Shown in pieces: positions 1 to 64,000 of a DNA stretch of 64,000 nucleotides (its first letter is position 1; each line of letters begins with the position of its first letter). The position numbers and the translations under genes are program-made. The stretch lies in NCBI GenBank assembly GCA_963764625.1, contig CAVXTH010000006.1:352001-416000 (forward strand), read 5' to 3'. The DNA is from Candidatus Krumholzibacteriota bacterium (GTDB lineage: Bacteria > Krumholzibacteriota > Krumholzibacteriia > JAJRXK01). The notes below the pieces were generated by a model that worked only from the letters and a program-made list of their open reading frames with translations, ran no database searches and had not been told where the DNA came from.

Positions 1-1
1 C

Positions 2-622
2 GAGGGGCAGGCCGGGCTCGGCTTGCTCAGCAGCAACGCCACTGGTTGCGTGTTCGATCCCAATGGGCGGCTGTGGGTGACCACTGCGGCCGGTCTCAAC
101 CGGCTCACCGTCCTCGAAAGCAAACTTCAGATCGGAGCGTGGACGACGGTCGACGCTTTTTCGACCTTCCAGCTCCAGCTCTCGGGATATCGGGGCGAGG
201 TGATTTCCCCCATGGCGGGCGCTGAACTGCAGAACATCGTGTTTGATCCCCAGCGGAACGAGATGATGATCGGGAGCACGGTCGGCGCGAGCCGGGTATC
301 CACTCAGCTCGATCTCCTGGCGGCTCCGCCGGAAGATCAACTCTCCTTCGTCATCTATCCCAATCCCTATCCCGGACGGGAGGGAGCCGACGAAGGCATC
401 TACCTGCGAGGCCTCGAAGGCTCGGGCCCCATCTTGGTGCAGGTCTTCGACCTGCAGGGCACCCTGATCACCGAGGACAATTTCACGAGCGACGAGCTGC
501 TGTCGCGTCCGGTCTGGGACGTGAAAGATCTGCAATTCAGGAATGCGGCCAGTGGCTTGTTCATCGTGCGCGCGAGTCGCGCCGGAGGGTCGGCCACCCA
601 AGTGCTCGCGGTGGAACGATGA
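2..622 (+). CDS. PorZ-like beta-propeller protein with C-terminal T9SS-CTD/FlgD Ig-like domain (5'-partial)
   Basis: Frame is open from the window edge. Propeller repeats (FDPNGRLWVTT..GLNR) and a C-terminal IYPNPY...VQVFDLQGTLI...WD......ASGLFIVR motif typical of PorZ and T9SS sorting domains. Confidence 0.65.
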   Translation, partial: EGQAGLGLLSSNATGCVFDPNGRLWVTTAAGLNRLTVLESKLQIGAWTTVDAFSTFQLQLSGYRGEVISPMAGAELQNIVFDPQRNEMMIGSTVGASRVSTQLDLLAAPPEDQLSFVIYPNPYPGREGADEGIYLRGLEGSGPILVQVFDLQGTLITEDNFTSDELLSRPVWDVKDLQFRNAASGLFIVRASRAGGSATQVLAVER

Positions 623-2040
623 AGCGAAGAGTACTCGTAATCGGTGCGGGTTCGGCTGGGCGGATGATCGCCGAAGAACTGAGCGAGAACGGCGAGGAAT
701 ACAACCGAGAGGTTACCGCATTCCTCGACGATGACCCCTCACTCTTGGGCCAGACGATTTTAGGCAAGAAAGTCGTCGGGACCAGCGACGAAGTCGAGCG
801 TTTCGTCCGCGAGCTCTCGATCGACGAAATCGTCATCGCCATCCCGTCCGGCCTGGGATCGGTCGTGCGTCGGCTGCTTTCCCTGGCTCAACGAGCTCGA
901 GTCCCGGTGAGAATCGTGCCCGGAGTGCGCGACATCATCGAGGGAACGGTGAGCTTCGAACAGGTGCGCGAGATCGCGCCCGAAGATCTGCTCGGCCGGG
1001 AAACCGTTTCTCTCGTGAAAGGCCCGATCCGGGAGGTGGTCGAGGGACACGAGGTGCTCATCACCGGCGCGGGGGGCAGCATCGGGAGTGAAATCTGCCG
1101 CCAGATCGTCGCGTTTCATCCTGCACGGATCTGGCTGCTGGGAAGGGGAGAGAACAGCCTCTTCGAAATCGAGGAAGAACTGCGTGAAGGCTTGGGGTAT
1201 CGGGACAGCCGTGCGGTGCTGGCAGACGTCCGCGACATGGAGCGCCTCAAGTTCCTCTCGGGGGAGATGAAACCCGATGTCATCCTCCATGCCGCAGCGC
1301 ACAAGCACGTTCCCTTCATGGAGGTCTATCCCGAGGAAGCGGTGATGGTCAACGTGGTGGGGACGGCCAATCTTTTGCGCTTTTGCGAGCTGGTCGGGGC
1401 CTCTCGATTCGTGATGCTCTCCACCGACAAGGCGGTGCATCCGCGGAGCGTGATGGGATCGACCAAACGCATCGCCGAGTTTCTCGTGCAGTCCGCCGCC
1501 AGGCGAAACCACACCCGCTACATGGCCGTGCGCTTCGGGAACGTCTTGGGCAGCCGGGGGAGCGTGGTGCCGATCTTCCAACGGCAGCTCCGGCGGGGCG
1601 GGCCGTTGACCGTCACCGACAAGAGAGCGAGCCGCTATTTCATGACCATCCGGGAAGCCGCGATGCTGGTGGTGCAGGCCATGGCGGGGGGACAGGGTGG
1701 AGAGATCTTCATCCTGGACATGGGCGAGGCGATCAAGATTTATGAACTGGCCCGCAACGTCATCGCTCTGGCCGGTCTGACTGAAGACGATGGGATCGAA
1801 ATCGTGGAAACCGGTCTTCGCCCGGGCGAGAAACTCGAAGAAGTCTATCTCGCCACGACCGAGACGACGGAACCCGGCCCTCATCCCCAGATTCTCAGCG
1901 CGCAGCCCGAGCTTCCTCCCGGATTTCAGCCCGAGGCCGTGGTGGAGGAACTGCGCTCTCTGGCAGTCGCCGGGGACCGAGACGGGATTCGCCGCTGCCT
2001 GGCATCGTGGATCCCCGATCACGACAGCGGCCATGAGTAG
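619..2040 (+). CDS. Polysaccharide biosynthesis protein, CapD/PglF-type NDP-sugar 4,6-dehydratase (no N-terminal TM region)
   Basis: RVLVIGAGSAG CoA-binding domain, EDLLGR, TGAGGSIGSE, HAAAHKHVP, STDKAV, RFGNVLGSRGSV and GLRPGEKL motifs. Confidence 0.9.
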   Translation: MKRRVLVIGAGSAGRMIAEELSENGEEYNREVTAFLDDDPSLLGQTILGKKVVGTSDEVERFVRELSIDEIVIAIPSGLGSVVRRLLSLAQRARVPVRIVPGVRDIIEGTVSFEQVREIAPEDLLGRETVSLVKGPIREVVEGHEVLITGAGGSIGSEICRQIVAFHPARIWLLGRGENSLFEIEEELREGLGYRDSRAVLADVRDMERLKFLSGEMKPDVILHAAAHKHVPFMEVYPEEAVMVNVVGTANLLRFCELVGASRFVMLSTDKAVHPRSVMGSTKRIAEFLVQSAARRNHTRYMAVRFGNVLGSRGSVVPIFQRQLRRGGPLTVTDKRASRYFMTIREAAMLVVQAMAGGQGGEIFILDMGEAIKIYELARNVIALAGLTEDDGIEIVETGLRPGEKLEEVYLATTETTEPGPHPQILSAQPELPPGFQPEAVVEELRSLAVAGDRDGIRRCLASWIPDHDSGHE

Positions 2041-2051
2041 AAGACGTTGAG

Positions 2052-3014
2052 ATGGGCCAGCACGGATACAGAATTCGCAGCAGGGACAGCGTGGACTCGG
2101 CGGAGTGGGACGAGCTCCTCGCGAGTGATGACCACTCGATGCTCTTTCACCGGCCAGCCTGGCTGACCCGTTTTGCCCGCCACTATCAGCGCAAACAAGC
2201 GCGCTGGCTCGAGCTGCGGGGGCCGGATGGTCAGCTCTTGGCGGGAATCCCGTTCGTGGTCACGCGGCGTCTGGGACTTCGCGCCATCGCCAGCGGGGTG
2301 GCCGGCACCTACGGGGGCCCCGTCTGCCGCGAGGGCGCACTGGAGGCGGGCCGCCAGATCTTGCGGCACTATCTGCGCGTGGGCGGCAAACGCTGCATCC
2401 TGCGCGAGATGATGTGGGGCCTCGAAACGCCTCCCCTCGGCGCCGAGGACGAGTTCGTTCCCATCGAAACCGCCATCCTCGACCTGTCCGAAGGTGCCGA
2501 GGGGTTCTGGTCAAAGTCGCTTACGCACAATCGGCGCAATGAATGCAATCGCAGCGCCAAACGAGGGCTCGTGATCCGGGAGACCCGTGACATCGAGGTC
2601 ATGCGTGCATTCTATCCGCTCTACGAGCAGCGGTGCCGCGAGTGGGGCAGAGCTCCGCACCCGCTGAACTTCCTCACCGAAGTGCTGGAAGAGGAGGAAT
2701 CGTCGCTGCTCATCGCCGGCGAGTACGAGGGCCGCGTGGTGGGGCTGCACATCTGCTTCGTCCTGGGCACGGAGTTCTTCGCCTGGTTGGGAACCAGCGA
2801 ACGGCTGCGCGAAGTCTTCCCCGCGACCATGATGGTAAAGGCGGGAGTGGAGGCCGCGGTCGCCCGCGGTTGCAAGCGCGTGAACCTGGGTAGCAGCTTG
2901 GGACTGCGGGGTGTGTCGGATTTCAAGAAACTGGTGGGCGCCGAGAGTTCGCGCCGCTGGCTCCTTCATCAAGAGGCAGGTTGGCTGCGACGCTTGAGGA
3001 GCAAGGCTAGATGA
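2052..3014 (+). CDS. GNAT-family (FemAB/CelD-BcsL-like) acetyltransferase-domain protein
   Basis: WDELL...LFHRPAWL, YGGP, RSAKRGL and NLG...GVSDFKKLVGA motifs of the tandem-GNAT FemAB-like family. Confidence 0.75.
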   Translation: MGQHGYRIRSRDSVDSAEWDELLASDDHSMLFHRPAWLTRFARHYQRKQARWLELRGPDGQLLAGIPFVVTRRLGLRAIASGVAGTYGGPVCREGALEAGRQILRHYLRVGGKRCILREMMWGLETPPLGAEDEFVPIETAILDLSEGAEGFWSKSLTHNRRNECNRSAKRGLVIRETRDIEVMRAFYPLYEQRCREWGRAPHPLNFLTEVLEEEESSLLIAGEYEGRVVGLHICFVLGTEFFAWLGTSERLREVFPATMMVKAGVEAAVARGCKRVNLGSSLGLRGVSDFKKLVGAESSRRWLLHQEAGWLRRLRSKAR

Positions 3015-4513
3015 ACATGGCGGCGAGCCGGGCCTCGTCTGCGAAGCGAGCGCTTGCGAGCGGAACCGCTCGCGTCGACCGGGTGGCGATGCTCCTGGGA
3101 CTTGGCGTGTACCTGGCGCAGGTTCCGCTCTATTGGAGCTACTTCACAGACGATTCCTACATCTATGCGCGCATGGCGCTCAATCTGGCTCAGCGGGGTC
3201 AGCTGGTCTTCAATCCGGGCGAGTGGGTCAACGCGGCGACCTCTCCGCTCTGGGCCCTTGTCGGAGCAGCCGGAGCCTGGGCGGGACTCGAGCCCTTGAT
3301 GGTCTACAAACTCCTGGGGTGGACCGCGGGCGCGCTCGCGGTCCTGCTTTTCACCCGCGCTGCCGGGCGGTGGCTGCCCTCACGCTCCTGGCGGATCCTG
3401 GCCTCACTGCTCTTCGCGGTGGAACCGTGGTTCGTGCGCTGGTCGGGCTCGGGTCTCGAGACCTCTCTGGGCGCCCTGGTCCTGGCGGCGGTGCTCGATC
3501 TCGCGGGTCGCCCGTCCCGCGAAATCCCGCGGGCGTGGCTGGGGCTGGTGCTGGGCCTGGGGGCCTTGGTGCGTCCGGAGCTGCTGCTCCTGGGGGCCCT
3601 TCTCGGCGCGCGCATCGTGTTCGAACCGGGGGGGAGAGGACGGATCCGTTTCGTGATCGCCTGGACTCTGCCCGTTCTCCTGTGGAGCGGCATCGCCTAC
3701 CATTTCTACGGGGCAGTAATTCCCGCCACCCTGCAGGCCAAGTCCACTCCCATCGGACTCCGCCCGCAGCGCTTTCTGCACAACCTGCGAACCCTGCTCG
3801 GTTTGATTCTGGTCGCGGTGCCTCTCTCGCTGGTGGGCGGACCCGTATTTCTCCGGCGCTTCCTGCGCCGTGAGAACCGCACCTGGCTGGAGCCGGTTCT
3901 GCTCCTCTGGCTACTTCTCTTGCCGGCGGCGTATCTGATCAAGGACGTCACTCTGGTCAGCCGTTACCTCGAGATCCTCTTGCCGGCTCTGCTCTATCTC
4001 TCGTTGAAGGGATTGGTTCCGCTACGCTGGCAAACGCTCGCCCGCGGGTTGGCCGGAATCGAAATCGTCGCAGCTCTCTGGCTCAGCGTTTTCTGGATCG
4101 CGCCCAGCATGCGCGCGTATTCCAGCAGTGCCCAAGTCACGCTGGGGCGAATCGGCGATTGGCTTCGCGAGAACACTCCCAAGGGCGATCGGGTCGCTAT
4201 CTACGACATTGGGCTCGTCGGCTACCGGAGCCAGCGAACCGTTCTCGACCTGGGTGGCCTGGTCCATCCCGGAATCAACCAGCTGCGGGACAAGGTGGAT
4301 GACGAGGTCATCCTCCGGCAGGGTCTCTTCCTGCGTTTCGGGACTCCGCAGTGGCTGGTGGACCGCCGGGATGCCCCCCGGTCTCTGGACGGCGAGGTCC
4401 TGGGCCACTGCCGGCTCGAGGCCATCCTCGACGGGGAAGTCTACAATCTGGGACTGACCCGTCCGGACCCCGTCTACTACACCCTCTATCGCCTCGTTCC
4501 CATCCGAGGCTGA
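3011..4513 (+). CDS. Polytopic membrane glycosyltransferase (GT-C fold)
   Basis: TDDSYIYARMALNLA, GEWVNAATSPLW, SGLET, VRPE and DIG.VGY...VLDLGGL motifs; many hydrophobic helices. Confidence 0.7.
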   Translation: MNMAASRASSAKRALASGTARVDRVAMLLGLGVYLAQVPLYWSYFTDDSYIYARMALNLAQRGQLVFNPGEWVNAATSPLWALVGAAGAWAGLEPLMVYKLLGWTAGALAVLLFTRAAGRWLPSRSWRILASLLFAVEPWFVRWSGSGLETSLGALVLAAVLDLAGRPSREIPRAWLGLVLGLGALVRPELLLLGALLGARIVFEPGGRGRIRFVIAWTLPVLLWSGIAYHFYGAVIPATLQAKSTPIGLRPQRFLHNLRTLLGLILVAVPLSLVGGPVFLRRFLRRENRTWLEPVLLLWLLLLPAAYLIKDVTLVSRYLEILLPALLYLSLKGLVPLRWQTLARGLAGIEIVAALWLSVFWIAPSMRAYSSSAQVTLGRIGDWLRENTPKGDRVAIYDIGLVGYRSQRTVLDLGGLVHPGINQLRDKVDDEVILRQGLFLRFGTPQWLVDRRDAPRSLDGEVLGHCRLEAILDGEVYNLGLTRPDPVYYTLYRLVPIRG

Positions 4514-4565
4514 GGGCCCCTCCGGAACTTCTCCCCGTCTTTTTTGCTTCGCGAGAGAATTCGGT

Positions 4566-4594
4566 TTGACACCGAATCGAGCCGGGTTCAATAT
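4566..4594 (+). promoter_or_regulatory. Sigma70-type promoter of the dcw operon
   Basis: TTGACA (4566-4571), 17-bp spacer, CAATAT (4589-4594), in an AT-rich region upstream of mraZ. Confidence 0.7.
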
Positions 4595-4603
4595 GGCTCT
4601 CGG

Positions 4604-4631
4604 TAGGGGGATAAATAGGGATGGATAGGGA
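4604..4631 (+). promoter_or_regulatory. Putative MraZ operator (three direct repeats, 10-bp period)
   Basis: GGGGGA (4606), TAGGGA (4616) and TAGGGA (4626) just downstream of the promoter, analogous to the phased TGGG/GTGG repeats bound by MraZ. Confidence 0.6.
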
Positions 4632-4685
4632 AAAATTCGCTAATCCATAGATAACAAAGCAAATATGAGATAAGTAAACGCCGAT

Positions 4686-5165
4686 ATGGACCCTCAGACG
4701 CCGCAAGCTGTTCCCAGTGCCCGCTTCCACGGCCGCTTCCGTCAGAAGATCGACGAGAAGGGACGGGTCAGCTTGCCGGCGCTCTTCCGCCGGGCCATCC
4801 CCCGCGAGGGAAGCGAGGACAACGGGACCCTGATCCTCATCAAGGGGCCCGAGGGCTATCTCCAGGCGTTCTCGGTGCAGGAGTGGGAGGAACGCATCGA
4901 GCGCCTCAATGCCGCGTCGACCGCCAAGGGGGCAGAGGCCCGCTGGCGCAGGCGCGCGCTCTTCGGCTCGGTGGTGCCGTTGAGTCTAGACGACAAGGGC
5001 CGGTGCACGATCCCGCGCCAGCTGCTCGAGGAAGTCGGGATAGGGCATGAGTGTCTGATCCTGGGTGTGGACCGTGCGATCGAGATCTGGGATCCCGCGC
5101 GCTTCTTCGAACTGGAAGCGGCGCAGCACCTGGATCTCAGCGACGTGGAAGACATCCTCTTCTAG
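4686..5165 (+). CDS. mraZ: Division/cell wall cluster transcriptional repressor MraZ
   Basis: Two AbrB-like repeats (IDEKGRVSLPALFR; LDDKGRCTIP), IEIWD motif, first gene of the dcw cluster. Confidence 0.95.
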   Translation: MDPQTPQAVPSARFHGRFRQKIDEKGRVSLPALFRRAIPREGSEDNGTLILIKGPEGYLQAFSVQEWEERIERLNAASTAKGAEARWRRRALFGSVVPLSLDDKGRCTIPRQLLEEVGIGHECLILGVDRAIEIWDPARFFELEAAQHLDLSDVEDILF

Positions 5166-5170
5166 TGGAG

Positions 5171-5662
5171 ATGAACGAAGCGATGAAGCCAGTCGGAACC
5201 AAGGCACGAGCGCCCCGAACCAAGAAGCATGCCCCCACGCGCGGCTCGTGGGGTGGCTTCGTCATTTTGCCCCGCGCCGACGGCGTGTTGCACGTGCGGC
5301 TCACGGGACTCTTGAGCCCCGAGAGAATCCAGGAGCTGAGGGCGAGCCTGCGCGCGTACCGGCGCGAGGCGAGCCTTACGAGCTTCGTGCTCCTGGACGC
5401 GACACACGTGATTCAATTCTCCGCGGAAATCGCCCAGCAGTTGCTGCAGGAAGAGTATCGCTGGAGGAGCGAAGGGATCGTGACCCTCTGGCTTGGTCTC
5501 TCGCTCTACATGGCCAACTTGCTCGTGCTGGTAGGATCGGATCATCACATTTCCCTGCTTTCGGATCTCGAGACGGCACTGGTCGCGGTCGACTCAGTCG
5601 CGAATCTGCCTTCCACGGCGGCGCGCGCGAGACTCCAGGCGTGGGACATCATGCGGCACTGA
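5171..5662 (+). CDS. STAS-like domain protein
   Basis: VLHVRLTGLL...VLLDATHV.....G.V..L.GLS...LL.L.G.....SDLETAL follows the STAS pattern. Fills the mraZ-rsmH gap; start could be 5171 or 5183. Confidence 0.6.
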   Translation: MNEAMKPVGTKARAPRTKKHAPTRGSWGGFVILPRADGVLHVRLTGLLSPERIQELRASLRAYRREASLTSFVLLDATHVIQFSAEIAQQLLQEEYRWRSEGIVTLWLGLSLYMANLLVLVGSDHHISLLSDLETALVAVDSVANLPSTAARARLQAWDIMRH

Positions 5663-5667
5663 GCTCC

Positions 5668-6585
5668 ATGAACACCCACCATCAGCCGGTGATGCTCACG
5701 GAGGCACTCGAACTCCTTCTCCCCACACCCGGCAAGGTGGTGGTGGATATGACTCTGGGCGGTGGCGGTTACAGCGCTGCGTGTCTGGAGGCGGGGGCCC
5801 GCGTGATCGGGCTCGACCGGGACTTGAAAGCGATCGCAGGCGCGTCGGCGCGCTTCTCCTCCCACGGCGATCGGTTCATCGTTCGACACACTGCATTTTC
5901 GAATTTCGGTGCAGTGTTGGATGAGTTGGGACTCGCACACGTGGACGGCATCTGCATGGATCTGGGACTCAGCAGCGATCAGCTCGAGGATTCCAGCCGG
6001 GGCTTCAGCCATCAGGCCCAGGGGTCCTTCGATCTGCGCTTTGATCCTTCGCGTGGACTCTCCGCGGCGGAGCATCTGCGCCGTGCGTCGATGCCGCAGA
6101 TCCAATCGTGGCTCAGCGAGTTCGGCGAAGTCCGCGTGGCGGGTCGCGTCGCGCGCGTTCTCTTCGAGCTCGCTCGCGAGGAGGGCTCCCTCACCGCCTC
6201 GCGGGTCAGAGAGCGGATCCTGACCGTGCTTCCGCGCGGCAAGAACCCCGAAGGGGAGCTCGCGCGCGTCTTTCAGGCCTTCCGCATCCTGGTGAACGAC
6301 GAACTGACAGAGCTCGAGACTGCGCTCGAGGACATTCCCTCGCGTTTGCGTTCTGGCGGTCGCTTTGTGGTGGTGAGCTACCACAGCCTCGAAGATCGGC
6401 AAGTGAAGACGATGCTGCGCCGGGAATCCAGAGGGACGGCGGGCTCCCGGCACCTGCCTTCGGTCCAGAAGGAAACGCCCCGGCTTCGAGTGCTTACACC
6501 TCGGCCCATGCGGCCGACCGCGAGCGAGGTCCAGAGGAACCCTCGGGCCCGTTCTGCGCGCTTGCGCGCAGGGGAGCGTCTGTGA
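5668..6585 (+). CDS. rsmH: 16S rRNA m4C1402 methyltransferase RsmH (MraW)
   Basis: HQPVML.E, D.TLGGGGYS, DLGLSSDQL...RGFS, FQAFRILVNDEL, SYHSLEDR and NPRARSARLR motifs. Confidence 0.95.
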   Translation: MNTHHQPVMLTEALELLLPTPGKVVVDMTLGGGGYSAACLEAGARVIGLDRDLKAIAGASARFSSHGDRFIVRHTAFSNFGAVLDELGLAHVDGICMDLGLSSDQLEDSSRGFSHQAQGSFDLRFDPSRGLSAAEHLRRASMPQIQSWLSEFGEVRVAGRVARVLFELAREEGSLTASRVRERILTVLPRGKNPEGELARVFQAFRILVNDELTELETALEDIPSRLRSGGRFVVVSYHSLEDRQVKTMLRRESRGTAGSRHLPSVQKETPRLRVLTPRPMRPTASEVQRNPRARSARLRAGERL

Positions 6586-6998
6586 TGGGCGCCCGGCGAC
6601 GCACGCGTCCGCGCCGGCAGCGTTCGTTGGTGGCCTTGCGTTCCACTCTCATTCTGGTGGCGCTCCTCTCGGCCCTGTTCATGGCCTGCTGGGGAGCGAA
6701 TCGCGTCGAGTGTCTGGAGAGACAAAGGACCACGCTGCAGAGGGAGATCGAGTTCCAGGGTGACGAGTATCGCCGTCTGCTCTCGGCGTGGTTGCGGGCG
6801 ACGGATCGGGAAAGGATCGTCGGGCGGGCGAACCGGGAGCTGACTCTCCAGGAGCCTTCTTCCGATGACCGAACCATTTTGGTCCTTCCATCCACCGGCG
6901 AGGACGGCGCTCCCGCACACCCGCTGCTGGATCATCTGGCTCGCAGTCTCGACCGCTACGGTCAGATCGAGAGCGCGCAGGCGAAGGAGGGTCAATGA
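6585..6998 (+). CDS. ftsL: Cell division protein FtsL-like
   Basis: Basic N-terminus, single TM helix, coiled coil and RI...A.REL.L motif; lies between rsmH and ftsI. Confidence 0.7.
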   Translation: MGARRRTRPRRQRSLVALRSTLILVALLSALFMACWGANRVECLERQRTTLQREIEFQGDEYRRLLSAWLRATDRERIVGRANRELTLQEPSSDDRTILVLPSTGEDGAPAHPLLDHLARSLDRYGQIESAQAKEGQ

Positions 6999-8942
6999 AC
7001 CCTCGCTATTCTCGCGCCCGCTTTCTCACCTTCGCTTGCTTTCATTGCGTCGGCTCTCCTGTGCATCTTCGTGCGTCTGGCATGGGTGCAAATCATCGAT
7101 CACGGCCGGGCCCACCGCCAACTCACCGAGATGAGTCAAAACGTCGCGGAACTGCTTCCGCGACGAGGCAACATTCTCGACCGTCTCGGGTATCCCCTCG
7201 CCGTCACCGAAGCCTGCTACGAAGTAGGCGTGAGCCGTCCGGAGTACTGGAGCAGTCCTGAGAACTCCGAGCGTCTCGCCAAACTCCTGGGGATGTCGGC
7301 TCGCGAGATTCAGAAGAAGCTTCGCGGGCGTCATGGTCACACCTATTTGAATCGGAACGTCGTGCTCGCGCCCGAGCGGGTCGATGAGTTGCGTTGCCAG
7401 CCAGGCCTCTCGGTCGATGAAAGGCTAAAGCGTAGCTATCCGATGGATGGAGTCGCGGCGCGGCTTCTCGGTCGCGTCAATCGCTCCGGGCGTGGTGATG
7501 CCGGCATCGAGAGACTCTGCGATGAGATCTTGGCGGGACGCTCGGGCCGCGTCCTCTATCGCTACGACGCGGCCGCCGGCACGGCGCCGATCATGCGCCA
7601 AGTCCTCGTGCAACCTCTTCCCGGTCGCGACGTCACTCTCACTCTCGATCATCGGGTTCAGATGATTCTGGAGGAAGAGCTCGAAGTGACTCGACAGGAC
7701 GCCGGCGCGAGCTCGGTCATGGGAATCGTCATGGACCCGCGCGACGGGTCGGTCCTGGCCGCCGCTACTGCCCCCGGTATCGTCAGCCGGGAGAACAAGC
7801 CCTATCTCTCCAGCGAATGGCGCGACCCCCTGGTACTTGATGCCTTCGAACCGGGGTCATCGTTCAAACTCTTCACGGCCGCGTCTCTCTTGCGACACGC
7901 TCTATGCGACACCTCGGAGGTGTTCGATGGAGAGGGGCATCCGGGGGAATACCGTAGTAGCGCCGATCTCGGCGGCTTCACCTTCCACGACGTACACCCG
8001 GTCGGACTCGTCAGTCTCCGGGTAGCGTTCGTCGTCAGTTCGAACATCATCTTTGGAAAGGCCGCATCGCTTCTGCACCAAGACGAATTCGAAGCGGACC
8101 TGCGCCGTTTCGGTCTCGGGATGCCCACTGGGTGCGGACTGCCCGGGGAGAGCCCCGGCATTCTGAAAGATGTCGAGGATTGGTCCGGACGGACGCAGGC
8201 CACCATGGCCATCGGACAGGAGATCTCGGTCACTCTGCTTCAGATGGCAGCCGGGTACAGCGCTCTTCTCACCGACGGCACTCTCCGGGTCCCGCGCTTC
8301 GTCGCGAGCTGGCGTGACGAAGAGGGGCGAGAGCATCCGCTTCCCCCGCGGGTGGTCCGTGAGGACGTCGTCCCGCCGAAGGTCCCCAAGATTCTGCGCG
8401 ATCTCTGCCGCCAAGTGGTCGAGATGGACTATGGGAGTGGACGGGGCGCCAGGGTGGCGGGTCTGAGCGTGGGAGGCAAGACCGGTACGGCCCAGATCGC
8501 TCGTTCCGATGGCCGGGGCTACGAGCCCAACGCGTACATGGCGGATTTCATCGGAGTAGTTCCCGCCGAGGCCCCCCAGCTCTTGGTGGTGATCGTGGTG
8601 CAGCGTCCCAGCGTGGAACGGCGCTGGGGTGGAGACACCGCGGCGGCGTGCTTCTCACGCGTGGTGAGCAAAGTGCTCTCGGCCACGCGCCTGTTGGACT
8701 ACCGCCGTTCCGTCGTCGCCTCCGTGGACGAACAGGCCCCGGAATCTTCGGCCGCCATGCCTGAGCTCATCGGACTGTCCAAGCAGCGCGTCCGGGAATT
8801 CCTGGACCGCGCCGGATGCCGGCTTCTGAACGACGCTCCTTCTCCCGACTCGAGAGTGGTGGGGCAGATGCCTCAGCCTGGTTCGCCGGTTCTGCCTGGT
8901 GGCGTGGTGCGAGTGGCCTGGTCCCAAGGGAGCGGACAATGA
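6995..8942 (+). CDS. ftsI: Penicillin-binding protein 3 (FtsI) with C-terminal PASTA domain; +1 frameshift near 7040-7042
   Basis: RGNILDR, PGSSFK (SxxK), SSN and KTGT motifs. Removing one T from the run at 7040-7042 joins MNPRYSRARFLTFAC to the TM helix FIASALLCIFVRLAWVQ. Confidence 0.9.
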
Positions 8943-10444
8943 TCGCACGGACCAACCTGGGCGCTCTCAGCGCACGGCTCGGCCTGCATTCACTCGCGGG
9001 CCCCAGCGAAGTTTCGGTGAAAGGGATCTGCAGCGATTCGAGAAGAGTGACGCCGGGTTCTTGCTTCGTGGCCGTCGAGGGGTACGCGGTGGATGGTCAC
9101 GAGTACGTGGCGGACGCGGTCGCGCGCGGCGCGTGCGCGATCATCTTGCAGGAAGGGCACGAGTCACTCGTCTCCCCCGACACCCAGGTGGCCTTCTATT
9201 CGGCCGACGACACGCGTCTGACCTTGGGAGTTCTCTCGCGGGAATCCCACCGGAAGCCCGATTTGAAACTCGAGCTGGTGGCGGTGACCGGAACCAATGG
9301 CAAGACCACCGTGAGTCATCTCGTCCGCGACATCCTGGTCGAGTCCGGAAGGTCCTGCGGTCTTCTGGGAACCATCGAGTACGACACGGGAAGACAGGTG
9401 CGGTCGGCTTCCCTCACCACTCCGGACGCGACCGAGTTCTATGGTCTCCTCGACGAGATGTGCGAGGCCGGGCTCGACAGCTGCGTGTTCGAGGCCAGCT
9501 CTCATGCCTTGGACCAGGAGAGAATCGGTACCGCGGAAGTCGACGTTGCCGCCTTCACCAATCTGAGTCGCGAACACCTCGACTATCATCCGGACCTGCA
9601 GAGTTACCTGGCCGCAAAACGTCGGCTCCTCGAACGTCTCGAGGGTCCCGCGCGGCTGAAAGCGCGCGGCCGGGCCGTGGTCTTCGTCGATGACGAGATT
9701 CTGGCCGCCGCTCCCTGGCCCGATCGGACCCTGCGCGTCGGCCGGCGGGAGGGTAGCGATCTGAGGTTGCTCGATTCCGTGATCCGTCGCGACGGAAGCT
9801 CCTTGCGAGTCGAGTTCGAACACGAGGAAATCGAATTCCAATCCCGTCTCTTGGGCGGCTTCAACGTGGACAATGCACTGGTCGCGCTCGGATGCGGATT
9901 CGCGCTTGGTCTCTCTGCCGAGGAACTGCAGTCGGGCCTGGCCTCGGCGAAGCCGGTGCGAGGTCGTCTGGAAGCAGTCGAGCTATCTGGCGGCCCACTG
10001 GTCGTGGTCGACTATGCGCACACTCCCGATGGTCTAAGGGAAGCTCTGGCCGCGTGCCGTCAGATCAGTCCTGGCCGCATTCACGTCGTCTTCGGATGCG
10101 GTGGCGATCGCGATCGAGGCAAGCGCCCTCTGATGGCCGCGACCGTCATGGACGGCGCCGACGAGATCTACCTCACCCTCGACAACCCACGCACCGAAGA
10201 TCGCCAGAGGATCTTTCAGGACGTCGAGGCGGGGATGCAACGCGCGTACGAGGAGGGTTGGGCCCGCACCATCGAGGACCGGGGCGAGGCGATCGCAGCC
10301 GCGATCGACGCCGCGGACTCCGGCGAGCTGGTGCTTCTGGCGGGAAAGGGCCACGAGAATTACCAGATCATCGGCAAGGAGAAGCTCCCCTGGGACGACG
10401 CGGACGCGGCGCGGACTGCCTGGAGCCGGGGGAGAAGAGCATGA
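8939..10444 (+). CDS. murE: UDP-MurNAc-tripeptide synthetase MurE (meso-DAP type)
   Basis: DSRRV, VTGTNGKTT, LTTP, EASSH, DYAHTPDG, FGCGGDRD, DNPR and AGKGHE motifs. Confidence 0.95.
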   Translation: MIARTNLGALSARLGLHSLAGPSEVSVKGICSDSRRVTPGSCFVAVEGYAVDGHEYVADAVARGACAIILQEGHESLVSPDTQVAFYSADDTRLTLGVLSRESHRKPDLKLELVAVTGTNGKTTVSHLVRDILVESGRSCGLLGTIEYDTGRQVRSASLTTPDATEFYGLLDEMCEAGLDSCVFEASSHALDQERIGTAEVDVAAFTNLSREHLDYHPDLQSYLAAKRRLLERLEGPARLKARGRAVVFVDDEILAAAPWPDRTLRVGRREGSDLRLLDSVIRRDGSSLRVEFEHEEIEFQSRLLGGFNVDNALVALGCGFALGLSAEELQSGLASAKPVRGRLEAVELSGGPLVVVDYAHTPDGLREALAACRQISPGRIHVVFGCGGDRDRGKRPLMAATVMDGADEIYLTLDNPRTEDRQRIFQDVEAGMQRAYEEGWARTIEDRGEAIAAAIDAADSGELVLLAGKGHENYQIIGKEKLPWDDADAARTAWSRGRRA

Positions 10445-11847
10445 GTTTTTCCGCCTACGACATCCACGAGTGGCTCGACGATGGGGACGTCGCCCATCGC
10501 CTTCTGCAGGCGGACGGTTCGGTGTGGACCTCGGAGGGGAGCCTGGCTTCCCGTATCCTGCAGGGCGCGGTCGTCGATAGCAGACAGTCGAAGCCTTCGT
10601 TCCTGTTCGTCGCCTTACAAGGAGACCGGCAGCACGGCGCCGACTTCCTGGTCCAGAGCTTCGAGCGGGGCGCGGCCGCCGCTCTGATGGAAAACAGAAT
10701 CCCCAAGGCGGAAGGCTTTGACCAGCCGGTCTTTTTGGTGGAGGACGCGCACACCGCTCTCTTTGCCCTCACCCGGGGATGGCTGAAGGCTCATCCCACG
10801 ACGGTGATCGGAATCACCGGTACCAACGGAAAGACCACCACCAAGGACATGACGAAGGCGGCCCTGGGAGACCGTCAGGTGGGCATTAGTCCGGGGAACC
10901 TCAACAGTCGCATCGGCCTTCCTCTGGCGGTGCTTTCGCAGGGCGACAATCTCGACCTTTTGGTCCTGGAAATGGGCGCATCTCGTCCGGGCGAGATCGG
11001 CGCTCTGAGCGAATGCGTTCAGCCACGGATCGGATGTGTCACCAACGTGGGCGCGGCTCATCTGGAGAACTTCGTCGATCTGGACGGAGTCTTGAAGGAA
11101 AAGTCGTCGCTCCTTCAACACTTGCCCAAGAAAGGCTGGGCGGTCCTGCCCGGTGACGACGCGAACTACGAGCGCCTGCTGAACGCGAGCGGCGCCGATC
11201 GAAGCATCTCCTTCGGAAGAAGCGAATCGTGCGACGTGAGACTGCAGGAATGCGAGCAAACGTCGATGGGTCTGCGCGTGAGGGTGCAAGGAGTCGAGGC
11301 GACCTTGCCTCTCTTCGGGGAAGCCAATGGACTCAATGCCGCGGCGGCCTGTGCCATCGCGAAAGTCAACGGAGTGGCAACGGAAGAGGCTCTGCCTCGC
11401 ATCGCTCAGGCCACGGTCTCTCCGCACCGCAGCCGCTTCGTGCTGCGAGCGGGATGCGTCATTCTCGACGATTGCTACAACGCGAATCCCGCCAGTATGG
11501 ATTCGGCCCTCACCAGTCTCGCCAAACTTCCCGTGAAGGGAAGGAAGATCGCCGTCCTGGGCAGCATGGCGGAGCTGGGACCCGAGAGCACGAATCTGCA
11601 CCGGGAGATTGTGGGGCGGGCGCGCGAGTTGGGCATCGACGAACTCGTGCCGGTCGGACGGCAGATGTCCTTCGCGATGGCCGGGCACGAGGCCCCGGAT
11701 CAGAACCTGGACGAACTGGGCCGTGATGTGGCCAGTGGTCTGCGCGAGGGAGACGCCGTCCTCTTCAAGGCCAGCCGAAGCGTAGGGCTCGAAGCAGCTC
11801 TCGAATCCCTGCTCGATGAGTTGAGCACCCGGGGAGGTGAGGGCTGA
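10441..11847 (+). CDS. murF: UDP-MurNAc-pentapeptide synthetase MurF
   Basis: ITGTNGKTTTKDM, NLNSRIGLP, EMGA...GEI, DDCYNANPASM, M.ELG and FKASR motifs. Confidence 0.95.
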   Translation: MSFSAYDIHEWLDDGDVAHRLLQADGSVWTSEGSLASRILQGAVVDSRQSKPSFLFVALQGDRQHGADFLVQSFERGAAAALMENRIPKAEGFDQPVFLVEDAHTALFALTRGWLKAHPTTVIGITGTNGKTTTKDMTKAALGDRQVGISPGNLNSRIGLPLAVLSQGDNLDLLVLEMGASRPGEIGALSECVQPRIGCVTNVGAAHLENFVDLDGVLKEKSSLLQHLPKKGWAVLPGDDANYERLLNASGADRSISFGRSESCDVRLQECEQTSMGLRVRVQGVEATLPLFGEANGLNAAAACAIAKVNGVATEEALPRIAQATVSPHRSRFVLRAGCVILDDCYNANPASMDSALTSLAKLPVKGRKIAVLGSMAELGPESTNLHREIVGRARELGIDELVPVGRQMSFAMAGHEAPDQNLDELGRDVASGLREGDAVLFKASRSVGLEAALESLLDELSTRGGEG

Positions 11848-12935
11848 TGTTCTATGAACTGGTCGAGGTCCTCCGCGGTAGCTGGGGCGCATTCAACGTC
11901 TTCCGCTACATCACCTTCCGGGCCGCGTACGCCACGGTGACCGCGCTGCTCATCTGCTTCTTGTTCGGTGGCTGGGCCATCGCCAAGCTCCGGTCGCTGC
12001 AGATCGGCGAGACCATACGAGAGGAGGGGCCGGAAGCACATCGCCTCAAGGCCGGAACTCCTACCATGGGCGGACTCTTGATTCTGGCCGCCATCATCAT
12101 TCCCATGCTCTTGTGGGGAAACCTCGGAAACCAGTTGGTGAAGGTCGCTCTGCTCAGCACCGTGTTCATGGGTCTTCTCGGTTTCATCGACGACTATCTG
12201 AAAGTGGTTCTGATGAAGCGGAACGGACTCTCCGGCCGCTGGAAAATCCTGGCCCAGGGAATCTTTGGTCTGGTGCTCGCTCTCTGGATGGTGCGCACCC
12301 CCGAGTACGCCGGGATCGCCACCGAGAGCACTCTGCCGTTCTTCAAGGGCGTGATGCTCAACTGGGGCTGGTTGTACGTGCCTCTGGTCGTACTCGTATT
12401 CGCCGGGACCACCAACGCGGTGAATCTCGCCGATGGGCTCGATGGTCTCGCGGTGGGTCTGGTGGCTCTGTGCTTCGCCGCGTTTGCGGTGCTGGCCTAC
12501 GTCACCGGCAACAGTGTCATCAGCGGCTACTTGAACATCCTGTTCCTGCGCGACGCCGGTGAACTCTCGGTCTTCGCGATGGCAGTGCTCGGCGCTTCGC
12601 TCGGGTTCCTCTGGTACAACGCGCATCCGGCGGAAGTCTTCATGGGGGATACCGGTTCCATGGCTTTGGGCGGGGCGCTGGCCAGCGTGGCCCTGCTCAT
12701 CAAGCAGGAACTGCTGCTCGTGGTCATCGGAGGTGTGTTCGTGGCGGAGGCGCTCTCGGTCGCCTTGCAGGTGATGAGCTACCGAATGCGGGGCGGCAAA
12801 CGCATCTTTCTCATGGCTCCGGTTCACCATCATTTCGAGAAGCTCGGCTGGAGCGAGTCGAAAGTCGTGATCCGTTTCTGGATCGTGGGAGCTCTTTTGG
12901 TGCTGCTCTCGGTCTCTACCCTGAAGCTAAGGTGA
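11847..12935 (+). CDS. mraY: Phospho-N-acetylmuramoyl-pentapeptide transferase MraY
   Basis: KAGTPTMGG, GFIDDYLK, NAVNLADGLDGL, FMGDTGS and MAPVHHHFE motifs. Confidence 0.97.
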   Translation: MFYELVEVLRGSWGAFNVFRYITFRAAYATVTALLICFLFGGWAIAKLRSLQIGETIREEGPEAHRLKAGTPTMGGLLILAAIIIPMLLWGNLGNQLVKVALLSTVFMGLLGFIDDYLKVVLMKRNGLSGRWKILAQGIFGLVLALWMVRTPEYAGIATESTLPFFKGVMLNWGWLYVPLVVLVFAGTTNAVNLADGLDGLAVGLVALCFAAFAVLAYVTGNSVISGYLNILFLRDAGELSVFAMAVLGASLGFLWYNAHPAEVFMGDTGSMALGGALASVALLIKQELLLVVIGGVFVAEALSVALQVMSYRMRGGKRIFLMAPVHHHFEKLGWSESKVVIRFWIVGALLVLLSVSTLKLR

Positions 12936-14344
12936 TGAGAGTGATGACGCGAGCGAAGGAGTTTCTGCCGCGCGAAGGCTCCTGGCGTGACACTCGCGTC
13001 GGAGTCTTCGGCATGGGCAGAAGCGGAACCGCCGCCGCCGAGCTCCTTCTGAACGAAGGCTGCAGGGTGAGTGTCCTCGACGATCGGAATCGCAGCGAAC
13101 TCTCCGGCGAGCTCGCACCGCTTCAGGGCCGCATCGCGGGCTTCTGGTCGGGAGAAGAACTTCTGGGCCACGATGGACTGAACGAACTCGACGTGCTCGT
13201 CGTCAGCCCCGGCGTACCCGACACCAATCCGGTGGTACGGGAAACCCTGAGTCGAGGCATTCCCGTGTACAGCGAATTGGAACTCGCATCTCGGCGCGTG
13301 GAGGGACCGCTGCTGGTGGTGACGGGGACGAACGGCAAGAGCACCACCGTCAGTCTCATCCACCATCTCCTCATCACGGCGGGTAAGTCCTCGCTCCTGG
13401 CGGGCAACATCGGAACCGCGCTGAGCAGCGTGGTCGAGGACGCCAAGCCAGGAGTCTTCGCCGTCGTCGAGGCTTCCTCCTTCCAGCTCGAGCACGTGGA
13501 GAGCCTGCATCCCGAGGTGGCGGTTCTGCTAAACCTCGCCCCCGACCATCTCAATCGCTATCCCGACCTAAAGTCCTACGCGCAGGCCAAGAGCAGGATG
13601 CTGCAGCGGATGGACGAAAACGACGCCTTCGTATTTCCTCGCGGTGAGGTTTGGGCCGAAGCGTGGAGCGCGGTTTGCTCTTCTCGCAAGCTCCGTTTCC
13701 AGCCCGCGCCGATCACTACCGGGGAAGACGGGACCGGTCTCGCCGAAGACTGGCTCGTTCAACGCAGCGGGGGGCGGGAGGAGCGCATCCTCCCCGCCTC
13801 CGCGCTGCCGCTCTTGGGACACCACAATCTACTCAACGCCCTGGCCGCGCTCGCGGCGCTCCTTCCCTACCATCTGCCCGCGGCAATGCTGGCTGAGGGG
13901 CTTCGCGGCTTCAAGGGACTTCCCCACCGGGTCGAGCTCGTGGGTGAGATTTCCCAAGTTCGCTACGTGAACGACTCCAAGGCCACGAACGTGCACGCCG
14001 CACTGGCCGCACTCAACGGATTGACCGGACCCTTCGTGATGCTGCTAGGCGGTCAGGGCAAGGGGGAGGACTACCAGCCTCTCGCCGCGGCCATGACGCG
14101 GGTGCGCACGGCCATCTGTTACGGCGAGGAGGCTGACGCGATCGCATCCTCGCTTCAGGGTACGGTACAACTGCTCCGGGCCGAGGGAATGCGGCAGGCC
14201 CTCGAGATGGCCAGCGAGATCGCGGTCGCGGGGGACACCGTACTTCTCTCTCCTGCCTGCACCAGTTACGACGAATTCAGCTCTTTCGTGGAGCGTGGAG
14301 AGGTCTTCACCCAGTGGGTCAAAGAGAAAGGAGGGCGGGCATGA
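12935..14344 (+). CDS. murD: UDP-MurNAc-L-Ala:D-Glu ligase MurD
   Basis: G.GRSG, VSPGVP, TGTNGKSTT, GNIG, EASSFQLE, NDSKATN and LLSPAC.S.D.F motifs. Confidence 0.95.
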   Translation: MRVMTRAKEFLPREGSWRDTRVGVFGMGRSGTAAAELLLNEGCRVSVLDDRNRSELSGELAPLQGRIAGFWSGEELLGHDGLNELDVLVVSPGVPDTNPVVRETLSRGIPVYSELELASRRVEGPLLVVTGTNGKSTTVSLIHHLLITAGKSSLLAGNIGTALSSVVEDAKPGVFAVVEASSFQLEHVESLHPEVAVLLNLAPDHLNRYPDLKSYAQAKSRMLQRMDENDAFVFPRGEVWAEAWSAVCSSRKLRFQPAPITTGEDGTGLAEDWLVQRSGGREERILPASALPLLGHHNLLNALAALAALLPYHLPAAMLAEGLRGFKGLPHRVELVGEISQVRYVNDSKATNVHAALAALNGLTGPFVMLLGGQGKGEDYQPLAAAMTRVRTAICYGEEADAIASSLQGTVQLLRAEGMRQALEMASEIAVAGDTVLLSPACTSYDEFSSFVERGEVFTQWVKEKGGRA

Positions 14345-15486
14345 GAGAGTCGATCACGCTTCCCGATCGCCGGCTCGTCCTTCTGACTCTCTTACTGGTC
14401 GGACTGGGCATGATCATGGTCTACGCCTCGAGCAGCTATCGCGCGAGCCTGGCCGGAGTGACCGAATTCTCGTTCGCTGCGCGCCAGACGCTCAGGGCGG
14501 TCATCGGGCTCGGCGTAATGTTTCTTTTGGCGTGGATTCCCTACCGTGTTACCTGCCGCTTCGCCCTCATCGCGTTGCCAGCCGCCCTTCTCATGCTATT
14601 GATCACGGTAGTGGGAACGAGTTTCACCCGGGCCTCGTATGGAATCACCCGCTGGCTGCACATCTTCGGCGTCATCGTCCAGCCGGTCGAACTCGTGAAG
14701 TTGGGCCTGGCTCTGGGGTTGCCCTACTGGATCGATCGTCAACCCGAAGTCACCCGCGAGGGAAGAGCGTTCCTTCGCATGGCGACCGTGCCCGGCATCG
14801 CGGTACTCCTCTTGGCCCTCCAACCTAATTTCGGCTCCGCGATGGCGCTGGCGATGCTCTGTCTGAGCCTGTTCTGGCTCGGAGGGGTGAAAGCACGTTG
14901 GCTTTTCTTGCTGGTGCTAGCGGGAGCGGTCCTCTGCTGGTTGGCCTATGCCCATGTAGGCAAGGTGCACGAACGTGTCGCGGCCTGGATGGACCTGCTC
15001 CTACGCGGTGGTCACGACGGACGCTTCGGGTATCAGTCGTACCAGGCGCTGGTGGGTCTGGGAAGCGGCGGATGGCACGGAGTGGGGCCGGGCATGAGCA
15101 CCATGAAGTACCTCTTCTTGCCCGCGAGTCACACCGATTTCATCTTCGCCATCCTGGGCGAAGAACTGGGCTTTTTGGGGGCCGGCGGGCTCATCGTGAT
15201 CCTCTTCTTCTGGTTCGCCCGCACGTTGAAAGTGGCGCGCAACGCTCCCGATGGACTGGCCTATCTGGTCACTCTGAGCGTCGGAGCGATGGTGCTCTGC
15301 TACGCCTTGATCAATCTGGCCGTGGTGGTGGGTTTGATGCCCGTTACCGGTCTTCCGCTGCCCTTCCTGAGTTACGGGGGAAGCGCCCTCATCACCAATC
15401 TGGCTGGAGTCGGAGTGTTGCTGAGCGTGACGCGGCACTTGCGCCGCCGGCGCGCTCCCCACGACCGATGGAGGAACAGGGCATGA
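14341..15486 (+). CDS. ftsW: Peptidoglycan glycosyltransferase FtsW (SEDS)
   Basis: GM.MVYASS, RW, QP.ELVK, QPNFG, LP..HTDFIFAI.GEELG and TGLPLPFLSYGGS motifs. Confidence 0.95.
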   Translation: MRESITLPDRRLVLLTLLLVGLGMIMVYASSSYRASLAGVTEFSFAARQTLRAVIGLGVMFLLAWIPYRVTCRFALIALPAALLMLLITVVGTSFTRASYGITRWLHIFGVIVQPVELVKLGLALGLPYWIDRQPEVTREGRAFLRMATVPGIAVLLLALQPNFGSAMALAMLCLSLFWLGGVKARWLFLLVLAGAVLCWLAYAHVGKVHERVAAWMDLLLRGGHDGRFGYQSYQALVGLGSGGWHGVGPGMSTMKYLFLPASHTDFIFAILGEELGFLGAGGLIVILFFWFARTLKVARNAPDGLAYLVTLSVGAMVLCYALINLAVVVGLMPVTGLPLPFLSYGGSALITNLAGVGVLLSVTRHLRRRRAPHDRWRNRA

Positions 15487-16610
15487 GCGCGCGCTTCCTC
15501 ATCGCGGCCGGTGGCACTGGGGGCCACGTGCAGCCCGCTCTGGCGGTGGCTCGCGCGCTGCTGCGGCAGAGTCCTTCCGCCCGCGTGCACTTCGTGGGAG
15601 GTCGCCGCGGCATCGAGACGCGCCTGGTTCCCGCGGCGGGCTTCCCGCTCACGCGACTTCCGGCGGCCGGACTTCGCGGGCTGGGAATTTGGGGCGCGGT
15701 GCGCTTCGCCCTCAGCTTCGGACTGGCTTTCCTCTTGGCCGTGCCCCTAATTCTGCGCCTGCGTCCCGCCGCGGTTCTCTCGACCGGTGGCTATGCCAGC
15801 GCGGCTCCTTCGGTCGCGGCGGCGCTCATGGGAAAACCCCTGTGGCTGCAAGAGCAGAACTCGGTGCCCGGCTCGACCAACCGCTTCCTCTCGCGCTTTG
15901 CCGAGCGCGCGTACGTGGCCTTTGCGCAGGGAGCGGAGTTCCTTTCGCGCGCCAAGCGGGTCGAAGTACTTCCCAACCCCGTGCGGGAGGAGATCACGAA
16001 CGCGCGGGGCAGCCGGCCGCGATCCGAAGACTACGAAGCATTCGGACTGCAAGATTCTAGCAAACTCACCCTGCTGGTGTTCGGAGGCAGCCGGGGAGCC
16101 TCCCGTCTAAACCAGGCAGTGGTGGGCGCCTGGCAATCGCTCGCGGGGCGGAGCTCCTGGCAAGCACTCGTGCAGACCGGAAGCGAGGACTTGCCGAACG
16201 TGCGCGCTGGGCTGGAAGGCCTCGGCGCGATCACCGCCTGCGCCTACATCGACGATATGGCGGCCGCGTACCGCGTCGCGGATCTCGTGGTGTGCCGGGC
16301 CGGAGCGCTCACCCTGGCCGAACTCTCCGCCATCGGGAAAGCCGCGATCCTCGTGCCCTATCCGCATGCCACGGACGATCACCAAACCCACAACGCCGCC
16401 GCGTTTGAGCAGGCCAAGGCGGCGAGGCTCATCGCCGACGATCGCTTTGATGCGTCGGCGCTCGTGAATCTGCTCGAAGAGTTCCAAGAGAATCCAGCCG
16501 CGCTGGAGACGATGGGGGAGGCGGCGGCGATGATCGCCGCCGGAAGGAACGGTGCTGCTGAGCTCGCCGCCGCCTTGATCTCTCGCGCGCAGGAAGGGAG
16601 GGACGCATGA
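15483..16610 (+). CDS. murG: Lipid II GlcNAc transferase MurG
   Basis: GGTGGHVQP, GGY.S, EQN..PG..N, FGGSRGA, RAGA.T.AE and P.P.A.DDHQ..NA motifs. Confidence 0.95.
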   Translation: MSARFLIAAGGTGGHVQPALAVARALLRQSPSARVHFVGGRRGIETRLVPAAGFPLTRLPAAGLRGLGIWGAVRFALSFGLAFLLAVPLILRLRPAAVLSTGGYASAAPSVAAALMGKPLWLQEQNSVPGSTNRFLSRFAERAYVAFAQGAEFLSRAKRVEVLPNPVREEITNARGSRPRSEDYEAFGLQDSSKLTLLVFGGSRGASRLNQAVVGAWQSLAGRSSWQALVQTGSEDLPNVRAGLEGLGAITACAYIDDMAAAYRVADLVVCRAGALTLAELSAIGKAAILVPYPHATDDHQTHNAAAFEQAKAARLIADDRFDASALVNLLEEFQENPAALETMGEAAAMIAAGRNGAAELAAALISRAQEGRDA

Positions 16611-18046
16611 GTTGGACCGACCGAGGACTTTTCGTGCGACCCGGAGAACGGACCGCCGCGTTCCGTCTCACCCGGCGGATTCACTTCGTCGCCATCGGAG
16701 GCGTGGGTATGAGCGGCATCGCCGAAGTGCTCATCCACCTGGGATTCGAAGTGAGCGGCAGTGACGTTCGAGAAGGTCCGCAGACCCAGCGACTGCAGGA
16801 GATGGGTGCGCAGGTGTGGCTGGGCCATGATGCGCAGCACGTGAGTGATGTGGACGTGGTCGTCTTTTCCTCGGCGGTTCCCCAGAGCAACCCCGAGCTG
16901 GTGGAAGCCCGGCGGAAGGGAATTCCCGTCATCCGCCGCGCGGAGATGCTGGCAGAACTGATGCGTCTCAAGCACGGTGTCGCGGTCGCCGGTTCGCACG
17001 GGAAGACGACGACCAGCAGTCTCATCGCGACCGTCCTCACCGAGGGCGGCCTAGAGCCCACGGTGATCGTGGGAGGAAAGCTCCTGGCGCTCGGCGGGAC
17101 CGCAGTGTTGGGCGGGGGAGAGTACCTGGTCGCGGAGGCGGATGAGAGCGACGGCACTTTCCTGCGGCTCGATCCCACGATCGCGGTGATCACCAACGTG
17201 GATCACGAGCACATGGACCACTACGGAGACATGGAAGCGGTGCGGAAGGCCTTCGTCGACTTCATGGATCGTGTACCGTTCTACGGCAAGGTCATCGCGT
17301 GCAGTGACGATCCCGAACTTGCGGCCCTCTTGCCGCGCATCCGCTGGACTCCTTTCACCTACGGAAGCACGGAGAACTGCGACCTGCGGGTGAGCCGTGA
17401 AAAGGGCGACGATTCCGGAATGCGGCTGCGGTTCTGGCTGCACGAAAATGAACTGGGCACCTGTCAGTTGCCTCTTTTCGGCGCGCACAACGCAATGAAC
17501 GCGGCGGCGGCAGTGGCCACCGGTCTCGAGTTGGGACTGAACTTCGAGCAAATTTCGCGTGCGCTCGTCTGCTTCGGCGGGGTGGGCCGCCGTCTGGAAC
17601 AAAAGGGTGAAGTAGGCGGCATCCTGGTGGTGGACGACTACGGGCACCATCCCACCGAGCTGGGAGTGACCATCGAAGCGCTTCGCGAGAGTTTCCACCG
17701 CCGCCTGGTCGTCGTTTTCCAACCCCATCGCTATACGCGCACCCGCGATCACCACGAAGCGTTCGCGAAAGTGCTCGCTCAGGCCGATGAGGTGGGGATT
17801 CTCCCCATCTATGCCGCGAGCGAGGACCCGATCGAGGGAGTCGACAGCGAACTCATCGCGTCTCGTTTGGAAAAGGAATATTCACGGCCGGTGAAGCGTC
17901 TTCGCACTCTGGATGAGGCAGTGGAATGGGCCAAGAAATCGGCTCGTTCCGGAGATCTCTGGCTAACTCAGGGGGCGGGAGACATCACGCATCTCGCGGA
18001 TCTGCTCTTGCACGCTCTGGCCGACAGAATCGAGGAAGAGGCATGA
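16607..18046 (+). CDS. murC: UDP-MurNAc:L-Ala ligase MurC
   Basis: IGGVGMSGIA, GSHGKTTTS, EADESDG, DDYGHHPTE and FQPHRYTRT motifs. Confidence 0.97.
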   Translation: MSWTDRGLFVRPGERTAAFRLTRRIHFVAIGGVGMSGIAEVLIHLGFEVSGSDVREGPQTQRLQEMGAQVWLGHDAQHVSDVDVVVFSSAVPQSNPELVEARRKGIPVIRRAEMLAELMRLKHGVAVAGSHGKTTTSSLIATVLTEGGLEPTVIVGGKLLALGGTAVLGGGEYLVAEADESDGTFLRLDPTIAVITNVDHEHMDHYGDMEAVRKAFVDFMDRVPFYGKVIACSDDPELAALLPRIRWTPFTYGSTENCDLRVSREKGDDSGMRLRFWLHENELGTCQLPLFGAHNAMNAAAAVATGLELGLNFEQISRALVCFGGVGRRLEQKGEVGGILVVDDYGHHPTELGVTIEALRESFHRRLVVVFQPHRYTRTRDHHEAFAKVLAQADEVGILPIYAASEDPIEGVDSELIASRLEKEYSRPVKRLRTLDEAVEWAKKSARSGDLWLTQGAGDITHLADLLLHALADRIEEEA

Positions 18047-18855
18047 CGAAGATCCGCTACGTCGGTAGCCCGACCCGAAGAGAAAGTGGCGTCGCACCAG
18101 CGCGAACCCGACGGCCCTCCTCTCTAACGCGACGGAAGAAGAATACGCGCGCGCGCCTCAAGTGGATCGCGGCGGCGAGTTCGGTGGTGCTCGGCGGGCT
18201 GCTCGCGCTGAGTCTGGTTCTGCGCGTGCATGCGGTCAAGGTGCAGGGTCACATCGCCGCCGACCAAGCGCACCTTCGCACCGTTCTCTCCGAGTGCTTT
18301 GGCCAGCGGCTGTTCTTCCTGGATAAGGACGAGCTGCGTCAGAAGCTCATCGCGGATCCGTGGATCGAAGATGTGAAGTTCTATCCGCTTCCCACCGGGA
18401 CTCTTCGAGTCGCGGTGCGGGAAGCGAGCCCCGTCTTCTCGCTGGAAGATGGCGGGGCGGTCTGCGCCGACGGGAGAGTTCTGCCTCCCCGGCGCAGCAT
18501 CGATGTGTCCGGTCTACCCCGACTGAGGGCCCCACGTCGGGAGGGGACGACCGTACTGAGCAAGGCCACACGTGAGCTTGTGCGGAAGCTCTGTGTGTCC
18601 TTGAAGCGGACGCCGTGGACCTGGCCTTCGGGCCTCTCGTCGGTGGAGGTGGGGGAGAACGGCAGCGTTCGACTCATCACCGGCGACGGAGTCGAGGTTG
18701 TGTTGGGGTCTGGAGGCTGGGACCGGCGTTTGACGGTATTGACCGCTTCGCTGCCCATGCTACAGCCCGGTCCAGGGGACCGATTGGATCTACGCTTCGA
18801 GAGGCAAGTCGTCGTGACCTCCGCGGGTCAGGCGACGCGCCACATGGGAGGATGA
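18043..18855 (+). CDS. ftsQ: Cell division protein FtsQ/DivIB
   Basis: Basic N-terminus, TM helix, POTRA domain (PWIEDV...P.TLRV.V.E) and C-terminal LDLRF motif; precedes ftsA. Confidence 0.85.
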   Translation: MTKIRYVGSPTRRESGVAPARTRRPSSLTRRKKNTRARLKWIAAASSVVLGGLLALSLVLRVHAVKVQGHIAADQAHLRTVLSECFGQRLFFLDKDELRQKLIADPWIEDVKFYPLPTGTLRVAVREASPVFSLEDGGAVCADGRVLPPRRSIDVSGLPRLRAPRREGTTVLSKATRELVRKLCVSLKRTPWTWPSGLSSVEVGENGSVRLITGDGVEVVLGSGGWDRRLTVLTASLPMLQPGPGDRLDLRFERQVVVTSAGQATRHMGG

Positions 18856-18856
18856 A

Positions 18857-20074
18857 ATGGAGCAAGAACCTGTTCTCGCGGGTCTGGACCTGGGGTCCAC
18901 ACGATTTCGTGCCGTGGTAGCCGAACCGGACGGGAATGGAGGGGTGGCCATCTTGGGTCACGCCTCCGTTCCCAGCCGCGGCTACACCCGCAGTGAACTC
19001 GTGGATCTGCCCGCGGCCGCGTTGGCGCTGAGGGGACTCCTGGATACCGCCTGCGGAATCGCCGGCGTCATCCCGCAGTCCATCGCGGTCGGGGTGGGAG
19101 GGTCTCACCTGCGGAGCGTCTCCTCCAGCGGATCGATTTCGCTGGACGAGTCCGGAGGGCACGTGCGGGGCGAGCATCTGGAACGGGTTCGTCGGCGAGT
19201 TCAGGCCATGGGAATCCCTTTCGATCGGGTGATTCTCCACTGTTTCCCCGTGGAGTACACCCTCGACGGCCGCGGAGGTCTGCAGAACCCGATCGGCATG
19301 ATGGGCTCCCGCTTACAGCTCGACGCCCATTTGGTCACCGGAGAGCAGGCGGCGGTGCAGGCCATCGATCGCGTGGTCGAGATGGCGGGGTACAAGGCCG
19401 ATCCGCTCGTCTTCAATCCCTGCGCTACCGCCGCCTATCTTGTGTCGCAGGAAGAGAGGGAGCAGGGCTGCCTGCTCATCGATATCGGGGGCGAACTCAC
19501 CCATTTCGCGCTCTTCTGCCGGGGCCGATTGCGGCAGAGTGGGGTTGTCCCCTTGGGAGGAAATCACGTCACGAGAGACCTCGCCTACGTTTTGGGTGTT
19601 GATCCCAAGGAGGCAGAGGTACTAAAAAGGACAACGGCCAGCGCTCTGCGCTCGAAGGTCCTACCCCACGGAGGCAGCCCCACCGCCTCTACCGTCGATT
19701 CGTCGAGTGCTATCCAAACCAGGGTAGCGGCAGTTTGCGAACCCCGACAGCAGGAGATCCTGGAGCATGTCGCCTCCGGCCTGCAGTGGGGAGTGACGCG
19801 ACCCTCCCTGGCGGCGGGGATCATTCTCACCGGTGGTGGGAGCAGAATTCCCGGAACGGTGGAGCTCGCCGAGCAGGTCTTCGCGCTGAGAGCGGACCAG
19901 AGGCGTGCTCCAGGTGACGATCTGTCTCAGGAGCCGGATTCCTGGGCGACGGCGCTCGGACTGAGCCGGAGAGCTCTACAACACGAACACTCCCTTCCTC
20001 TAGCCCCCATCGCTAGTCCCGGGGGAGGGAGACTCTGGAGCAATTTCAAACGCATTCTCGATCGCATCGTGTGA
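18857..20074 (+). CDS. ftsA: Cell division protein FtsA
   Basis: GLDLGST, NPIGM.G.RL, DIGG..T, GG..VT.DL and GIILTGGGS motifs plus a C-terminal amphipathic helix. Confidence 0.93.
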   Translation: MEQEPVLAGLDLGSTRFRAVVAEPDGNGGVAILGHASVPSRGYTRSELVDLPAAALALRGLLDTACGIAGVIPQSIAVGVGGSHLRSVSSSGSISLDESGGHVRGEHLERVRRRVQAMGIPFDRVILHCFPVEYTLDGRGGLQNPIGMMGSRLQLDAHLVTGEQAAVQAIDRVVEMAGYKADPLVFNPCATAAYLVSQEEREQGCLLIDIGGELTHFALFCRGRLRQSGVVPLGGNHVTRDLAYVLGVDPKEAEVLKRTTASALRSKVLPHGGSPTASTVDSSSAIQTRVAAVCEPRQQEILEHVASGLQWGVTRPSLAAGIILTGGGSRIPGTVELAEQVFALRADQRRAPGDDLSQEPDSWATALGLSRRALQHEHSLPLAPIASPGGGRLWSNFKRILDRIV

Positions 20075-20123
20075 GAGGGAGAGCGTTTGTCCCCCATGAC
20101 ACGGTTTAAGCTGGAGGATTCCA

Positions 20124-21509
20124 ATGATGATGTTCGAGTTCGAAGAGGAATACACGGATCAGGCTCAAATCCGAGTCGTGGGAGTCGGTGGAGCGGGCGG
20201 GAACGCCGTCAACGGAATGGTGGCCTCCGGTTTACCCGGAGTGGAGTTCGTCGCCATCAACACCGATGCGCAAGCTCTGCAGGAGAGCCAGGCCACCAAC
20301 AAGGTGCAGATCGGAGCCAAGATCACCCGCGGACTGGGTTCGGGCGGAGACCCGCGCGTGGGCAGCAAGGCGGTCGAGGAAGATGAGAACACGGTGGCCG
20401 AGGTGCTGACCGGCGCCGACATGGTGTTCGTCACCGCGGGCATGGGTGGAGGAACCGGGACGGGAGCGGCGCCCACCGTGGCCCGCATCGCGCGGGAGTT
20501 GGGGGCGCTCGTGGTGGGGATCGTCACCATGCCCTTCACTTTTGAAGGGCGTCACCGTAGAACCCAGGCCTGCGAGGGTTTCGAAGCGCTCAAGTCGCAA
20601 GTGGACACCCTCATCGCCATCCAGAACGATCGGTTGCTCAAGATCGTTCCCGCGAACACTCCCCTCACCGATGCCTTCCGGGTGGCGGACATGGTGCTCT
20701 ACCACGCCACCAAGGGTATCAGCGACCTCATCACCGTGCCCGGTCTGGTGAATCTCGATTTTGCCGACGTGCGCAGCATCATGACCGGAATGGGAGACGC
20801 CATCATGGGCGCGGGCGTCGCCAAGGGCGACACGCGCGCGGCCGACGCGGCCACCGCGGCCATCTCGAGCCCACTTCTCGACGAGATCGACATTCGCGGC
20901 GCCAAGGGAGTGCTGGTCAACATCACCGGCGCGAGCGACATGACTCTCCACGAGGTGAGCGAGGCGACGAGCATCATCCAGGACGGTGTGGGCAGCGAAG
21001 CGAATCTCATCTTCGGAGCCGTCATCGATCCCAATGCAGGAGAGGAGATGCGGGTGACGGTGATCGCCACCGGGTTCGGCGATCCCGCGCGCCAATCTCC
21101 GCGCGTGGGAATCGACATGAACATGGTGAGACCTCTCACCCAGCCGGTTCCCCTGCAGAAGGTCGCGAGTCGTCAGAGCCCGAAGACCCCGGCGCCGGAG
21201 CCCTTCGCTCCCACCCAGGCTCCGGCCGCCAGCCACGGCACCGCCTCGGTTCAGGCGCAAGCTCCTTCCAGCCATGCGATGGAGGCTGGAAGAGGCAGAC
21301 AGCTGTCGTTGGAAGAGAACATTGCGAGTCCGCCGGAGAACGAGTCGGCTCAGGCACCGCGGCGTTCGATGTTCGAGCCCGAGGGTGCGCCGCCGCGGCC
21401 GATCCCTCTCGAGCAAGAGGAGGATCTGCCTCTGAAAGCTCGCCCAGCCCGTAGTGGTCGTGGCGCGGACCTGGACATCCCGACCTTCATCCGCAAGACG
21501 ATGGACTGA
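20124..21509 (+). CDS. ftsZ: Cell division protein FtsZ
   Basis: [20 protein letters not shown] and N.DFADV motifs, Pro/Ala-rich linker and C-terminal [10 protein letters not shown] peptide. Confidence 0.98.
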
Positions 21510-21572
21510 TCGCCGCCGGGAGAGAGCTCGAGTGGTGACCCCGGCGGGGATCCTTCGTAAGGGAGGGTTTCG

Positions 21573-23237
21573 ATGTTTCGTTGGCTATTCGGAGACACGC
21601 CCCAACGCCATTACGAACACGGCATGCGGCTCTACAACGGGGGCGAGTTCGACGCCTCCCTCAGGGCTTTCGATCAAGCTCTCGGCGGCTTGGTCGACGA
21701 TTCACATCCCTACGTGGCCCTGGCTCGTTTCTATCGAGCGGAGGCACAGGCGAAAATCGGGGCTCGCCTGCTGCGTGACGGGCGCGATCGTGACGCTCTG
21801 CGCTACATCGACGCCGCCCTGAGCGAGCAACCCGGTTATCCCGACCTTCACTTCCGCAAGGCGGTGGCGCTCTTCCGCCAGGGCGACATGAAGCCGGCGG
21901 AGGAATCGGCGCAGTGCGCTCTGAAGATCAACGGAGACCTGGCCGAAGCCCGAGTCCTGATCTCGGTGATCCTGCGCGAAAGGGGAGAGGACGAGGCAGC
22001 GGACGCGGAGCTGAGTCGCGCCAAGAGCGCGGGCAAGCGCCGTCCCACCGCTCTCACGCGGTTTCTCGACTCGGGGTCGCGCCGGCCGAGCGCGGAGGAG
22101 CTGTGGGAACACCTCTTTGACGAAGAGAGTCTCAGGCGTCGGATCGATCAGGCCGAGTCTCTCTATTTGACGGGAAATCTAAAGGAGAGCCGGCGCGTGA
22201 TCGAAGAGCTCCTGGGGACCTATCCCGATTTTCCCGACTTGCGGTTCAAATTGGCGCTGATCCTGTTTCGCGAGGGAGAGCTCGCCGAGGCGCTGGTTCA
22301 CCTCGAGAGAGCCCTCACCATCCACTCCGGTTTTGCGGACGCGCTCGTCCTATCGGCCGCGGTCCTACTGCATCAAGGCGAGGTGGAGCGGGCCCGCAAG
22401 CGCTACGAGAGGGCTCGAGAGGGAGCGGCCCTGCCCTCTCCATTTGCCGATTACGGCCTGGCCCTGTGTCTGCACCTCGAGGGAGACGAAGAGGGTTGCG
22501 ACAAGCTCATCCGGCCGCTTCTCAGTCAAGGTGAGGTCCCCGGAGAAGTGCTGGCCCTCTTGGCCTGCACCCGCGCCCTGGAAGATCAGCGAGAACTGGC
22601 GCGAGCGGCTTACGCAGATCTGACGGGCAATCAACCCGCTGCTGAATCGGTGCTCGATGCAGTGGCGTTTCACCTGCGTTCGGGTTCGGCCGAGGCGGTC
22701 GAGAGCTGCCTGGCCCATCTCGGAGAGGATCGGAGCGAGCCGGCCGCGGTTCTGGCGCGAGCCGAGGTGCAGCTCGCGAAGGGGAAATTCGGAGCCGCTG
22801 CGAAGTTGCTCGACGAACAGCAACGGAGCGAAGGTGTCCAGCCGGCGCTGGCAGTGCTCCGTTCCCGCATTTACTCTCAGCTGGGGGAGGAGTCCCTCGC
22901 TCTGCGCAAGCTCGATGAAGTCCTGCGGCACTGGCCCGAGAGCGCTCCTGGGCGGAGGGAGCGCGTTCGAATTCTGGCCCAGAGCGGGCGCGTGACCGAG
23001 GCTCTCGAGGAGCAGGAGCAACTGCGCGCCCTGAAGCAGGGTTCTCTCGAAGACGAGATCTGCCATCTGCAACTTCTGCGACGAAGCGGCGAAGTCGGGC
23101 GCGCGGAAACGAGCGCGAATCGGCTCGCGCAGCTATATCCACTCTCACTCCGAGTGCGGAGCCAGCAGAGGGAGCGCTGGCTGGGCCCGCTCTCGGCGGT
23201 GGAACCCACACCTCTCAGCGAGGCCGTGGAGGCGTAG
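21573..23237 (+). CDS. Tetratricopeptide repeat protein
   Basis: Many TPR-like helical repeats (YPDLHFRKA, FPDLRFKLA); strong RBS GGAGG. Confidence 0.75.
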   Translation: MFRWLFGDTPQRHYEHGMRLYNGGEFDASLRAFDQALGGLVDDSHPYVALARFYRAEAQAKIGARLLRDGRDRDALRYIDAALSEQPGYPDLHFRKAVALFRQGDMKPAEESAQCALKINGDLAEARVLISVILRERGEDEAADAELSRAKSAGKRRPTALTRFLDSGSRRPSAEELWEHLFDEESLRRRIDQAESLYLTGNLKESRRVIEELLGTYPDFPDLRFKLALILFREGELAEALVHLERALTIHSGFADALVLSAAVLLHQGEVERARKRYERAREGAALPSPFADYGLALCLHLEGDEEGCDKLIRPLLSQGEVPGEVLALLACTRALEDQRELARAAYADLTGNQPAAESVLDAVAFHLRSGSAEAVESCLAHLGEDRSEPAAVLARAEVQLAKGKFGAAAKLLDEQQRSEGVQPALAVLRSRIYSQLGEESLALRKLDEVLRHWPESAPGRRERVRILAQSGRVTEALEEQEQLRALKQGSLEDEICHLQLLRRSGEVGRAETSANRLAQLYPLSLRVRSQQRERWLGPLSAVEPTPLSEAVEA

Positions 23238-23272
23238 ATTTTCTCGTGCTCATTCCTTTCTCTTCCCGGACG

Positions 23273-23386
23273 GCCGAGCATCGCTTGCCCTTCGATCTCC
23301 TTTTGAAATTGGTCCCTGTTTTGGACCTAGCTCCTGACAGCGAGTTCGACTTCAACGCGGCGATCGGCGGGCGCTACTACTTCTGA
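23273..23386 (+). pseudogene. C-terminal remnant of a small outer-membrane beta-barrel protein
   Basis: The intergenic frame reads AEHRLPFDLLLKLVPVLDLAPDSEFDFNAAIGGRYYF-stop: two amphipathic strands ending in a BAM-type GxRYYF signal, with no signal peptide or N-terminal part. Confidence 0.55.
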
Positions 23387-23390
23387 GTTC

Positions 23391-23422
23391 GGCCGCGCGT
23401 CTCTTTCGAGTGGCGCGCGGCC
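23391..23422 (+). terminator. GC-rich hairpin after the OMP remnant
   Basis: GGCCGCGCG...CGCGCGGCC inverted repeat; no clear U-tract. Confidence 0.4.
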
Positions 23423-23522
23423 GGGGTTCGCGCGTCCTGCCTGCCGGTGGGAGAAACCGCGCGCTAGCGTTATCTTGAATCCCCGTGCGGCCGATTTTCC
23501 CGCCTTACGCTCAAGGGAGCCC

Positions 23523-25253
23523 ATGACGGCCATTCCCGCATTCGTCGCCGAGAAACTGGAGCAGGAGACCTGGATCGTCCCCGCCCCAGCGCGCGCGCGT
23601 TCCAACCGCCCGTCTCTTCTGGTCTGTTTCGCCAATACCTATGAAGTCGGCATGTCCAATCTGGGCTTCCAGTACATTTGGAGTACATGTCTGGATGGCA
23701 TGAAACTCCCGGTAGACCGTCTCTTTCTCGAAGCCGAAACTCCGGGCTCGCCCCTGTCCTTCGAGACGCGCCGTCCCTTGGCCGAGCATCGGCTGAGCCT
23801 GTGGAGCATTTCCTTCGAGGAGGATTATTTCCATTTCGCACGCATGTTGCACGAGGCCGGAGTTCCTCTCAGGGCCAATGCTCGCGGAGAGGACGATCTC
23901 TTCGTGCTGGCCGGCGGCCCCGCCGTCACCGCGAATCCAGAAACTCTCGCGCTGCTCTGCGATGCCATCGTCATCGGTGACGGTGAACCGTTCATGGACG
24001 AGGCCGGGCCGCTGCTCGAGGAATTCGCGGAGGGACGAATCACCCGCCACGAGTTCGCTGATGCGCTGTCGTCGATCCAGGGCGTATATCTCCCGGCGCG
24101 TATGCACAACCCCACCCTCCACGAGCATTCCGTGAAGGACCAAGCTCATCCGGAGCTGATCGTCAAACGCACCGAGACCGCGGAGGTGGTGGACGACCTG
24201 ATCAATTCAAGAGTCATCACTCCCAGCAGCGTCTTCTCTAACGTGATGATGGCGGAGATGACGCGCGGGTGTGGCTGGGGCTGCCGATTCTGTCTCGCTG
24301 GCTACTGGTATCGGCCGGTGCGCTTTTCCAACGCGGACGCCCTCATCGAGCGGCTCGATCGCACGGATTTGAAGGGGGGATCGGTGGGCCTGGTCGGCGC
24401 CTGCCTGGTGGATCACCCCGAGCTGGATCGCGTCACCACGAAACTGGCCGAGAAGGGAATTTCCTACACCACCAGCAGCCTCCGTCTGGAACTTCTCGAT
24501 GCGCAGCGCGTGGACAAGATCGTACAGGGTGGAATGCGCACCATCACGATCGCTCCCGAGGCTGGCACTTCGCGGCTGCGCAGCGTGATCCGCAAGACCA
24601 TGTCGCACGAGGACATCCTGGAGAGCGGCCGCATCCTGGCCGCCAAGGGGGTCAAGAAGCTCAAGCTCTACTTCATGATGGGACTGCCCACCGAGAGCGA
24701 CGAAGACATGGAGGGGATCGTCTCCCTGGCAAAGGATCTCAAGCGGGTCTTCGCCGAAGTGGGCCACCATCCACGGCTCTCTTTGAGCGTCAGTCCGCTC
24801 GTGCCCAAGCCCTGGACCGCGTTCCAGTGGAAGGCGATGATCGGCAAGGACGTGCATGCGCGAAGGGCGAAGATCCTCTTGCGGGCACTCGATCGCGTCT
24901 CCGGTGTAAGAGTGACGGTGGGAACATCCAAGGAGACGTATCGGCAGAGCATTCTGTCCCTGGGGGACCGGAGGGTGTCGGAAGCCCTGATTCGCTGGGC
25001 GGAGGGCTCCTCGCCCACCTGGAATCGTGCCCTGCGGGATGCTGGGGTGGACGTGGATTGGCTGCTCTTCGCCGAAAAGCCGGATGACTATGGCTTCCCT
25101 TGGGATTTTGTGAAGACGGCGGTCACCCGACGTTACCTCCTGAAGGAATATCATCGCAGTTTTCGCGATGGGGGTGAGCTAGGGGAACGGGCGTGGGAGG
25201 CGCGTCAGAGAGAACTCGAGGGGCGCGCAATCCTGGCGCGTACCAGCGCTTGA
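23523..25253 (+). CDS. Radical SAM protein (TIGR03960-like, B12-binding-like N-terminus)
   Basis: YEVGMSNLG, TRGCGWGCRFC (CxxxCxxC), TIAPEAG..RLR..I.K, KLYFM.GLPTE and PKPWTAFQW motifs. Confidence 0.85.
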   Translation: MTAIPAFVAEKLEQETWIVPAPARARSNRPSLLVCFANTYEVGMSNLGFQYIWSTCLDGMKLPVDRLFLEAETPGSPLSFETRRPLAEHRLSLWSISFEEDYFHFARMLHEAGVPLRANARGEDDLFVLAGGPAVTANPETLALLCDAIVIGDGEPFMDEAGPLLEEFAEGRITRHEFADALSSIQGVYLPARMHNPTLHEHSVKDQAHPELIVKRTETAEVVDDLINSRVITPSSVFSNVMMAEMTRGCGWGCRFCLAGYWYRPVRFSNADALIERLDRTDLKGGSVGLVGACLVDHPELDRVTTKLAEKGISYTTSSLRLELLDAQRVDKIVQGGMRTITIAPEAGTSRLRSVIRKTMSHEDILESGRILAAKGVKKLKLYFMMGLPTESDEDMEGIVSLAKDLKRVFAEVGHHPRLSLSVSPLVPKPWTAFQWKAMIGKDVHARRAKILLRALDRVSGVRVTVGTSKETYRQSILSLGDRRVSEALIRWAEGSSPTWNRALRDAGVDVDWLLFAEKPDDYGFPWDFVKTAVTRRYLLKEYHRSFRDGGELGERAWEARQRELEGRAILARTSA

Positions 25254-25333
25254 CGCGAGACGCTGCGTGCGCTCAATTCGGAGTCTCCTCGACTCACTGC
25301 CGGCTGGACCTTCATCGAGGTGAATCAATCACC

Positions 25334-26815
25334 ATGACGGATTCGATTCTTGTCGCGCGATGGGCCTCGACCCTTGCCCTGCTCGTTCTGCTCGCCGGCG
25401 GAACCTGCGGGCATGCCTTTGCCCAGGACATTCCGGCTCCCGATCCCACGCGGCCCTGGCTGGCCAGGGGCGACAGTCTCGTCGCCGCCGGGAAGGGAGA
25501 GCTCGCACGGGACGCCTACCGCGAGGCCCTCAAGAAGCACTCCGACGACGTGGAGCTGTGGCTGCGCGTGGCGGCGGTGGAGACGGCGCTGGGAGACCCC
25601 AGGCGGGGCATGGACGCGGCCCAGAAAGCGCGCAAGCTCGACCCCAAGGGCGCCGATCCCTATCTGATGTTGGCTCAGGCTCAATTCGCCGCGGGAGACG
25701 CGTCGACCGCGCTCAAGACCCTCGAGGCCGGAGTGAGTACCCACGAGGATGACATCCCCCTGCTGGAGGCGCTCGTCACCGTAAAGATCGCGATGAAGAA
25801 ATGGGCCGAGGCCGGGGGGTTGTTGCGCCAGCTGATTCTGCTCGATGGGTCCAATCCCATGTACTACATGGATCTCGGACGGATTCAGCATCGAGTGGGA
25901 GAGATGAACGACGCCTATTCCAATCTGAAGAAAGCGCTCAATCTGGGCGCGTCCCGTTCGGAGGCGCTCGCGCTCTTGGGACACGTCTGTCTGGGGCTCG
26001 GGCGCATGGACGAGGCCAAGAAAGACCTCGAGGAGAGTCTCTCGATCGAGCCCAGCTCCGAGGCATGGTCCGGCCTGGCCGGATATCACTTCCTGCAGGG
26101 AGATGCCGTCGAGGCGGAGAAGGCCTTCCGCGAGTCGCTGCGACTCGATCCCAACGATCCCGACTCGTGGTTCAATCTGGGGAATGCCCTGGTGGTGCAG
26201 GAGAAGATGGCGGAGGCGGAAGAAGCTTACCGCAAGGTCATCAAGCTCGATCCGGGACCGTCATCCGCCGCGGCGAGGCTGAATCTGGGCGTCCTCCTGC
26301 TCACCCGGGAAAAGGTGGACGAAGCGAAGCAGAGCCTGAGCGAGGCCGCCCGTCTCAATCCCCAGTTGCCGGGACCGCACCTGCATCTCGCACGCATCGC
26401 CGGAGCGCGGTTTCATTACGAGGAAGCCAAGAATCACTATCTGGACTATCGCAAGGTCGTTCCCGATGAGAAGGAGAAGAAGCGAATCGATGGCGTCCTC
26501 GCCGATCTCGAAGCCAAGATCAAGGAGAGGAACTCGGCGTTGAGCCTTGGCGAAGTTCACCTCCTGCAGATCATGACGCCGGAGAAAGCTCAGGCGGAAA
26601 AGGCGCGGGCGCGAGTGCAGCAGGGTGAGGATTTCTATTCGGTGGGCGAGTCGCTGAGCAAACTGGCCAAGATCACCGGCATCGACATCGGCTACGTGGA
26701 TCCCGCTTCGCTCAATCAGGGATTTCGGAGCGCCATTGTCGCGCTGAAAGTAGGCGATCTCAGCGAAGTCGTGAAAGGTCCCAACGGTTGGTATCTGTTC
26801 CAACGCGTGGAGTGA
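25334..26815 (+). CDS. Exported TPR protein with C-terminal parvulin-like (PpiC) domain
   Basis: Signal peptide (..AHAFAQ-like), multiple TPRs, and a C-terminal GEDF..V...S....GIDIGYV......F..A...LKVG.LS.VV....GWY rotamase pattern. Confidence 0.75.
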   Translation: MTDSILVARWASTLALLVLLAGGTCGHAFAQDIPAPDPTRPWLARGDSLVAAGKGELARDAYREALKKHSDDVELWLRVAAVETALGDPRRGMDAAQKARKLDPKGADPYLMLAQAQFAAGDASTALKTLEAGVSTHEDDIPLLEALVTVKIAMKKWAEAGGLLRQLILLDGSNPMYYMDLGRIQHRVGEMNDAYSNLKKALNLGASRSEALALLGHVCLGLGRMDEAKKDLEESLSIEPSSEAWSGLAGYHFLQGDAVEAEKAFRESLRLDPNDPDSWFNLGNALVVQEKMAEAEEAYRKVIKLDPGPSSAAARLNLGVLLLTREKVDEAKQSLSEAARLNPQLPGPHLHLARIAGARFHYEEAKNHYLDYRKVVPDEKEKKRIDGVLADLEAKIKERNSALSLGEVHLLQIMTPEKAQAEKARARVQQGEDFYSVGESLSKLAKITGIDIGYVDPASLNQGFRSAIVALKVGDLSEVVKGPNGWYLFQRVE

Positions 26816-26831
26816 ACCGCCGGAGCATTCC

Positions 26832-28916
26832 ATGAGCGACAATCCCACGCCTCGCTTCCGTCTGGACAGCTCCGTGCAGTACCTGAAGGGAGTGGGCCCT
26901 CGACGATCGCAGATACTCAAGCGCCTCGGGATCGAGCGGGGCGAGGATCTGCTCTATCACCTTCCCCACGACTATCTAACACGGTCTTCCCTGAAGTCCC
27001 TCCGCACACTCCGCGATGGGGAAAGCGCGACGGTCTGCGGCCAAGTGATCGACGTGCAGAGCCGCCGCATCCGGGGTGGAAGGACGCTGGTGAGCGTGGT
27101 GCTCATGGAAAGCGGCATGCAGCTTCATCTGAATTGGTTCAACGCGCCGTGGGTCGCCAAGCAGCTGCGGATCGGGGAAGAACTCGTGGTCTCGGGCAGA
27201 GCGGGGTCGTACCGCAAGCAGCTCCAGATGGTCAATCCCGCGTTCGAAGAGGCGAGCCAGGACGGAGAGCTGCTCTCGGGTCGCTTGATGCCGTGTTATC
27301 CGCTCACTGCCGGAATTTCGCAGACGATCATGCGCAAGCTCGTGCGCCGGGCGCTGGACGAATTACGCGTGGAGCTGGTCGACCCGCTGCCTGCGAGCTG
27401 GCGCGAGGAAGAGGATCTCCTGGGGCTGAAGGACGCGATGGAGGCGGTCCACCGCCCCGAGGGTCCAGAGGCCGCGGCGCGGGGACGCAAGCGTCTGGCG
27501 TACGACGAGGCGCTGGCCTTGCAGCTCTCGGTGGGAGTGCGCCGCCGAAAACTGTTGCGGCGCAGTGCCGCGGTGAGACTGGGAGAATTGGGGGAGCGGT
27601 CCGGCCGCTACCTCGAAGACCTCGGTTTCACTCTCACCTCCGCCCAACGGCGCGTTCTGAAGACTCTTCGCCAGGACTTGATGCGAGAGGTCGCGATGCA
27701 TCGCCTGTTGCAGGGCGACGTGGGAAGCGGCAAGACGCTAGTCGCGCTCCTGGCGATGATCTGGATGACGGAGAGCGGAGCGCAGGCGGCCTTCATGGCG
27801 CCGACCGAGATCCTGGCCCAACAGCACGCGGCGCGCAACGTGCCGCTCCTAGAGAGAATTGGGATTCGCGCCGCGATCTTGACGGGAAGCACGCCCGCGG
27901 CGAAGCGCCGCGAGATCCTCGCGGAGCTAAAGTCCGGGAATCTCCAGATCATATTCGGTACGCACGCGCTCATCCAGGAGAGCGTGGAATTCGATCGACT
28001 GGGTTTGATCGTCGTCGACGAGCAACACCGCTTTGGGGTTCTCCAGCGCGCGGCGCTCTCGGGAGAAGGAGCGCATTTGTTGGTGATGTCGGCCACTCCG
28101 ATCCCACGGAGCTTGGCGCTGACCGTTTTCGCCGACCTCGATCTATCGATCCTGGACGAAAAGCCGCCCGGACGCACACCGGTGGTCACTCGGGTCGTGG
28201 GGGAAGCTGCCCTCGCCAAGGTCTACGAACACCTGCGAGGGCGCGTTGAAAAGGGAGAGCGCGCGTACCTGGTATACCCTCTGGTGGAAGAGACCGAGGG
28301 CAATGACCTGGCCAGCGCGAGCGCGGCCTTCGAGGAGCTGAGCGCGGGACCGCTGCGCGGTCTCCGTCTCGGGCTCTTGCACGGGAGAATGTCGGCGCGC
28401 GAGAAGGAGCACATCCGTGAGGCCTTCAGCGAAGGAAGTTTGGACGTGCTCGTGGCCACTACGGTCGTCGAAGTTGGAGTCGACGTGCCGGAGGCCACCG
28501 TCATGGTCGTCCACCACGCCGAACGATTCGGACTCGCCCAGCTCCATCAACTCCGCGGACGCGTGGGAAGAGGGGCCAGGAAATCCTGGTGCGTGCTGGT
28601 TGCCAGTCGCGAGATCGGTGAGGCGGGAAGCCGGCGTTTGAAACTCCTCGCCAGCTGTCACGACGGCTTCCAGTTGGCCGAGGCCGACCTGAAGGAGCGG
28701 GGAATGGGAGACCTTCTCGGCTTGCGCCAGCACGGGCTGGCTCCCTTCCGTGTCCTGAACCCTCTGAGCGACGGGGTCCTGGTGGAAGCCGCGCGAGACC
28801 GGGCCGAACGGGTCCTTCAGGAAGATCCCGAGCTGCGGTTTCCCGCCCATCGCTCGCTGAGCCTCTGGTTGGATCACCTGGGTTCGCGCAATCCGTTCTG
28901 GAGTGCGACGGGCTGA
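26832..28916 (+). CDS. recG: ATP-dependent DNA helicase RecG
   Basis: LKGVGP, RLLQGDVGSGKT, MAPTEILAQQH, DEQHRFG, MSATPIPRSL and GLAQLHQLRGRVGRG motifs. Confidence 0.97.
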   Translation: MSDNPTPRFRLDSSVQYLKGVGPRRSQILKRLGIERGEDLLYHLPHDYLTRSSLKSLRTLRDGESATVCGQVIDVQSRRIRGGRTLVSVVLMESGMQLHLNWFNAPWVAKQLRIGEELVVSGRAGSYRKQLQMVNPAFEEASQDGELLSGRLMPCYPLTAGISQTIMRKLVRRALDELRVELVDPLPASWREEEDLLGLKDAMEAVHRPEGPEAAARGRKRLAYDEALALQLSVGVRRRKLLRRSAAVRLGELGERSGRYLEDLGFTLTSAQRRVLKTLRQDLMREVAMHRLLQGDVGSGKTLVALLAMIWMTESGAQAAFMAPTEILAQQHAARNVPLLERIGIRAAILTGSTPAAKRREILAELKSGNLQIIFGTHALIQESVEFDRLGLIVVDEQHRFGVLQRAALSGEGAHLLVMSATPIPRSLALTVFADLDLSILDEKPPGRTPVVTRVVGEAALAKVYEHLRGRVEKGERAYLVYPLVEETEGNDLASASAAFEELSAGPLRGLRLGLLHGRMSAREKEHIREAFSEGSLDVLVATTVVEVGVDVPEATVMVVHHAERFGLAQLHQLRGRVGRGARKSWCVLVASREIGEAGSRRLKLLASCHDGFQLAEADLKERGMGDLLGLRQHGLAPFRVLNPLSDGVLVEAARDRAERVLQEDPELRFPAHRSLSLWLDHLGSRNPFWSATG

Positions 28917-28928
28917 ATTGCTGCCCGA

Positions 28929-28944
28929 TGGTCCGAACCTTGCT
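28929..28944 (+). promoter_or_regulatory. Sigma54 (-24/-12) promoter
   Basis: TGGTCCGAACCTTGCT: GG-N10-GC, ~90 nt upstream of the zinc-ribbon gene. Confidence 0.6.
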
Positions 28945-29030
28945 GCTTCAGGCCACCACAAGGAACTAGAAGCCCCCCGAGAGGCCGCGCCGGCCGTCAA
29001 TGGGGGAGTCTTTAGACACGTGGAGAGGCC

Positions 29031-29894
29031 ATGATCGTCCAGTGTGCAGAATGCAAGACTTCCTACCGGCTTCAGGCCGAACTCGTTCCCCCGCGAAGGG
29101 TCCAGACGCGATGCAACCGCTGTGGACACGTCTTTGCCATCGTTGGACCAGAAGCAGGCGGCCAAGGTTTCACGGCGAGTCGCGGACCGAACGCAGCGGC
29201 CTCGATCGCACCGCAGGCACCGACTTCGTCCAACCGCTACGGTGATGTTGATCTCGGCGCGGCGCCAGCGCGAGAAGAGACCCGTGCCGCTCCACCGTTC
29301 GTACCGCCTCTGGCCCCCGCTCCGCAGGCTCCGGCCCGCGCGGCGAATCCCACGCCCCCCCAAGCTGCTCCGGCTCCGGCCGCGGCCCACGACTCCGCTC
29401 CGATTTCCGGCGGGCGGGACATGGATCTCCAGCTCGAGAGGTCCGAAGGCTTTCCGGCGGCGTCTCCACGGAACCGTGATGTGGCGGGCGTGAATTCCCC
29501 GGCTGCTGCGCCCATGGAGCCGGCGCGTCGCTCGGGTGTCGCGCTCGAGACTCCTCCCAATGGCACTCCCTCCTCGTTCCGCGAACTGGATCTGGACGAG
29601 ACCGCTCTCAACGCAGCTCCCAGCGATGAGGCTCCGGCCAACCCCGAGGAGCAACGCAAGCACGACAAGTCGCGTCGTCTCGCCCGGGCCCTGGTGAGCG
29701 ACATCCTGGTCTACAACCGCGCCAAGCGCGATGCCGCGCTCCAGTCCGGCAAGTTGGTGCAGGAGCTGGGTCCGGAGATCAAGAAGTCCTGGGAAGTCTA
29801 CAAGGAGCGCGTGACCCCCGAGGTGGCGAACTCCACCAACCATTTTCGCGAGGCTCTGAATGACATCCTGGCGGATGGTCAGCCGATTTTCTGA
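29031..29894 (+). CDS. MJ0042-type zinc-ribbon protein with Pro/Ala linker and conserved-looking C-terminal helical domain
   Basis: MIVQCAECKTSY...RCNRCGHVF zinc ribbon; C-terminal RRLARALVSDILVYN...F.EALNDILA domain. Confidence 0.8.
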   Translation: MIVQCAECKTSYRLQAELVPPRRVQTRCNRCGHVFAIVGPEAGGQGFTASRGPNAAASIAPQAPTSSNRYGDVDLGAAPAREETRAAPPFVPPLAPAPQAPARAANPTPPQAAPAPAAAHDSAPISGGRDMDLQLERSEGFPAASPRNRDVAGVNSPAAAPMEPARRSGVALETPPNGTPSSFRELDLDETALNAAPSDEAPANPEEQRKHDKSRRLARALVSDILVYNRAKRDAALQSGKLVQELGPEIKKSWEVYKERVTPEVANSTNHFREALNDILADGQPIF

Positions 29895-29933
29895 AAGTAC
29901 AATAGTTTAACACTTTCATTTAAAGTGAAAACT

Positions 29934-29968
29934 GAAAAACCCCGGCACCGTAGGCGCCGGGGTTTTTC
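29934..29968. terminator. Bidirectional intrinsic terminator
   Basis: GAAAAACCCCGGCACC-GTA-GGCGCCGGGGTTTTTC between convergent genes, with A- and T-tracts on both sides. Confidence 0.85.
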
Positions 29969-29989
29969 GTGCTGCCAAGCGAGGCGAGT

Positions 29990-30442
29990 TCAGTCGCTCT
30001 TGTCCCACTTCTTGTCGCTGATCTCCTGGAGGATCCCGTCGATCTGGCCGCGGATCCGCATGTTCTGGTCCGGCTCGAAAAGAGCTTTCTTCACGCGACC
30101 GTACTTGTCCTTCTTCACGAAGCGCAGGGACTGGAGCGAGCTCATGGGGACGAGGATGTCCTTGCAGACCTGGACCTCGACGTCGCGGCCCTCGACCGTT
30201 TGCGGGGGATTGTTATCCGGGTGCATCCCCAGGCCCCACCCGTGCACGACCATGGAGCAGATGAGGGCGCGGAAGGTGTTCTGCCCCTGACTGGTCTCGA
30301 GGTCGATGCTGCCTTGCACCTTCTGGATGACTCCGTCGACCACGTAGCTGAGCTTCCGCGCGACCGAAGGCGAGACCTTCATGTTCAAGAGTCGGCTGAA
30401 CATTTCGGCCAGAATTTTGTCCGTGCTACTCGTTTTCTCCAC
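29990..30442 (-). CDS. Hypothetical protein (150 aa)
   Basis: GTG start with a GAGGAGG RBS, GC3-biased codons, and a terminator downstream; no recognised family. Confidence 0.75.
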   Translation of the reverse strand: MEKTSSTDKILAEMFSRLLNMKVSPSVARKLSYVVDGVIQKVQGSIDLETSQGQNTFRALICSMVVHGWGLGMHPDNNPPQTVEGRDVEVQVCKDILVPMSSLQSLRFVKKDKYGRVKKALFEPDQNMRIRGQIDGILQEISDKKWDKSD

Positions 30443-30532
30443 CGGGAGCCTCCTCGCGGCTTCGCGAGTCGGGAATTGACGGCCGCTCTCTCTCGCGTGA
30501 GGGAGGGAGGGCGAAGGGGTCTCCCGAAGGAA

Positions 30533-30548
30533 TGCAAGGGTGGTGCCC
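30533..30548 (-). promoter_or_regulatory. Sigma54 (-24/-12) promoter
   Basis: Minus strand GGGCACCACCCTTGCA: GG-N10-GC, ~90 nt upstream of the 150-aa gene. Confidence 0.6.
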
Positions 30549-30694
30549 GAAGTTCAGGGACCCCGTGGCTGGCTAAAGCTCGGTTCCGATCGGCCGATTG
30601 CGCCCGGCGGGCAAGGGAGAGCCGGCCCCGGGAGGGGTGCATCCTTCCCCGAAAGGGTGGGAGGAGGACCAAGACGGAGCCTGCCTGCCCAGGA

Positions 30695-30709
30695 TGGCAT
30701 GGAGATTGC
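30695..30709 (+). promoter_or_regulatory. Sigma54 (-24/-12) promoter
   Basis: TGGCATGGAGATTGC, near-consensus, ~80 nt upstream of the mglA ATG. Confidence 0.7.
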
Positions 30710-30788
30710 CTTGGATCTCAGTGCGCGAAGTCGATCGCTCTTCGCCGCAAATGTGGCGAGACGCATTCCACGATCCCTGCGAGACACC

Positions 30789-32306
30789 ATGGTCGTCTAT
30801 AACTACAGCGGTAAGGAAATCAACGCGAAGATCGTCTATTACGGTCCCGCGCTCAGCGGTAAGACCACCAATCTGGAGTGGATCTACTCGAAGATCCCTC
30901 TGGAGTACTCGGGCAAGATGATCTCGCTGCGAACCCAAACTGACCGCACGATTTTCTTCGATTTCCTCCCCTTGGAGCTGGGGCTGATCGATGGCTTCAA
31001 GACTCGCTTCATGCTCTACACGGTACCCGGGCAGGTCTACTACAACGCCACCCGGAAGATGGTGCTCAAGGGAGCCGATGGAGTGGTCTTCGTCGCGGAC
31101 AGCGAAGAGGACCGGATGGAGGACAACCTGGAGAGTCTGCAAAACCTCAAGGACAATCTGGAAGAGATCGGCCTGGATCCTCACACCATTCCGATCGTCT
31201 TGCAGTGGAACAAGCGTGATTTACCCTCAACGGTCGAAACCGAGCAGCTGGAGCGCCAACTCAACCCGGAAGGCCATCCCTCCTTCGCCGCCTGCGCGCT
31301 AACCGGCGAGGGCGTGTACGAATCCCTGCACCAGATCAGCCGCATGATCTACCGCAATCTCACCACCGAAGAGGGAATGGTTCCTGCGGCGAACCAGAAT
31401 CCCGAGAACGTTTCCTCGCTCTTTGGCGAGGACATCGAGGCCCGCCTGCGGGACGTGGACTACCCGGACCCGACCCTCAAGGACTCCGTGACTCTGCAGG
31501 GTTCTCCCACGGTCGGCGGCGCGAGCTCGAAGGATACGGATGTGCTGAGCTCGATCCTGGGCAGCTTGAACTCCCCAGTCCTGAACGAGGACAAGAGCGA
31601 ACAATCTCAGGAGAGTGCCGAGACGGTGGCGGTGGGGGCGCGGACGGCGGCTGCGGCTGGCGAGGGACAGTCCCCCGTCGGTTCACAATCAGGATTCGAA
31701 ACGAAAGGCCCAGAGAACATGTCCCAGAGGCCCACCCCATCCGGCGATTCGCTGGCAGAGCGTCAGATTGGCTCGGATCAGTCCAGGAGCCAGCCCACGC
31801 GCCCGATCCAGCCCGCGCCGACAAGAGCTCACTCCCAAGAATCTCCTCTCGTGGACGAAGCAGTGGCGGATCTCGTCGACAGCCTCTTTAGCCCCAGTGA
31901 AGAGGGTGCAAGCGAAGAGCCCGTCGAGAACGACGAACTGGCCTATGAATCCGACTTTGGCCGCATGGTCGATCTGGGACCGGACTCCCAGGCGGGGAAG
32001 CGTGCGCCCGAAGAAGAGGATTTCGAACTCCCGGCCGACCTGCTCGAATCCGGTGCCTTCAGCGCTGTTGTGGCCGAAGAGGAAGAGGAGCCGGAATCTC
32101 TGGAGCTCATCACCGACCCACGTAAGAAACCGGCCGATTCGGGCTCGGGTCCGGGAATGCCGCTCAGTGCGGATTTCCAGACCGGTGCATTCAAGCCTCT
32201 TTCAGGGGGTACGCGCACGATCGAAGTGCCCGTGACCCTCGACGCGGATCTGTTGGACGAGGGTCAATCGGTCCGGATCATTCTGAATCTGAAGCTGCTT
32301 CGCTGA
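30789..32306 (+). CDS. mglA: MglA-family small GTPase with long acidic C-terminal extension
   Basis: EINAKIVYYGPALSGKTTNL, DRTIFFDFLPL, YTVPGQVYY, GADGVVFVADS and NKRDL motifs, then ~310 aa of acidic low-complexity tail. Confidence 0.88.
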   Translation: MVVYNYSGKEINAKIVYYGPALSGKTTNLEWIYSKIPLEYSGKMISLRTQTDRTIFFDFLPLELGLIDGFKTRFMLYTVPGQVYYNATRKMVLKGADGVVFVADSEEDRMEDNLESLQNLKDNLEEIGLDPHTIPIVLQWNKRDLPSTVETEQLERQLNPEGHPSFAACALTGEGVYESLHQISRMIYRNLTTEEGMVPAANQNPENVSSLFGEDIEARLRDVDYPDPTLKDSVTLQGSPTVGGASSKDTDVLSSILGSLNSPVLNEDKSEQSQESAETVAVGARTAAAAGEGQSPVGSQSGFETKGPENMSQRPTPSGDSLAERQIGSDQSRSQPTRPIQPAPTRAHSQESPLVDEAVADLVDSLFSPSEEGASEEPVENDELAYESDFGRMVDLGPDSQAGKRAPEEEDFELPADLLESGAFSAVVAEEEEEPESLELITDPRKKPADSGSGPGMPLSADFQTGAFKPLSGGTRTIEVPVTLDADLLDEGQSVRIILNLKLLR

Positions 32307-32343
32307 GCGGACGCGTACCAACCCAGCGAGCGCGCACCTGATC

Positions 32344-32380
32344 GAGCCGGAGGCGGATTGCCTCCGGCTCTCGTTTCGTT
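32344..32380 (+). terminator. Intrinsic terminator
   Basis: GAGCCGGAGGC-GGATT-GCCTCCGGCTC followed by TCGTTTCGTT. Confidence 0.7.
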
Positions 32381-32396
32381 CCCTTCCGCGACGAGA

Positions 32397-32425
32397 TTGA
32401 CAGCGAACCCGGTGCGTCCTAGCCT
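32397..32425 (+). promoter_or_regulatory. Sigma70-type promoter
   Basis: TTGACA, 17-bp spacer, TAGCCT upstream of the TPR-trpA-uppP-moeA operon. Confidence 0.7.
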
Positions 32426-32467
32426 GCGCTGAGACCGCCTCTGGTTCCCCATCTCAGGTCGTGATCG

Positions 32468-33319
32468 ATGTCTGAAGCTTCGCTGCGGTTGCAATCGACG
32501 AATGATGATCCCGTTGCGCGGGCTCGTGTGCTCGAGAACGAAGGACGTCTCGAGGAAGCGATGCAAGTACTGGCCGCGCTCCCCGAAGGGCCCCGTTCCT
32601 CGGCGGACGCCAGCTACCGCGTGGCGCACATCTGCCTGCAACAGGGGAAGTTGGAGGAGGCGGAATCCTGGCTCCGCCAAACCCTGAACTTGCGCTACGA
32701 GGATGCACGTGCGCATACGAATCTCGGAGTGGTTCTCGATCTGCGTGGCCGTCACCAGGATGCGATCCGGGCCTTTCGCAGGGCGATCCAGCTGGCTCCC
32801 GACGAACCCGCGGCGTACCTGAATCTGGGCGCGATCTACGGCGAGCTCGGACGTCACGAAGATGCGGTCCGCTGTCTCGAGCGCTGCCTCGAGCTGGCAC
32901 CGGCCTTCGATGCGATGTTCAACCTGGCTCTGGTGCGCTTGCGCCAGGGCGAATTGGCTCCAGCGGAGAGACTCCTCGAGAGCGCTCTGAACGAGAGTGG
33001 AGATCATCCTCTGGCCCACTACTACTTGGGGCTCTGTCGTTCGCGTCGCGGGCTGCTTAAGGAAGCCACGCACGCCTTCGAAGCCGCGCTGGCGTGCAAC
33101 GCCGATCTCGTGCGTGCGCGCTATCACCTGGGAAAGGTTCATCGCCGTCTCGGTCATCCTCACGACGCGGTGCGGGAGCTCAAGAAGGTGGCGCATGCCC
33201 TCCCCGACGATGCGCAGGTCATGCGCGAGTTGGGTTTCGCCTACGACGCACTCTCCTTGAAATCGGAGTCTCTCCGGTGCTTTCGTCGAGCTCGCATGCT
33301 CGACGAGACGGACAGTTGA
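32468..33319 (+). CDS. Tetratricopeptide repeat protein
   Basis: Canonical TPRs (AHTNLGVVL, AYLNLGAIY, AMFNLAL, ARYHLG). Confidence 0.85.
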   Translation: MSEASLRLQSTNDDPVARARVLENEGRLEEAMQVLAALPEGPRSSADASYRVAHICLQQGKLEEAESWLRQTLNLRYEDARAHTNLGVVLDLRGRHQDAIRAFRRAIQLAPDEPAAYLNLGAIYGELGRHEDAVRCLERCLELAPAFDAMFNLALVRLRQGELAPAERLLESALNESGDHPLAHYYLGLCRSRRGLLKEATHAFEAALACNADLVRARYHLGKVHRRLGHPHDAVRELKKVAHALPDDAQVMRELGFAYDALSLKSESLRCFRRARMLDETDS

Positions 33320-33342
33320 ATGTTGGCCAGGCAGGACTCCCG

Positions 33343-34158
33343 GTGAATCCGCGAACTCCCAAGACGCCCCCTTCGGTGCGGGGTGCGCTCCTCGCGGCGC
33401 GCGCGCGTGGGCACTGTGCCCTCGTTCCCTACCTCACCCTGGGCTATCCCTCGCTCGACGCCAGCCTGGAGTTGCTCGCCGGGCTCGAGGAGCTGGGAGT
33501 GGACGTGGTCGAGCTGGGAGTGCCCTTCAGTGATCCGGTGGCCGACGGCCCCACCATCCAGCGCACGATCGAGGCGGCCCTCGCCCAGGGCGTGACGCTT
33601 CGCAAGATCCTGAAGCGGCTCGATCCCTCGAATTCTCACACCCCGCGCGTGCTCTTCAGCTATTTCAATCCCCTCCTGAGCTTCGGTCTACGCGAGCTGC
33701 CGGCCGCTCTCGCCCCGTGCGGAGTGGGGGCCGCCTTGGTGACGGACCTCGTGGTCGAGGAAGCCAGCGAATTCAGGCACATCGCGCAAGAGGGAGGGCT
33801 CGAGCTGTGCTTCCTGGTGGCGTCGACCTCCGGAGTGGAGCGTTTGCGACGAGCCGCCGAGGCGAGCACCGGCTTCGTGTATTGCGTGGCCACACTGGGA
33901 GTCACGGGATCACGAACCAGCCTCGACGAGAGCGCGCGCGAGACCGTCCTCCGCTTGCGGGGCCAGAGCGAGGCGCCAGTCGCGGTCGGATTCGGAATCT
34001 CTTCGGCGGAGGACGTCACGCGGGTGCGTCAGTTCGCCGATGGTGTGGTGGTAGGGAGTGCGTTTCTGCGCGCCCTCGGGAACGAGACGAAGGCACCGAT
34101 CGTTCGACAGAGAGGTGTGGAGTTTCTGGGTCCTTTGCTGGAGGCGGCTCGTGCTTGA
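33343..34158 (+). CDS. trpA: Tryptophan synthase alpha subunit
   Basis: PYLTLGYP, ELGVPFSDPVADGPTIQ, GFVY...GVTG, VGFGIS and ADGVVVGSA motifs; start uncertain (33316 or 33343). Confidence 0.92.
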   Translation: MNPRTPKTPPSVRGALLAARARGHCALVPYLTLGYPSLDASLELLAGLEELGVDVVELGVPFSDPVADGPTIQRTIEAALAQGVTLRKILKRLDPSNSHTPRVLFSYFNPLLSFGLRELPAALAPCGVGAALVTDLVVEEASEFRHIAQEGGLELCFLVASTSGVERLRRAAEASTGFVYCVATLGVTGSRTSLDESARETVLRLRGQSEAPVAVGFGISSAEDVTRVRQFADGVVVGSAFLRALGNETKAPIVRQRGVEFLGPLLEAARA

Positions 34159-34942
34159 TCCTGCTCACCTATCGCTGCTCCTGCTGGCACTCATTCAGGG
34201 AGCCACGGAATTTTTGCCCGTGAGCAGCAGCGGGCATCTCGCCCTCGTGCAGCTTCTGCCCTGGATTCACGCCGGCGGAATTTTCGAAGACGTCATGTTG
34301 CATCTGGGCACCCTGGGCGCGATCGTGGTGTTCTATCGGCGCGATCTGAGGGATTTACTCGTCGGGTCCATTGCGCGCAGTAGCTCAGGGAGGCAAGCGC
34401 GCCGCTATCTCGGTCTCCTCGTGCTCGGCAGCGTCCCCGCGGGAGTCATCGGAGTGCTCTTTGCCGATCGGGTGGAGAGCGCGTTCGGTCACGTGGTTTT
34501 CGTCCTCACGACCTTGGCGCTGACCGGTGTATTGCTGAAGCTGAGCGACCGCATCCCGCGCCGCGATTTCGAGTTGACCGCCCGAATCGCGTTCCTGGTC
34601 GGATGTGCGCAGGCGGTGGCGATTCTGCCGGGGTTCTCGCGCAGCGGCTGGACGATCGTGGCCGGGCTCGCTCTGGGACTGAAGCCCAAGGAGAGCGCTC
34701 GCTTCAGTTTCCTACTTTCGGTTCCGGCGATCCTGGGAGCCACCCTTCTCCAACTCGTCCACTTCCATGGCCAGCACAGCCCCTGGGCTGCTCTCGTTCC
34801 CGCCATGATCGTGGCCTTCGTGGTGGGCCTGCTCTGCTTGGGTTGGCTGGTCCGACTGGTCCAGCACATGTCGCTGGGACGCTTCGCCTACTATCTCTGG
34901 GCTCTCTGCCTCGGCGTTGCGCTCGTGCTCGTGCTTGTTTAG
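34151..34942 (+). CDS. uppP: Undecaprenyl-diphosphatase UppP/BacA
   Basis: QGATEFLPVSSSGHL, HLGT, PGFSRSG.TI and RFSFLLSVPAI motifs. Confidence 0.95.
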   Translation: MLDPAHLSLLLLALIQGATEFLPVSSSGHLALVQLLPWIHAGGIFEDVMLHLGTLGAIVVFYRRDLRDLLVGSIARSSSGRQARRYLGLLVLGSVPAGVIGVLFADRVESAFGHVVFVLTTLALTGVLLKLSDRIPRRDFELTARIAFLVGCAQAVAILPGFSRSGWTIVAGLALGLKPKESARFSFLLSVPAILGATLLQLVHFHGQHSPWAALVPAMIVAFVVGLLCLGWLVRLVQHMSLGRFAYYLWALCLGVALVLVLV

Positions 34943-34952
34943 GAATCACTGC

Positions 34953-36191
34953 ATGAACTCGCTCCGCGTGGAAGAAGCTCGTCGTCTGCTGTGGGATACG
35001 GTGCAAAGAGGTCCCACCCAACGGATCGGGCTCTCGGAGTGCCTGGGAAAGGTGCTGGCGGAGGATCTCGCCAGCGACCTGGATTTCCCGCCCTTTGATC
35101 GTGTCACCATGGATGGCTACGCGGTTCGCGCCGAGGATCTGCAGTCCGCTTCGGCGGAGAATCCCACGACTCTCGAGGTGGCGGGCGCGACCCTCGCGGG
35201 CAGCCCGTTTACGGGAAGCCTCGGCGCGGGACAGGCGGTGAAGGCCATGACCGGCGCCGTCCTACCTCATGGGGCGAATGCGGTGGTGCCAGTCGAAGAC
35301 ACCGCCGGCTTCGACGACGTGCGCGCCGTCATTCACCGGGCTCCGCTCCCCGCGGCGAACATCGCGAGGCAGGGCGAAGACTCGCGCCGCGGAGAGCTCA
35401 TCCTGCGCGCGGGAACCCATCTCACCAGCCGTCACGTGCAGACTCTGGCCTCGGCGGGACACGCCGTGGTTCCGGTCGTACGGCCTCCACTTTCGGGCGT
35501 GGCCTCCACCGGGGACGAGCTGGTGCCGATCGAAGCCCTGCCGGGTCCGGGACAGATCCGCGAGAGCAACAATGCCTGCGTGCGCGCTTCGTTAGCGGAG
35601 TGGGGAATCGCGTGCACCGAGCTGGGATCGTTCGGTGATGACCGAACTCGCCTGAGAGAGGGTCTGCGCGAGGCGCTCGCGCGGTACGAATTGCTGATTC
35701 TCAGCGGGGGAGTGAGCAAGGGGGAGAAGGACCTGGTCAAGCCGGTGCTGCAGGAGCTGGGGGTCACGCTGCGCTTTCAGAGCCTGCATCTCAAGCCGGG
35801 TCACCCCGCGGTTTTCGGGACGCATCCTGGGGGGATGGTCTTCGCCCTGCCGGGCAATCCAGTGGCGGTCTACGTGGGGCTCCGCGCCGTCTTCAGCGCC
35901 GGCCTGCGCAAGCGACTGGGATACCTGCGGGCGACCCCGCCGCGCGCCTGGGGTCAAATGGGCTTTAAATTTATTCGTAAGGGTAATCGTCCAAATTACT
36001 TACCTGTAGTACTTGAAGAAAATTCTAAAGAAGATTTACCCCTCGTGCTCTCCACTTCGCACCACGGCTCGGGTGATTTTCGCAGTCTGGCCGAGGCGGA
36101 TGCCCTGGCCTGGTTCGACGATGGGCGGGAGGTCTTTGCCGAAGGAGAACGGGTGGAGATTCTCCGTCTGGACCCGCTGCACTCGGCTTGA
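34953..36191 (+). CDS. moeA: Molybdopterin molybdotransferase MoeA
   Basis: PPFDR..MDGYAVR, MTGA.LP.GA.AVV, STGDEL, SGGVSKG..D, KPG.P and LPGNP motifs. Confidence 0.93.
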   Translation: MNSLRVEEARRLLWDTVQRGPTQRIGLSECLGKVLAEDLASDLDFPPFDRVTMDGYAVRAEDLQSASAENPTTLEVAGATLAGSPFTGSLGAGQAVKAMTGAVLPHGANAVVPVEDTAGFDDVRAVIHRAPLPAANIARQGEDSRRGELILRAGTHLTSRHVQTLASAGHAVVPVVRPPLSGVASTGDELVPIEALPGPGQIRESNNACVRASLAEWGIACTELGSFGDDRTRLREGLREALARYELLILSGGVSKGEKDLVKPVLQELGVTLRFQSLHLKPGHPAVFGTHPGGMVFALPGNPVAVYVGLRAVFSAGLRKRLGYLRATPPRAWGQMGFKFIRKGNRPNYLPVVLEENSKEDLPLVLSTSHHGSGDFRSLAEADALAWFDDGREVFAEGERVEILRLDPLHSA

Positions 36192-36273
36192 GGCTTGACC
36201 GTCCCCGGCCGTCGTCACGATCTTGAGGACGCCCGCATATTTCTCTCTTTCTCACTCTCTGGAGTTGAGCTTC

Positions 36274-37644
36274 ATGCGCAGACCCCCTCGTTCGTTCTCG
36301 CCGCGCCTCCGCTGGATTTCGGCCGAGTTCCGCACCACAGCCATTTCCCAAGTTCTGGTCCTCGGTTTTCTTGCCTGGGGTCTGCTCTCCTGCAGCAAGG
36401 GGAGCAGCGATGGAGGCACCGATCCGGGCGGCATCTTCAACCGGCCGCCCGAGGTCTCCGAGGTCCAATGGAGCAATCTCCACTTGCTGTATATCGCGGG
36501 TGATTTCTTGAGCATGACCGTCGCCGCGAGCGACGCCGATGGAGACTCGCTGCGCTACTCCTGGGAATGGGTCACGGCACCGGGAGGCAGCTTCGATGAT
36601 CCGAGCCACAAAAGCGTTGGTCTCACCGTGGGCGCGACCCCCGGGGTCTTTCAGGCCAAGGTGACGGTGAGCGACGGGGCGGCCAGCGTCAGTCGAGCGG
36701 TCGGCTTCGAAGTGGGAACGGAACTGGATGCGACGATCAGCGGCAGCACCACCTGGACCGCCGCCGGTTCTCCCTACGTGGTCACCCAGGATGTGACCGT
36801 GCCGGTGGGCGCCACCCTGACGGTGGAGCCGGGGGTCAAAGTGCAGTTGCGCGAACACTTCTCGGGTGCAGCCTTGGTGAACTCCGGGATCAGTGTCCAG
36901 GGCGCCCTCCACGCGGTGGGCACGGGAACCGCGCCGGTGGACTTCGGCGGCAACGCGAACGGCTCCTCCACCGACATCACGCAGAGCGGAATCGAGCTCA
37001 AGGCCGGTGGCGAGCTGGAGCTGCGCTTCTTTCGGCTTTCTCAGGCTTCGGTGGGTGTGCTGAAGCAAGGCGCGAGCACTTGCGTGATCGAGGACGGGAG
37101 ATTCAATTCCTGCCAGGCGGCCTACCAGGGCCTCATCGACGCGGGAAGCACGCCGACCAGCGTCTTGCGACGAGTGGAAATCCGGGATTGCGCCGGCAGG
37201 GGGATCTTTCTCAACCAGGGCGACCTCACGCTGGACGAAGTCTCGGTACGGAATTCCAAGGGGGCTGGGGTCTTCCTCTCCAGCAATCAGGATCTGGTCA
37301 CCACCAGCGCGGTTCTTCGCCGCTGCGAGCTGGATAGCAACGAGGGCGGAAATCTCGTCCTGGACGGAAACGCCACGGTGGACATGGGATGCTGCAATCT
37401 CATCCCCGCCAGTGGAGACGGCAAAAACGTGACATTCCAGGCCAATAATAAGGCACCGGCCGGGGTGCTCCCCATGGTCGACTGCTTCTGGGGGCTCTCC
37501 TCTCCGCAGGACGAGGAGGAGATCCGGAATGCCACCTTCGAAGGGCGGCTGGATCAGGCTACCTGGGCCCGGGACACCGATCTGAGCGGCTTCCGCGCCG
37601 CGGCCATCGACTTCACCAACCCCGGCGACCCCTGTAACCAGTAG
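36274..37644 (+). CDS. Lipoprotein with Ig-like and right-handed beta-helix domains
   Basis: Lipobox LLSC, NRPP...ASDADGDSLRYSW Ig domain, and TTWT..GSPY.V..DV.V..GATLTVEPGV beta-helix cap. Confidence 0.7.
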   Translation: MRRPPRSFSPRLRWISAEFRTTAISQVLVLGFLAWGLLSCSKGSSDGGTDPGGIFNRPPEVSEVQWSNLHLLYIAGDFLSMTVAASDADGDSLRYSWEWVTAPGGSFDDPSHKSVGLTVGATPGVFQAKVTVSDGAASVSRAVGFEVGTELDATISGSTTWTAAGSPYVVTQDVTVPVGATLTVEPGVKVQLREHFSGAALVNSGISVQGALHAVGTGTAPVDFGGNANGSSTDITQSGIELKAGGELELRFFRLSQASVGVLKQGASTCVIEDGRFNSCQAAYQGLIDAGSTPTSVLRRVEIRDCAGRGIFLNQGDLTLDEVSVRNSKGAGVFLSSNQDLVTTSAVLRRCELDSNEGGNLVLDGNATVDMGCCNLIPASGDGKNVTFQANNKAPAGVLPMVDCFWGLSSPQDEEEIRNATFEGRLDQATWARDTDLSGFRAAAIDFTNPGDPCNQ

Positions 37645-37678
37645 GCGGACGCCTCTTGGCCCGCTCCCGGCCCGGGGC

Positions 37679-37694
37679 GGGCATACCCCTTGCA
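37679..37694 (+). promoter_or_regulatory. Sigma54 (-24/-12) promoter
   Basis: GGGCATACCCCTTGCA: GG-N10-GC, ~85 nt upstream of the SPFH gene. Confidence 0.6.
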
Positions 37695-37779
37695 TTCTGA
37701 ACCGCGGGGGCCCGAGCGCCCTCAGCCTCGTCGTGCCCGAGGGCACGCGTCCGATGGGGGGTCGCCGTCTGGAGATATC

Positions 37780-38841
37780 ATGGGGATCTTTCTGGAAGTA
37801 TTGGAATGGTTCGATGAGAGCGGCGAGGAGATGGCCCATCGCCTCCCGCCGGAGGGTTCGGCCGACATAAAGTTCGGCGCTCAGCTCATCGTTCGGGAGA
37901 GTCAACGGGCCGTCTTCTTCAATGGAGGCAAGGTCCGCGACGTGTTCGGCCCCGGTCGACACACGCTGAGCTCGAAGAACCTTCCCCTGATCACCCGGGC
38001 CCTCGCCCTTCCCTGGGGATTCACCAGTCCCTTCCGTTGCGAAGTCTACTTCCTCAACGAGAAGACCTTCACCGATTTGAAATGGGGAACGCGCGAGCCG
38101 GTGATCTTCCACGATCGGCGCCTGGGCAGCGTGCGGCTTCGTGCTTACGGACAGACGACCTTTCGTATCGTGGATCCAGAGCCCTTCATCCACAAGCTCG
38201 TGGGCACGCAGGGAAGCTACACCACGAGCGATTTGACCGACTATCTGCGCGACGTCGTCATCGCACGCCTCAACGACTACCTGGGAGAAAACCTGGACAG
38301 CGTGTTCGATCTGCCCGCGCTCTACGATGAGACCGGAGTCGCGTTGAAGGAGAAACTCGAGGGCGACTTTTCGAAGTACGGGCTCGAGTTGGTGGACTTC
38401 TTCATCACCGCGATCACTCCGCCCGAAGAAGTGGCGAGCATGGTGGATACCCAGGGCGGATTGGCGCTGGTGGACGACATGCCGCGCTACATGCAGTACC
38501 AGCTCGCCAAGGCGATCCGCAAGGGACCGGGCGAGGCTGAGGGCGGTTCACAGACGATGGACGCCGGCATGGGGTTGGGTCTGGGAATGCTAGTTCCCGG
38601 AATGCTCGCAGGTGGCCTCAAGTCCGCCACCGCGCAAGCAACGGTACAATGTCCCGCCTGTCATGCGAGTGTCGCTCCTTCGCGTTTTTGCTCCTCCTGC
38701 GGACACGCTCTGAAGCCGGTGGAAGCGGTGGACTCGGTCTGCGCGGAGTGCCAGGAGAAGCTCCCCAAGGGAGCGAGCTTCTGTCCCTCTTGTGGTGCGG
38801 CGGTCGAGAGAGGTGGCCAAGGCTCGTCGGAGAAGGACTAA
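37780..38841 (+). CDS. SPFH/band-7 domain protein (YdjI-like) with C-terminal double zinc ribbon
   Basis: GAQLIVRESQ.AVF, PGRHTL...NLP, SPF..EVYF, KWGT and VRLRAYG motifs; CPAC/FCSSCG and CAEC/FCPSCG at the C-terminus. Confidence 0.88.
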   Translation: MGIFLEVLEWFDESGEEMAHRLPPEGSADIKFGAQLIVRESQRAVFFNGGKVRDVFGPGRHTLSSKNLPLITRALALPWGFTSPFRCEVYFLNEKTFTDLKWGTREPVIFHDRRLGSVRLRAYGQTTFRIVDPEPFIHKLVGTQGSYTTSDLTDYLRDVVIARLNDYLGENLDSVFDLPALYDETGVALKEKLEGDFSKYGLELVDFFITAITPPEEVASMVDTQGGLALVDDMPRYMQYQLAKAIRKGPGEAEGGSQTMDAGMGLGLGMLVPGMLAGGLKSATAQATVQCPACHASVAPSRFCSSCGHALKPVEAVDSVCAECQEKLPKGASFCPSCGAAVERGGQGSSEKD

Positions 38842-38845
38842 CGCG

Positions 38846-39622
38846 ATGGCGGTGCTGGTCCGCTGTAACCACTGCGGCGCTCCACACCGCGTGGTCGCGG
38901 CCGGAGAGCGATTCCGGTGCGACTACTGCCGGGGATGGAACGTGCTCGAGGACTCCGCGGGGTCGGAGGAGCTGGTCTGTCCCACGACCACCCGTTCCGC
39001 TCGGATCAAGGACTCCGTGCTCCGTCATCTCCATCAGCTTGGGCTGTCCTGTCTTTCGGTGAAGATGGAAGCCAGGGTCCCGTTGCCGGTGTGGCAGCTC
39101 GTCTCGCAGCATGGCGAGGAGTTCTTTCTGCCCGCGGCCTTGCGCAACGAGCCCGTGATCACCGGTCTACAAGCTCCTGCACTTCATCTGGTGTCCCGCG
39201 ATGATCCCAAAGCGCAGGGTTTCGAGATGCCGGCCTCGGCGCTCGAGGTGTCTCAGGACCAGGCGGAGGCAGCCGCTCTGGCCAGCTTTCAGGAACCCGA
39301 TTCGACTCTGCAGAGCGTGCGACTGATTTGGCTCTCTCTGGTTCCGCTGCGCGTTCGCTTCCGGAGCGGAAGCCACACCGGCTTCTATCTGGACGGCGCG
39401 GACAGAGTGCTACTCGGTTCGCTGCCCGATGCGGCCGGTGACGAAGCGCTTCGTCCGGAACTGGCGCTGGGACTCACTGGTTTCTTGGTACTCTGTTTGG
39501 TTCTCGGCGCACTTTGCCGCGAATGGGGAACTCGGATTCTCGTCCTTCTCGCTTGCGCCGGTGCGAGCTGGATTCTCTTCCGTTCGATCCTTCCGGCCTG
39601 GGTCAAGGAGCGTCGGTCGTGA
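38846..39622 (+). CDS. Zinc-ribbon membrane protein (YdjG-like)
   Basis: CNHCGAP...CDYC ribbon, LPVW motif and two C-terminal TM helices. Confidence 0.65.
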   Translation: MAVLVRCNHCGAPHRVVAAGERFRCDYCRGWNVLEDSAGSEELVCPTTTRSARIKDSVLRHLHQLGLSCLSVKMEARVPLPVWQLVSQHGEEFFLPAALRNEPVITGLQAPALHLVSRDDPKAQGFEMPASALEVSQDQAEAAALASFQEPDSTLQSVRLIWLSLVPLRVRFRSGSHTGFYLDGADRVLLGSLPDAAGDEALRPELALGLTGFLVLCLVLGALCREWGTRILVLLACAGASWILFRSILPAWVKERRS

Positions 39623-40599
39623 AGCAGGAGGTTCCACAGCTCAGAATCCGTGGGCTCTCCTGTCCGCGTTGCGCGGGCGCCCTCGAGATGCTCGACGGCG
39701 ATCCCGAGACCATGCGCTGCGGGTACTGTGGTCACCGATTCCTCGATTGGGACGACCGGGGCATCGCCTCCTTCGCTCCCTGCGGGCGTCTGGGTCGACG
39801 GCGTGCCCTCCGGGTTCTGAGGGATGCACTGGACGAAGTCGGGGTGCGCGGCCACGCGGTCGAGGAGGCGCGCCGCTTCCATCTTCCCTTCTGGTTTCTG
39901 GAAGCGAAGCTCGTGGGCTGGCAGAGATATCGACGGCGACGCAAGGCGCAACCGGCCGGGGTCTACGCACCCACCGGTCCCCTGGAGATCGAAGAGGAAA
40001 TCGAGGAGGAGAACTTCGGCCACAACGTGGTGTACTCCACGCCAGCGTGCGACCTGCGCGAGTTTGGCCTCTTGGGAGTTGCGGGGAGAGCCCAGAGATT
40101 GAGCCTGCGTCCCTTCGACATGGAATCGGTCAAAGCGGATGAAACCGTGTGTGCGGTGCTGCGTGCGCGTTCGGTGATCCAGCGCAGGGCGCGGCTCTAC
40201 CACGCAGCGCGAGTGACGCCCAAACTCGCGCGCCATTGCGTCCAGAGGATCCTTCTCGTCCGTCCGAGGATGCGCCTCATCTACTATCCGGTGTGGCGCT
40301 TGCGGTACCGGGCGAGCGGGCATGCGGTGGAGGCCGTGGTGGATGGACTGCGCCCCGAGCTCCTGCGCGGAACCTATCCCGAGAAAGAGAACGACCGCCT
40401 CGTCCAGTGGATTGGCACCGGCGGCGTTTTTGGTCTGACGGCTGGAGTGAATCCGATTCTCGCCACGGCGGGGACGATGGGGTGGGTGCTCTGGCGTCTA
40501 ACCCACGATGAAGTCTCGGGACGGCCTGGTGAACTCGCGGCCTGGCTACGCCGGCAGGTTGGGGGAAAGAGGTTCGCCATCAAGAACTTCAAAAGCTAA
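39619..40599 (+). CDS. Zinc-ribbon membrane protein (YdjG-like)
   Basis: LSCPRCAG...CGYCG ribbon, LPFW and YYPVW...Y......VVDG motifs, C-terminal hydrophobic segment. Confidence 0.7.
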   Translation: MKQEVPQLRIRGLSCPRCAGALEMLDGDPETMRCGYCGHRFLDWDDRGIASFAPCGRLGRRRALRVLRDALDEVGVRGHAVEEARRFHLPFWFLEAKLVGWQRYRRRRKAQPAGVYAPTGPLEIEEEIEEENFGHNVVYSTPACDLREFGLLGVAGRAQRLSLRPFDMESVKADETVCAVLRARSVIQRRARLYHAARVTPKLARHCVQRILLVRPRMRLIYYPVWRLRYRASGHAVEAVVDGLRPELLRGTYPEKENDRLVQWIGTGGVFGLTAGVNPILATAGTMGWVLWRLTHDEVSGRPGELAAWLRRQVGGKRFAIKNFKS

Positions 40600-40611
40600 G
40601 CGAGGTTGACC

Positions 40612-41280
40612 ATGCCATTCATCGATCTGTCATGTCCCACCTGTGGCGCCCCTCTCTCGGGTTCCGCTTCGATCCGGATCTACGTCTGCGAGGCGTGCGC
40701 CACGACCTGCACTCCCCTGGGTGGGGCCAAGGGAAAGGGGACTTCGTCGCCCCTGTGGATTCCTCCGCGCCGACTGCTTCGTCCCCGTCTCGACCTCCCC
40801 GCGCGCGGGTCGATTCTCCTGCTTCCTCTCTGGGTGCTCCCTCTCAAGGAAGGGAAGGAAAACCCGAATCTTCCCTCTGAGCTGCGCGTTCCGGCCGTGG
40901 GCCGAGCCGCCTTCGGGCGACTGGTGGAGACGGCGCGCCGGCTGAGCCGCACCAACTCTCCGCTGGACGAATTCCCCGAGGAGGAGGCCAGGCCCATCCC
41001 GCGCCCGCCGCAGGGAGAGCTCGAGGTGGAAGAGGCCTACGCGATCGCGGAGATCGTGGCCCTCGGCCAGGTCAAGGGATGGCCCTCCGACGAAGAGGCG
41101 AAGTCGTGGGAGCCCAAATTCGGGCCGCTGCGGCTGGTGGATCTCCCCTGCGCGGAGGCCGGGGGCGGTCTCATGGATCTGGTGTTCGGATTGGCGGTCG
41201 ATTCGGCCCTCCGGCGGGTCCTGGAACCCCTCGACGCTCGCGCCCGCCTCGAGGGTGGGCTGGTCGAGTCTCCCGCCTAG
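40612..41280 (+). CDS. Zinc-ribbon protein (YdjG-like, soluble)
   Basis: LSCPTCGAPL...CEAC ribbon and LPLW motif. Confidence 0.65.
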   Translation: MPFIDLSCPTCGAPLSGSASIRIYVCEACATTCTPLGGAKGKGTSSPLWIPPRRLLRPRLDLPARGSILLLPLWVLPLKEGKENPNLPSELRVPAVGRAAFGRLVETARRLSRTNSPLDEFPEEEARPIPRPPQGELEVEEAYAIAEIVALGQVKGWPSDEEAKSWEPKFGPLRLVDLPCAEAGGGLMDLVFGLAVDSALRRVLEPLDARARLEGGLVESPA

Positions 41281-41360
41281 AGTTCGGGAACTCGGCCAGG
41301 ACCGATTGCGTAGAAGAATCACTGCGCTGGCGTGAGAGTCAGATTCTTCATGCACTGAAA

Positions 41361-41398
41361 GCGGCCCCCGCTCACCTCCCGGGGGCCGTTTCGTTTCT
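41361..41398 (+). terminator. Intrinsic terminator
   Basis: GCGGCCCCCG...CGGGGGCCGT stem followed by TTCGTTTC. Confidence 0.6.
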
Positions 41399-41489
41399 CG
41401 CGAAGAATCGGTCTCGCCTGTATCCTTCAGGCGCCCCGGGGACCCTTTCCATCGTTTTTTGGGTACCCATTGGCTGGAAAGGATCTTCA

Positions 41490-42410
41490 ATGGCCATTCG
41501 ACGGTGTCTCCCCACTCTGCTCGCCCTCGCCGCCCTTCTGGCATCCGTGGCCGCCAAGGCCGACGCCCCGAGCACGCGATTTTTCTTTGCCCCCCGTGAC
41601 GGGGAGGTGTGGATCGAAAAGCTGGTGGACATCCGGACCACGGACCCCGGTGGCGATGCCGCGCTGCAAACAGAACACACCACGGAAGTGGATACGCTTC
41701 TCTTCGCCAAGCAGGGAGAGGGGTGGCGGGTCACCCGCATCATGGGACCGGCCAGAATGGAGGTGAGCGGGCAGCCCTTCGACAATCCCATCCTGAAGAT
41801 TTCGCGTGGCACCCACATCGAGTTGAGCTGTGACGAAAATGGCGTGGCGCACGAGGTGAGAGGCTTCCGCCTTCTGTTGCGGAAGCTCGAGCGCTCGTTG
41901 AGTCCGGAGGTGTGGGCCAAGTATCAGAGTAGCGTCACGCTCCAGGGCGTCCAACGCTCCGAAATGCGCCGCTGGAACCTGCGGCGAGGAGGATTGATCG
42001 GGGCGGAAGCGCAGGATGGCGAAATCTGGAATTTCCAGAGTTTCTTTCCCTCGGCCATGGGTTACTTGGAAGTGCGCGGCACGATTCGCTTCGGCGGAAT
42101 GATCGACTTCGAAGGCCGGCAGGGCTACAAGCTCTTCCTCGATTTCGCCACCGGCAGCAAGGACCTCACCAGCAAGGATGCCACGAAGGAGGTCGATCTC
42201 AGGCCGGCCGGATACACCTTGAGCAACTCCGACGAGTACGGACTCGAGGGATCGACCGTCCGGGTGATCGATCCCACGACCGGGCACATGCTCTACGAGA
42301 ACACCAAGGTGAGTTGGAAGGTGCCCGAGATGCGCGGGGGGGAGAAGATGGTGGGAAAGACCCTGCAGATGACCTATCGGCTCGAGCCGCTTTCTCAGAG
42401 TTCCCCGTGA
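41490..42410 (+). CDS. Exported hypothetical protein (beta-rich)
   Basis: Sec signal peptide MAIRRCLPTLLALAALLASVAAKA; AAAGGA RBS. Confidence 0.7.
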   Translation: MAIRRCLPTLLALAALLASVAAKADAPSTRFFFAPRDGEVWIEKLVDIRTTDPGGDAALQTEHTTEVDTLLFAKQGEGWRVTRIMGPARMEVSGQPFDNPILKISRGTHIELSCDENGVAHEVRGFRLLLRKLERSLSPEVWAKYQSSVTLQGVQRSEMRRWNLRRGGLIGAEAQDGEIWNFQSFFPSAMGYLEVRGTIRFGGMIDFEGRQGYKLFLDFATGSKDLTSKDATKEVDLRPAGYTLSNSDEYGLEGSTVRVIDPTTGHMLYENTKVSWKVPEMRGGEKMVGKTLQMTYRLEPLSQSSP

Positions 42411-42453
42411 ACGACTTCAAAGGTCCTCGCTCTTGGAGTAGGATCGATCCGCG

Positions 42454-43836
42454 ATGACTGAGCGTGTCTCCCCCGAATCGACGCAAAACGACTCGTTGGC
42501 TCTCTGCATGGCCCAACGTGACAACATGCGTGCGATCTTCGACAGCGTGGCCGACGGCATCTTCACCATCGACACCAGCCTCTACGTCACCAATGCCAAC
42601 GAATCGTTCCGGGAAATGGTGCGCTGCCCGTCGGAGTTGAAGACCTCCTGTGCCATCGCCGACCTCTTCCGCGTGGAGGGTGGCGCGCTCGAAGAACTCC
42701 TCGGGAGAACCCTCAAAGGAGAGAAAATCCGCCAGGAAGACGTCGAGATCCGGCCGGTAAAAGGTGGCACTCTGGTGGCGACTCTGCAGGCAGCGCCCCT
42801 CCATGACGAGGAAGGAAAGGTGGGGGGCGCGGTGGTTGTTCTACACGACGTGACCCGCATGCGTTCGCTCGAAGACGACCTGCGTCTGGCAAGTGGTCCC
42901 CAGGGCCTGGTGGGTAAAAACGTGCGGATGCTGGAGATCTACCAGCTCATCGAGCAACTCGCGGACAATGACGTGAGTGTTCTCATCACCGGTGAAAGCG
43001 GCACGGGAAAGGAGGTCGTCGCTTCGGCGATTCACGCGCGCAGCCATCGTCGCGAGCGGCCCTTCGTGCGCGTGAATTGCGCGGCCCTCAGTGAAACCCT
43101 GCTCGAGAGTGAACTCTTCGGGCACGTGCGTGGGGCCTTCACCGGGGCCATCCGGGACCGCAAGGGTCGCTTCGAGGTGGCGCATCGGGGGACCATCTTC
43201 CTGGATGAAGTCGGCGCGGTGAGTCTCGAGGTGCAAAAGAGGCTCTTGCGCGTGCTTCAGGAGCGTCAATTCGAACGGGTGGGAGAGGAGAACACGCAAG
43301 AGGTCGACGTGCGCGTCATCGCGGCCACGAACGCCGACTTGAAAGCGATGGTGGTGGAAGGCAGCTTCCGCGAGGACCTCTACTATCGATTGAACGTGGT
43401 GCACCTGCACATCCCTGCCTTGCGCGAACGACGTGAGGACATTCCCTCTCTGGCCGAGCACTTACTGAAGCGCCATGCGGATTCCATGGGCCGGGGCCGG
43501 ATGAGTTTCGATGCCGAGGCGCTTTCGCTTCTCATGGCCTTTCGGTGGGAGGGGAACGTACGGCAGCTTGAGAACGCGGTGCTGCGCGCGCTGGTGGTGT
43601 CCAGGGGACGGGTGATTCGCCCCCAGCATCTGCCGCCTGAGATCCTCAAGGCGGCCGGCGCGTCGCCGGCGGGAGGCGCCCCCCGTGACCCGAACGCCCT
43701 CTCGGCCTCCCAGGCCGAGCTGCTGCGCGCCCTGGCGGAGGCGGACGGAAACCTGGGACGCGCGGCCCGGAAGCTGGGGATCCACCGCACCACTCTGTGG
43801 CGCCGCCTGAAGAAGCACGGCCTCAGGCCCCGCTGA
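42454..43836 (+). CDS. PAS-domain sigma54-dependent transcriptional activator (Fis-type HTH)
   Basis: PAS domain, GESGTGKE, ESELFGH..GAFTGA, FLDEVG, FREDLYYRL and AARKLGIHRTTLWRRL motifs. Confidence 0.93.
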   Translation: MTERVSPESTQNDSLALCMAQRDNMRAIFDSVADGIFTIDTSLYVTNANESFREMVRCPSELKTSCAIADLFRVEGGALEELLGRTLKGEKIRQEDVEIRPVKGGTLVATLQAAPLHDEEGKVGGAVVVLHDVTRMRSLEDDLRLASGPQGLVGKNVRMLEIYQLIEQLADNDVSVLITGESGTGKEVVASAIHARSHRRERPFVRVNCAALSETLLESELFGHVRGAFTGAIRDRKGRFEVAHRGTIFLDEVGAVSLEVQKRLLRVLQERQFERVGEENTQEVDVRVIAATNADLKAMVVEGSFREDLYYRLNVVHLHIPALRERREDIPSLAEHLLKRHADSMGRGRMSFDAEALSLLMAFRWEGNVRQLENAVLRALVVSRGRVIRPQHLPPEILKAAGASPAGGAPRDPNALSASQAELLRALAEADGNLGRAARKLGIHRTTLWRRLKKHGLRPR

Positions 43837-43845
43837 TCCCGAAGA

Positions 43846-43898
43846 GTTGCAGGCGCGCAACAATGTTGCGGTTATGTTGCGCAACATAACGCAACATT
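43846..43898. promoter_or_regulatory. Palindromic upstream activator sequence (putative bEBP enhancer)
   Basis: Perfect 20-bp palindrome GTTATGTTGCGCAACATAAC (43871-43890) nested in AATGTTGC...GCAACATT, plus further GTTGC/GCAAC half-sites. Confidence 0.65.
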
Positions 43899-44001
43899 TT
43901 CTATTCGCTAAAGCTGAGTACTTTTTTTCTTCCAGCTGCTAAGTTTATTGACTCCAAATGATTAAACGGGGATTGCATTTTCCGTTCGCGCGGACCATGT
44001 T

Positions 44002-44016
44002 CGGTACGTTCATTGC
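44002..44016 (+). promoter_or_regulatory. Sigma54 (-24/-12) promoter
   Basis: CGGTACGTTCATTGC: GG-N10-GC, ~35 nt before the MMPL start and ~110-140 bp downstream of the palindrome. Confidence 0.65.
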
Positions 44017-44050
44017 GCTAGGCAGCGCAAACTCCCACAAAGGACCGGAC

Positions 44051-47000
44051 GTGAAAAATCCCCTGACCGAATTCGCCATCGCTCATCCCAAGTGGGTGGT
44101 CACGCTCAGTATCCTCATCACTCTGGGCTTCCTGGTGCAGTTTCCGCGCATCAAGATCGACACCGATCCCGAGAACATGCTGCCCGCGAACGAGCCGACG
44201 CGCGTCTTCCATCACGAACTCAAGGAGACTTTCAACCTGAACGATTTCCTGGTGCTGGGAATGGTGCGCGATGCCGGCATGTTCCATCCCGCGCCGCTGG
44301 CCAGGGTGGCCGCGATCACCTCGGAAATCCTGGATCTGGATGGAGTGGTGGCCGACGACGTGATGGCTCCCACCGAGGTCGACGACATCTCGATCGAGGA
44401 GGGGGGAATCCTCAGGGTGGCCCCGTTGATGGAAGAGGCCCCCGAGGATGAAGCCGGCGCCGCACGCATTCTCTCGCGCATCAAGGCGAGCGCGATCCTG
44501 CGAGGAAAACTCGCGAGCGATGATGGCACCACGATCGCGCTGTTCATTCCGATCGAGGACAAAACTCGCTCCTACGAGATCGGACAGGAAATCACCGAGA
44601 TCGTGAAACGCCATCAGGGCGACGAGAAGTACTATCTGGCGGGCCTTCCCATGGCGGAGGACACCTTCGGCTCGGCCATGTTCAAACAGATGGCGGTGTC
44701 GGCCCCGCTCGCCATGATCATCCTCTTTCTGCTCATGTTGTATTTCTTTCGCAACCTGCGGATGGTTCTCACCGCGATGGCGCTGGCCATGATGTCGGTG
44801 ATCTGGGGAATGGGCGCCCTCATCGGCACCGGAAATACGGTGCACATCATGAGCTCGATGATCCCAATCTTCCTCATCCCCATCGCCATCTTGCCTTCGA
44901 TTCACATTCTCACCGAGATGATCGATCACCGGGCCCGCGCCGTCACGGTGGGGGATGCCGTGCGGTCGGCGATGGGGCATCTGTTCAAACCCGTTCTGTT
45001 CACCACGATCACCACCGTGGTGGGCTTCGTGAGTCTCATGATGACTCCGATTCCTCCGGTACAGGTTTTCGGAGCGTTCGTCGGCTTCGGAATCGTGGGA
45101 GCCTGGGTGCTCTCCATGACCTTCCTGCCCGCGATGGTGATGCTGGAGACCCACCGGGGCACCGAGCCTCTGCACGAGCACGACGCCGAGTATTCAGCGC
45201 TGGCGCATTACCTGCAAAAAGTTCGGGCTCTGGCCATCAGGGGTCGCTGGGTCATCACCATTGCTTCGGTGGTCCTGTTCGCGTTGTCCATCTTTGGCTT
45301 GACCAAGGTCCAGGTGAACGACAACCCGGTTCGCTGGTTCAAGGCGGGACATCCTCTGCGGGTGGCGGACCGGGTTATGAACAAGCACCTGGCCGGCACC
45401 TATCTCGGCTACGTGGAATTGCAATCGAAAGACGACGGCCGGATGAAGGATCCCAAGGTCATGAAGTGGATCGAGGGATTCCAGCGGCATCTCGGGCAAC
45501 ACGAGAACGTGGGAGCGACGACCTCGGTGGCGGACGTGGTGAAGAAGGTGAATTTCGAGCTGGCCTTCGAGGACTCCTCCAAGCTCGTTCTGCCCGACGA
45601 TCGAAACGCCATCGCGCAATCCCTGTTCCTCTACGAGATGAGCGGAGGAAGTCCGGACGATCTCTACCACTTCATCACCCCTACCGCGAACGCGGCCAAC
45701 ATCTGGGTTCAGATGCGGGCCGGCGAGAACTCCGAGGTCTCGTCGGTGGTCGACTTCGCTGACGAGTACGTCGCCGCTCATCCGCTGCCCGAAGGGGTTT
45801 CAATGGGGTGGGGAGGACTGGCCTACGTGAATATCGTGTGGCAGGAGAAGATGGTGGCCGGTATGGCCAAGGCGCTCTTTGGATCGTTCGTCGTGGTGTT
45901 CCTCATGATGACCTTCCTCTTCCGCTCGTTTCTCTGGGGAGTCGTTTCCATGCTTCCCCTCACCGGCACCATCGCGCTCATCTACGGCATGCTCGGTTTC
46001 ACCGGGAAGTACTACGACATGCCGGTGGCGGTGCTGTCCTCACTCACCCTAGGGCTCTCGATCGACTTCGCAATCCACTTCATTCAGCGAAGCCGGGAGC
46101 TTCACAAGACCACCCAAGATTTCCAGGAGACGATGAGAATGACTTTCGATTCGACCGGACGGGCAATTTTCCGGAACGTTCTGGTGCTTGCCATCGGGTT
46201 CGTACCCATGTTTTTCGCCTCTCTTACTCCGTACTTCACGGTGGGGTTGTTCTTCTTCCTCATCATGACGATCAGCGGCGCGGTGACCTTGCTGCTCTTG
46301 CCGGCCATCACCGCCCTTCGTCCCGAGATCTTCTACCGCAACACACAAGGGGCCCCCTCCGGAAAGCTGGCGATGCTCGCGGTGGGCCTGAGCAGCCTGG
46401 CCCTCGCGGGTTCGATCGGCGTCTCGAGCGCGAGAGCGCAGAGTGTCGACGCGGCGAAGATCATGGAGAAGAGCCATATCGCGTACTACTACGCGGGTGA
46501 CGACGGACGCAGCCTGGTCAAGATGACTCTGGTGGACAAGAAGGGAAAAGAGCGGATTCGCGAATTCACCATGTTGCGACTCGACGTGAAGGACGGCGGC
46601 GAGCAGCGCTACTACACCTATTTCTCGAAGCCGGCCGACGTGCGTCGCACCACCTTCATGGTCATCAAGCACGTGCCGGGAGATGACGACCGATGGATCT
46701 ACATTCCCGCGCTCGACCTGGTGCGCCGCCTCTCCGCCAACGACAAGAACTCCTCCTTCGTGGGCAGCGATTTCACCTATGAGGACGTATCGGGACGCCA
46801 CTGGACCGACGACGATCACACTTTCGTGCGCGAGGACGAGCTGAATGGGCACAAGGTGTGGGTGATCGACAGTATTCCCAAGGACAAGTCGGATTGGGTG
46901 AAGAAGACCTCGTACATCGATCAAGCGACCTACTTGCCGCTCAAGGAAGAATACTTCGACGACAAGGGCGAGGCCTTCCGTGAATTCACCGCCGACAAGA

Positions 47001-47170
47001 TCGAGGATATCCAGGGCATTCCGACCGTCACGGTGCGCACCATGAAGAACCTGAAGAAGAATCAGCACACGACGGTGGAGTTCATGAAGATCGAGTATGA
47101 CTTGGGTATTCCCCAGGACATTTTCCAGGAACGTTACTTGAAGAACCCTCCGCGCGAATACCTCGACTGA
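44051..47170 (+). CDS. MMPL/RND transporter fused to a C-terminal LolA-like (outer-membrane lipoprotein-sorting type) domain
   Basis: Two RND halves (GLSIDFAIHF); C-terminal PADVR.T.F....DDRW.Y.PA...VRR.....K..SF.GSDFTYED domain. GTG start with AAGGA RBS. Confidence 0.88.
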   Translation: MKNPLTEFAIAHPKWVVTLSILITLGFLVQFPRIKIDTDPENMLPANEPTRVFHHELKETFNLNDFLVLGMVRDAGMFHPAPLARVAAITSEILDLDGVVADDVMAPTEVDDISIEEGGILRVAPLMEEAPEDEAGAARILSRIKASAILRGKLASDDGTTIALFIPIEDKTRSYEIGQEITEIVKRHQGDEKYYLAGLPMAEDTFGSAMFKQMAVSAPLAMIILFLLMLYFFRNLRMVLTAMALAMMSVIWGMGALIGTGNTVHIMSSMIPIFLIPIAILPSIHILTEMIDHRARAVTVGDAVRSAMGHLFKPVLFTTITTVVGFVSLMMTPIPPVQVFGAFVGFGIVGAWVLSMTFLPAMVMLETHRGTEPLHEHDAEYSALAHYLQKVRALAIRGRWVITIASVVLFALSIFGLTKVQVNDNPVRWFKAGHPLRVADRVMNKHLAGTYLGYVELQSKDDGRMKDPKVMKWIEGFQRHLGQHENVGATTSVADVVKKVNFELAFEDSSKLVLPDDRNAIAQSLFLYEMSGGSPDDLYHFITPTANAANIWVQMRAGENSEVSSVVDFADEYVAAHPLPEGVSMGWGGLAYVNIVWQEKMVAGMAKALFGSFVVVFLMMTFLFRSFLWGVVSMLPLTGTIALIYGMLGFTGKYYDMPVAVLSSLTLGLSIDFAIHFIQRSRELHKTTQDFQETMRMTFDSTGRAIFRNVLVLAIGFVPMFFASLTPYFTVGLFFFLIMTISGAVTLLLLPAITALRPEIFYRNTQGAPSGKLAMLAVGLSSLALAGSIGVSSARAQSVDAAKIMEKSHIAYYYAGDDGRSLVKMTLVDKKGKERIREFTMLRLDVKDGGEQRYYTYFSKPADVRRTTFMVIKHVPGDDDRWIYIPALDLVRRLSANDKNSSFVGSDFTYEDVSGRHWTDDDHTFVREDELNGHKVWVIDSIPKDKSDWVKKTSYIDQATYLPLKEEYFDDKGEAFREFTADKIEDIQGIPTVTVRTMKNLKKNQHTTVEFMKIEYDLGIPQDIFQERYLKNPPREYLD

Positions 47171-47204
47171 GAACGGGTCTGGACTCCAAAGGGGAAGAGA
47201 AACG

Positions 47205-48455
47205 ATGTTCGGCAAGATCAAATTGTGGATCAGCTTGGGAGCGATCGTCGCCCTGGCCGGCACCGGCACGCCAGCGCGCGCCCAGGAACTCCACGGCTTC
47301 GTGGAAGCCCTCACGGGGGCGCGGAGTGCGGAAGGGGGAGGAGCAAAGGCGGGCGACTACACCGCGGAGGAAACCCGCGTCCAGCTGCGAGTCAGCGACT
47401 ATGGCGACGATGCGGAGTACTTTGCCCGCATGGACTTTCGCTTCGACCAACTCAGCGAGAAGAACTCCGATCTCGAAGTTCGCGAGGCCTACATGGTGTA
47501 TACCGGTTGGGGAAGCCTCGATTTCAAGATTGGCCGGCAGATCTTGACCTGGGGGACGGGAGACCTTCTCTTCATCAATGACGTGTTCGCGAAGGACTGG
47601 GAGAGCTTCTTCATCGGACGCGAGGATCAGTACTTGAAGGCACCGCACGATGCGCTTCGCGTGGGTTTCTATCCGTCGTTCGTGAACTTCAATTTGGTCC
47701 TCATTCCCAAGTTCGAAGCCGATCGACTGCCGAGCTCCCCACGGCTCTCGGGTTATGATCCCTTCGGGGGGCTTCAGCAGAGCTTGGAGATGCCGGCCAA
47801 CGATCTGGGCAACGGGGAGATCGCCCTTCGTGCCTACCGCACGATCTCCGGCTGGGATCTCGCCCTCTATGGGCACTGGGGCCGCTTCCGTCAACCGCTG
47901 GGAGTCGCCGGCATGGATAGTGCGAGCGTGACGCTCTTCTATCCGCGCTTTAACACCTACGGAGCGAGCGCCCGGAGCAATCTCTTCGGTGGCGTCGTGA
48001 ATCTGGAGGGCGGCTACCTCTACAGCGTGGACGATCACGATGGAACGAATCCGCTGGTGGAGAATTCGTCGATCCGCTGGATGGGCGGCTACGACCGTCA
48101 ACTCGCCAGCGATACCCAACTGGGCCTGCAAGCCTATTACGAGTACATGGTCGATCACGCGCAGTACATAGAGCAGCTTGCACCTGGTCAGCCGGTTCGA
48201 GACGAGTTGCGTCAGCTCTACACCGTGCGCATCACGCAGATGTACCAGTACCAGACCCTCGTCTTTTCCCTCTTCGGCTTCTGGTCGCCGACGGACGAGG
48301 ACTATTACCTGCGCTTCAATGCGACCAAGAAATTCACCGATGCTCTGGCTCTGGCTTTGGGAGCCAACGTGTTCGGCGGAAAGAACGACTGGACACTCTT
48401 TGGTTCACAGGAATACAACGACAACGTCTACCTGAGAGCCCGCTACTCTTTCTGA
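47205..48455 (+). CDS. Outer-membrane beta-barrel protein (DUF1302-like)
   Basis: Signal peptide, REAY...D.KIGRQIL.WG.GD motif and C-terminal ...YLRARYSF. Confidence 0.75.
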   Translation: MFGKIKLWISLGAIVALAGTGTPARAQELHGFVEALTGARSAEGGGAKAGDYTAEETRVQLRVSDYGDDAEYFARMDFRFDQLSEKNSDLEVREAYMVYTGWGSLDFKIGRQILTWGTGDLLFINDVFAKDWESFFIGREDQYLKAPHDALRVGFYPSFVNFNLVLIPKFEADRLPSSPRLSGYDPFGGLQQSLEMPANDLGNGEIALRAYRTISGWDLALYGHWGRFRQPLGVAGMDSASVTLFYPRFNTYGASARSNLFGGVVNLEGGYLYSVDDHDGTNPLVENSSIRWMGGYDRQLASDTQLGLQAYYEYMVDHAQYIEQLAPGQPVRDELRQLYTVRITQMYQYQTLVFSLFGFWSPTDEDYYLRFNATKKFTDALALALGANVFGGKNDWTLFGSQEYNDNVYLRARYSF

Positions 48456-48474
48456 GCTTCGTGGAGGAAACGCC

Positions 48475-48702
48475 GTGCAAGATCACGATATGAGAATTCA
48501 AAACCTGATTCGCCGGTTCGCGGGGAGTTTCGTTCTCGTCAGCCTCGCACTGGGCTACTGGGTGCATCCCGCCTGGTTTCTCTTCACCGCGTTCGTGGGA
48601 GTGAATCTCCTCCAGAGCAGTTTCACCAAATGGTGTCTGCTGGAGAAGATTCTATATCGGGTGCTTTCCGCCGCGCCGGGCGCCCGGACGGCGCACTCGT
48701 AA
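48475..48702 (+). CDS. DUF2892/YgaP-like small membrane protein
   Basis: R.FAG..VL.S..L....HP.W..FTAFVG.NLLQS.FT.WC pattern. Confidence 0.85.
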   Translation: MQDHDMRIQNLIRRFAGSFVLVSLALGYWVHPAWFLFTAFVGVNLLQSSFTKWCLLEKILYRVLSAAPGARTAHS

Positions 48703-48812
48703 GCCCTGCTTAGGGGGTGACCTCACCCATTGCGACTCACGCAGGGTCTTCTTGCCACCTAGGGAGGACCTCGCTAGGCTGGGGCCTCAGACTCCAACCA
48801 CCGAGGTTCTCC

Positions 48813-50946
48813 GTGCGTTCTCCATTCCGTCTTCTCCTCGTGTTGTCCTGCCTGCTCGGTTCTCTGAGCGCCTTGCCGGCGCATGCCGGCAATTTTCGAT
48901 TCGCCCATCACGATCTACAGGCCGCATTGAGCATCGGGGATCACGGACTGCGGGTCAGCGACCGGATCACGGTGGAAAGCGGACCCAACCGGCAAGCTCC
49001 TCTGCGCTTTCTTCTGCACCGAGGGTTGACTCTGAGCCGAGCTCGTCTCGACTCCGAGGAACTGCAGAGCGGGGTGAGGGATGGATTCAACCCCCGCCAT
49101 TTCTGGCGGAGGCCGCCCTACGATCGGCTGGAGGATTACGAGATCGCACGGGAATGGACGCTGACCGCGCCCGAGGGGGGATGGCCGGCCAAATTTTCCG
49201 TGGACCTCGAGTACTCCGGGGCCGTGTTCGACAGTCTGCACGCTCCCAAAGTCGCCTACCAACGCTCCTTCGAAACCACCACCGGGCTCATCACGCAACG
49301 AGGCGCGTTTCTCTCCGGCGCCACCTTTTGGTTGCCGTGGTGCACAGACGACACCTTCACCTACGACCTTATCATCACTACTCCCGCCGACTGGGAAAGC
49401 ATCAGCCAGGGACGACGCGCGCACCGCGAGGTCGATGGACAGGGGAGGATCCACACCGAGTGGGTCGACGAGCACCCCATGACCGAAGCTTATCTCGTCG
49501 CCGGCCCCTATCAGATCCGCGCAAATGAGCACGGGAAAGTCGCTCTCTACACCTTCACCTACGCCAATACCGATTCCATGCTCTGTCAGACCTATCTCGA
49601 TGCGGCTGGCGGCTATCTCGATCTCTACGAGCAAATGATCGGCCCCTATCCCTTTGCGAAGTTCGCTCTGGTCGAGAACTGGTGGCAGACCGGATTCGGG
49701 ATGCCCTCGTTCACTCTGCTGGGAGACCGCGTGATCCGTTTGCCGTTCATCGTCCACACCTCTTACGGTCACGAGATTCTGCACAATTGGTGGGGCAACG
49801 GCGTCTTCGTCGACTACGACCAGGGCAACTGGTGCGAGGGATTGACCACTTACCTGGCGGATCACCTCTACAAGACGAAGGAGAGCCCGCAGGCGGCCGT
49901 CGACTACCGGCGCGCACAACTCCAGGGCTATCTCGACTACGCGGTGTCGGGAGCCCGGGATTTTCCCTTGCGCGAGTTCACCGAACGAGAGAGCGCCAGT
50001 ACCCAAGCCGTCGGGTACGGGAAGACGATGATGGTGTTTCACATGGCGCAGCTTCGAGCCGGGGATGACGGCTTTTTCGCGGCCTTGCGGCTTTTCTATC
50101 AGAAGTACCTCTTCAAGGAAGCGAGCTGGGACGATCTCATCGCTTGCTTCACCGCAAGCAGCGATTTGGAGTGGAAAGATTGGTTCGAGCAGTGGATCGG
50201 CCGCCCCGGCGCGCTTCAACTCTCCGCCTCATTGCGGAACGCAAAGGGTGGCTCCCCGCAGCTGGTGTTGCAGCAGGCCGAGCCCTACTACGAGGTGACG
50301 GTCCCGGTGCGGGTGGAGAGCGATACCGGCACCAGCGTGCATCTGGTTCCACTGCACGGCGCCGAGGCCACCATGGAACTCGGTGCTTCGGCCCGGATCA
50401 TCGAGATCGATCCGGATTGCGATCTCTTCCGCCGTTTGAAGAGGGCGGAGATTCCACCGGCGCTGAGTCAGACTCTTGGCGCCGAGAAGACCGTCGTGGT
50501 GATCGGAAGTGATACCAGTAAGGCAATGGCGGCCGCCCTGCGTGCGGTAGCCGAGGACTGGGCCAAGAATCAGGATATGCTCGTGGTCGCCGAGACTGAG
50601 TTTCACGACGATCCCGCGCGCAGCGTTTGGCTATTGGGTGACGGTCCGCTCGCCCGACGGACCCTGGCCGATTCACACGCCTACGGTGATCAGCCCTCCA
50701 AGCTGTGGAAGAAAGCCCAGAGCGAGGGTCGGAAGCCTGGTCCTGACTCTGCGAGATCCCAAGAACGAAGCGCGTTCCTGGTCACTCTTCCTCGCCGCGA
50801 GTCCGGACTTCACCACGGCGGTGGGAGCGAAACTGACACACTACGGTCGCTACAGTTACCTCGAATTCGAGGGGGAGAAGAACGTGGAGAAGGGTAGCTT
50901 CAAAGTGGAGACCTCCCCTCTGCGCTTGGTAAGGGAGGTCGAGTAA
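48813..50946 (+). CDS. Exported M1-family aminopeptidase; +1 frameshift near 50730
   Basis: G.GMPSFTLLG, HEILHNWWGN and W.EGLTTY motifs. The C-terminal LTHYGRYSYLEF segment lies in the +1 frame, ending at the TAATG overlap with the next gene. Confidence 0.85.
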
Positions 50947-52172
50947 TGCGTGCGATTTCAGGATCGAGGGTCTCTGTGGCGACGGCTTTGCTGCTCCTCC
51001 TTGCTCTCGCGCCGCGCGCGGGACACAGCAAGGACGCGAAGGAGGAAGATCTCTCCGCGATCACGCAAGATCTGTCGACTCTCTGCTCCGACTCGTTCGC
51101 GGGACGAGGTCTGGGAAGCAAGGGCTTGCAACTGGCGACCGAGTATCTCGAGGGTCGTCTGAAGGAGCTGGGGGTGAAGCCGGCCTTCGGTAGCTCGTAC
51201 CGCCAGGAATTCACCGCGCCCTCCTCCGAGACCGTCATCAATCTCGTGGGTCGCATTGGCACTCCCGAGAACGCGCACCACGTCATCGTGGGCGCCCATT
51301 ACGATCACCTCGGCCTGGATGAGAACGGGAAGATCTATCACGGGGCCGACGACAACGCCTCGGGGGTGAGCACCGTTCTCGAACTGGCCCGCATTCTGAA
51401 GGACGATCCGCCCGGCGGAGAAGTCCTGCTGATTTTCTTTTCGGGTGAGGAGGAGGGATTGTTGGGAAGCCGTTATTATGCCGCGCATCCGGCGGCGCCG
51501 TTGAACGAGTGCACCGCGATGGTGAATCTGGACACCGTGGGGCGCTTGAGCTGCGGTGGACTGACCATCTTCGGAACGAATACCGCGCAGCAGTGGAGCT
51601 CGATCCTGGGCGGCGTGGACTACGGCTTCCACCTGAAGCCGGCCCTGCCCAAGGACGATCCCGGAGGAAGCGACCAGGTTTCGTTCGTGGACAAGGGAGT
51701 CCCGGCGATCCAGCTCTTCACCGGGGCGAATGCCGACTACCATCGCATCGGCGACACCCTCGACAAAGTCGACGGTCAGGGCATCGCCACTCTCGGAGCA
51801 TTCACCGCCGAGCTGGTGCTCTTTCTCGCCGACGAATCCCACGGCCTGAGCTTCATGCCTCCTGGCGTCGAGCACGCGCCTACGCCGGTGGACACCTCGA
51901 CGCGGCGCCGCGTGAGCGTGGGCACGATTCCCGACTTCAATCATAGCGGCGGGGGAGTATTGATCGCGGGCGTCATCCCCGGGTCTCCCGCGGAGAAGGT
52001 GGGGCTGAGGAAGGGCGATCTCCTGGTCGAAGTCGATGGGGCGGCGGTCAACAATCTGGCCGAGTATGCCGCGGTGCTCAAGGAGCACGCGCCGGGCGAT
52101 ATCATTCCCCTCGTCTTCGTCAGAGATTCGAAACGAATTACAGTGAACGTCACTCTGGCGGAACGACACTAG
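50946..52172 (+). CDS. Exported M28-family peptidase with C-terminal PDZ domain
   Basis: GAHYDHLG, GADDNASG, FSGEEEGLLGS, NLD.VGR, SDQ.SF, DYH and GTIPDF...GSPAEK.GL..GD motifs. Confidence 0.92.
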   Translation: MRAISGSRVSVATALLLLLALAPRAGHSKDAKEEDLSAITQDLSTLCSDSFAGRGLGSKGLQLATEYLEGRLKELGVKPAFGSSYRQEFTAPSSETVINLVGRIGTPENAHHVIVGAHYDHLGLDENGKIYHGADDNASGVSTVLELARILKDDPPGGEVLLIFFSGEEEGLLGSRYYAAHPAAPLNECTAMVNLDTVGRLSCGGLTIFGTNTAQQWSSILGGVDYGFHLKPALPKDDPGGSDQVSFVDKGVPAIQLFTGANADYHRIGDTLDKVDGQGIATLGAFTAELVLFLADESHGLSFMPPGVEHAPTPVDTSTRRRVSVGTIPDFNHSGGGVLIAGVIPGSPAEKVGLRKGDLLVEVDGAAVNNLAEYAAVLKEHAPGDIIPLVFVRDSKRITVNVTLAERH

Positions 52173-52185
52173 CCGACGCGAGCGC

Positions 52186-54854
52186 CTATTTTGCGATGAC
52201 CGTGATCAGGGGGCCAACCTCGAGGTAATACGTCGCCGCATTTCCCACTGCTACGGGCTTCACCGCGCGGAGTCCCTCCGCTTCCTCGGCGGAGAAGCCG
52301 ATGCCGCCCTCCAAGTACGCGTCGCGCGAGAGCGCGAAAGCCTGGCCCATGCTGGTCATGGTTCGCATGCGGAGCCGGCCCAGGCGCGAATTCACCGCGG
52401 TCTCGATCTCCTCCGGGCTCACCTGGAGCGACTTCACGATCATGTAGTCTTTCATGGCGGCCTCGGCCTCTATCGAGATTTTTCGGCTGAGTCCCCATCG
52501 AGGCGCTGATGATGGCGCGCGTCTCCCAGGAACTGGGTTCCGATCCCCAAGCTGTAGGCGAGTCCGCGCGTTTCGCGCAGGTCCTGTTGCATGCGATCGC
52601 TCAGCACCATCACCGCCACTTCCAGAGCCCAACGGTCTTCGGGTTGCACTGAGATGACCCTTCCCATCCGAATGGTGGACTGAGCGCCGCCCACTTCGAT
52701 CACCTCGCGGCTCGTGTCGGCGGTGAGCGGCGGCTGCGCCAAAGAACCGGCAGGTGGAGCCTCGTTCGAAGGCTTGGTGTGGAAGGCGGTGCAGATCTTT
52801 TCCAGTGCGGTCTCGTAGGGCACGTCCCCCACGATGGCGAGGACCAGGTGCTCAGGGGCCAGGTACTTCGGCGCGAAGGCGCTGATCTCCTCCAGCGTGA
52901 TCGACTGCAGCGTCTGCATGGTGGGCAGGACCGGGTCCGCCAGGGGGTGATTCGGGTAGAGAAGCTGGGCCAGCCGCGCCGAAGAGAGCGAGCTGGACGA
53001 CTTCGACCGCCGTCCGATGACTCCCGAAAGCTGTGCACGTACGTCCGCCAACGCCGATTCGTCGTCGAACGAACGGGAACACATTTTCGCCATGAGATCG
53101 ATCGCGTCGAGATAGAATTCGTCGGTCACCGCCAGGCGCACGAAGGAATAGAGCGGCGTGGTGTAGTAGTCGTCGAAGGGAATCCAGGGGTTGTCGGCCA
53201 CTTTCAATTCCGCGCCAATCCGGTCCTGGAGGGGCGACGCTCCGCCCGGAGGAAGCAGACGGTGGAGGACGTCGGCGATTCCATGCCGGTCCGCGGGTTC
53301 ACGACCACTGCGGTTCTTCACTAGAAGGTGCAGAGCAACCATCCGCGTGCCGGTCGATGCGGAGTGAATCAGAGTCATGCCATTCTGAAGGACGGTGACG
53401 CGGGGAGCTTGGTCAGCCTGAAGCGTAGGCGGCAAATGGCGCGGGGGAGGGCCTTTCAGCTTGTCGTTCATCGCATTCAACGAATCCACGAGCTTCGGAA
53501 GGGCAGTGAGTCCGTCCGCCCCCTCGAAGTGGGGAAGGTCGGGACCGGCCGCGGTGAACACGAGTCCGAGCGGCAGTAGGCGATCCCGAGCGTACGAAAC
53601 GAGATCGGCCGGTGTCACCTGCTCCACAGCATCCAGATACGCATTGAGGAAGTCCGCGTCCATCGACCAGAGCCGGTCTCCGTGGAAGAGTGCGTAGTAG
53701 TGCAGCTGTTCGAGCTGCGATATTTCCGCGGACAAAAGTCGCGTCCGCGCGGCTTCCACTTCGGCTTCTTCGAGGTGACCGAGACTGGACCACGCGCTCG
53801 CCATGCGCTGGAAGACGTCGCCCAGCGAGGATCCCTCGGCGAAGCGCGCTTCCATCTGAAGCATCATCTTGCCGCCGATCCACTGCAGGCTGGCACTGCT
53901 GCTCTGCACCTCGACCGCGGGCTTCAGGTCGAGCATGCGGCTGAGGCGATGCTGTTCGCCTCCGCCCAAAATCTCCTGAAGAAGGGCCAGGCACGCGTGT
54001 TCCTTCGCGTCGTGAGCCTCTACCACCACCGAGGCCTTCGCGCTGACCGAAGGGGCAGGAACCTCTGTCGTCGCCACCGTCGAGGCGCTCTCGCTGCCGA
54101 GTTTCAGGATGGGGGCGGGAATGGGTAGCTCGGCGGGTGGGGTCGTAGTTTGAAAGAACTGTTTCACGAGGCCAAGGGCCTCGTCCGGGTCAAAATCCCC
54201 CATCAGGATGAGACGCATGTTCGCCGGCACGTATTGCCGCTTGTAGTACTCGAGCACCACATCGTGCGGCAGGGCGGCGATCGTGGCCGGCGTGCCCAAG
54301 ACCGCTCGCGCGAACGCAGGGTCCCCCTCGTGCAAGAGTGAATCGAGAGCGGTCGAAATCCGATCGTCCGGATTGTCCATGTCCTTCGCGATTTCCTCGA
54401 TGACGATGCCGCGTTCCTTCTCGAACTTCGCAGGGGGAAGAATGGAGTGCAGAAGCATGTCCGACTGGAGATCGAGCGCTTCTGCGAGTTTCTCCTTGGG
54501 GGCCACCATCATGAAGTGCGTGTACTCTCGGCGCGTGGTCGCGTTGTTGTAGGCGCCGATGCGATCGGCGAACGCGTAGATCTCCTCCTGGGTACGTCGA
54601 GTCGTCCCATTGAAAAGCAGGTGCTCGAGAAAATGGGAAGAACCCGCATAGCGGTCTTCCTCCCGGCTGGCGCCCGCTCCCACGAAGACGTTCGAGGCGA
54701 TCAATCCGCTGCCCGGACGCGAAAGGAAAATTACCTGCAGACCGTTGGGCAGCTGGACCGCTTTGAGCGGAACGGCATGCCCGGCGCGAGGAAAAAGAGC
54801 AGAGGAAGCAAGAAGGAGGATCGTGGAAAGTACGAGGGAAGGCCGCCGCCGCAT
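52186..54854 (-). CDS. Exported M16 (insulinase/pitrilysin) zinc peptidase; two +1 frameshifts near 52520 and 52475
   Basis: HFLEHLLFNGT, NATT, ERGIVIEE and LRETRGLAYS motifs. Removing two bases continues the protein as AIISASMGTQPKNL..EAEAAM...VSPEEIETA...AV...AA.YYL, an M16 C-terminal pattern. Confidence 0.85.
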
Positions 54855-54908
54855 GCTGTTCTCCCGTGAGAGTGCCCGTGAGTGGGGTGGATTGGACGAA
54901 TCCTCGCC

Positions 54909-54937
54909 ATTATCGAGCAGCGATCGGCGGGTTCCAA
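54909..54937 (-). promoter_or_regulatory. Sigma70-type promoter of the M16 gene
   Basis: Minus strand TTGGAA, 17-bp spacer, GATAAT. Confidence 0.45.
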
Positions 54938-54993
54938 GCAATTTGTTGGTGGAGGGGTAGCCGCGAAGGCCCAGTGCGATGCGCGGTGGGCGG

Positions 54994-57715
54994 TCAGTCG
55001 GTGAGGGCCGGACTGGCTTCGACTTCGACCTGCAACTTCACCAGCTCCGCGCCGGCCGGAACGCTCAACTCGCGAGGACTCTCCTTCGCCACGCTTAACT
55101 TGCGAGAGTGAAGCCATTCCTGGTGTACCACGATGCGATACTTTCCCGGAGCGACTCCCATCAAATAGAACTCACCGTCGTGAAAGCTCTTTGCTTCATA
55201 ACTCCGGTGTCCGCCGATCTGCTCCAGCCGCACCGGCACCGAACCGGTGGGATGAAGAGCGTCTCCATCGCGAGTGTAAGCGGAACCCTCCAGTTCGACT
55301 CCCATTACGAGCGGCAGATCCAGCGTTCGATATCCATTGGGTGAGATCGGCGCCGCCGCGCGTTCGAAGACGGGGATCAGCAGCGGATTCTTCAGGGAGG
55401 ATTTCTGCACCTGAATCTTCGCGGCTTCGAAAGGCACGAGGTTCCACACCGAATAGCGACCATACTCGTCGGTCGTAACCGTCTCGTCACCGACGAGCAG
55501 TTGCACCCCCGGCATTCCGGACTCACCCGCGTCCAGGATCCCGTCTCCGTTGCGGTCGAGAAACACCGTCCCACTGATCCCGCCCTGACCGATGGTCTTG
55601 AAGGGAAAGGCCTGAATGCGATTGCTGCCCGGGTTGTAGATCATCGAACCCTCGGCATGCAGTCCCGCGCTCGTGTTGCCGTCGGGATCACGCCGGAACT
55701 GAGTGCTGCTGTATGCTTGTCCGCCAGTTGCGGTGATGCCGATGGTTAGAAGCGGCTCCCTCTGCGAGCGGAGCCATAGGCCTCCCAGCTCGACTCGGGC
55801 CGATCTTCCGATCCGCCGCGCCACCAGCGCTTGGAACCAATCGGAGTTCGCGACGCCAGTGTCCACCTCGCCCTGGAATCGAAGCTGAAGGCCGTGCAAG
55901 AGGCCCAGGCGGCGTGTATTGAGGATCTTGGAGGCCTGGAAGCTGACGCTGTTGCCCCGCTGGGTATCCACCGGGCCCTTGTCCCATTCCTCGTTCCACT
56001 GAAGACCGCCACGGATTCCCCCCAGACAGAACGGTCGCACCCCAGCTCGCGCGAAGGTTCACATCGTCTTCGTAGCGATGACGCTGTCCGTCGAAGGTCA
56101 GGAAGAGGTTGCGCTGATGGTGAAAGGGACGATAGAAAAATGAACCGATGCTTCGTTGTTTTTCCAGCCGGCTTCCGACGGCGGGAGTGAAGTAGTCCTG
56201 GCTCGAGAGGCTCTCGTCGAAGGAGACTCGATCGAAGCGGGTGTGTTCCGCCGATAGGCGCAGATCGCCGTTCGGTTCGATGCTGGCGACCCCGCGCCAC
56301 CAGGCATCGTGGACGCGCTCGGCGAAAACGTGCAGGGCGTTGATCGGAGAAGAGCTGAGAGACAGATAGGGATGGTGCTCGTCCGGCGCGTCGCTTCTGT
56401 GATAGCTCTCGTACCCGCCACGCACCGTCCATCGTTCGCTGACTCCGTAGCGGAGATCGAGTTCGAGCATGTCCTCGTTCGCGTGGTTCTCGACCCGCCC
56501 CGCGCTGAAGTCATACTCGAGATGGTGGGCCGGGAGACGATCGAAGTCGACGCGGACCGCCCGGCGCGTGATCTGCAGTTCCCCGTGCGGTCCATAGGCC
56601 CGGATCTCGACCGGGTTCTGACCGTAATCGAGGGGCACCACGAATTCCCAACGACCGCGATCGTCGACCCGGTCCCAGGCCAGAAGTCGTCCATCGCGGT
56701 AGATCTCCACTTCCCAGCCGGGGTCGAGGCGACCGCGGAGCACGACTCGTCCGAAATCACTGCTTCGCAGAAAGGGAGAGTTCCCCAGGCTGACCCCGGT
56801 GATCGCGCGCGGGCGGGGGCCGCCGCTCAGAGTGCGGCCCAGAGAGAGTTGGCGCAGCCAATTCTGCTGGGGCCACACCCCCTGCCAACGAGCGTCCAGC
56901 CTCTCCAGTCCGTGCCCGTCCATGCGGCCTCGATAGCGCAGGTCGAGACCGCCTCCCAAAGCACTGCCCCCGAAGCTCGTGGCGTACGAGCTGATCTCGG
57001 GGCGGTCGAGGCTAGGAGAGCTGAGATCCCAGTCGAGGGTGGCGCCCGACCACGCGTCGACCTTCGGCTCGAGAACGAGATCCGGCTCGATCGATTTTGC
57101 CGCCTCCAGGCGACGCAGACGTTCGCGGCGCAAGCGCCGTCCGAGGGGAAGCCGGTCGACGGGATCGAAGGTGACGGTCATCTCGCTGAGATCCTCGTAC
57201 ACCTGCGTATCCAGGAGCCAGGCCATGACTGCGGTGGAGGCATAGAGCTGGCCCTGGTAGACGAAGAGTTCGTGGGCGCGCAACTGGCGCCAGGCCGAGT
57301 CGCGATTCGCTCTTCTCGAGAACGGATCCAGCGACAAATGCCGGTGCCCCGGTTCGAGGAAGCCTCGAAGCTGGAGAGTGCTGTCGACCGAAGCATCGAG
57401 CTCGACGAGACGGCACAGGACGAGCGCCGGCACCCACACGCGACCATCCGCGAGGTAGGCCGGCTGAGTATCGCGTGCTTCCTGCCCCGCCCGTAGCTCG
57501 ACGATGATCTCCTGGAAGCCGCTGGTGGCGGGATCTTGCAAAACAGGGGAAGCGATCGAGTCGGGGGCCGCCGCCGAGTTCACGGGTTGAAGCGTGGCAT
57601 GGCTTGGGGCGGCGACCAGCAGAGAGCAGCAGGCAAGCCAAAGTGCGAAGGAAAGAATCCCCGATTCTCGCGTTCCCACTCTCGCCCCTGACATTCTTGC
57701 CGATTCGTTCATCAC
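54994..57715 (-). CDS. Usher-like outer-membrane protein of a DUF4402 pilus locus; +1 frameshift in the G6 run at 56018-56023
   Basis: Signal peptide, beta-barrel strands, plug motif WEVEIYRDG.L......G...F.VPL.YG.N......GP.G, and C-terminal SdrD-B/carboxypeptidase-regulatory-like Ig domains (VFLDRNGDG.LD.GE). Confidence 0.75.
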
Positions 57716-57740
57716 CGCTCGGTTCGTCTGGTATCCGGTT

Positions 57741-58622
57741 TTACTCGCCTCGTTGGGTGGCTGGAATCGGTCTTTCGTAGATCAGAGCCATGCTGCGCAT
57801 GACCGCCACGCTCGCGAGAATCCCCTCGGGGGGAAGGTCTTCCCGGTCGGTATCCAGTCTCACCGAGATCGTATAGCGTCCGGGCAGAGGGGGGGCCTGC
57901 AGTGGCAGCTCCAGGCTGCGCTGCAGGTCTTCGTAGACCGCTACTGCGCGGTTCCAGCGTTGCACTTCATGACCGCCCGCGTCGCTCAGCACCGCGTCGA
58001 CCTGGCCCAGCCAGGCGGCGTTCCCGGTGCGATGCAGGTCCAACTCCAGCTTGACCGCTGCGCTGTCGACCGTGGCGCGGAGGTGCCGCAAATCGACACC
58101 GGTGTTCACTCTGCCCTTGCGATAGTTCAGAGAGATGATGGTTCGGGTGGCCAGCGCGAGACCGACTTGCACTCCCTCGCTTTGCTCGAGCTTGTGCGCG
58201 ACCGGCGCTTTCTGCGAATTCACGATGACCCGGCTCCAGTATTCACCGTCGGCCAGTCCCGCGGGGGGACGCGCCAGCAGGCGGATCGCCTGTCTCTGTC
58301 CCGGGATGAGGAGCACGCGTTTCGGAAGAGCTTTGACCCACGAGGCGCAGGACGGCTCCGTGGCCCCGGGATGGTCGTCGAGAAAGACCCTGACTCCGCC
58401 ACTCCCGTCCCCGCGGGGATAGCCGTAACTGAGTTCCACCGTGACTTCCACCGGGACCTCCTCCGTGTTGTACACGTAGAGTACGGTCGAGCGGGTCTGG
58501 TGATCGATGAACAGCGCGTGAGGTGCCACGAGGACTGCGTGCGAATCGCTTGCGACGAGGCTCCACAGGAGGATCAGACAGAACACGAAGAGGAGGGAAG
58601 AGCGGCGATGTTGCCGTCGCAA
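57741..58622 (-). CDS. PapD-like periplasmic pilus chaperone
   Basis: Signal peptide and VAPH...N......V...W....P....L.PG.RQ.IRL...P....DGEYWSR motif. The true start may be ATG 58665 via another +1 error. Confidence 0.75.
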   Translation of the reverse strand: MRRQHRRSSLLFVFCLILLWSLVASDSHAVLVAPHALFIDHQTRSTVLYVYNTEEVPVEVTVELSYGYPRGDGSGGVRVFLDDHPGATEPSCASWVKALPKRVLLIPGQRQAIRLLARPPAGLADGEYWSRVIVNSQKAPVAHKLEQSEGVQVGLALATRTIISLNYRKGRVNTGVDLRHLRATVDSAAVKLELDLHRTGNAAWLGQVDAVLSDAGGHEVQRWNRAVAVYEDLQRSLELPLQAPPLPGRYTISVRLDTDREDLPPEGILASVAVMRSMALIYERPIPATQRGE

Positions 58623-58685
58623 TTTGTTTTGCCGAGCTCTTCCGCAAAATTGAATTCATGTTCATGGCGTCCCCCCCGGGATGCG

Positions 58686-59204
58686 TCAGTTGCCGGTGTA
58701 GATCACGTCGAGAACGATGTCCGCGACGTAATCTCCTGGCTGTTGATTCGGCGGTGGATTGAGCGTTCCCCCGATCCAGACACTCAGATGACCGCTGTTC
58801 TGATCCAGTCGCACCGCGATCCCCGCGCTGGGATCGAAGCTCGTGGCTCCGCTCGACTGGTTCTTCGTGTTGTAGGCCGCGTCGTTCCCCGAGAACGAGA
58901 TGGGCATCGAATTGCCTCCGTTCTGCAGAGAAGTGGGAAGATTCGTGAAGTCGAGAAAGACCTCTGCTCCCGGCTCTCCCTGGATGAACCAGCGTCCGGC
59001 CGTATTGGAGGACCAACTCACGGTGCTGGGAATTCCGGCAATGACGGTGCCGAAACGCAGATCTCCCCGATCACGGATCCGGATCGGACCGTTGCCCCGG
59101 TTTCCCCCCGGTGCATTGGGGGGGAGGTCCGCCTGAGCGACCTCCCCCGAGAACGAGAGGACGCCGAGGAACAGGATGAATCCCGCCACGGCGCGTCGAT
59201 GCAT
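58686..59204 (-). CDS. DUF4402/Csu-like pilin subunit (minor)
   Basis: Signal peptide, DLRFG motif and VWIGGTL....NQQPGDY...I.L.V.Y C-terminus. Confidence 0.75.
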   Translation of the reverse strand: MHRRAVAGFILFLGVLSFSGEVAQADLPPNAPGGNRGNGPIRIRDRGDLRFGTVIAGIPSTVSWSSNTAGRWFIQGEPGAEVFLDFTNLPTSLQNGGNSMPISFSGNDAAYNTKNQSSGATSFDPSAGIAVRLDQNSGHLSVWIGGTLNPPPNQQPGDYVADIVLDVIYTGN

Positions 59205-59208
59205 GGAA

Positions 59209-59709
59209 TTAGTTCCCCGTGTACACCACGTCGAGGCTGACGGTGGCCGTGTAGACTCCGGCCACCTGATTTGCCGCCGGGGCCACCGTGCCGCCGAGCC
59301 AGACGAAGCTTTGACCGAGGATGCTGAGCACCTCGGTGTCACCGCTGGCCGGATCGAAGGGCACGGCGCTGCCGACCACGTCCGTGGCGAACCAACCGGC
59401 ATCGGTGGCGGAGAAGTTGATGGGCATGGTGTTCGCGCCAAAGCTCAGGTTGGCGGGAAGCGTGAAGGACATCTGAACTTCCTTTGACGCCTCACCGTCG
59501 ATGCGCCACTTGCCCGAGGTCGCGTCGGTCAGGGCGATGGACTTGTTCAATCCCGGGAACACGTCACCGAAATCGAGATCACGCAGGCCGGATGTGACGC
59601 TCAACGGGGTGAGCACGTTGGCCGTGGCGTTGATGGTGCCCGAAACGGCGAACGCCGAGGCGGGCATGATCAGGGCCATTACGATGGCCGCGGCAAGAAT
59701 CCTCTTCAT
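59209..59709 (-). CDS. DUF4402/Csu-like pilin subunit (major)
   Basis: Signal peptide (ASAFA), N-terminal GTINATANVLTPL strand, DLDFG motif, VWLGGTV....NQVAGVY...V.L.V.Y C-terminus; strong AAGGAG RBS. Confidence 0.8.
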   Translation of the reverse strand: MKRILAAAIVMALIMPASAFAVSGTINATANVLTPLSVTSGLRDLDFGDVFPGLNKSIALTDATSGKWRIDGEASKEVQMSFTLPANLSFGANTMPINFSATDAGWFATDVVGSAVPFDPASGDTEVLSILGQSFVWLGGTVAPAANQVAGVYTATVSLDVVYTGN

Positions 59710-59914
59710 CTTTCAGGTCTCCTTGAAGAACGCGAAAAAAATGCCCTCTTCGGACACTCTCGCGCTCGAGTGAGTGACTCGTGATCTAGTCCCCCGGCCT
59801 CCGGCGCTGACCGGTTTGCCCCAGGAGACGTGCGATGTGGTACCCTTAAAGGGTCCGCCGTGAAATCGCTTCGGGCCTAGACCCGAGGACGCATTCCATT
59901 GCAGACGAGGCCTT

Positions 59915-59930
59915 TGCAGCCCGCGTGCCG
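59915..59930 (-). promoter_or_regulatory. Sigma54 (-24/-12) promoter of the pilus operon
   Basis: Minus strand CGGCACGCGGGCTGCA: GG-N10-GC. Confidence 0.6.
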
Positions 59931-60059
59931 GGAACCGGTAGTTCAGCGTAAGTACTTGGGGGGAAATAGCTTATGTTCGAATCAGGGAGTGGATTCCCCC
60001 TCGCGGAATCCGGGGAAATCCTGGCAAGGCTTGGTGCAGGGTGCTCAATCCCTCCCCAA

Positions 60060-60410
60060 ATGCCCGATGGGGCCCTCACCGGGCGGAAACGGCCCCGGTG
60101 GCTTTGCTGGATGGGTGCGGCTCTCATGCTGGCGCTCGTGGTGATGGCGAGCCCGGGGAATGCCGAGCCGAGAGCGCGCGGGCAGATCATGGCACGCGCC
60201 CGCGTCCTGGCGCCGGTCGGACGACAAGAAATGCTGGCCTACCTGGCCCGCTGGGAAAGCGACCAAAGAGTGCAAAGCAGCGCGCGGGCACGCTTCGCCC
60301 AGGGGCCGTCCCAGCTCGAGGCAGTCGAAATCGATCATGATCGCCTGCGGATCCGCCTGCTGTACGACGAGGGAGAACCCTGTCTGCAGATCGAATCACT
60401 CGCCAACTGA
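60060..60410 (+). CDS. Small exported protein with a pilin-like N-terminal strand
   Basis: Signal peptide (..LALVVMASPGNA) followed by RGQIMARARVLAPV; start uncertain (59973 or 60060). Confidence 0.6.
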   Translation: MPDGALTGRKRPRWLCWMGAALMLALVVMASPGNAEPRARGQIMARARVLAPVGRQEMLAYLARWESDQRVQSSARARFAQGPSQLEAVEIDHDRLRIRLLYDEGEPCLQIESLAN

Positions 60411-60418
60411 GGGCGGGT

Positions 60419-61066
60419 TCACGACTTTTGCCACTCGAGCGTGGCGCGGGCTCCCGTCGCCTCACGGATCTCCTCGGCCAGACGCAGCGCGTGGGACCTG
60501 CGGATGTGAAGCAGGAGACTGGGCGCGGCCGAGAAGTCTCGCTCAACCGACTTCACCACCGAGCTCAAACGTGCCAGACTGGCTTCGACGGCCCCGAGAT
60601 CATCGAAGGAACAGTCCACCCGCAAAATGGCGTCGTGCCAAACCTCGAGCCGGGGTGCCGCTTGAAGCGCGCTCTGCGCTGCCTCTCCGTAGGTGCGCGC
60701 GAGCCCACCGCGCCCGAGCTTGGTTCCCCCGAAGTATCGGGTGACCACGATGAGAGCGTCGGTTAGCGTAGCTCTTTGGAGGGTGTGCAGGATGGGCGTG
60801 CCGGCGGTGCCGGAGGGTTCGCCGTCGTCGTTGCTCCGTTCCAGAAAAGAGCCGGCCGATTGCAGTCTCGACGCCCAGCAGTGATGGCTCGCGTCGTGGT
60901 AACGGCGCTGAACGAGCGAGATCCTTTCATGTACGATCTCTTCCCGTTCGGCGTGGAAGGCCTGCGAGAGAAATCGCGAGCCCTTGACGCGCAGCTCGAC
61001 CTCTTCTCCGTCCTCGATGGAGAGGGTCGAATCGGGTTCGTCGGGGGAAGGTGTGAAGGTCGTCAT
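60419..61066 (-). CDS. yigZ: YigZ/IMPACT family protein
   Basis: KGSRF, ASHHCWA, DDGEPSGTAG.P and VTRYFGGTKLG.GGL.R.Y motifs. Confidence 0.93.
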   Translation of the reverse strand: MTTFTPSPDEPDSTLSIEDGEEVELRVKGSRFLSQAFHAEREEIVHERISLVQRRYHDASHHCWASRLQSAGSFLERSNDDGEPSGTAGTPILHTLQRATLTDALIVVTRYFGGTKLGRGGLARTYGEAAQSALQAAPRLEVWHDAILRVDCSFDDLGAVEASLARLSSVVKSVERDFSAAPSLLLHIRRSHALRLAEEIREATGARATLEWQKS

Positions 61067-61086
61067 CGTGACAAAGGCTCGGCGGA

Positions 61087-62313
61087 ATGAAGATTCTGAT
61101 CGTCAATAAATTCTACGACCTGCGAGGAGGCACTGAAAGGGTGATGTTCGACCTCCGTGACGGACTCACCGCGCGGGGTCACGAGGTCTTCCCTTTTTCC
61201 ATGCAGGATTCCCGTAACGAGCCCAGCGAGTGGTCGAGCTATTTCACACCTTCTCGCGACTACGACGCGCCCGGCCTTCTCACCAAGCTTCGTCAGGCCT
61301 GGTTGACCATCCACGATCCGCAGGCGAGTCGGTGCTTGGAAGAATTGCTCGAGCGCCAGCGACCCGATGTCGCGCATCTCCACAACATCTACCATCAGTT
61401 GAGCCCGTCGATTCTCGAACCCCTGACGCGGCGCGGCATTCCCGTGGTCATGACCTTGCACGACTACAAATTGGCGTGTCCCTCGTACACTTTGTTTCGC
61501 GACGGGAAGCCCTGTCAGAAGTGCGTGAAGCTGCAGATTCCCTTCTGGTGTGCGGTTCATTCGTGCTCGCGGGAGAGCCGGGCCGAGAGCATCGTTCTGA
61601 GCATCGAGTCGAGTGTGCATCGCTTACGCCGCGTCTATGAACGGGGAGTGAATCGTTTCGTCTGTCCCTCGCACACGGTGGCGGAGGTGATGCGCAAGCG
61701 GGGAATTCCCGCGGGGCAACTCGCCGTCATTCCCAACGCGCCGAAGCAAAGGGGTGAGATCGAAGCCTGGAGCGCGCGCTCACCCCAGCCCAGCGTACTC
61801 TACGCGGGGCGGCTCTCGCCCGAAAAGGGAGTCGAGGTCCTGGTGGACGCGGCACGGAACACACCGGGGGTGAAGATCAGGATCGCCGGGGATGGCCCCT
61901 CCGCCGCGAGTCTGCGCGAGCTCGCGGCCGGGCTGCCATGGGTCGAGTTTCTGGGGAAACTCGACCCGCTTGCGCTGCGCTTGGAGCGGGCCAAGGCCTG
62001 GGCCTGCGCCGTGCCGTCGATCTGTACCGAGAACGCGCCTCTCACCGTCCTGGAAAGTTTCGCGGCGGGGCGTGGAGCCCTCGTCTCCGACCGGGGAGGA
62101 CTTCGGGAGATGGTGGACGAGAGCACCGGGCGGCGGGTGGAAGCCGGGAATCGCGAGGCCTGGCGGGCGGCACTGGCGTGTCTGGGGACGGAGGAGAAAA
62201 CCTGGGGTGAGCGCGGGTTGGAAGCACGCCGCCGCCTGGAGCGAGACTTTTCCTTCCAACTGGTTCTCGACGCCTACGAGACATTGTTCGAAGAACTGGT
62301 TCGAGCTTCATGA
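61087..62313 (+). CDS. Glycosyltransferase family 4
   Basis: GG.E, HLHNIY, TLHDYKL.CP, GRLSPEKG and PS...EN.PL.VLE motifs. Confidence 0.9.
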   Translation: MKILIVNKFYDLRGGTERVMFDLRDGLTARGHEVFPFSMQDSRNEPSEWSSYFTPSRDYDAPGLLTKLRQAWLTIHDPQASRCLEELLERQRPDVAHLHNIYHQLSPSILEPLTRRGIPVVMTLHDYKLACPSYTLFRDGKPCQKCVKLQIPFWCAVHSCSRESRAESIVLSIESSVHRLRRVYERGVNRFVCPSHTVAEVMRKRGIPAGQLAVIPNAPKQRGEIEAWSARSPQPSVLYAGRLSPEKGVEVLVDAARNTPGVKIRIAGDGPSAASLRELAAGLPWVEFLGKLDPLALRLERAKAWACAVPSICTENAPLTVLESFAAGRGALVSDRGGLREMVDESTGRRVEAGNREAWRAALACLGTEEKTWGERGLEARRRLERDFSFQLVLDAYETLFEELVRAS

Positions 62314-62392
62314 AACGATTCGCGGAGGCTCCGCCTAGTGCTTTTCTTGAGTCGAGCGAACCCCCTTCACTCTGCTTCGTCGACGGTGAGTC

Positions 62393-63400
62393 ATGATTCG
62401 ATTCGGCATCCTGGGCTGCGGGCTTCACGGAGAGCGCTACCTGCGTCACATGCTCAACGACACGCCGGAGCTCAGCGAGCCGGTGTGCCTGTGGCGGCGA
62501 AGCGCCGTAGCGCGCAAGCAGCTGGAAGAGAGTTACGGCGTGCCGACCGTGGGTACGCTTGCCGAGCTCTTGGCGGTGGAGGGAATCGATGCCTACCTCG
62601 TGACCACTCCCCCCGGTCTTCACGCCCAAGAAATCGAAGAATTACTTCCCCTGGGCAAACCGATCCTTTTGGAAAAGCCGGCGACCGCCACTCTGAAGGA
62701 GGCGGACGAACTCTGGAAAAGCCACCCGGATCTGCCCCGGAGGGCCTTGATGGTGGCCCAGACCCTGCGCTTCAATGCCACTCTCCTGCGCGCGCGCGAG
62801 ATCCTGGACGGCTTGGGCGATCTGCACCGAATTCGCGTCCAACAACGTCTACAGCCCACGAGCCTCGCCTGGCAAAAAGACCCCCAACTCTCAGGGGGGG
62901 GCTCGCTGACCCTGACCGGGGTGCACCTCTTCGACGTCCTTCGATGGTTTGTGGGAAGGAGTCCCGATTCGGTGAGCGCGCGTGTTCTGGCCGTCGACCA
63001 GTTTCCCACCTCGAATCTCTTCGATGCCTGTTTCGAATACGAGCTCGAGCCGATTTTGTGCGCGACAGAAGTGAGCAAGTTCTCCGACACCCGCTCGTGC
63101 GTGATGGAGCTCGTCGGAAGCCGAGGGCAGCTGGTGGTGGACTATCACCACGGATGGATCGATCGTCACTTGGGCAATGGTTCGGAGAGAATGGAGACTC
63201 TGGGAAATCCGCCTACCCTGCCGGAGACGCTGCGCGCATTCTGTCATTCGGTCAAACAGGGTGGCTCGATGCCCATAACCTTTCATGACGGCAGAGAGAC
63301 CCTGCGGATGGCGGAAGCCGCGCGCGTTTCGAGTCTCGAAGGCCGCCGCGTTCGACTCGAGGAGATCGCCCCGGAAGACGAACCGGGAAATCCAAGCTGA
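62393..63400 (+). CDS. Gfo/Idh/MocA family oxidoreductase
   Basis: GILGCG, TPP..H, GKPILLEKP and GGG.L...GVH.FD motifs. Confidence 0.88.
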   Translation: MIRFGILGCGLHGERYLRHMLNDTPELSEPVCLWRRSAVARKQLEESYGVPTVGTLAELLAVEGIDAYLVTTPPGLHAQEIEELLPLGKPILLEKPATATLKEADELWKSHPDLPRRALMVAQTLRFNATLLRAREILDGLGDLHRIRVQQRLQPTSLAWQKDPQLSGGGSLTLTGVHLFDVLRWFVGRSPDSVSARVLAVDQFPTSNLFDACFEYELEPILCATEVSKFSDTRSCVMELVGSRGQLVVDYHHGWIDRHLGNGSERMETLGNPPTLPETLRAFCHSVKQGGSMPITFHDGRETLRMAEAARVSSLEGRRVRLEEIAPEDEPGNPS

Positions 63401-63413
63401 GGAGGAGTTTCAC

Positions 63414-64000
63414 ATGCAAGCTAGCCGCACTGGGATCGTCTTGGCGGTGCTCCTGTTCCTGGCCACCTGGGCTCCGGCCAAGGCGAGAGCCCAGAGTCAG
63501 CTGGACTACTGGCAGGTTCTCGCGTTGGACCGAGTGGCCTTCAGGATGAAGACCGTGGCCTTGATGCCCGCGACCGACGAACCGGGTCAGATCATGGTGT
63601 ACGGAGATCGCTACGGCTACTTGAGGGCCAACCAGGTGACCGGGGATGGGAGCGTCGAGATCTGGCGGAGCCGAACCCTAGACGGTGAGGTCTGGGAGGT
63701 GATGGTCGAGGATCTCGATGGAGACGGCAGGGTCGAAATTCTCTGCCGGACGCAAGGGGGGCGCCTCTATGTGTTCGACGACACTTTCAATCCGAAGTGG
63801 GAAAATCTGCGCGAGGACTACCAGGAAATCTCAGCCATGGCCATCGCCAACATGGACGATGATCCGGCCTACGAGTTGGTCATTCTCGGGGACGGACACA
63901 TCGACTACATCGACGGCAAGGACTTCACGCGCCAATTCCGTTCGACCCAAACCTACAGTGCCTCGGAAATCGCGGTGGGGAACGTGGACAGTGATGCGAA
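63414..64000 (+). CDS. Exported FG-GAP/VCBS repeat protein (3'-partial)
   Basis: GGAGGAG RBS, signal peptide, and repeats VEDLDGDGRVEIL, IANMDDDPAYELV and VGNVDSD; runs off the window end. Confidence 0.75.
   Translation, partial: MQASRTGIVLAVLLFLATWAPAKARAQSQLDYWQVLALDRVAFRMKTVALMPATDEPGQIMVYGDRYGYLRANQVTGDGSVEIWRSRTLDGEVWEVMVEDLDGDGRVEILCRTQGGRLYVFDDTFNPKWENLREDYQEISAMAIANMDDDPAYELVILGDGHIDYIDGKDFTRQFRSTQTYSASEIAVGNVDSDA

Follow-up and report, generated by a model that had tools for sequence, protein, structure and literature searches.

A candidate second MglA-type polarity switch, with predicted sigma-54 promoters, in a genome carrying a canonical MglB/MglA pair

Bacterial polarity control of the Ras type has MglA as its model. 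To our knowledge nearly all that has been learnt about this protein derives from Myxococcus, Thermus and Bdellovibrio, in which it consists of a 20-kDa G domain and nothing more. Its Gly21, the equivalent of Ras Gly12, has been reported to co-occur with mglB. A related GTPase of Myxococcus xanthus, SofG, is extended at both its N- and its C-terminus and acts together with bactofilins. SofG is an orphan MglA paralogue (PMC4316618), and a coupled system has been defined as one in which mglB lies within four genes of mglA (Wuichet and Sogaard-Andersen 2014, PMC4316618). The roles of Arg53 and Gln82 in MglA have been described (PMC3199381, PMC3000849), and the substitution G21V strongly reduced both intrinsic and GAP-stimulated hydrolysis (PMC3199381). 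In Bdellovibrio bacteriovorus, mglB is wholly lost and a tailless MglA with Ser21 binds the 353-aa TPR protein Bd2492 in a 1:1 ratio, the latter being encoded with tamAB and not beside mglA (PMC3983030).

Two further M. xanthus proteins are relevant. RomX (8ZNA) is an exchange and recruitment factor working with RomR; mutants in Arg11/Arg14 and in Asp19 lose GEF activity, and mutation of Arg11/Arg14 also abolishes MglA-GTP binding (bioRxiv 10.1101/2024.02.20.581209). In the part of the same preprint that concerns the fold, zinc-finger domains are listed among the Foldseek matches to RomX and are not studied there (bioRxiv 10.1101/2024.02.20.581209). The linker of GltJ (AgmX), a protein of the gliding machine, binds MglA-GTP, after which its zinc ribbon recruits MglB (PMC11135422). 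In the literature searched, we found no description of tailed MglAs or of the four-gene module presented below.

The window is the whole stretch of 64,000 nucleotides that was analysed; the coordinates of all features are positions within it, and its genome is called G000. We give an even chance to the reading that the locus described here is a second MglA-type polarity switch, made from sigma-54 promoters beside a canonical MglB/MglA pair. The likely form of this switch is a GTPase gated by sigma-54, probably slow in hydrolysis, loaded or recruited by a RomX-like protein and tethered by its tail. A sequence-only reading had proposed a co-regulated GTPase module with non-canonical regulators; the conserved gene order, the sigma-54 promoters and the presence of a RomX homologue speak for that proposal, while the type of regulator and the parts assigned to the 150-aa and TPR proteins were not supported.

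The positions given in that reading for the four genes were all confirmed. The zinc-ribbon gene (29031-29894, + strand, 287 aa) converges with the gene for p150 (29990-30442, - strand, 150 aa), a conserved protein with invariant Cys and His residues. Between them lies a GC-rich hairpin of 16 pairs with A/T runs on either side (29934..29968), which is the predicted bidirectional terminator of both. The third gene, here called long mglA (30789-32306, + strand), encodes 505 aa; its start ATG at 30789 is backed by the homologues, all of which begin MVVYNYSGKE, and its stop is at 32306. Downstream is the gene of a 283-aa cytoplasmic TPR protein (32468-33319, + strand; Pfam TPR families, E down to 1.7e-35). 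A terminator-like hairpin (32344..32370, + strand), with a stem of 12 pairs and a T-rich run after it, lies 3' of long mglA and suggests that in G000 this gene may be transcribed alone. The hairpin parts long mglA from the TPR gene and counts against the preferred reading.

The G domain of long MglA (residues 1-195) is significantly similar to M. xanthus MglA 5ymx (E=1.8e-70, residues 3-191) and to MglA 3t12 (E=1.3e-67). It contains the P-loop GPALSGKT (GxxxxGK[ST]), the intrinsic arginine finger Arg53 in TDRT, the catalytic Gln82 in TVPGQ, with Thr and not Asp in G3 (TxxGQ), and the G4 motif NKRD ([NT]KxD); the catalytic Arg and Gln and the NKRD motif had already been recognised from the letters. 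The G domain, Arg53, Gln82, TVPGQ, NKRD and the residues Phe56, Phe57 and Phe59 are common to long MglA and the Group 1 MglAs of M. xanthus and T. thermophilus (5ymx, 6izw, 6h17, 3t12). The three Phe residues shift in the beta2 screw of MglA, and since Phe57 and Phe59, which touch MglB, are kept, canonical MglB could still act on long MglA. Unlike these Group 1 proteins, long MglA has a disordered tail of 310 aa with a terminal hairpin motif and has Ala21, and its gene is a second copy with a sigma-54 promoter and with no Roadblock/LC7 mglB within four genes.

The search for an mglBA pair elsewhere in the genome found one on the same contig, 85 kb upstream of long mglA (G000:C6:296752-297855), and such pairs occur in G000 and in 20/20 fetched relatives. 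It had been noted that no roadblock-type MglB is adjacent, and indeed no Roadblock gene adjoins long mglA, the sole Robl_LC7 match in the genome being 85 kb off and adjoining canonical mglA; the term orphan therefore applies by position only. Long MglA is 58% identical to the canonical 192-aa MglA of G000. In the phylogenetic tree, which omits the long MglAs of G001-G004, 18 long MglAs grouped together, apart from 21 canonical MglAs, in a single clade supported at 100/100 and borne on a long branch (0.92). Judged from these sequences, long MglA is a monophyletic paralogue and not the sole MglA of the cell. It resembles SofG in being an additional GTPase of the MglA family, uncoupled from MglB, where the genome has mglBA as well, and unlike SofG it has no N-terminal extension.

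The zinc-ribbon gene encodes a fusion, ZnR-RomX, with orthologues in 21/21 genomes (G000 included). It consists of an MJ0042/GltJ-type zinc ribbon (residues 1-37; Pfam PF13717, E=3.5e-12), an Ala/Pro-rich linker (residues ~41-205) and a RomX-like domain (residues 212-281; 29664-29873, + strand), which aligns with residues 7-76 of RomX (PDB 8zna_A, E=2e-9). Besides this homology, the helix-1 residues of RomX that contact MglA, Arg11, Arg14 and Asp19, are all kept as Arg216, Arg219 and Asp224. The motif RRLAR.LVSD is present in 18/21 class orthologues, and its Asp is altered in G014, G024 and G029. The likeness to RomX ends at helix 3: the protein stops six residues past the alignment (...ILADGQPIF), so there is no equivalent of the end that contacts RomR (Leu75/Arg76, Trp87). 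Likewise, no RomR-like architecture was found in the 20 of 29 receiver-domain matches examined by architecture, the other nine being eight activator genes and one 1034-aa frame. Unlike RomX, the domain is preceded in the same protein by a zinc ribbon and a ~170-aa linker. Its CxxC...CxxC ribbon of MJ0042 type and its flexible linker are shared with GltJ, from which it differs in lacking both a GYF domain and a membrane part, and the match to PDB 7zok_A is weak (E=0.0023); we take 7zok to be the GltJ ribbon from the molecule name and from AgmX being GltJ. The Atlas search with the RomX-like part gave matches to unnamed clusters only. The zinc-ribbon partner, taken at first for a non-canonical regulator, is thus rather a fusion of known types, RomX and a GltJ-like ribbon. 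In the proposed switch, its RomX-like domain would bind the GTP form of long MglA, and perhaps that of canonical MglA too, and would promote nucleotide exchange on MglA or recruit it, while localisation, in the absence of RomR, would fall to the ribbon.

Three -24/-12 elements with GG and GC doublets ten bases apart were found: TGGTCC-N5-TTGCT (28929-28944, + strand) 86 nt 5' of ZnR-RomX, GGGCAC-N5-TTGCA (30548-30533, - strand) 90 nt 5' of p150 and TGGCAT-N5-TTGCC (30695-30710, + strand) 78 nt 5' of long mglA. Each scores 9-10/11 against TGGCAC-N5-TTGCW. The background for sites scoring at least 9 is 0.046 per 250-nt single-strand window, and mononucleotide shuffles of two intergenic regions gave at least one such site in 42/2000 and 128/2000 trials. 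The genome has rpoN and 17 strong activator (EBP) genes, and within its type IV pilus cluster pilB and pilA each have a score-10 site. In the intergenic alignment A3 (10 genomes), the only invariant blocks are the p150 and long mglA elements, with no further invariant block for an activator-binding site shared by the divergent promoters. The elements are thus kept in DNA whose flanks have diverged. A site scoring at least 9 precedes long mglA in 21/22 genomes examined. The ZnR-RomX element is present in 5/5 genomes of the genus, and in 15 further class genomes a site upstream of this gene scores at least 8 in 15/15 and at least 9 in 11/15. The 15-genome count left out G013, G029, G030, G014 and G024, which were scanned separately: upstream of its GTPase gene G029 has nothing better than a site of score 8. 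In G030 no site precedes p150, and the znr region has only a score-8 site of unclear placement, at nt 505 of the 680 nt between the end of recG and the RomX-like part. The observation that the zinc-ribbon, 150-aa and mglA genes each have their own predicted promoter was thus borne out across the class, and we regard the three predicted sigma-54 elements as real. An activator would induce these genes in response to some specific signal. A common sigma factor need not mean a common activator, and the nearest activator in the window is a PAS-domain protein (42454-43836). A structured 5' leader of long mglA was considered and rejected, as the family consensus fold of 10 sequences reached -2.76 kcal/mol with no compensated pair; nothing at the locus came near the Rfam thresholds.

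The comparison with related genomes, which the earlier reading had called for, showed that recG, ZnR-RomX, p150, long mglA and TPR follow each other in a class-wide order, the module order being kept in 20/20 fetched class relatives. In 18/20 relatives the locus is followed by a TPR homologue, which comes after long mglA where that gene exists; in the other two, G027 and G012, the contig runs out at the locus or close to it. The conserved block extends to recG, trpA and uppP, which makes gene order alone weak evidence of joint function. It is possible, if on the unlikely side, that the order is simply inherited: long mglA would have been inserted into or lost from an old block (recG, ZnR-RomX, p150, TPR, uppP), p150 and TPR would be general proteins of the class that have nothing to do with the GTPase, and canonical MglA would be the one served by ZnR-RomX. 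The p150 gene occurs in single copy in 31/31 class genomes, three of them without any MglA, and the identity of p150 and of the TPR protein (~32-34% for the latter) is equal with or without MglA in the genome. G014 and G024, which have no MglA, retain ZnR-RomX, p150 and TPR, together with the sigma-54 sites before ZnR-RomX and p150; these neighbours must therefore have a role independent of long MglA, and on the same grounds the view of p150 and TPR as MglA regulators is not supported. Moreover, unrelated genes (MFS transporter, GT4 glycosyltransferase, acyltransferase) separate p150 from long mglA in eight genomes, and the RomX-like domain of ZnR-RomX is the only one found in G000, against two MglAs.

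Other features speak against mere inheritance. Long mglA occupies the same single slot, immediately 5' of the TPR gene, in every relative that possesses it, and in 14/31 genomes searched it is divergent from p150 within ~550 nt. Identity of the RomX-like domain is 50-83% among the 18 fetched loci retaining a GTPase gene and just 32-35% in the two MglA-free genomes G014 and G024, so that it diverges sharply only where MglA was lost, and both MglA-TPR and MglA-RomX pairs have precedents.

The p150 protein has no place in the mechanism proposed here. Its 663 homologues are all named hypothetical. Cys62, His67, His74 and Cys93 are invariant in alignment A2. It has no family in Pfam or NCBIfam, and its profile found nothing above chance in the PDB (best E=0.47). 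Among 1.84 billion proteins the profile gathered just 36 cluster representatives, none of them a remote relative in which a domain is known, and in the ESM Atlas p150 gave matches of 0.82 or less, to unnamed clusters only. The AlphaFold2 model, with a mean pLDDT of 53, is too poor to use. The idea that p150 is a hidden Roadblock/LC7 (MglB-like) GAP was rejected, with an hhalign probability of 0.7% against the MglB alignment and blank Pfam and NCBIfam results.

The tail of long MglA (residues 196-505) is as long and acidic as had been read, with 310 aa, 59 Asp+Glu against 23 Lys+Arg and a pI of 4.1. Residues 196-476 form an acidic disordered part bearing short conserved motifs: an SLFG helix (residues ~210-227), D.L..ILG (~250-260), an LVD..L helix (~354-367) and L.LITDPRK (438-446). 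It is followed by a terminal strand-turn-strand motif (residues 477-505; 32217-32303, + strand). This motif of ~29 residues is found in 111/121 long homologues, 108 of which have it at most 15 residues from the end, and in 16/18 class orthologues; in G000 it is present on long MglA only. A search with the last 70 residues, which has low sensitivity for a short motif, returned four near relatives, all already known close homologues (three with an Arf-family domain and one unannotated 371-aa protein on a 1.3-kb contig). In the full-length AlphaFold2 model the tail has pLDDT <50 and its last 25 residues 67-77. DSSP assigned no strand pairing to the terminal motif in this model. In the preferred reading, the disordered acidic tail would serve as a long tether, and its short motifs and terminal hairpin would dock on a partner or cell site, the first candidate being the adjoining TPR protein.

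The tail could also act in cis. In M. xanthus, helix alpha5 (Lys181, Lys185) and the beta2-beta3 loop (Leu64, Ile67) of MglA together make up the pocket in which the Asp/Glu-rich Ct-helix of MglB docks, and the Glu-rich helix of RomR can replace that helix (Baranwal 2019, PMC6785124). We consider it unlikely that the tail of long MglA bends round to contact the G domain of the same protein, with the helix at ~354-367 (VADLVDSLFSP) or the terminal hairpin filling this allosteric pocket, and no more probable that long MglA thereby carries its own exchange-promoting or auto-inhibiting element and needs neither MglB nor RomR. The C-terminus of the class MglBs is strictly EID[SNKR]LF.[DE], and the tail motif in the window shares DSLF with it; Leu64, Ile67 and Arg185 are kept in long MglA. 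The want of RomR-like architectures among the 20 receiver-domain matches examined and of the RomR-contact end in ZnR-RomX would fit such a scheme, as would the higher model confidence of the last 25 residues. However, the likeness amounts to four or five letters in one genome, the motif elsewhere being LVD.VL, and position 181 is His and not Lys. The tail helices reach a pLDDT of just 50-60, strand pairing was not assigned in the terminal motif, and in three genomes examined (G011, G016, G021) the tail is not acidic (pI 7.1-8.5).

A point absent from the earlier note is residue 21, which in long MglA is Ala. Ala21 is found in 6/6 aligned long MglAs of family f1 (genera g1-g4) and in 43/121 long homologues, and Gly21 in 21/21 canonical MglAs and 11/11 long MglAs of other families; G029 and G030 were excluded from this paralogue-specific residue count. 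Like Bdellovibrio MglA, long MglA has no neighbouring or cognate MglB and a residue other than Gly at this position, and the TPR protein encoded beside it is similar to Bd2492 in type and size, at 283 against 353 aa (PMC3983030). In the switch that we favour, Ala21 would slow hydrolysis, so that the GTPase would depend little on MglB, which is what has been proposed for the MglA of Bdellovibrio. The substitution measured in MglA is Val, so its carry-over to Ala is an analogy. It is unlikely that Ala21 essentially locks the GTP form and makes long MglA an adaptor or fixed landmark that does not cycle, a step towards the pseudo-GTPases found at this locus in a sister family: besides Ala21 in family f1 and the long branch of the clade, this would agree with the degenerate GTPase in the same slot of G030 (P-loop GPPRGGKS, 33% identical, terminal motif still present), but Arg53, Gln82, Thr54, Thr26 and NKRD are invariant in 24/24 aligned long homologues, which argues for continuing selection on hydrolysis, and long MglAs of other families keep Gly21.

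Less probable than any of these is a self-contained polarity switch, differing in design from that of Myxococcus, in which the tail provides in cis the Asp/Glu-rich helix that comes in trans from MglB or RomR, a ribbon-anchored RomX replaces RomR/RomX and the terminal hairpin sits on a landmark such as the TPR protein. Such a GTPase would be tethered and would have an exchange factor and no GAP, and its presence in the cell would be set by a sigma-54 activator and not by oscillation between the poles.

The locus presents a different MglA arrangement across a whole uncultured class, with a tailed second copy, a fused RomX relative, a TPR neighbour and sigma-54 promoters. It offers a natural comparison of MglB-coupled and uncoupled MglAs in one cell, in a lineage where one gene slot ranges from active to degenerate GTPase. 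It also brings to light p150 as a strongly conserved 150-aa family under the same regulatory logic, with its own sigma-54 element. Long proteins resembling MglA number in the thousands in the database.

The stretch 28929-33319 holds four genes: ZnR-RomX, for a 287-aa zinc-ribbon protein (29031-29894, + strand); p150, for a 150-aa protein of no known family (29990-30442, - strand); long mglA, for a 505-aa tailed MglA (30789-32306, + strand); and a gene for a 283-aa TPR protein (32468-33319, + strand). The ORF list opens long mglA at GTG 30540; as all homologues begin with MVVYNYSGKE, ATG 30789 was taken as the real start, giving the product of 505 aa. A hairpin of 16 pairs lies between the convergent zinc-ribbon and p150 genes (29934-29968) and another, of 12 pairs with a T-rich tail, 3' of long mglA (32344-32370), so every gene of the module looks monocistronic in this genome (G000). 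The end of a division and cell-wall cluster (murG, murC, ftsQ, ftsA, ftsZ; 14898-21509) is found 7.5 kb upstream of the module, followed by genes for a TPR protein, a radical-SAM protein and a TPR-PpiC (SurA-like) protein.

Loci of 8.5-16 kb were fetched from 20 relatives of the same class (genomes with G numbers below). Synteny, which the sequence-only reading had proposed as a check, was preserved in all 20: recG, ZnR-RomX, p150 on the opposite strand, long mglA where present, and the TPR gene, often followed by trpA or uppP. The TPR gene itself was seen in 18 of the 20 loci; in G027 and G012 the locus stops on or close to a contig boundary. A direct divergent arrangement of p150 and long mglA, with 300-550 nt between them, was seen in 14 of the 31 genomes searched. 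In eight genomes unrelated genes occupy 1.5-4.6 kb between the two; they encode an MFS-like transporter, a GT4 glycosyltransferase, an acyltransferase and small proteins. Besides the transporter and glycosyltransferase genes, the inserts from other families of the class (L045:6519-8103, L050:6174-9882 and L054:5982-10590, coordinates of the fetched stretches) contain a lysophospholipid-acyltransferase-like gene and one for a small zinc-ribbon protein, all four named by eye from their translations; long mglA behind these inserts retains a sigma-54 site of its own, 146-190 nt before the gene.

The sites before ZnR-RomX, p150 and long mglA match TGGCAC-N5-TTGCW at 9, 10 and 9 of the 11 specified positions (the site score) and lie 86, 90 and 78 nt 5' of the start codons, each in the correct orientation. 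Sites of such quality number 578 in the 3.57 Mb of the genome (0.16 per kb, both strands), and when the two intergenic regions were shuffled, one or more sites arose in 42/2000 and 128/2000 trials. Conservation is a stronger argument for these predicted promoters than the scores. When the p150-mglA spacers of 10 family genomes were aligned (48% mean column identity), the two -24/-12 elements were the only invariant blocks, and the five-base spacers inside both elements varied. Long mglA has a site scoring at least 9 in 21 of 22 genomes, G029 having a score-8 site only. For the ZnR-RomX gene, a site is present in 5/5 genomes of the genus and scores at least 8 in all of 15 further genomes (at least 9 in 11); within the group G013, G014, G024, G029 and G030 it scores at least 9 in four, G030 showing a score-8 site only, at 505 nt of the 680 nt scanned. 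The p150 site scores 10 in 10/10 family genomes, at least 8 in 14 of 15 genomes (five shared with those ten; at least 9 in nine) and at least 8 in four of the group of five, with none in G030. The same loci (245 kb) give a background of 0.046 (score at least 9) or 0.166 (score at least 8) sites per 250-nt single-strand window. The genomes are kin and the counts not independent; they are informative nonetheless because the flanking DNA diverges. The separate GG-N10-GC promoters first assigned to the zinc-ribbon, 150-aa and mglA genes were thus recovered with scores of 9-10 and class-wide conservation.

The G domain of the long MglA (residues 1-195) matches the MglA of M. xanthus (5ymx, E=1.8e-70) and of T. 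thermophilus (3t12, E=1.3e-67), and by membership, judged from its sequence, the protein is an MglA-family GTPase. It retains Arg53 (TDRT), Gln82, the G3 family Thr (TVPGQ) and NKRD, in agreement with the initial observation of the catalytic Arg (DRT), Gln (PGQ) and G4 NKRD. The suggested genome search for a canonical mglBA pair found one 85 kb upstream of long mglA, on the contig they share: a gene for a 167-aa Roadblock MglB with that for a 192-aa MglA behind it (G000:C6:296752-297855). Sequence identity between this canonical MglA and the long one is 58%, and an adjacent mglB-mglA pair occurs in 20/20 relatives from which the pair was fetched. Of 40 G domains placed in a tree, those of 18 long MglAs group in a single clade (support 100/100) on a long branch (0.92) apart from 21 canonical MglAs, and a very divergent copy from G030 falls outside the long clade. 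Because of this split and of the canonical pair, long mglA is, on phylogenetic grounds, an old paralogue; the description "orphan" is correct for its position, with no adjacent mglB, but not for a genome that has the pair. In G030, of a sister family, the position of long mglA is taken by the very divergent GTPase-like gene (L052:6284-7205; 33% identity, P-loop GPPRGGKS, tree branch length 10), which still has the terminal hairpin motif at its end and a score-10 sigma-54 site 77 nt upstream.

The long MglA departs from the classical coupled system on two counts: it lacks Gly21, and no mglB is adjacent to its gene. Miertzschke et al. (PMC3199381) equate MglA Gly21 with Ras Gly12 and report for G21V a strong loss of intrinsic and MglB-stimulated hydrolysis, and in the account of Milner et al. 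(PMC3983030) Gly21 goes with mglB in deltaproteobacteria. Residue 21 is Ala in the long MglA of G000, in 6/6 aligned long MglAs of its family and in 43 of 121 long homologues (the query and the best 120 of at least 8000); Gly21 is found in 21/21 canonical MglAs and in 11/11 long MglAs from other families in the same alignment. Ala21 would slow GTP hydrolysis by the long MglA. In Bdellovibrio, as described by Milner et al. (PMC3983030), MglA carries Ser21, MglB is absent and the partner of MglA is a TPR protein.

The tail (residues 196-505) contains 59 Asp and Glu against 23 Lys and Arg, with a pI of 4.1, and its AlphaFold2 pLDDT is <50 apart from the last 25 residues (67-77). The alignment of 24 long homologues revealed conserved islands: SLFG..IA..L directly after the G domain, D.L..ILG, an acidic LVD.VL helix, L.LITDPRK (residues 438-446) and a terminal motif, h.hPV.h ... 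h[RK]hhL.h.h (residues 477-505). With its two stretches of alternating hydrophobic residues, the terminal motif reads as a strand-turn-strand, consistent with the long acidic tail and beta-rich end originally noted. All 8000 scored candidates of a database search with at least 8000 matches (277-884 aa) were at E<=0.001, so long MglA-like proteins are very numerous; the best 120 were inspected. A local profile located the terminal motif in 111 of 121 long proteins (query and best 120 of at least 8000), in 108 of the 111 no more than 15 residues from the end. Inspection by eye shows it in 16/18 class orthologues, G029 being without it and G012 cut by the contig end; a profile search of the G000 genome found it in no other frame (next best E=1.8). 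Full-length tails ending in the motif measure 146 to 362 aa, and three tails are neutral or basic, acidity and length thus not being universal.

In a PDB sequence search, residues 212-281 of the zinc-ribbon protein aligned without gaps to residues 7-76 of RomX (8zna_A, E=2e-9), and the N-terminal CxxC...CxxC ribbon matched "Adventurous gliding motility protein X" (7zok_A, E=0.0023). The gene beside mglA, initially recognised by its zinc ribbon, does encode one and in addition carries a RomX homologue, the sole RomX-like domain that G000 shows. The molecule of 7zok_A, AgmX, we take to be GltJ. The zinc ribbon and flexible linker of GltJ are described as a switch (PMC11135422): binding of MglA-GTP by the linker is followed by recruitment of MglB by the ribbon. 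This offers a working comparison for the corresponding parts of ZnR-RomX. According to a preprint (10.1101/2024.02.20.581209), RomX helix 1 binds MglA-GTP, R11A/R14A abolishes binding and exchange activity, and D19A abolishes exchange activity; the aligned Arg216, Arg219 and Asp224 of ZnR-RomX are all kept (3/3). The same preprint places the RomR contacts of RomX at Leu75/Arg76 and at Trp87 in helix 3. Unlike M. xanthus RomX, ZnR-RomX has no counterpart of the helix-3 contacts: as the protein ends six residues past the alignment (...ILADGQPIF, conserved class-wide), the RomR interface is without an equivalent. A RomR-like architecture (receiver, Pro-rich linker, acidic end) was found in none of 20 of the 29 receiver-domain hits in G000; the other nine, eight matching activator genes and one a 1034-aa frame, were left out of this reading. 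Zinc-finger domains are listed among the structural hits to the RomX fold in the preprint (10.1101/2024.02.20.581209), where the matter is left.

At E<=1e-20, MglA was absent from three of the 31 genomes searched. MglA-free G014 and G024, which serve as a natural control, retain recG, ZnR-RomX, p150 and the TPR gene, with sigma-54 sites before ZnR-RomX and p150. Their RomX-like part is 32-35% identical to that of G000, against 50% in G029 (of the same family as G014 and G024, GTPase gene present at the locus), and in G014, G024 and G029 alike the residue equivalent to Asp19 is altered. Identity shows no sharp drop for p150 (46-47% against 50% in G029) or for the TPR protein (32-33% against 34%). 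Because of this difference the RomX-like protein is read as tied to MglA, and the reading does not extend to p150 and the TPR protein. Of the co-regulated GTPase module with partners suggested earlier, the link to the RomX-like part is therefore favoured, whereas p150 and the TPR protein are kept in MglA-free G014 and G024.

The p150 gene is single-copy in 31/31 class genomes, with 46-97% identity among the proteins, and the only firm finding on it is its conserved predicted sigma-54 promoter. All 663 homologues are named hypothetical, the family has 36 representatives among 1.84 billion proteins, and no relatives beyond this narrow family and no Pfam, NCBIfam, PDB or Atlas lead were detected. 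The predicted model (pLDDT 53) is too poor for use. An alignment of 24 sequences has 54 invariant columns, including Cys62, His67, His74 and Cys93, which may form a putative metal site; these residues lie in the most conserved blocks, QGQNTFRALICSMVVHGWGLGMHPDNNP and VCKDILVP (29990-30442). A Roadblock-like identity was rejected (hhalign probability 0.7%).

We propose that the RomX-like domain would bind the long MglA and load or recruit it, with the zinc ribbon taking the place of RomR; the long MglA would hydrolyse GTP slowly and largely independently of MglB, and the tail motifs would tether its G domain. By analogy with Bdellovibrio, the TPR protein would be the first candidate for a tail receptor. 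In a rival reading, the tail acts in cis on the allosteric pocket of its own G domain, a pocket described for MglA by Baranwal et al. (PMC6785124). The MglB of the class has a conserved C-terminus, EID[SNKR]LF.[DE] (L001:1447-1950 and relatives), an acidic helix similar in kind to the one shown to bind this pocket in Myxococcus, and VADLVDSLFSP in the G000 tail resembles it, but the resemblance is too short to serve as evidence. Our literature search found no published description of tailed MglAs or of the module; Wuichet and Sogaard-Andersen (PMC4316618) give a count of 59 uncoupled MglAs, deliberately not studied there.

G000 has a pilB-pilT-pilC-pilS-pilR-pilA cluster and so combines type IV pili with the canonical MglBA pair and the module; flagellin was not found in the assembly (96% complete). 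Score-10 sigma-54 elements lie 78 nt before pilB (L082:510-525, G000:C6:529309) and 76 nt before pilA (L082:7939-7954, G000:C6:536738), which encodes a 101-aa pilin with the N_methyl motif. Pili and module share the sigma factor, which does not show a common activator. The pilR gene is in two overlapping frames (receiver domain L082:6367-7104, AAA+ part L082:6752-8023), which may come from a frameshift or from misassembly. G000 carries a single rpoN and 17 strong activator genes. Of these, the candidate nearest to the module, a candidate by position, is a sigma-54 activator with PAS, AAA+ and HTH_8 domains encoded 10 kb downstream (42454-43836). One of two perfect 11/11 sigma-54 sites in G000 (G000:C9:267454; about position 203 of L034) lies 33 nt 5' of a gene for a 268-aa protein, by eye FliA/sigma-28-type-like, with an activator gene downstream (C9:268752-269252).
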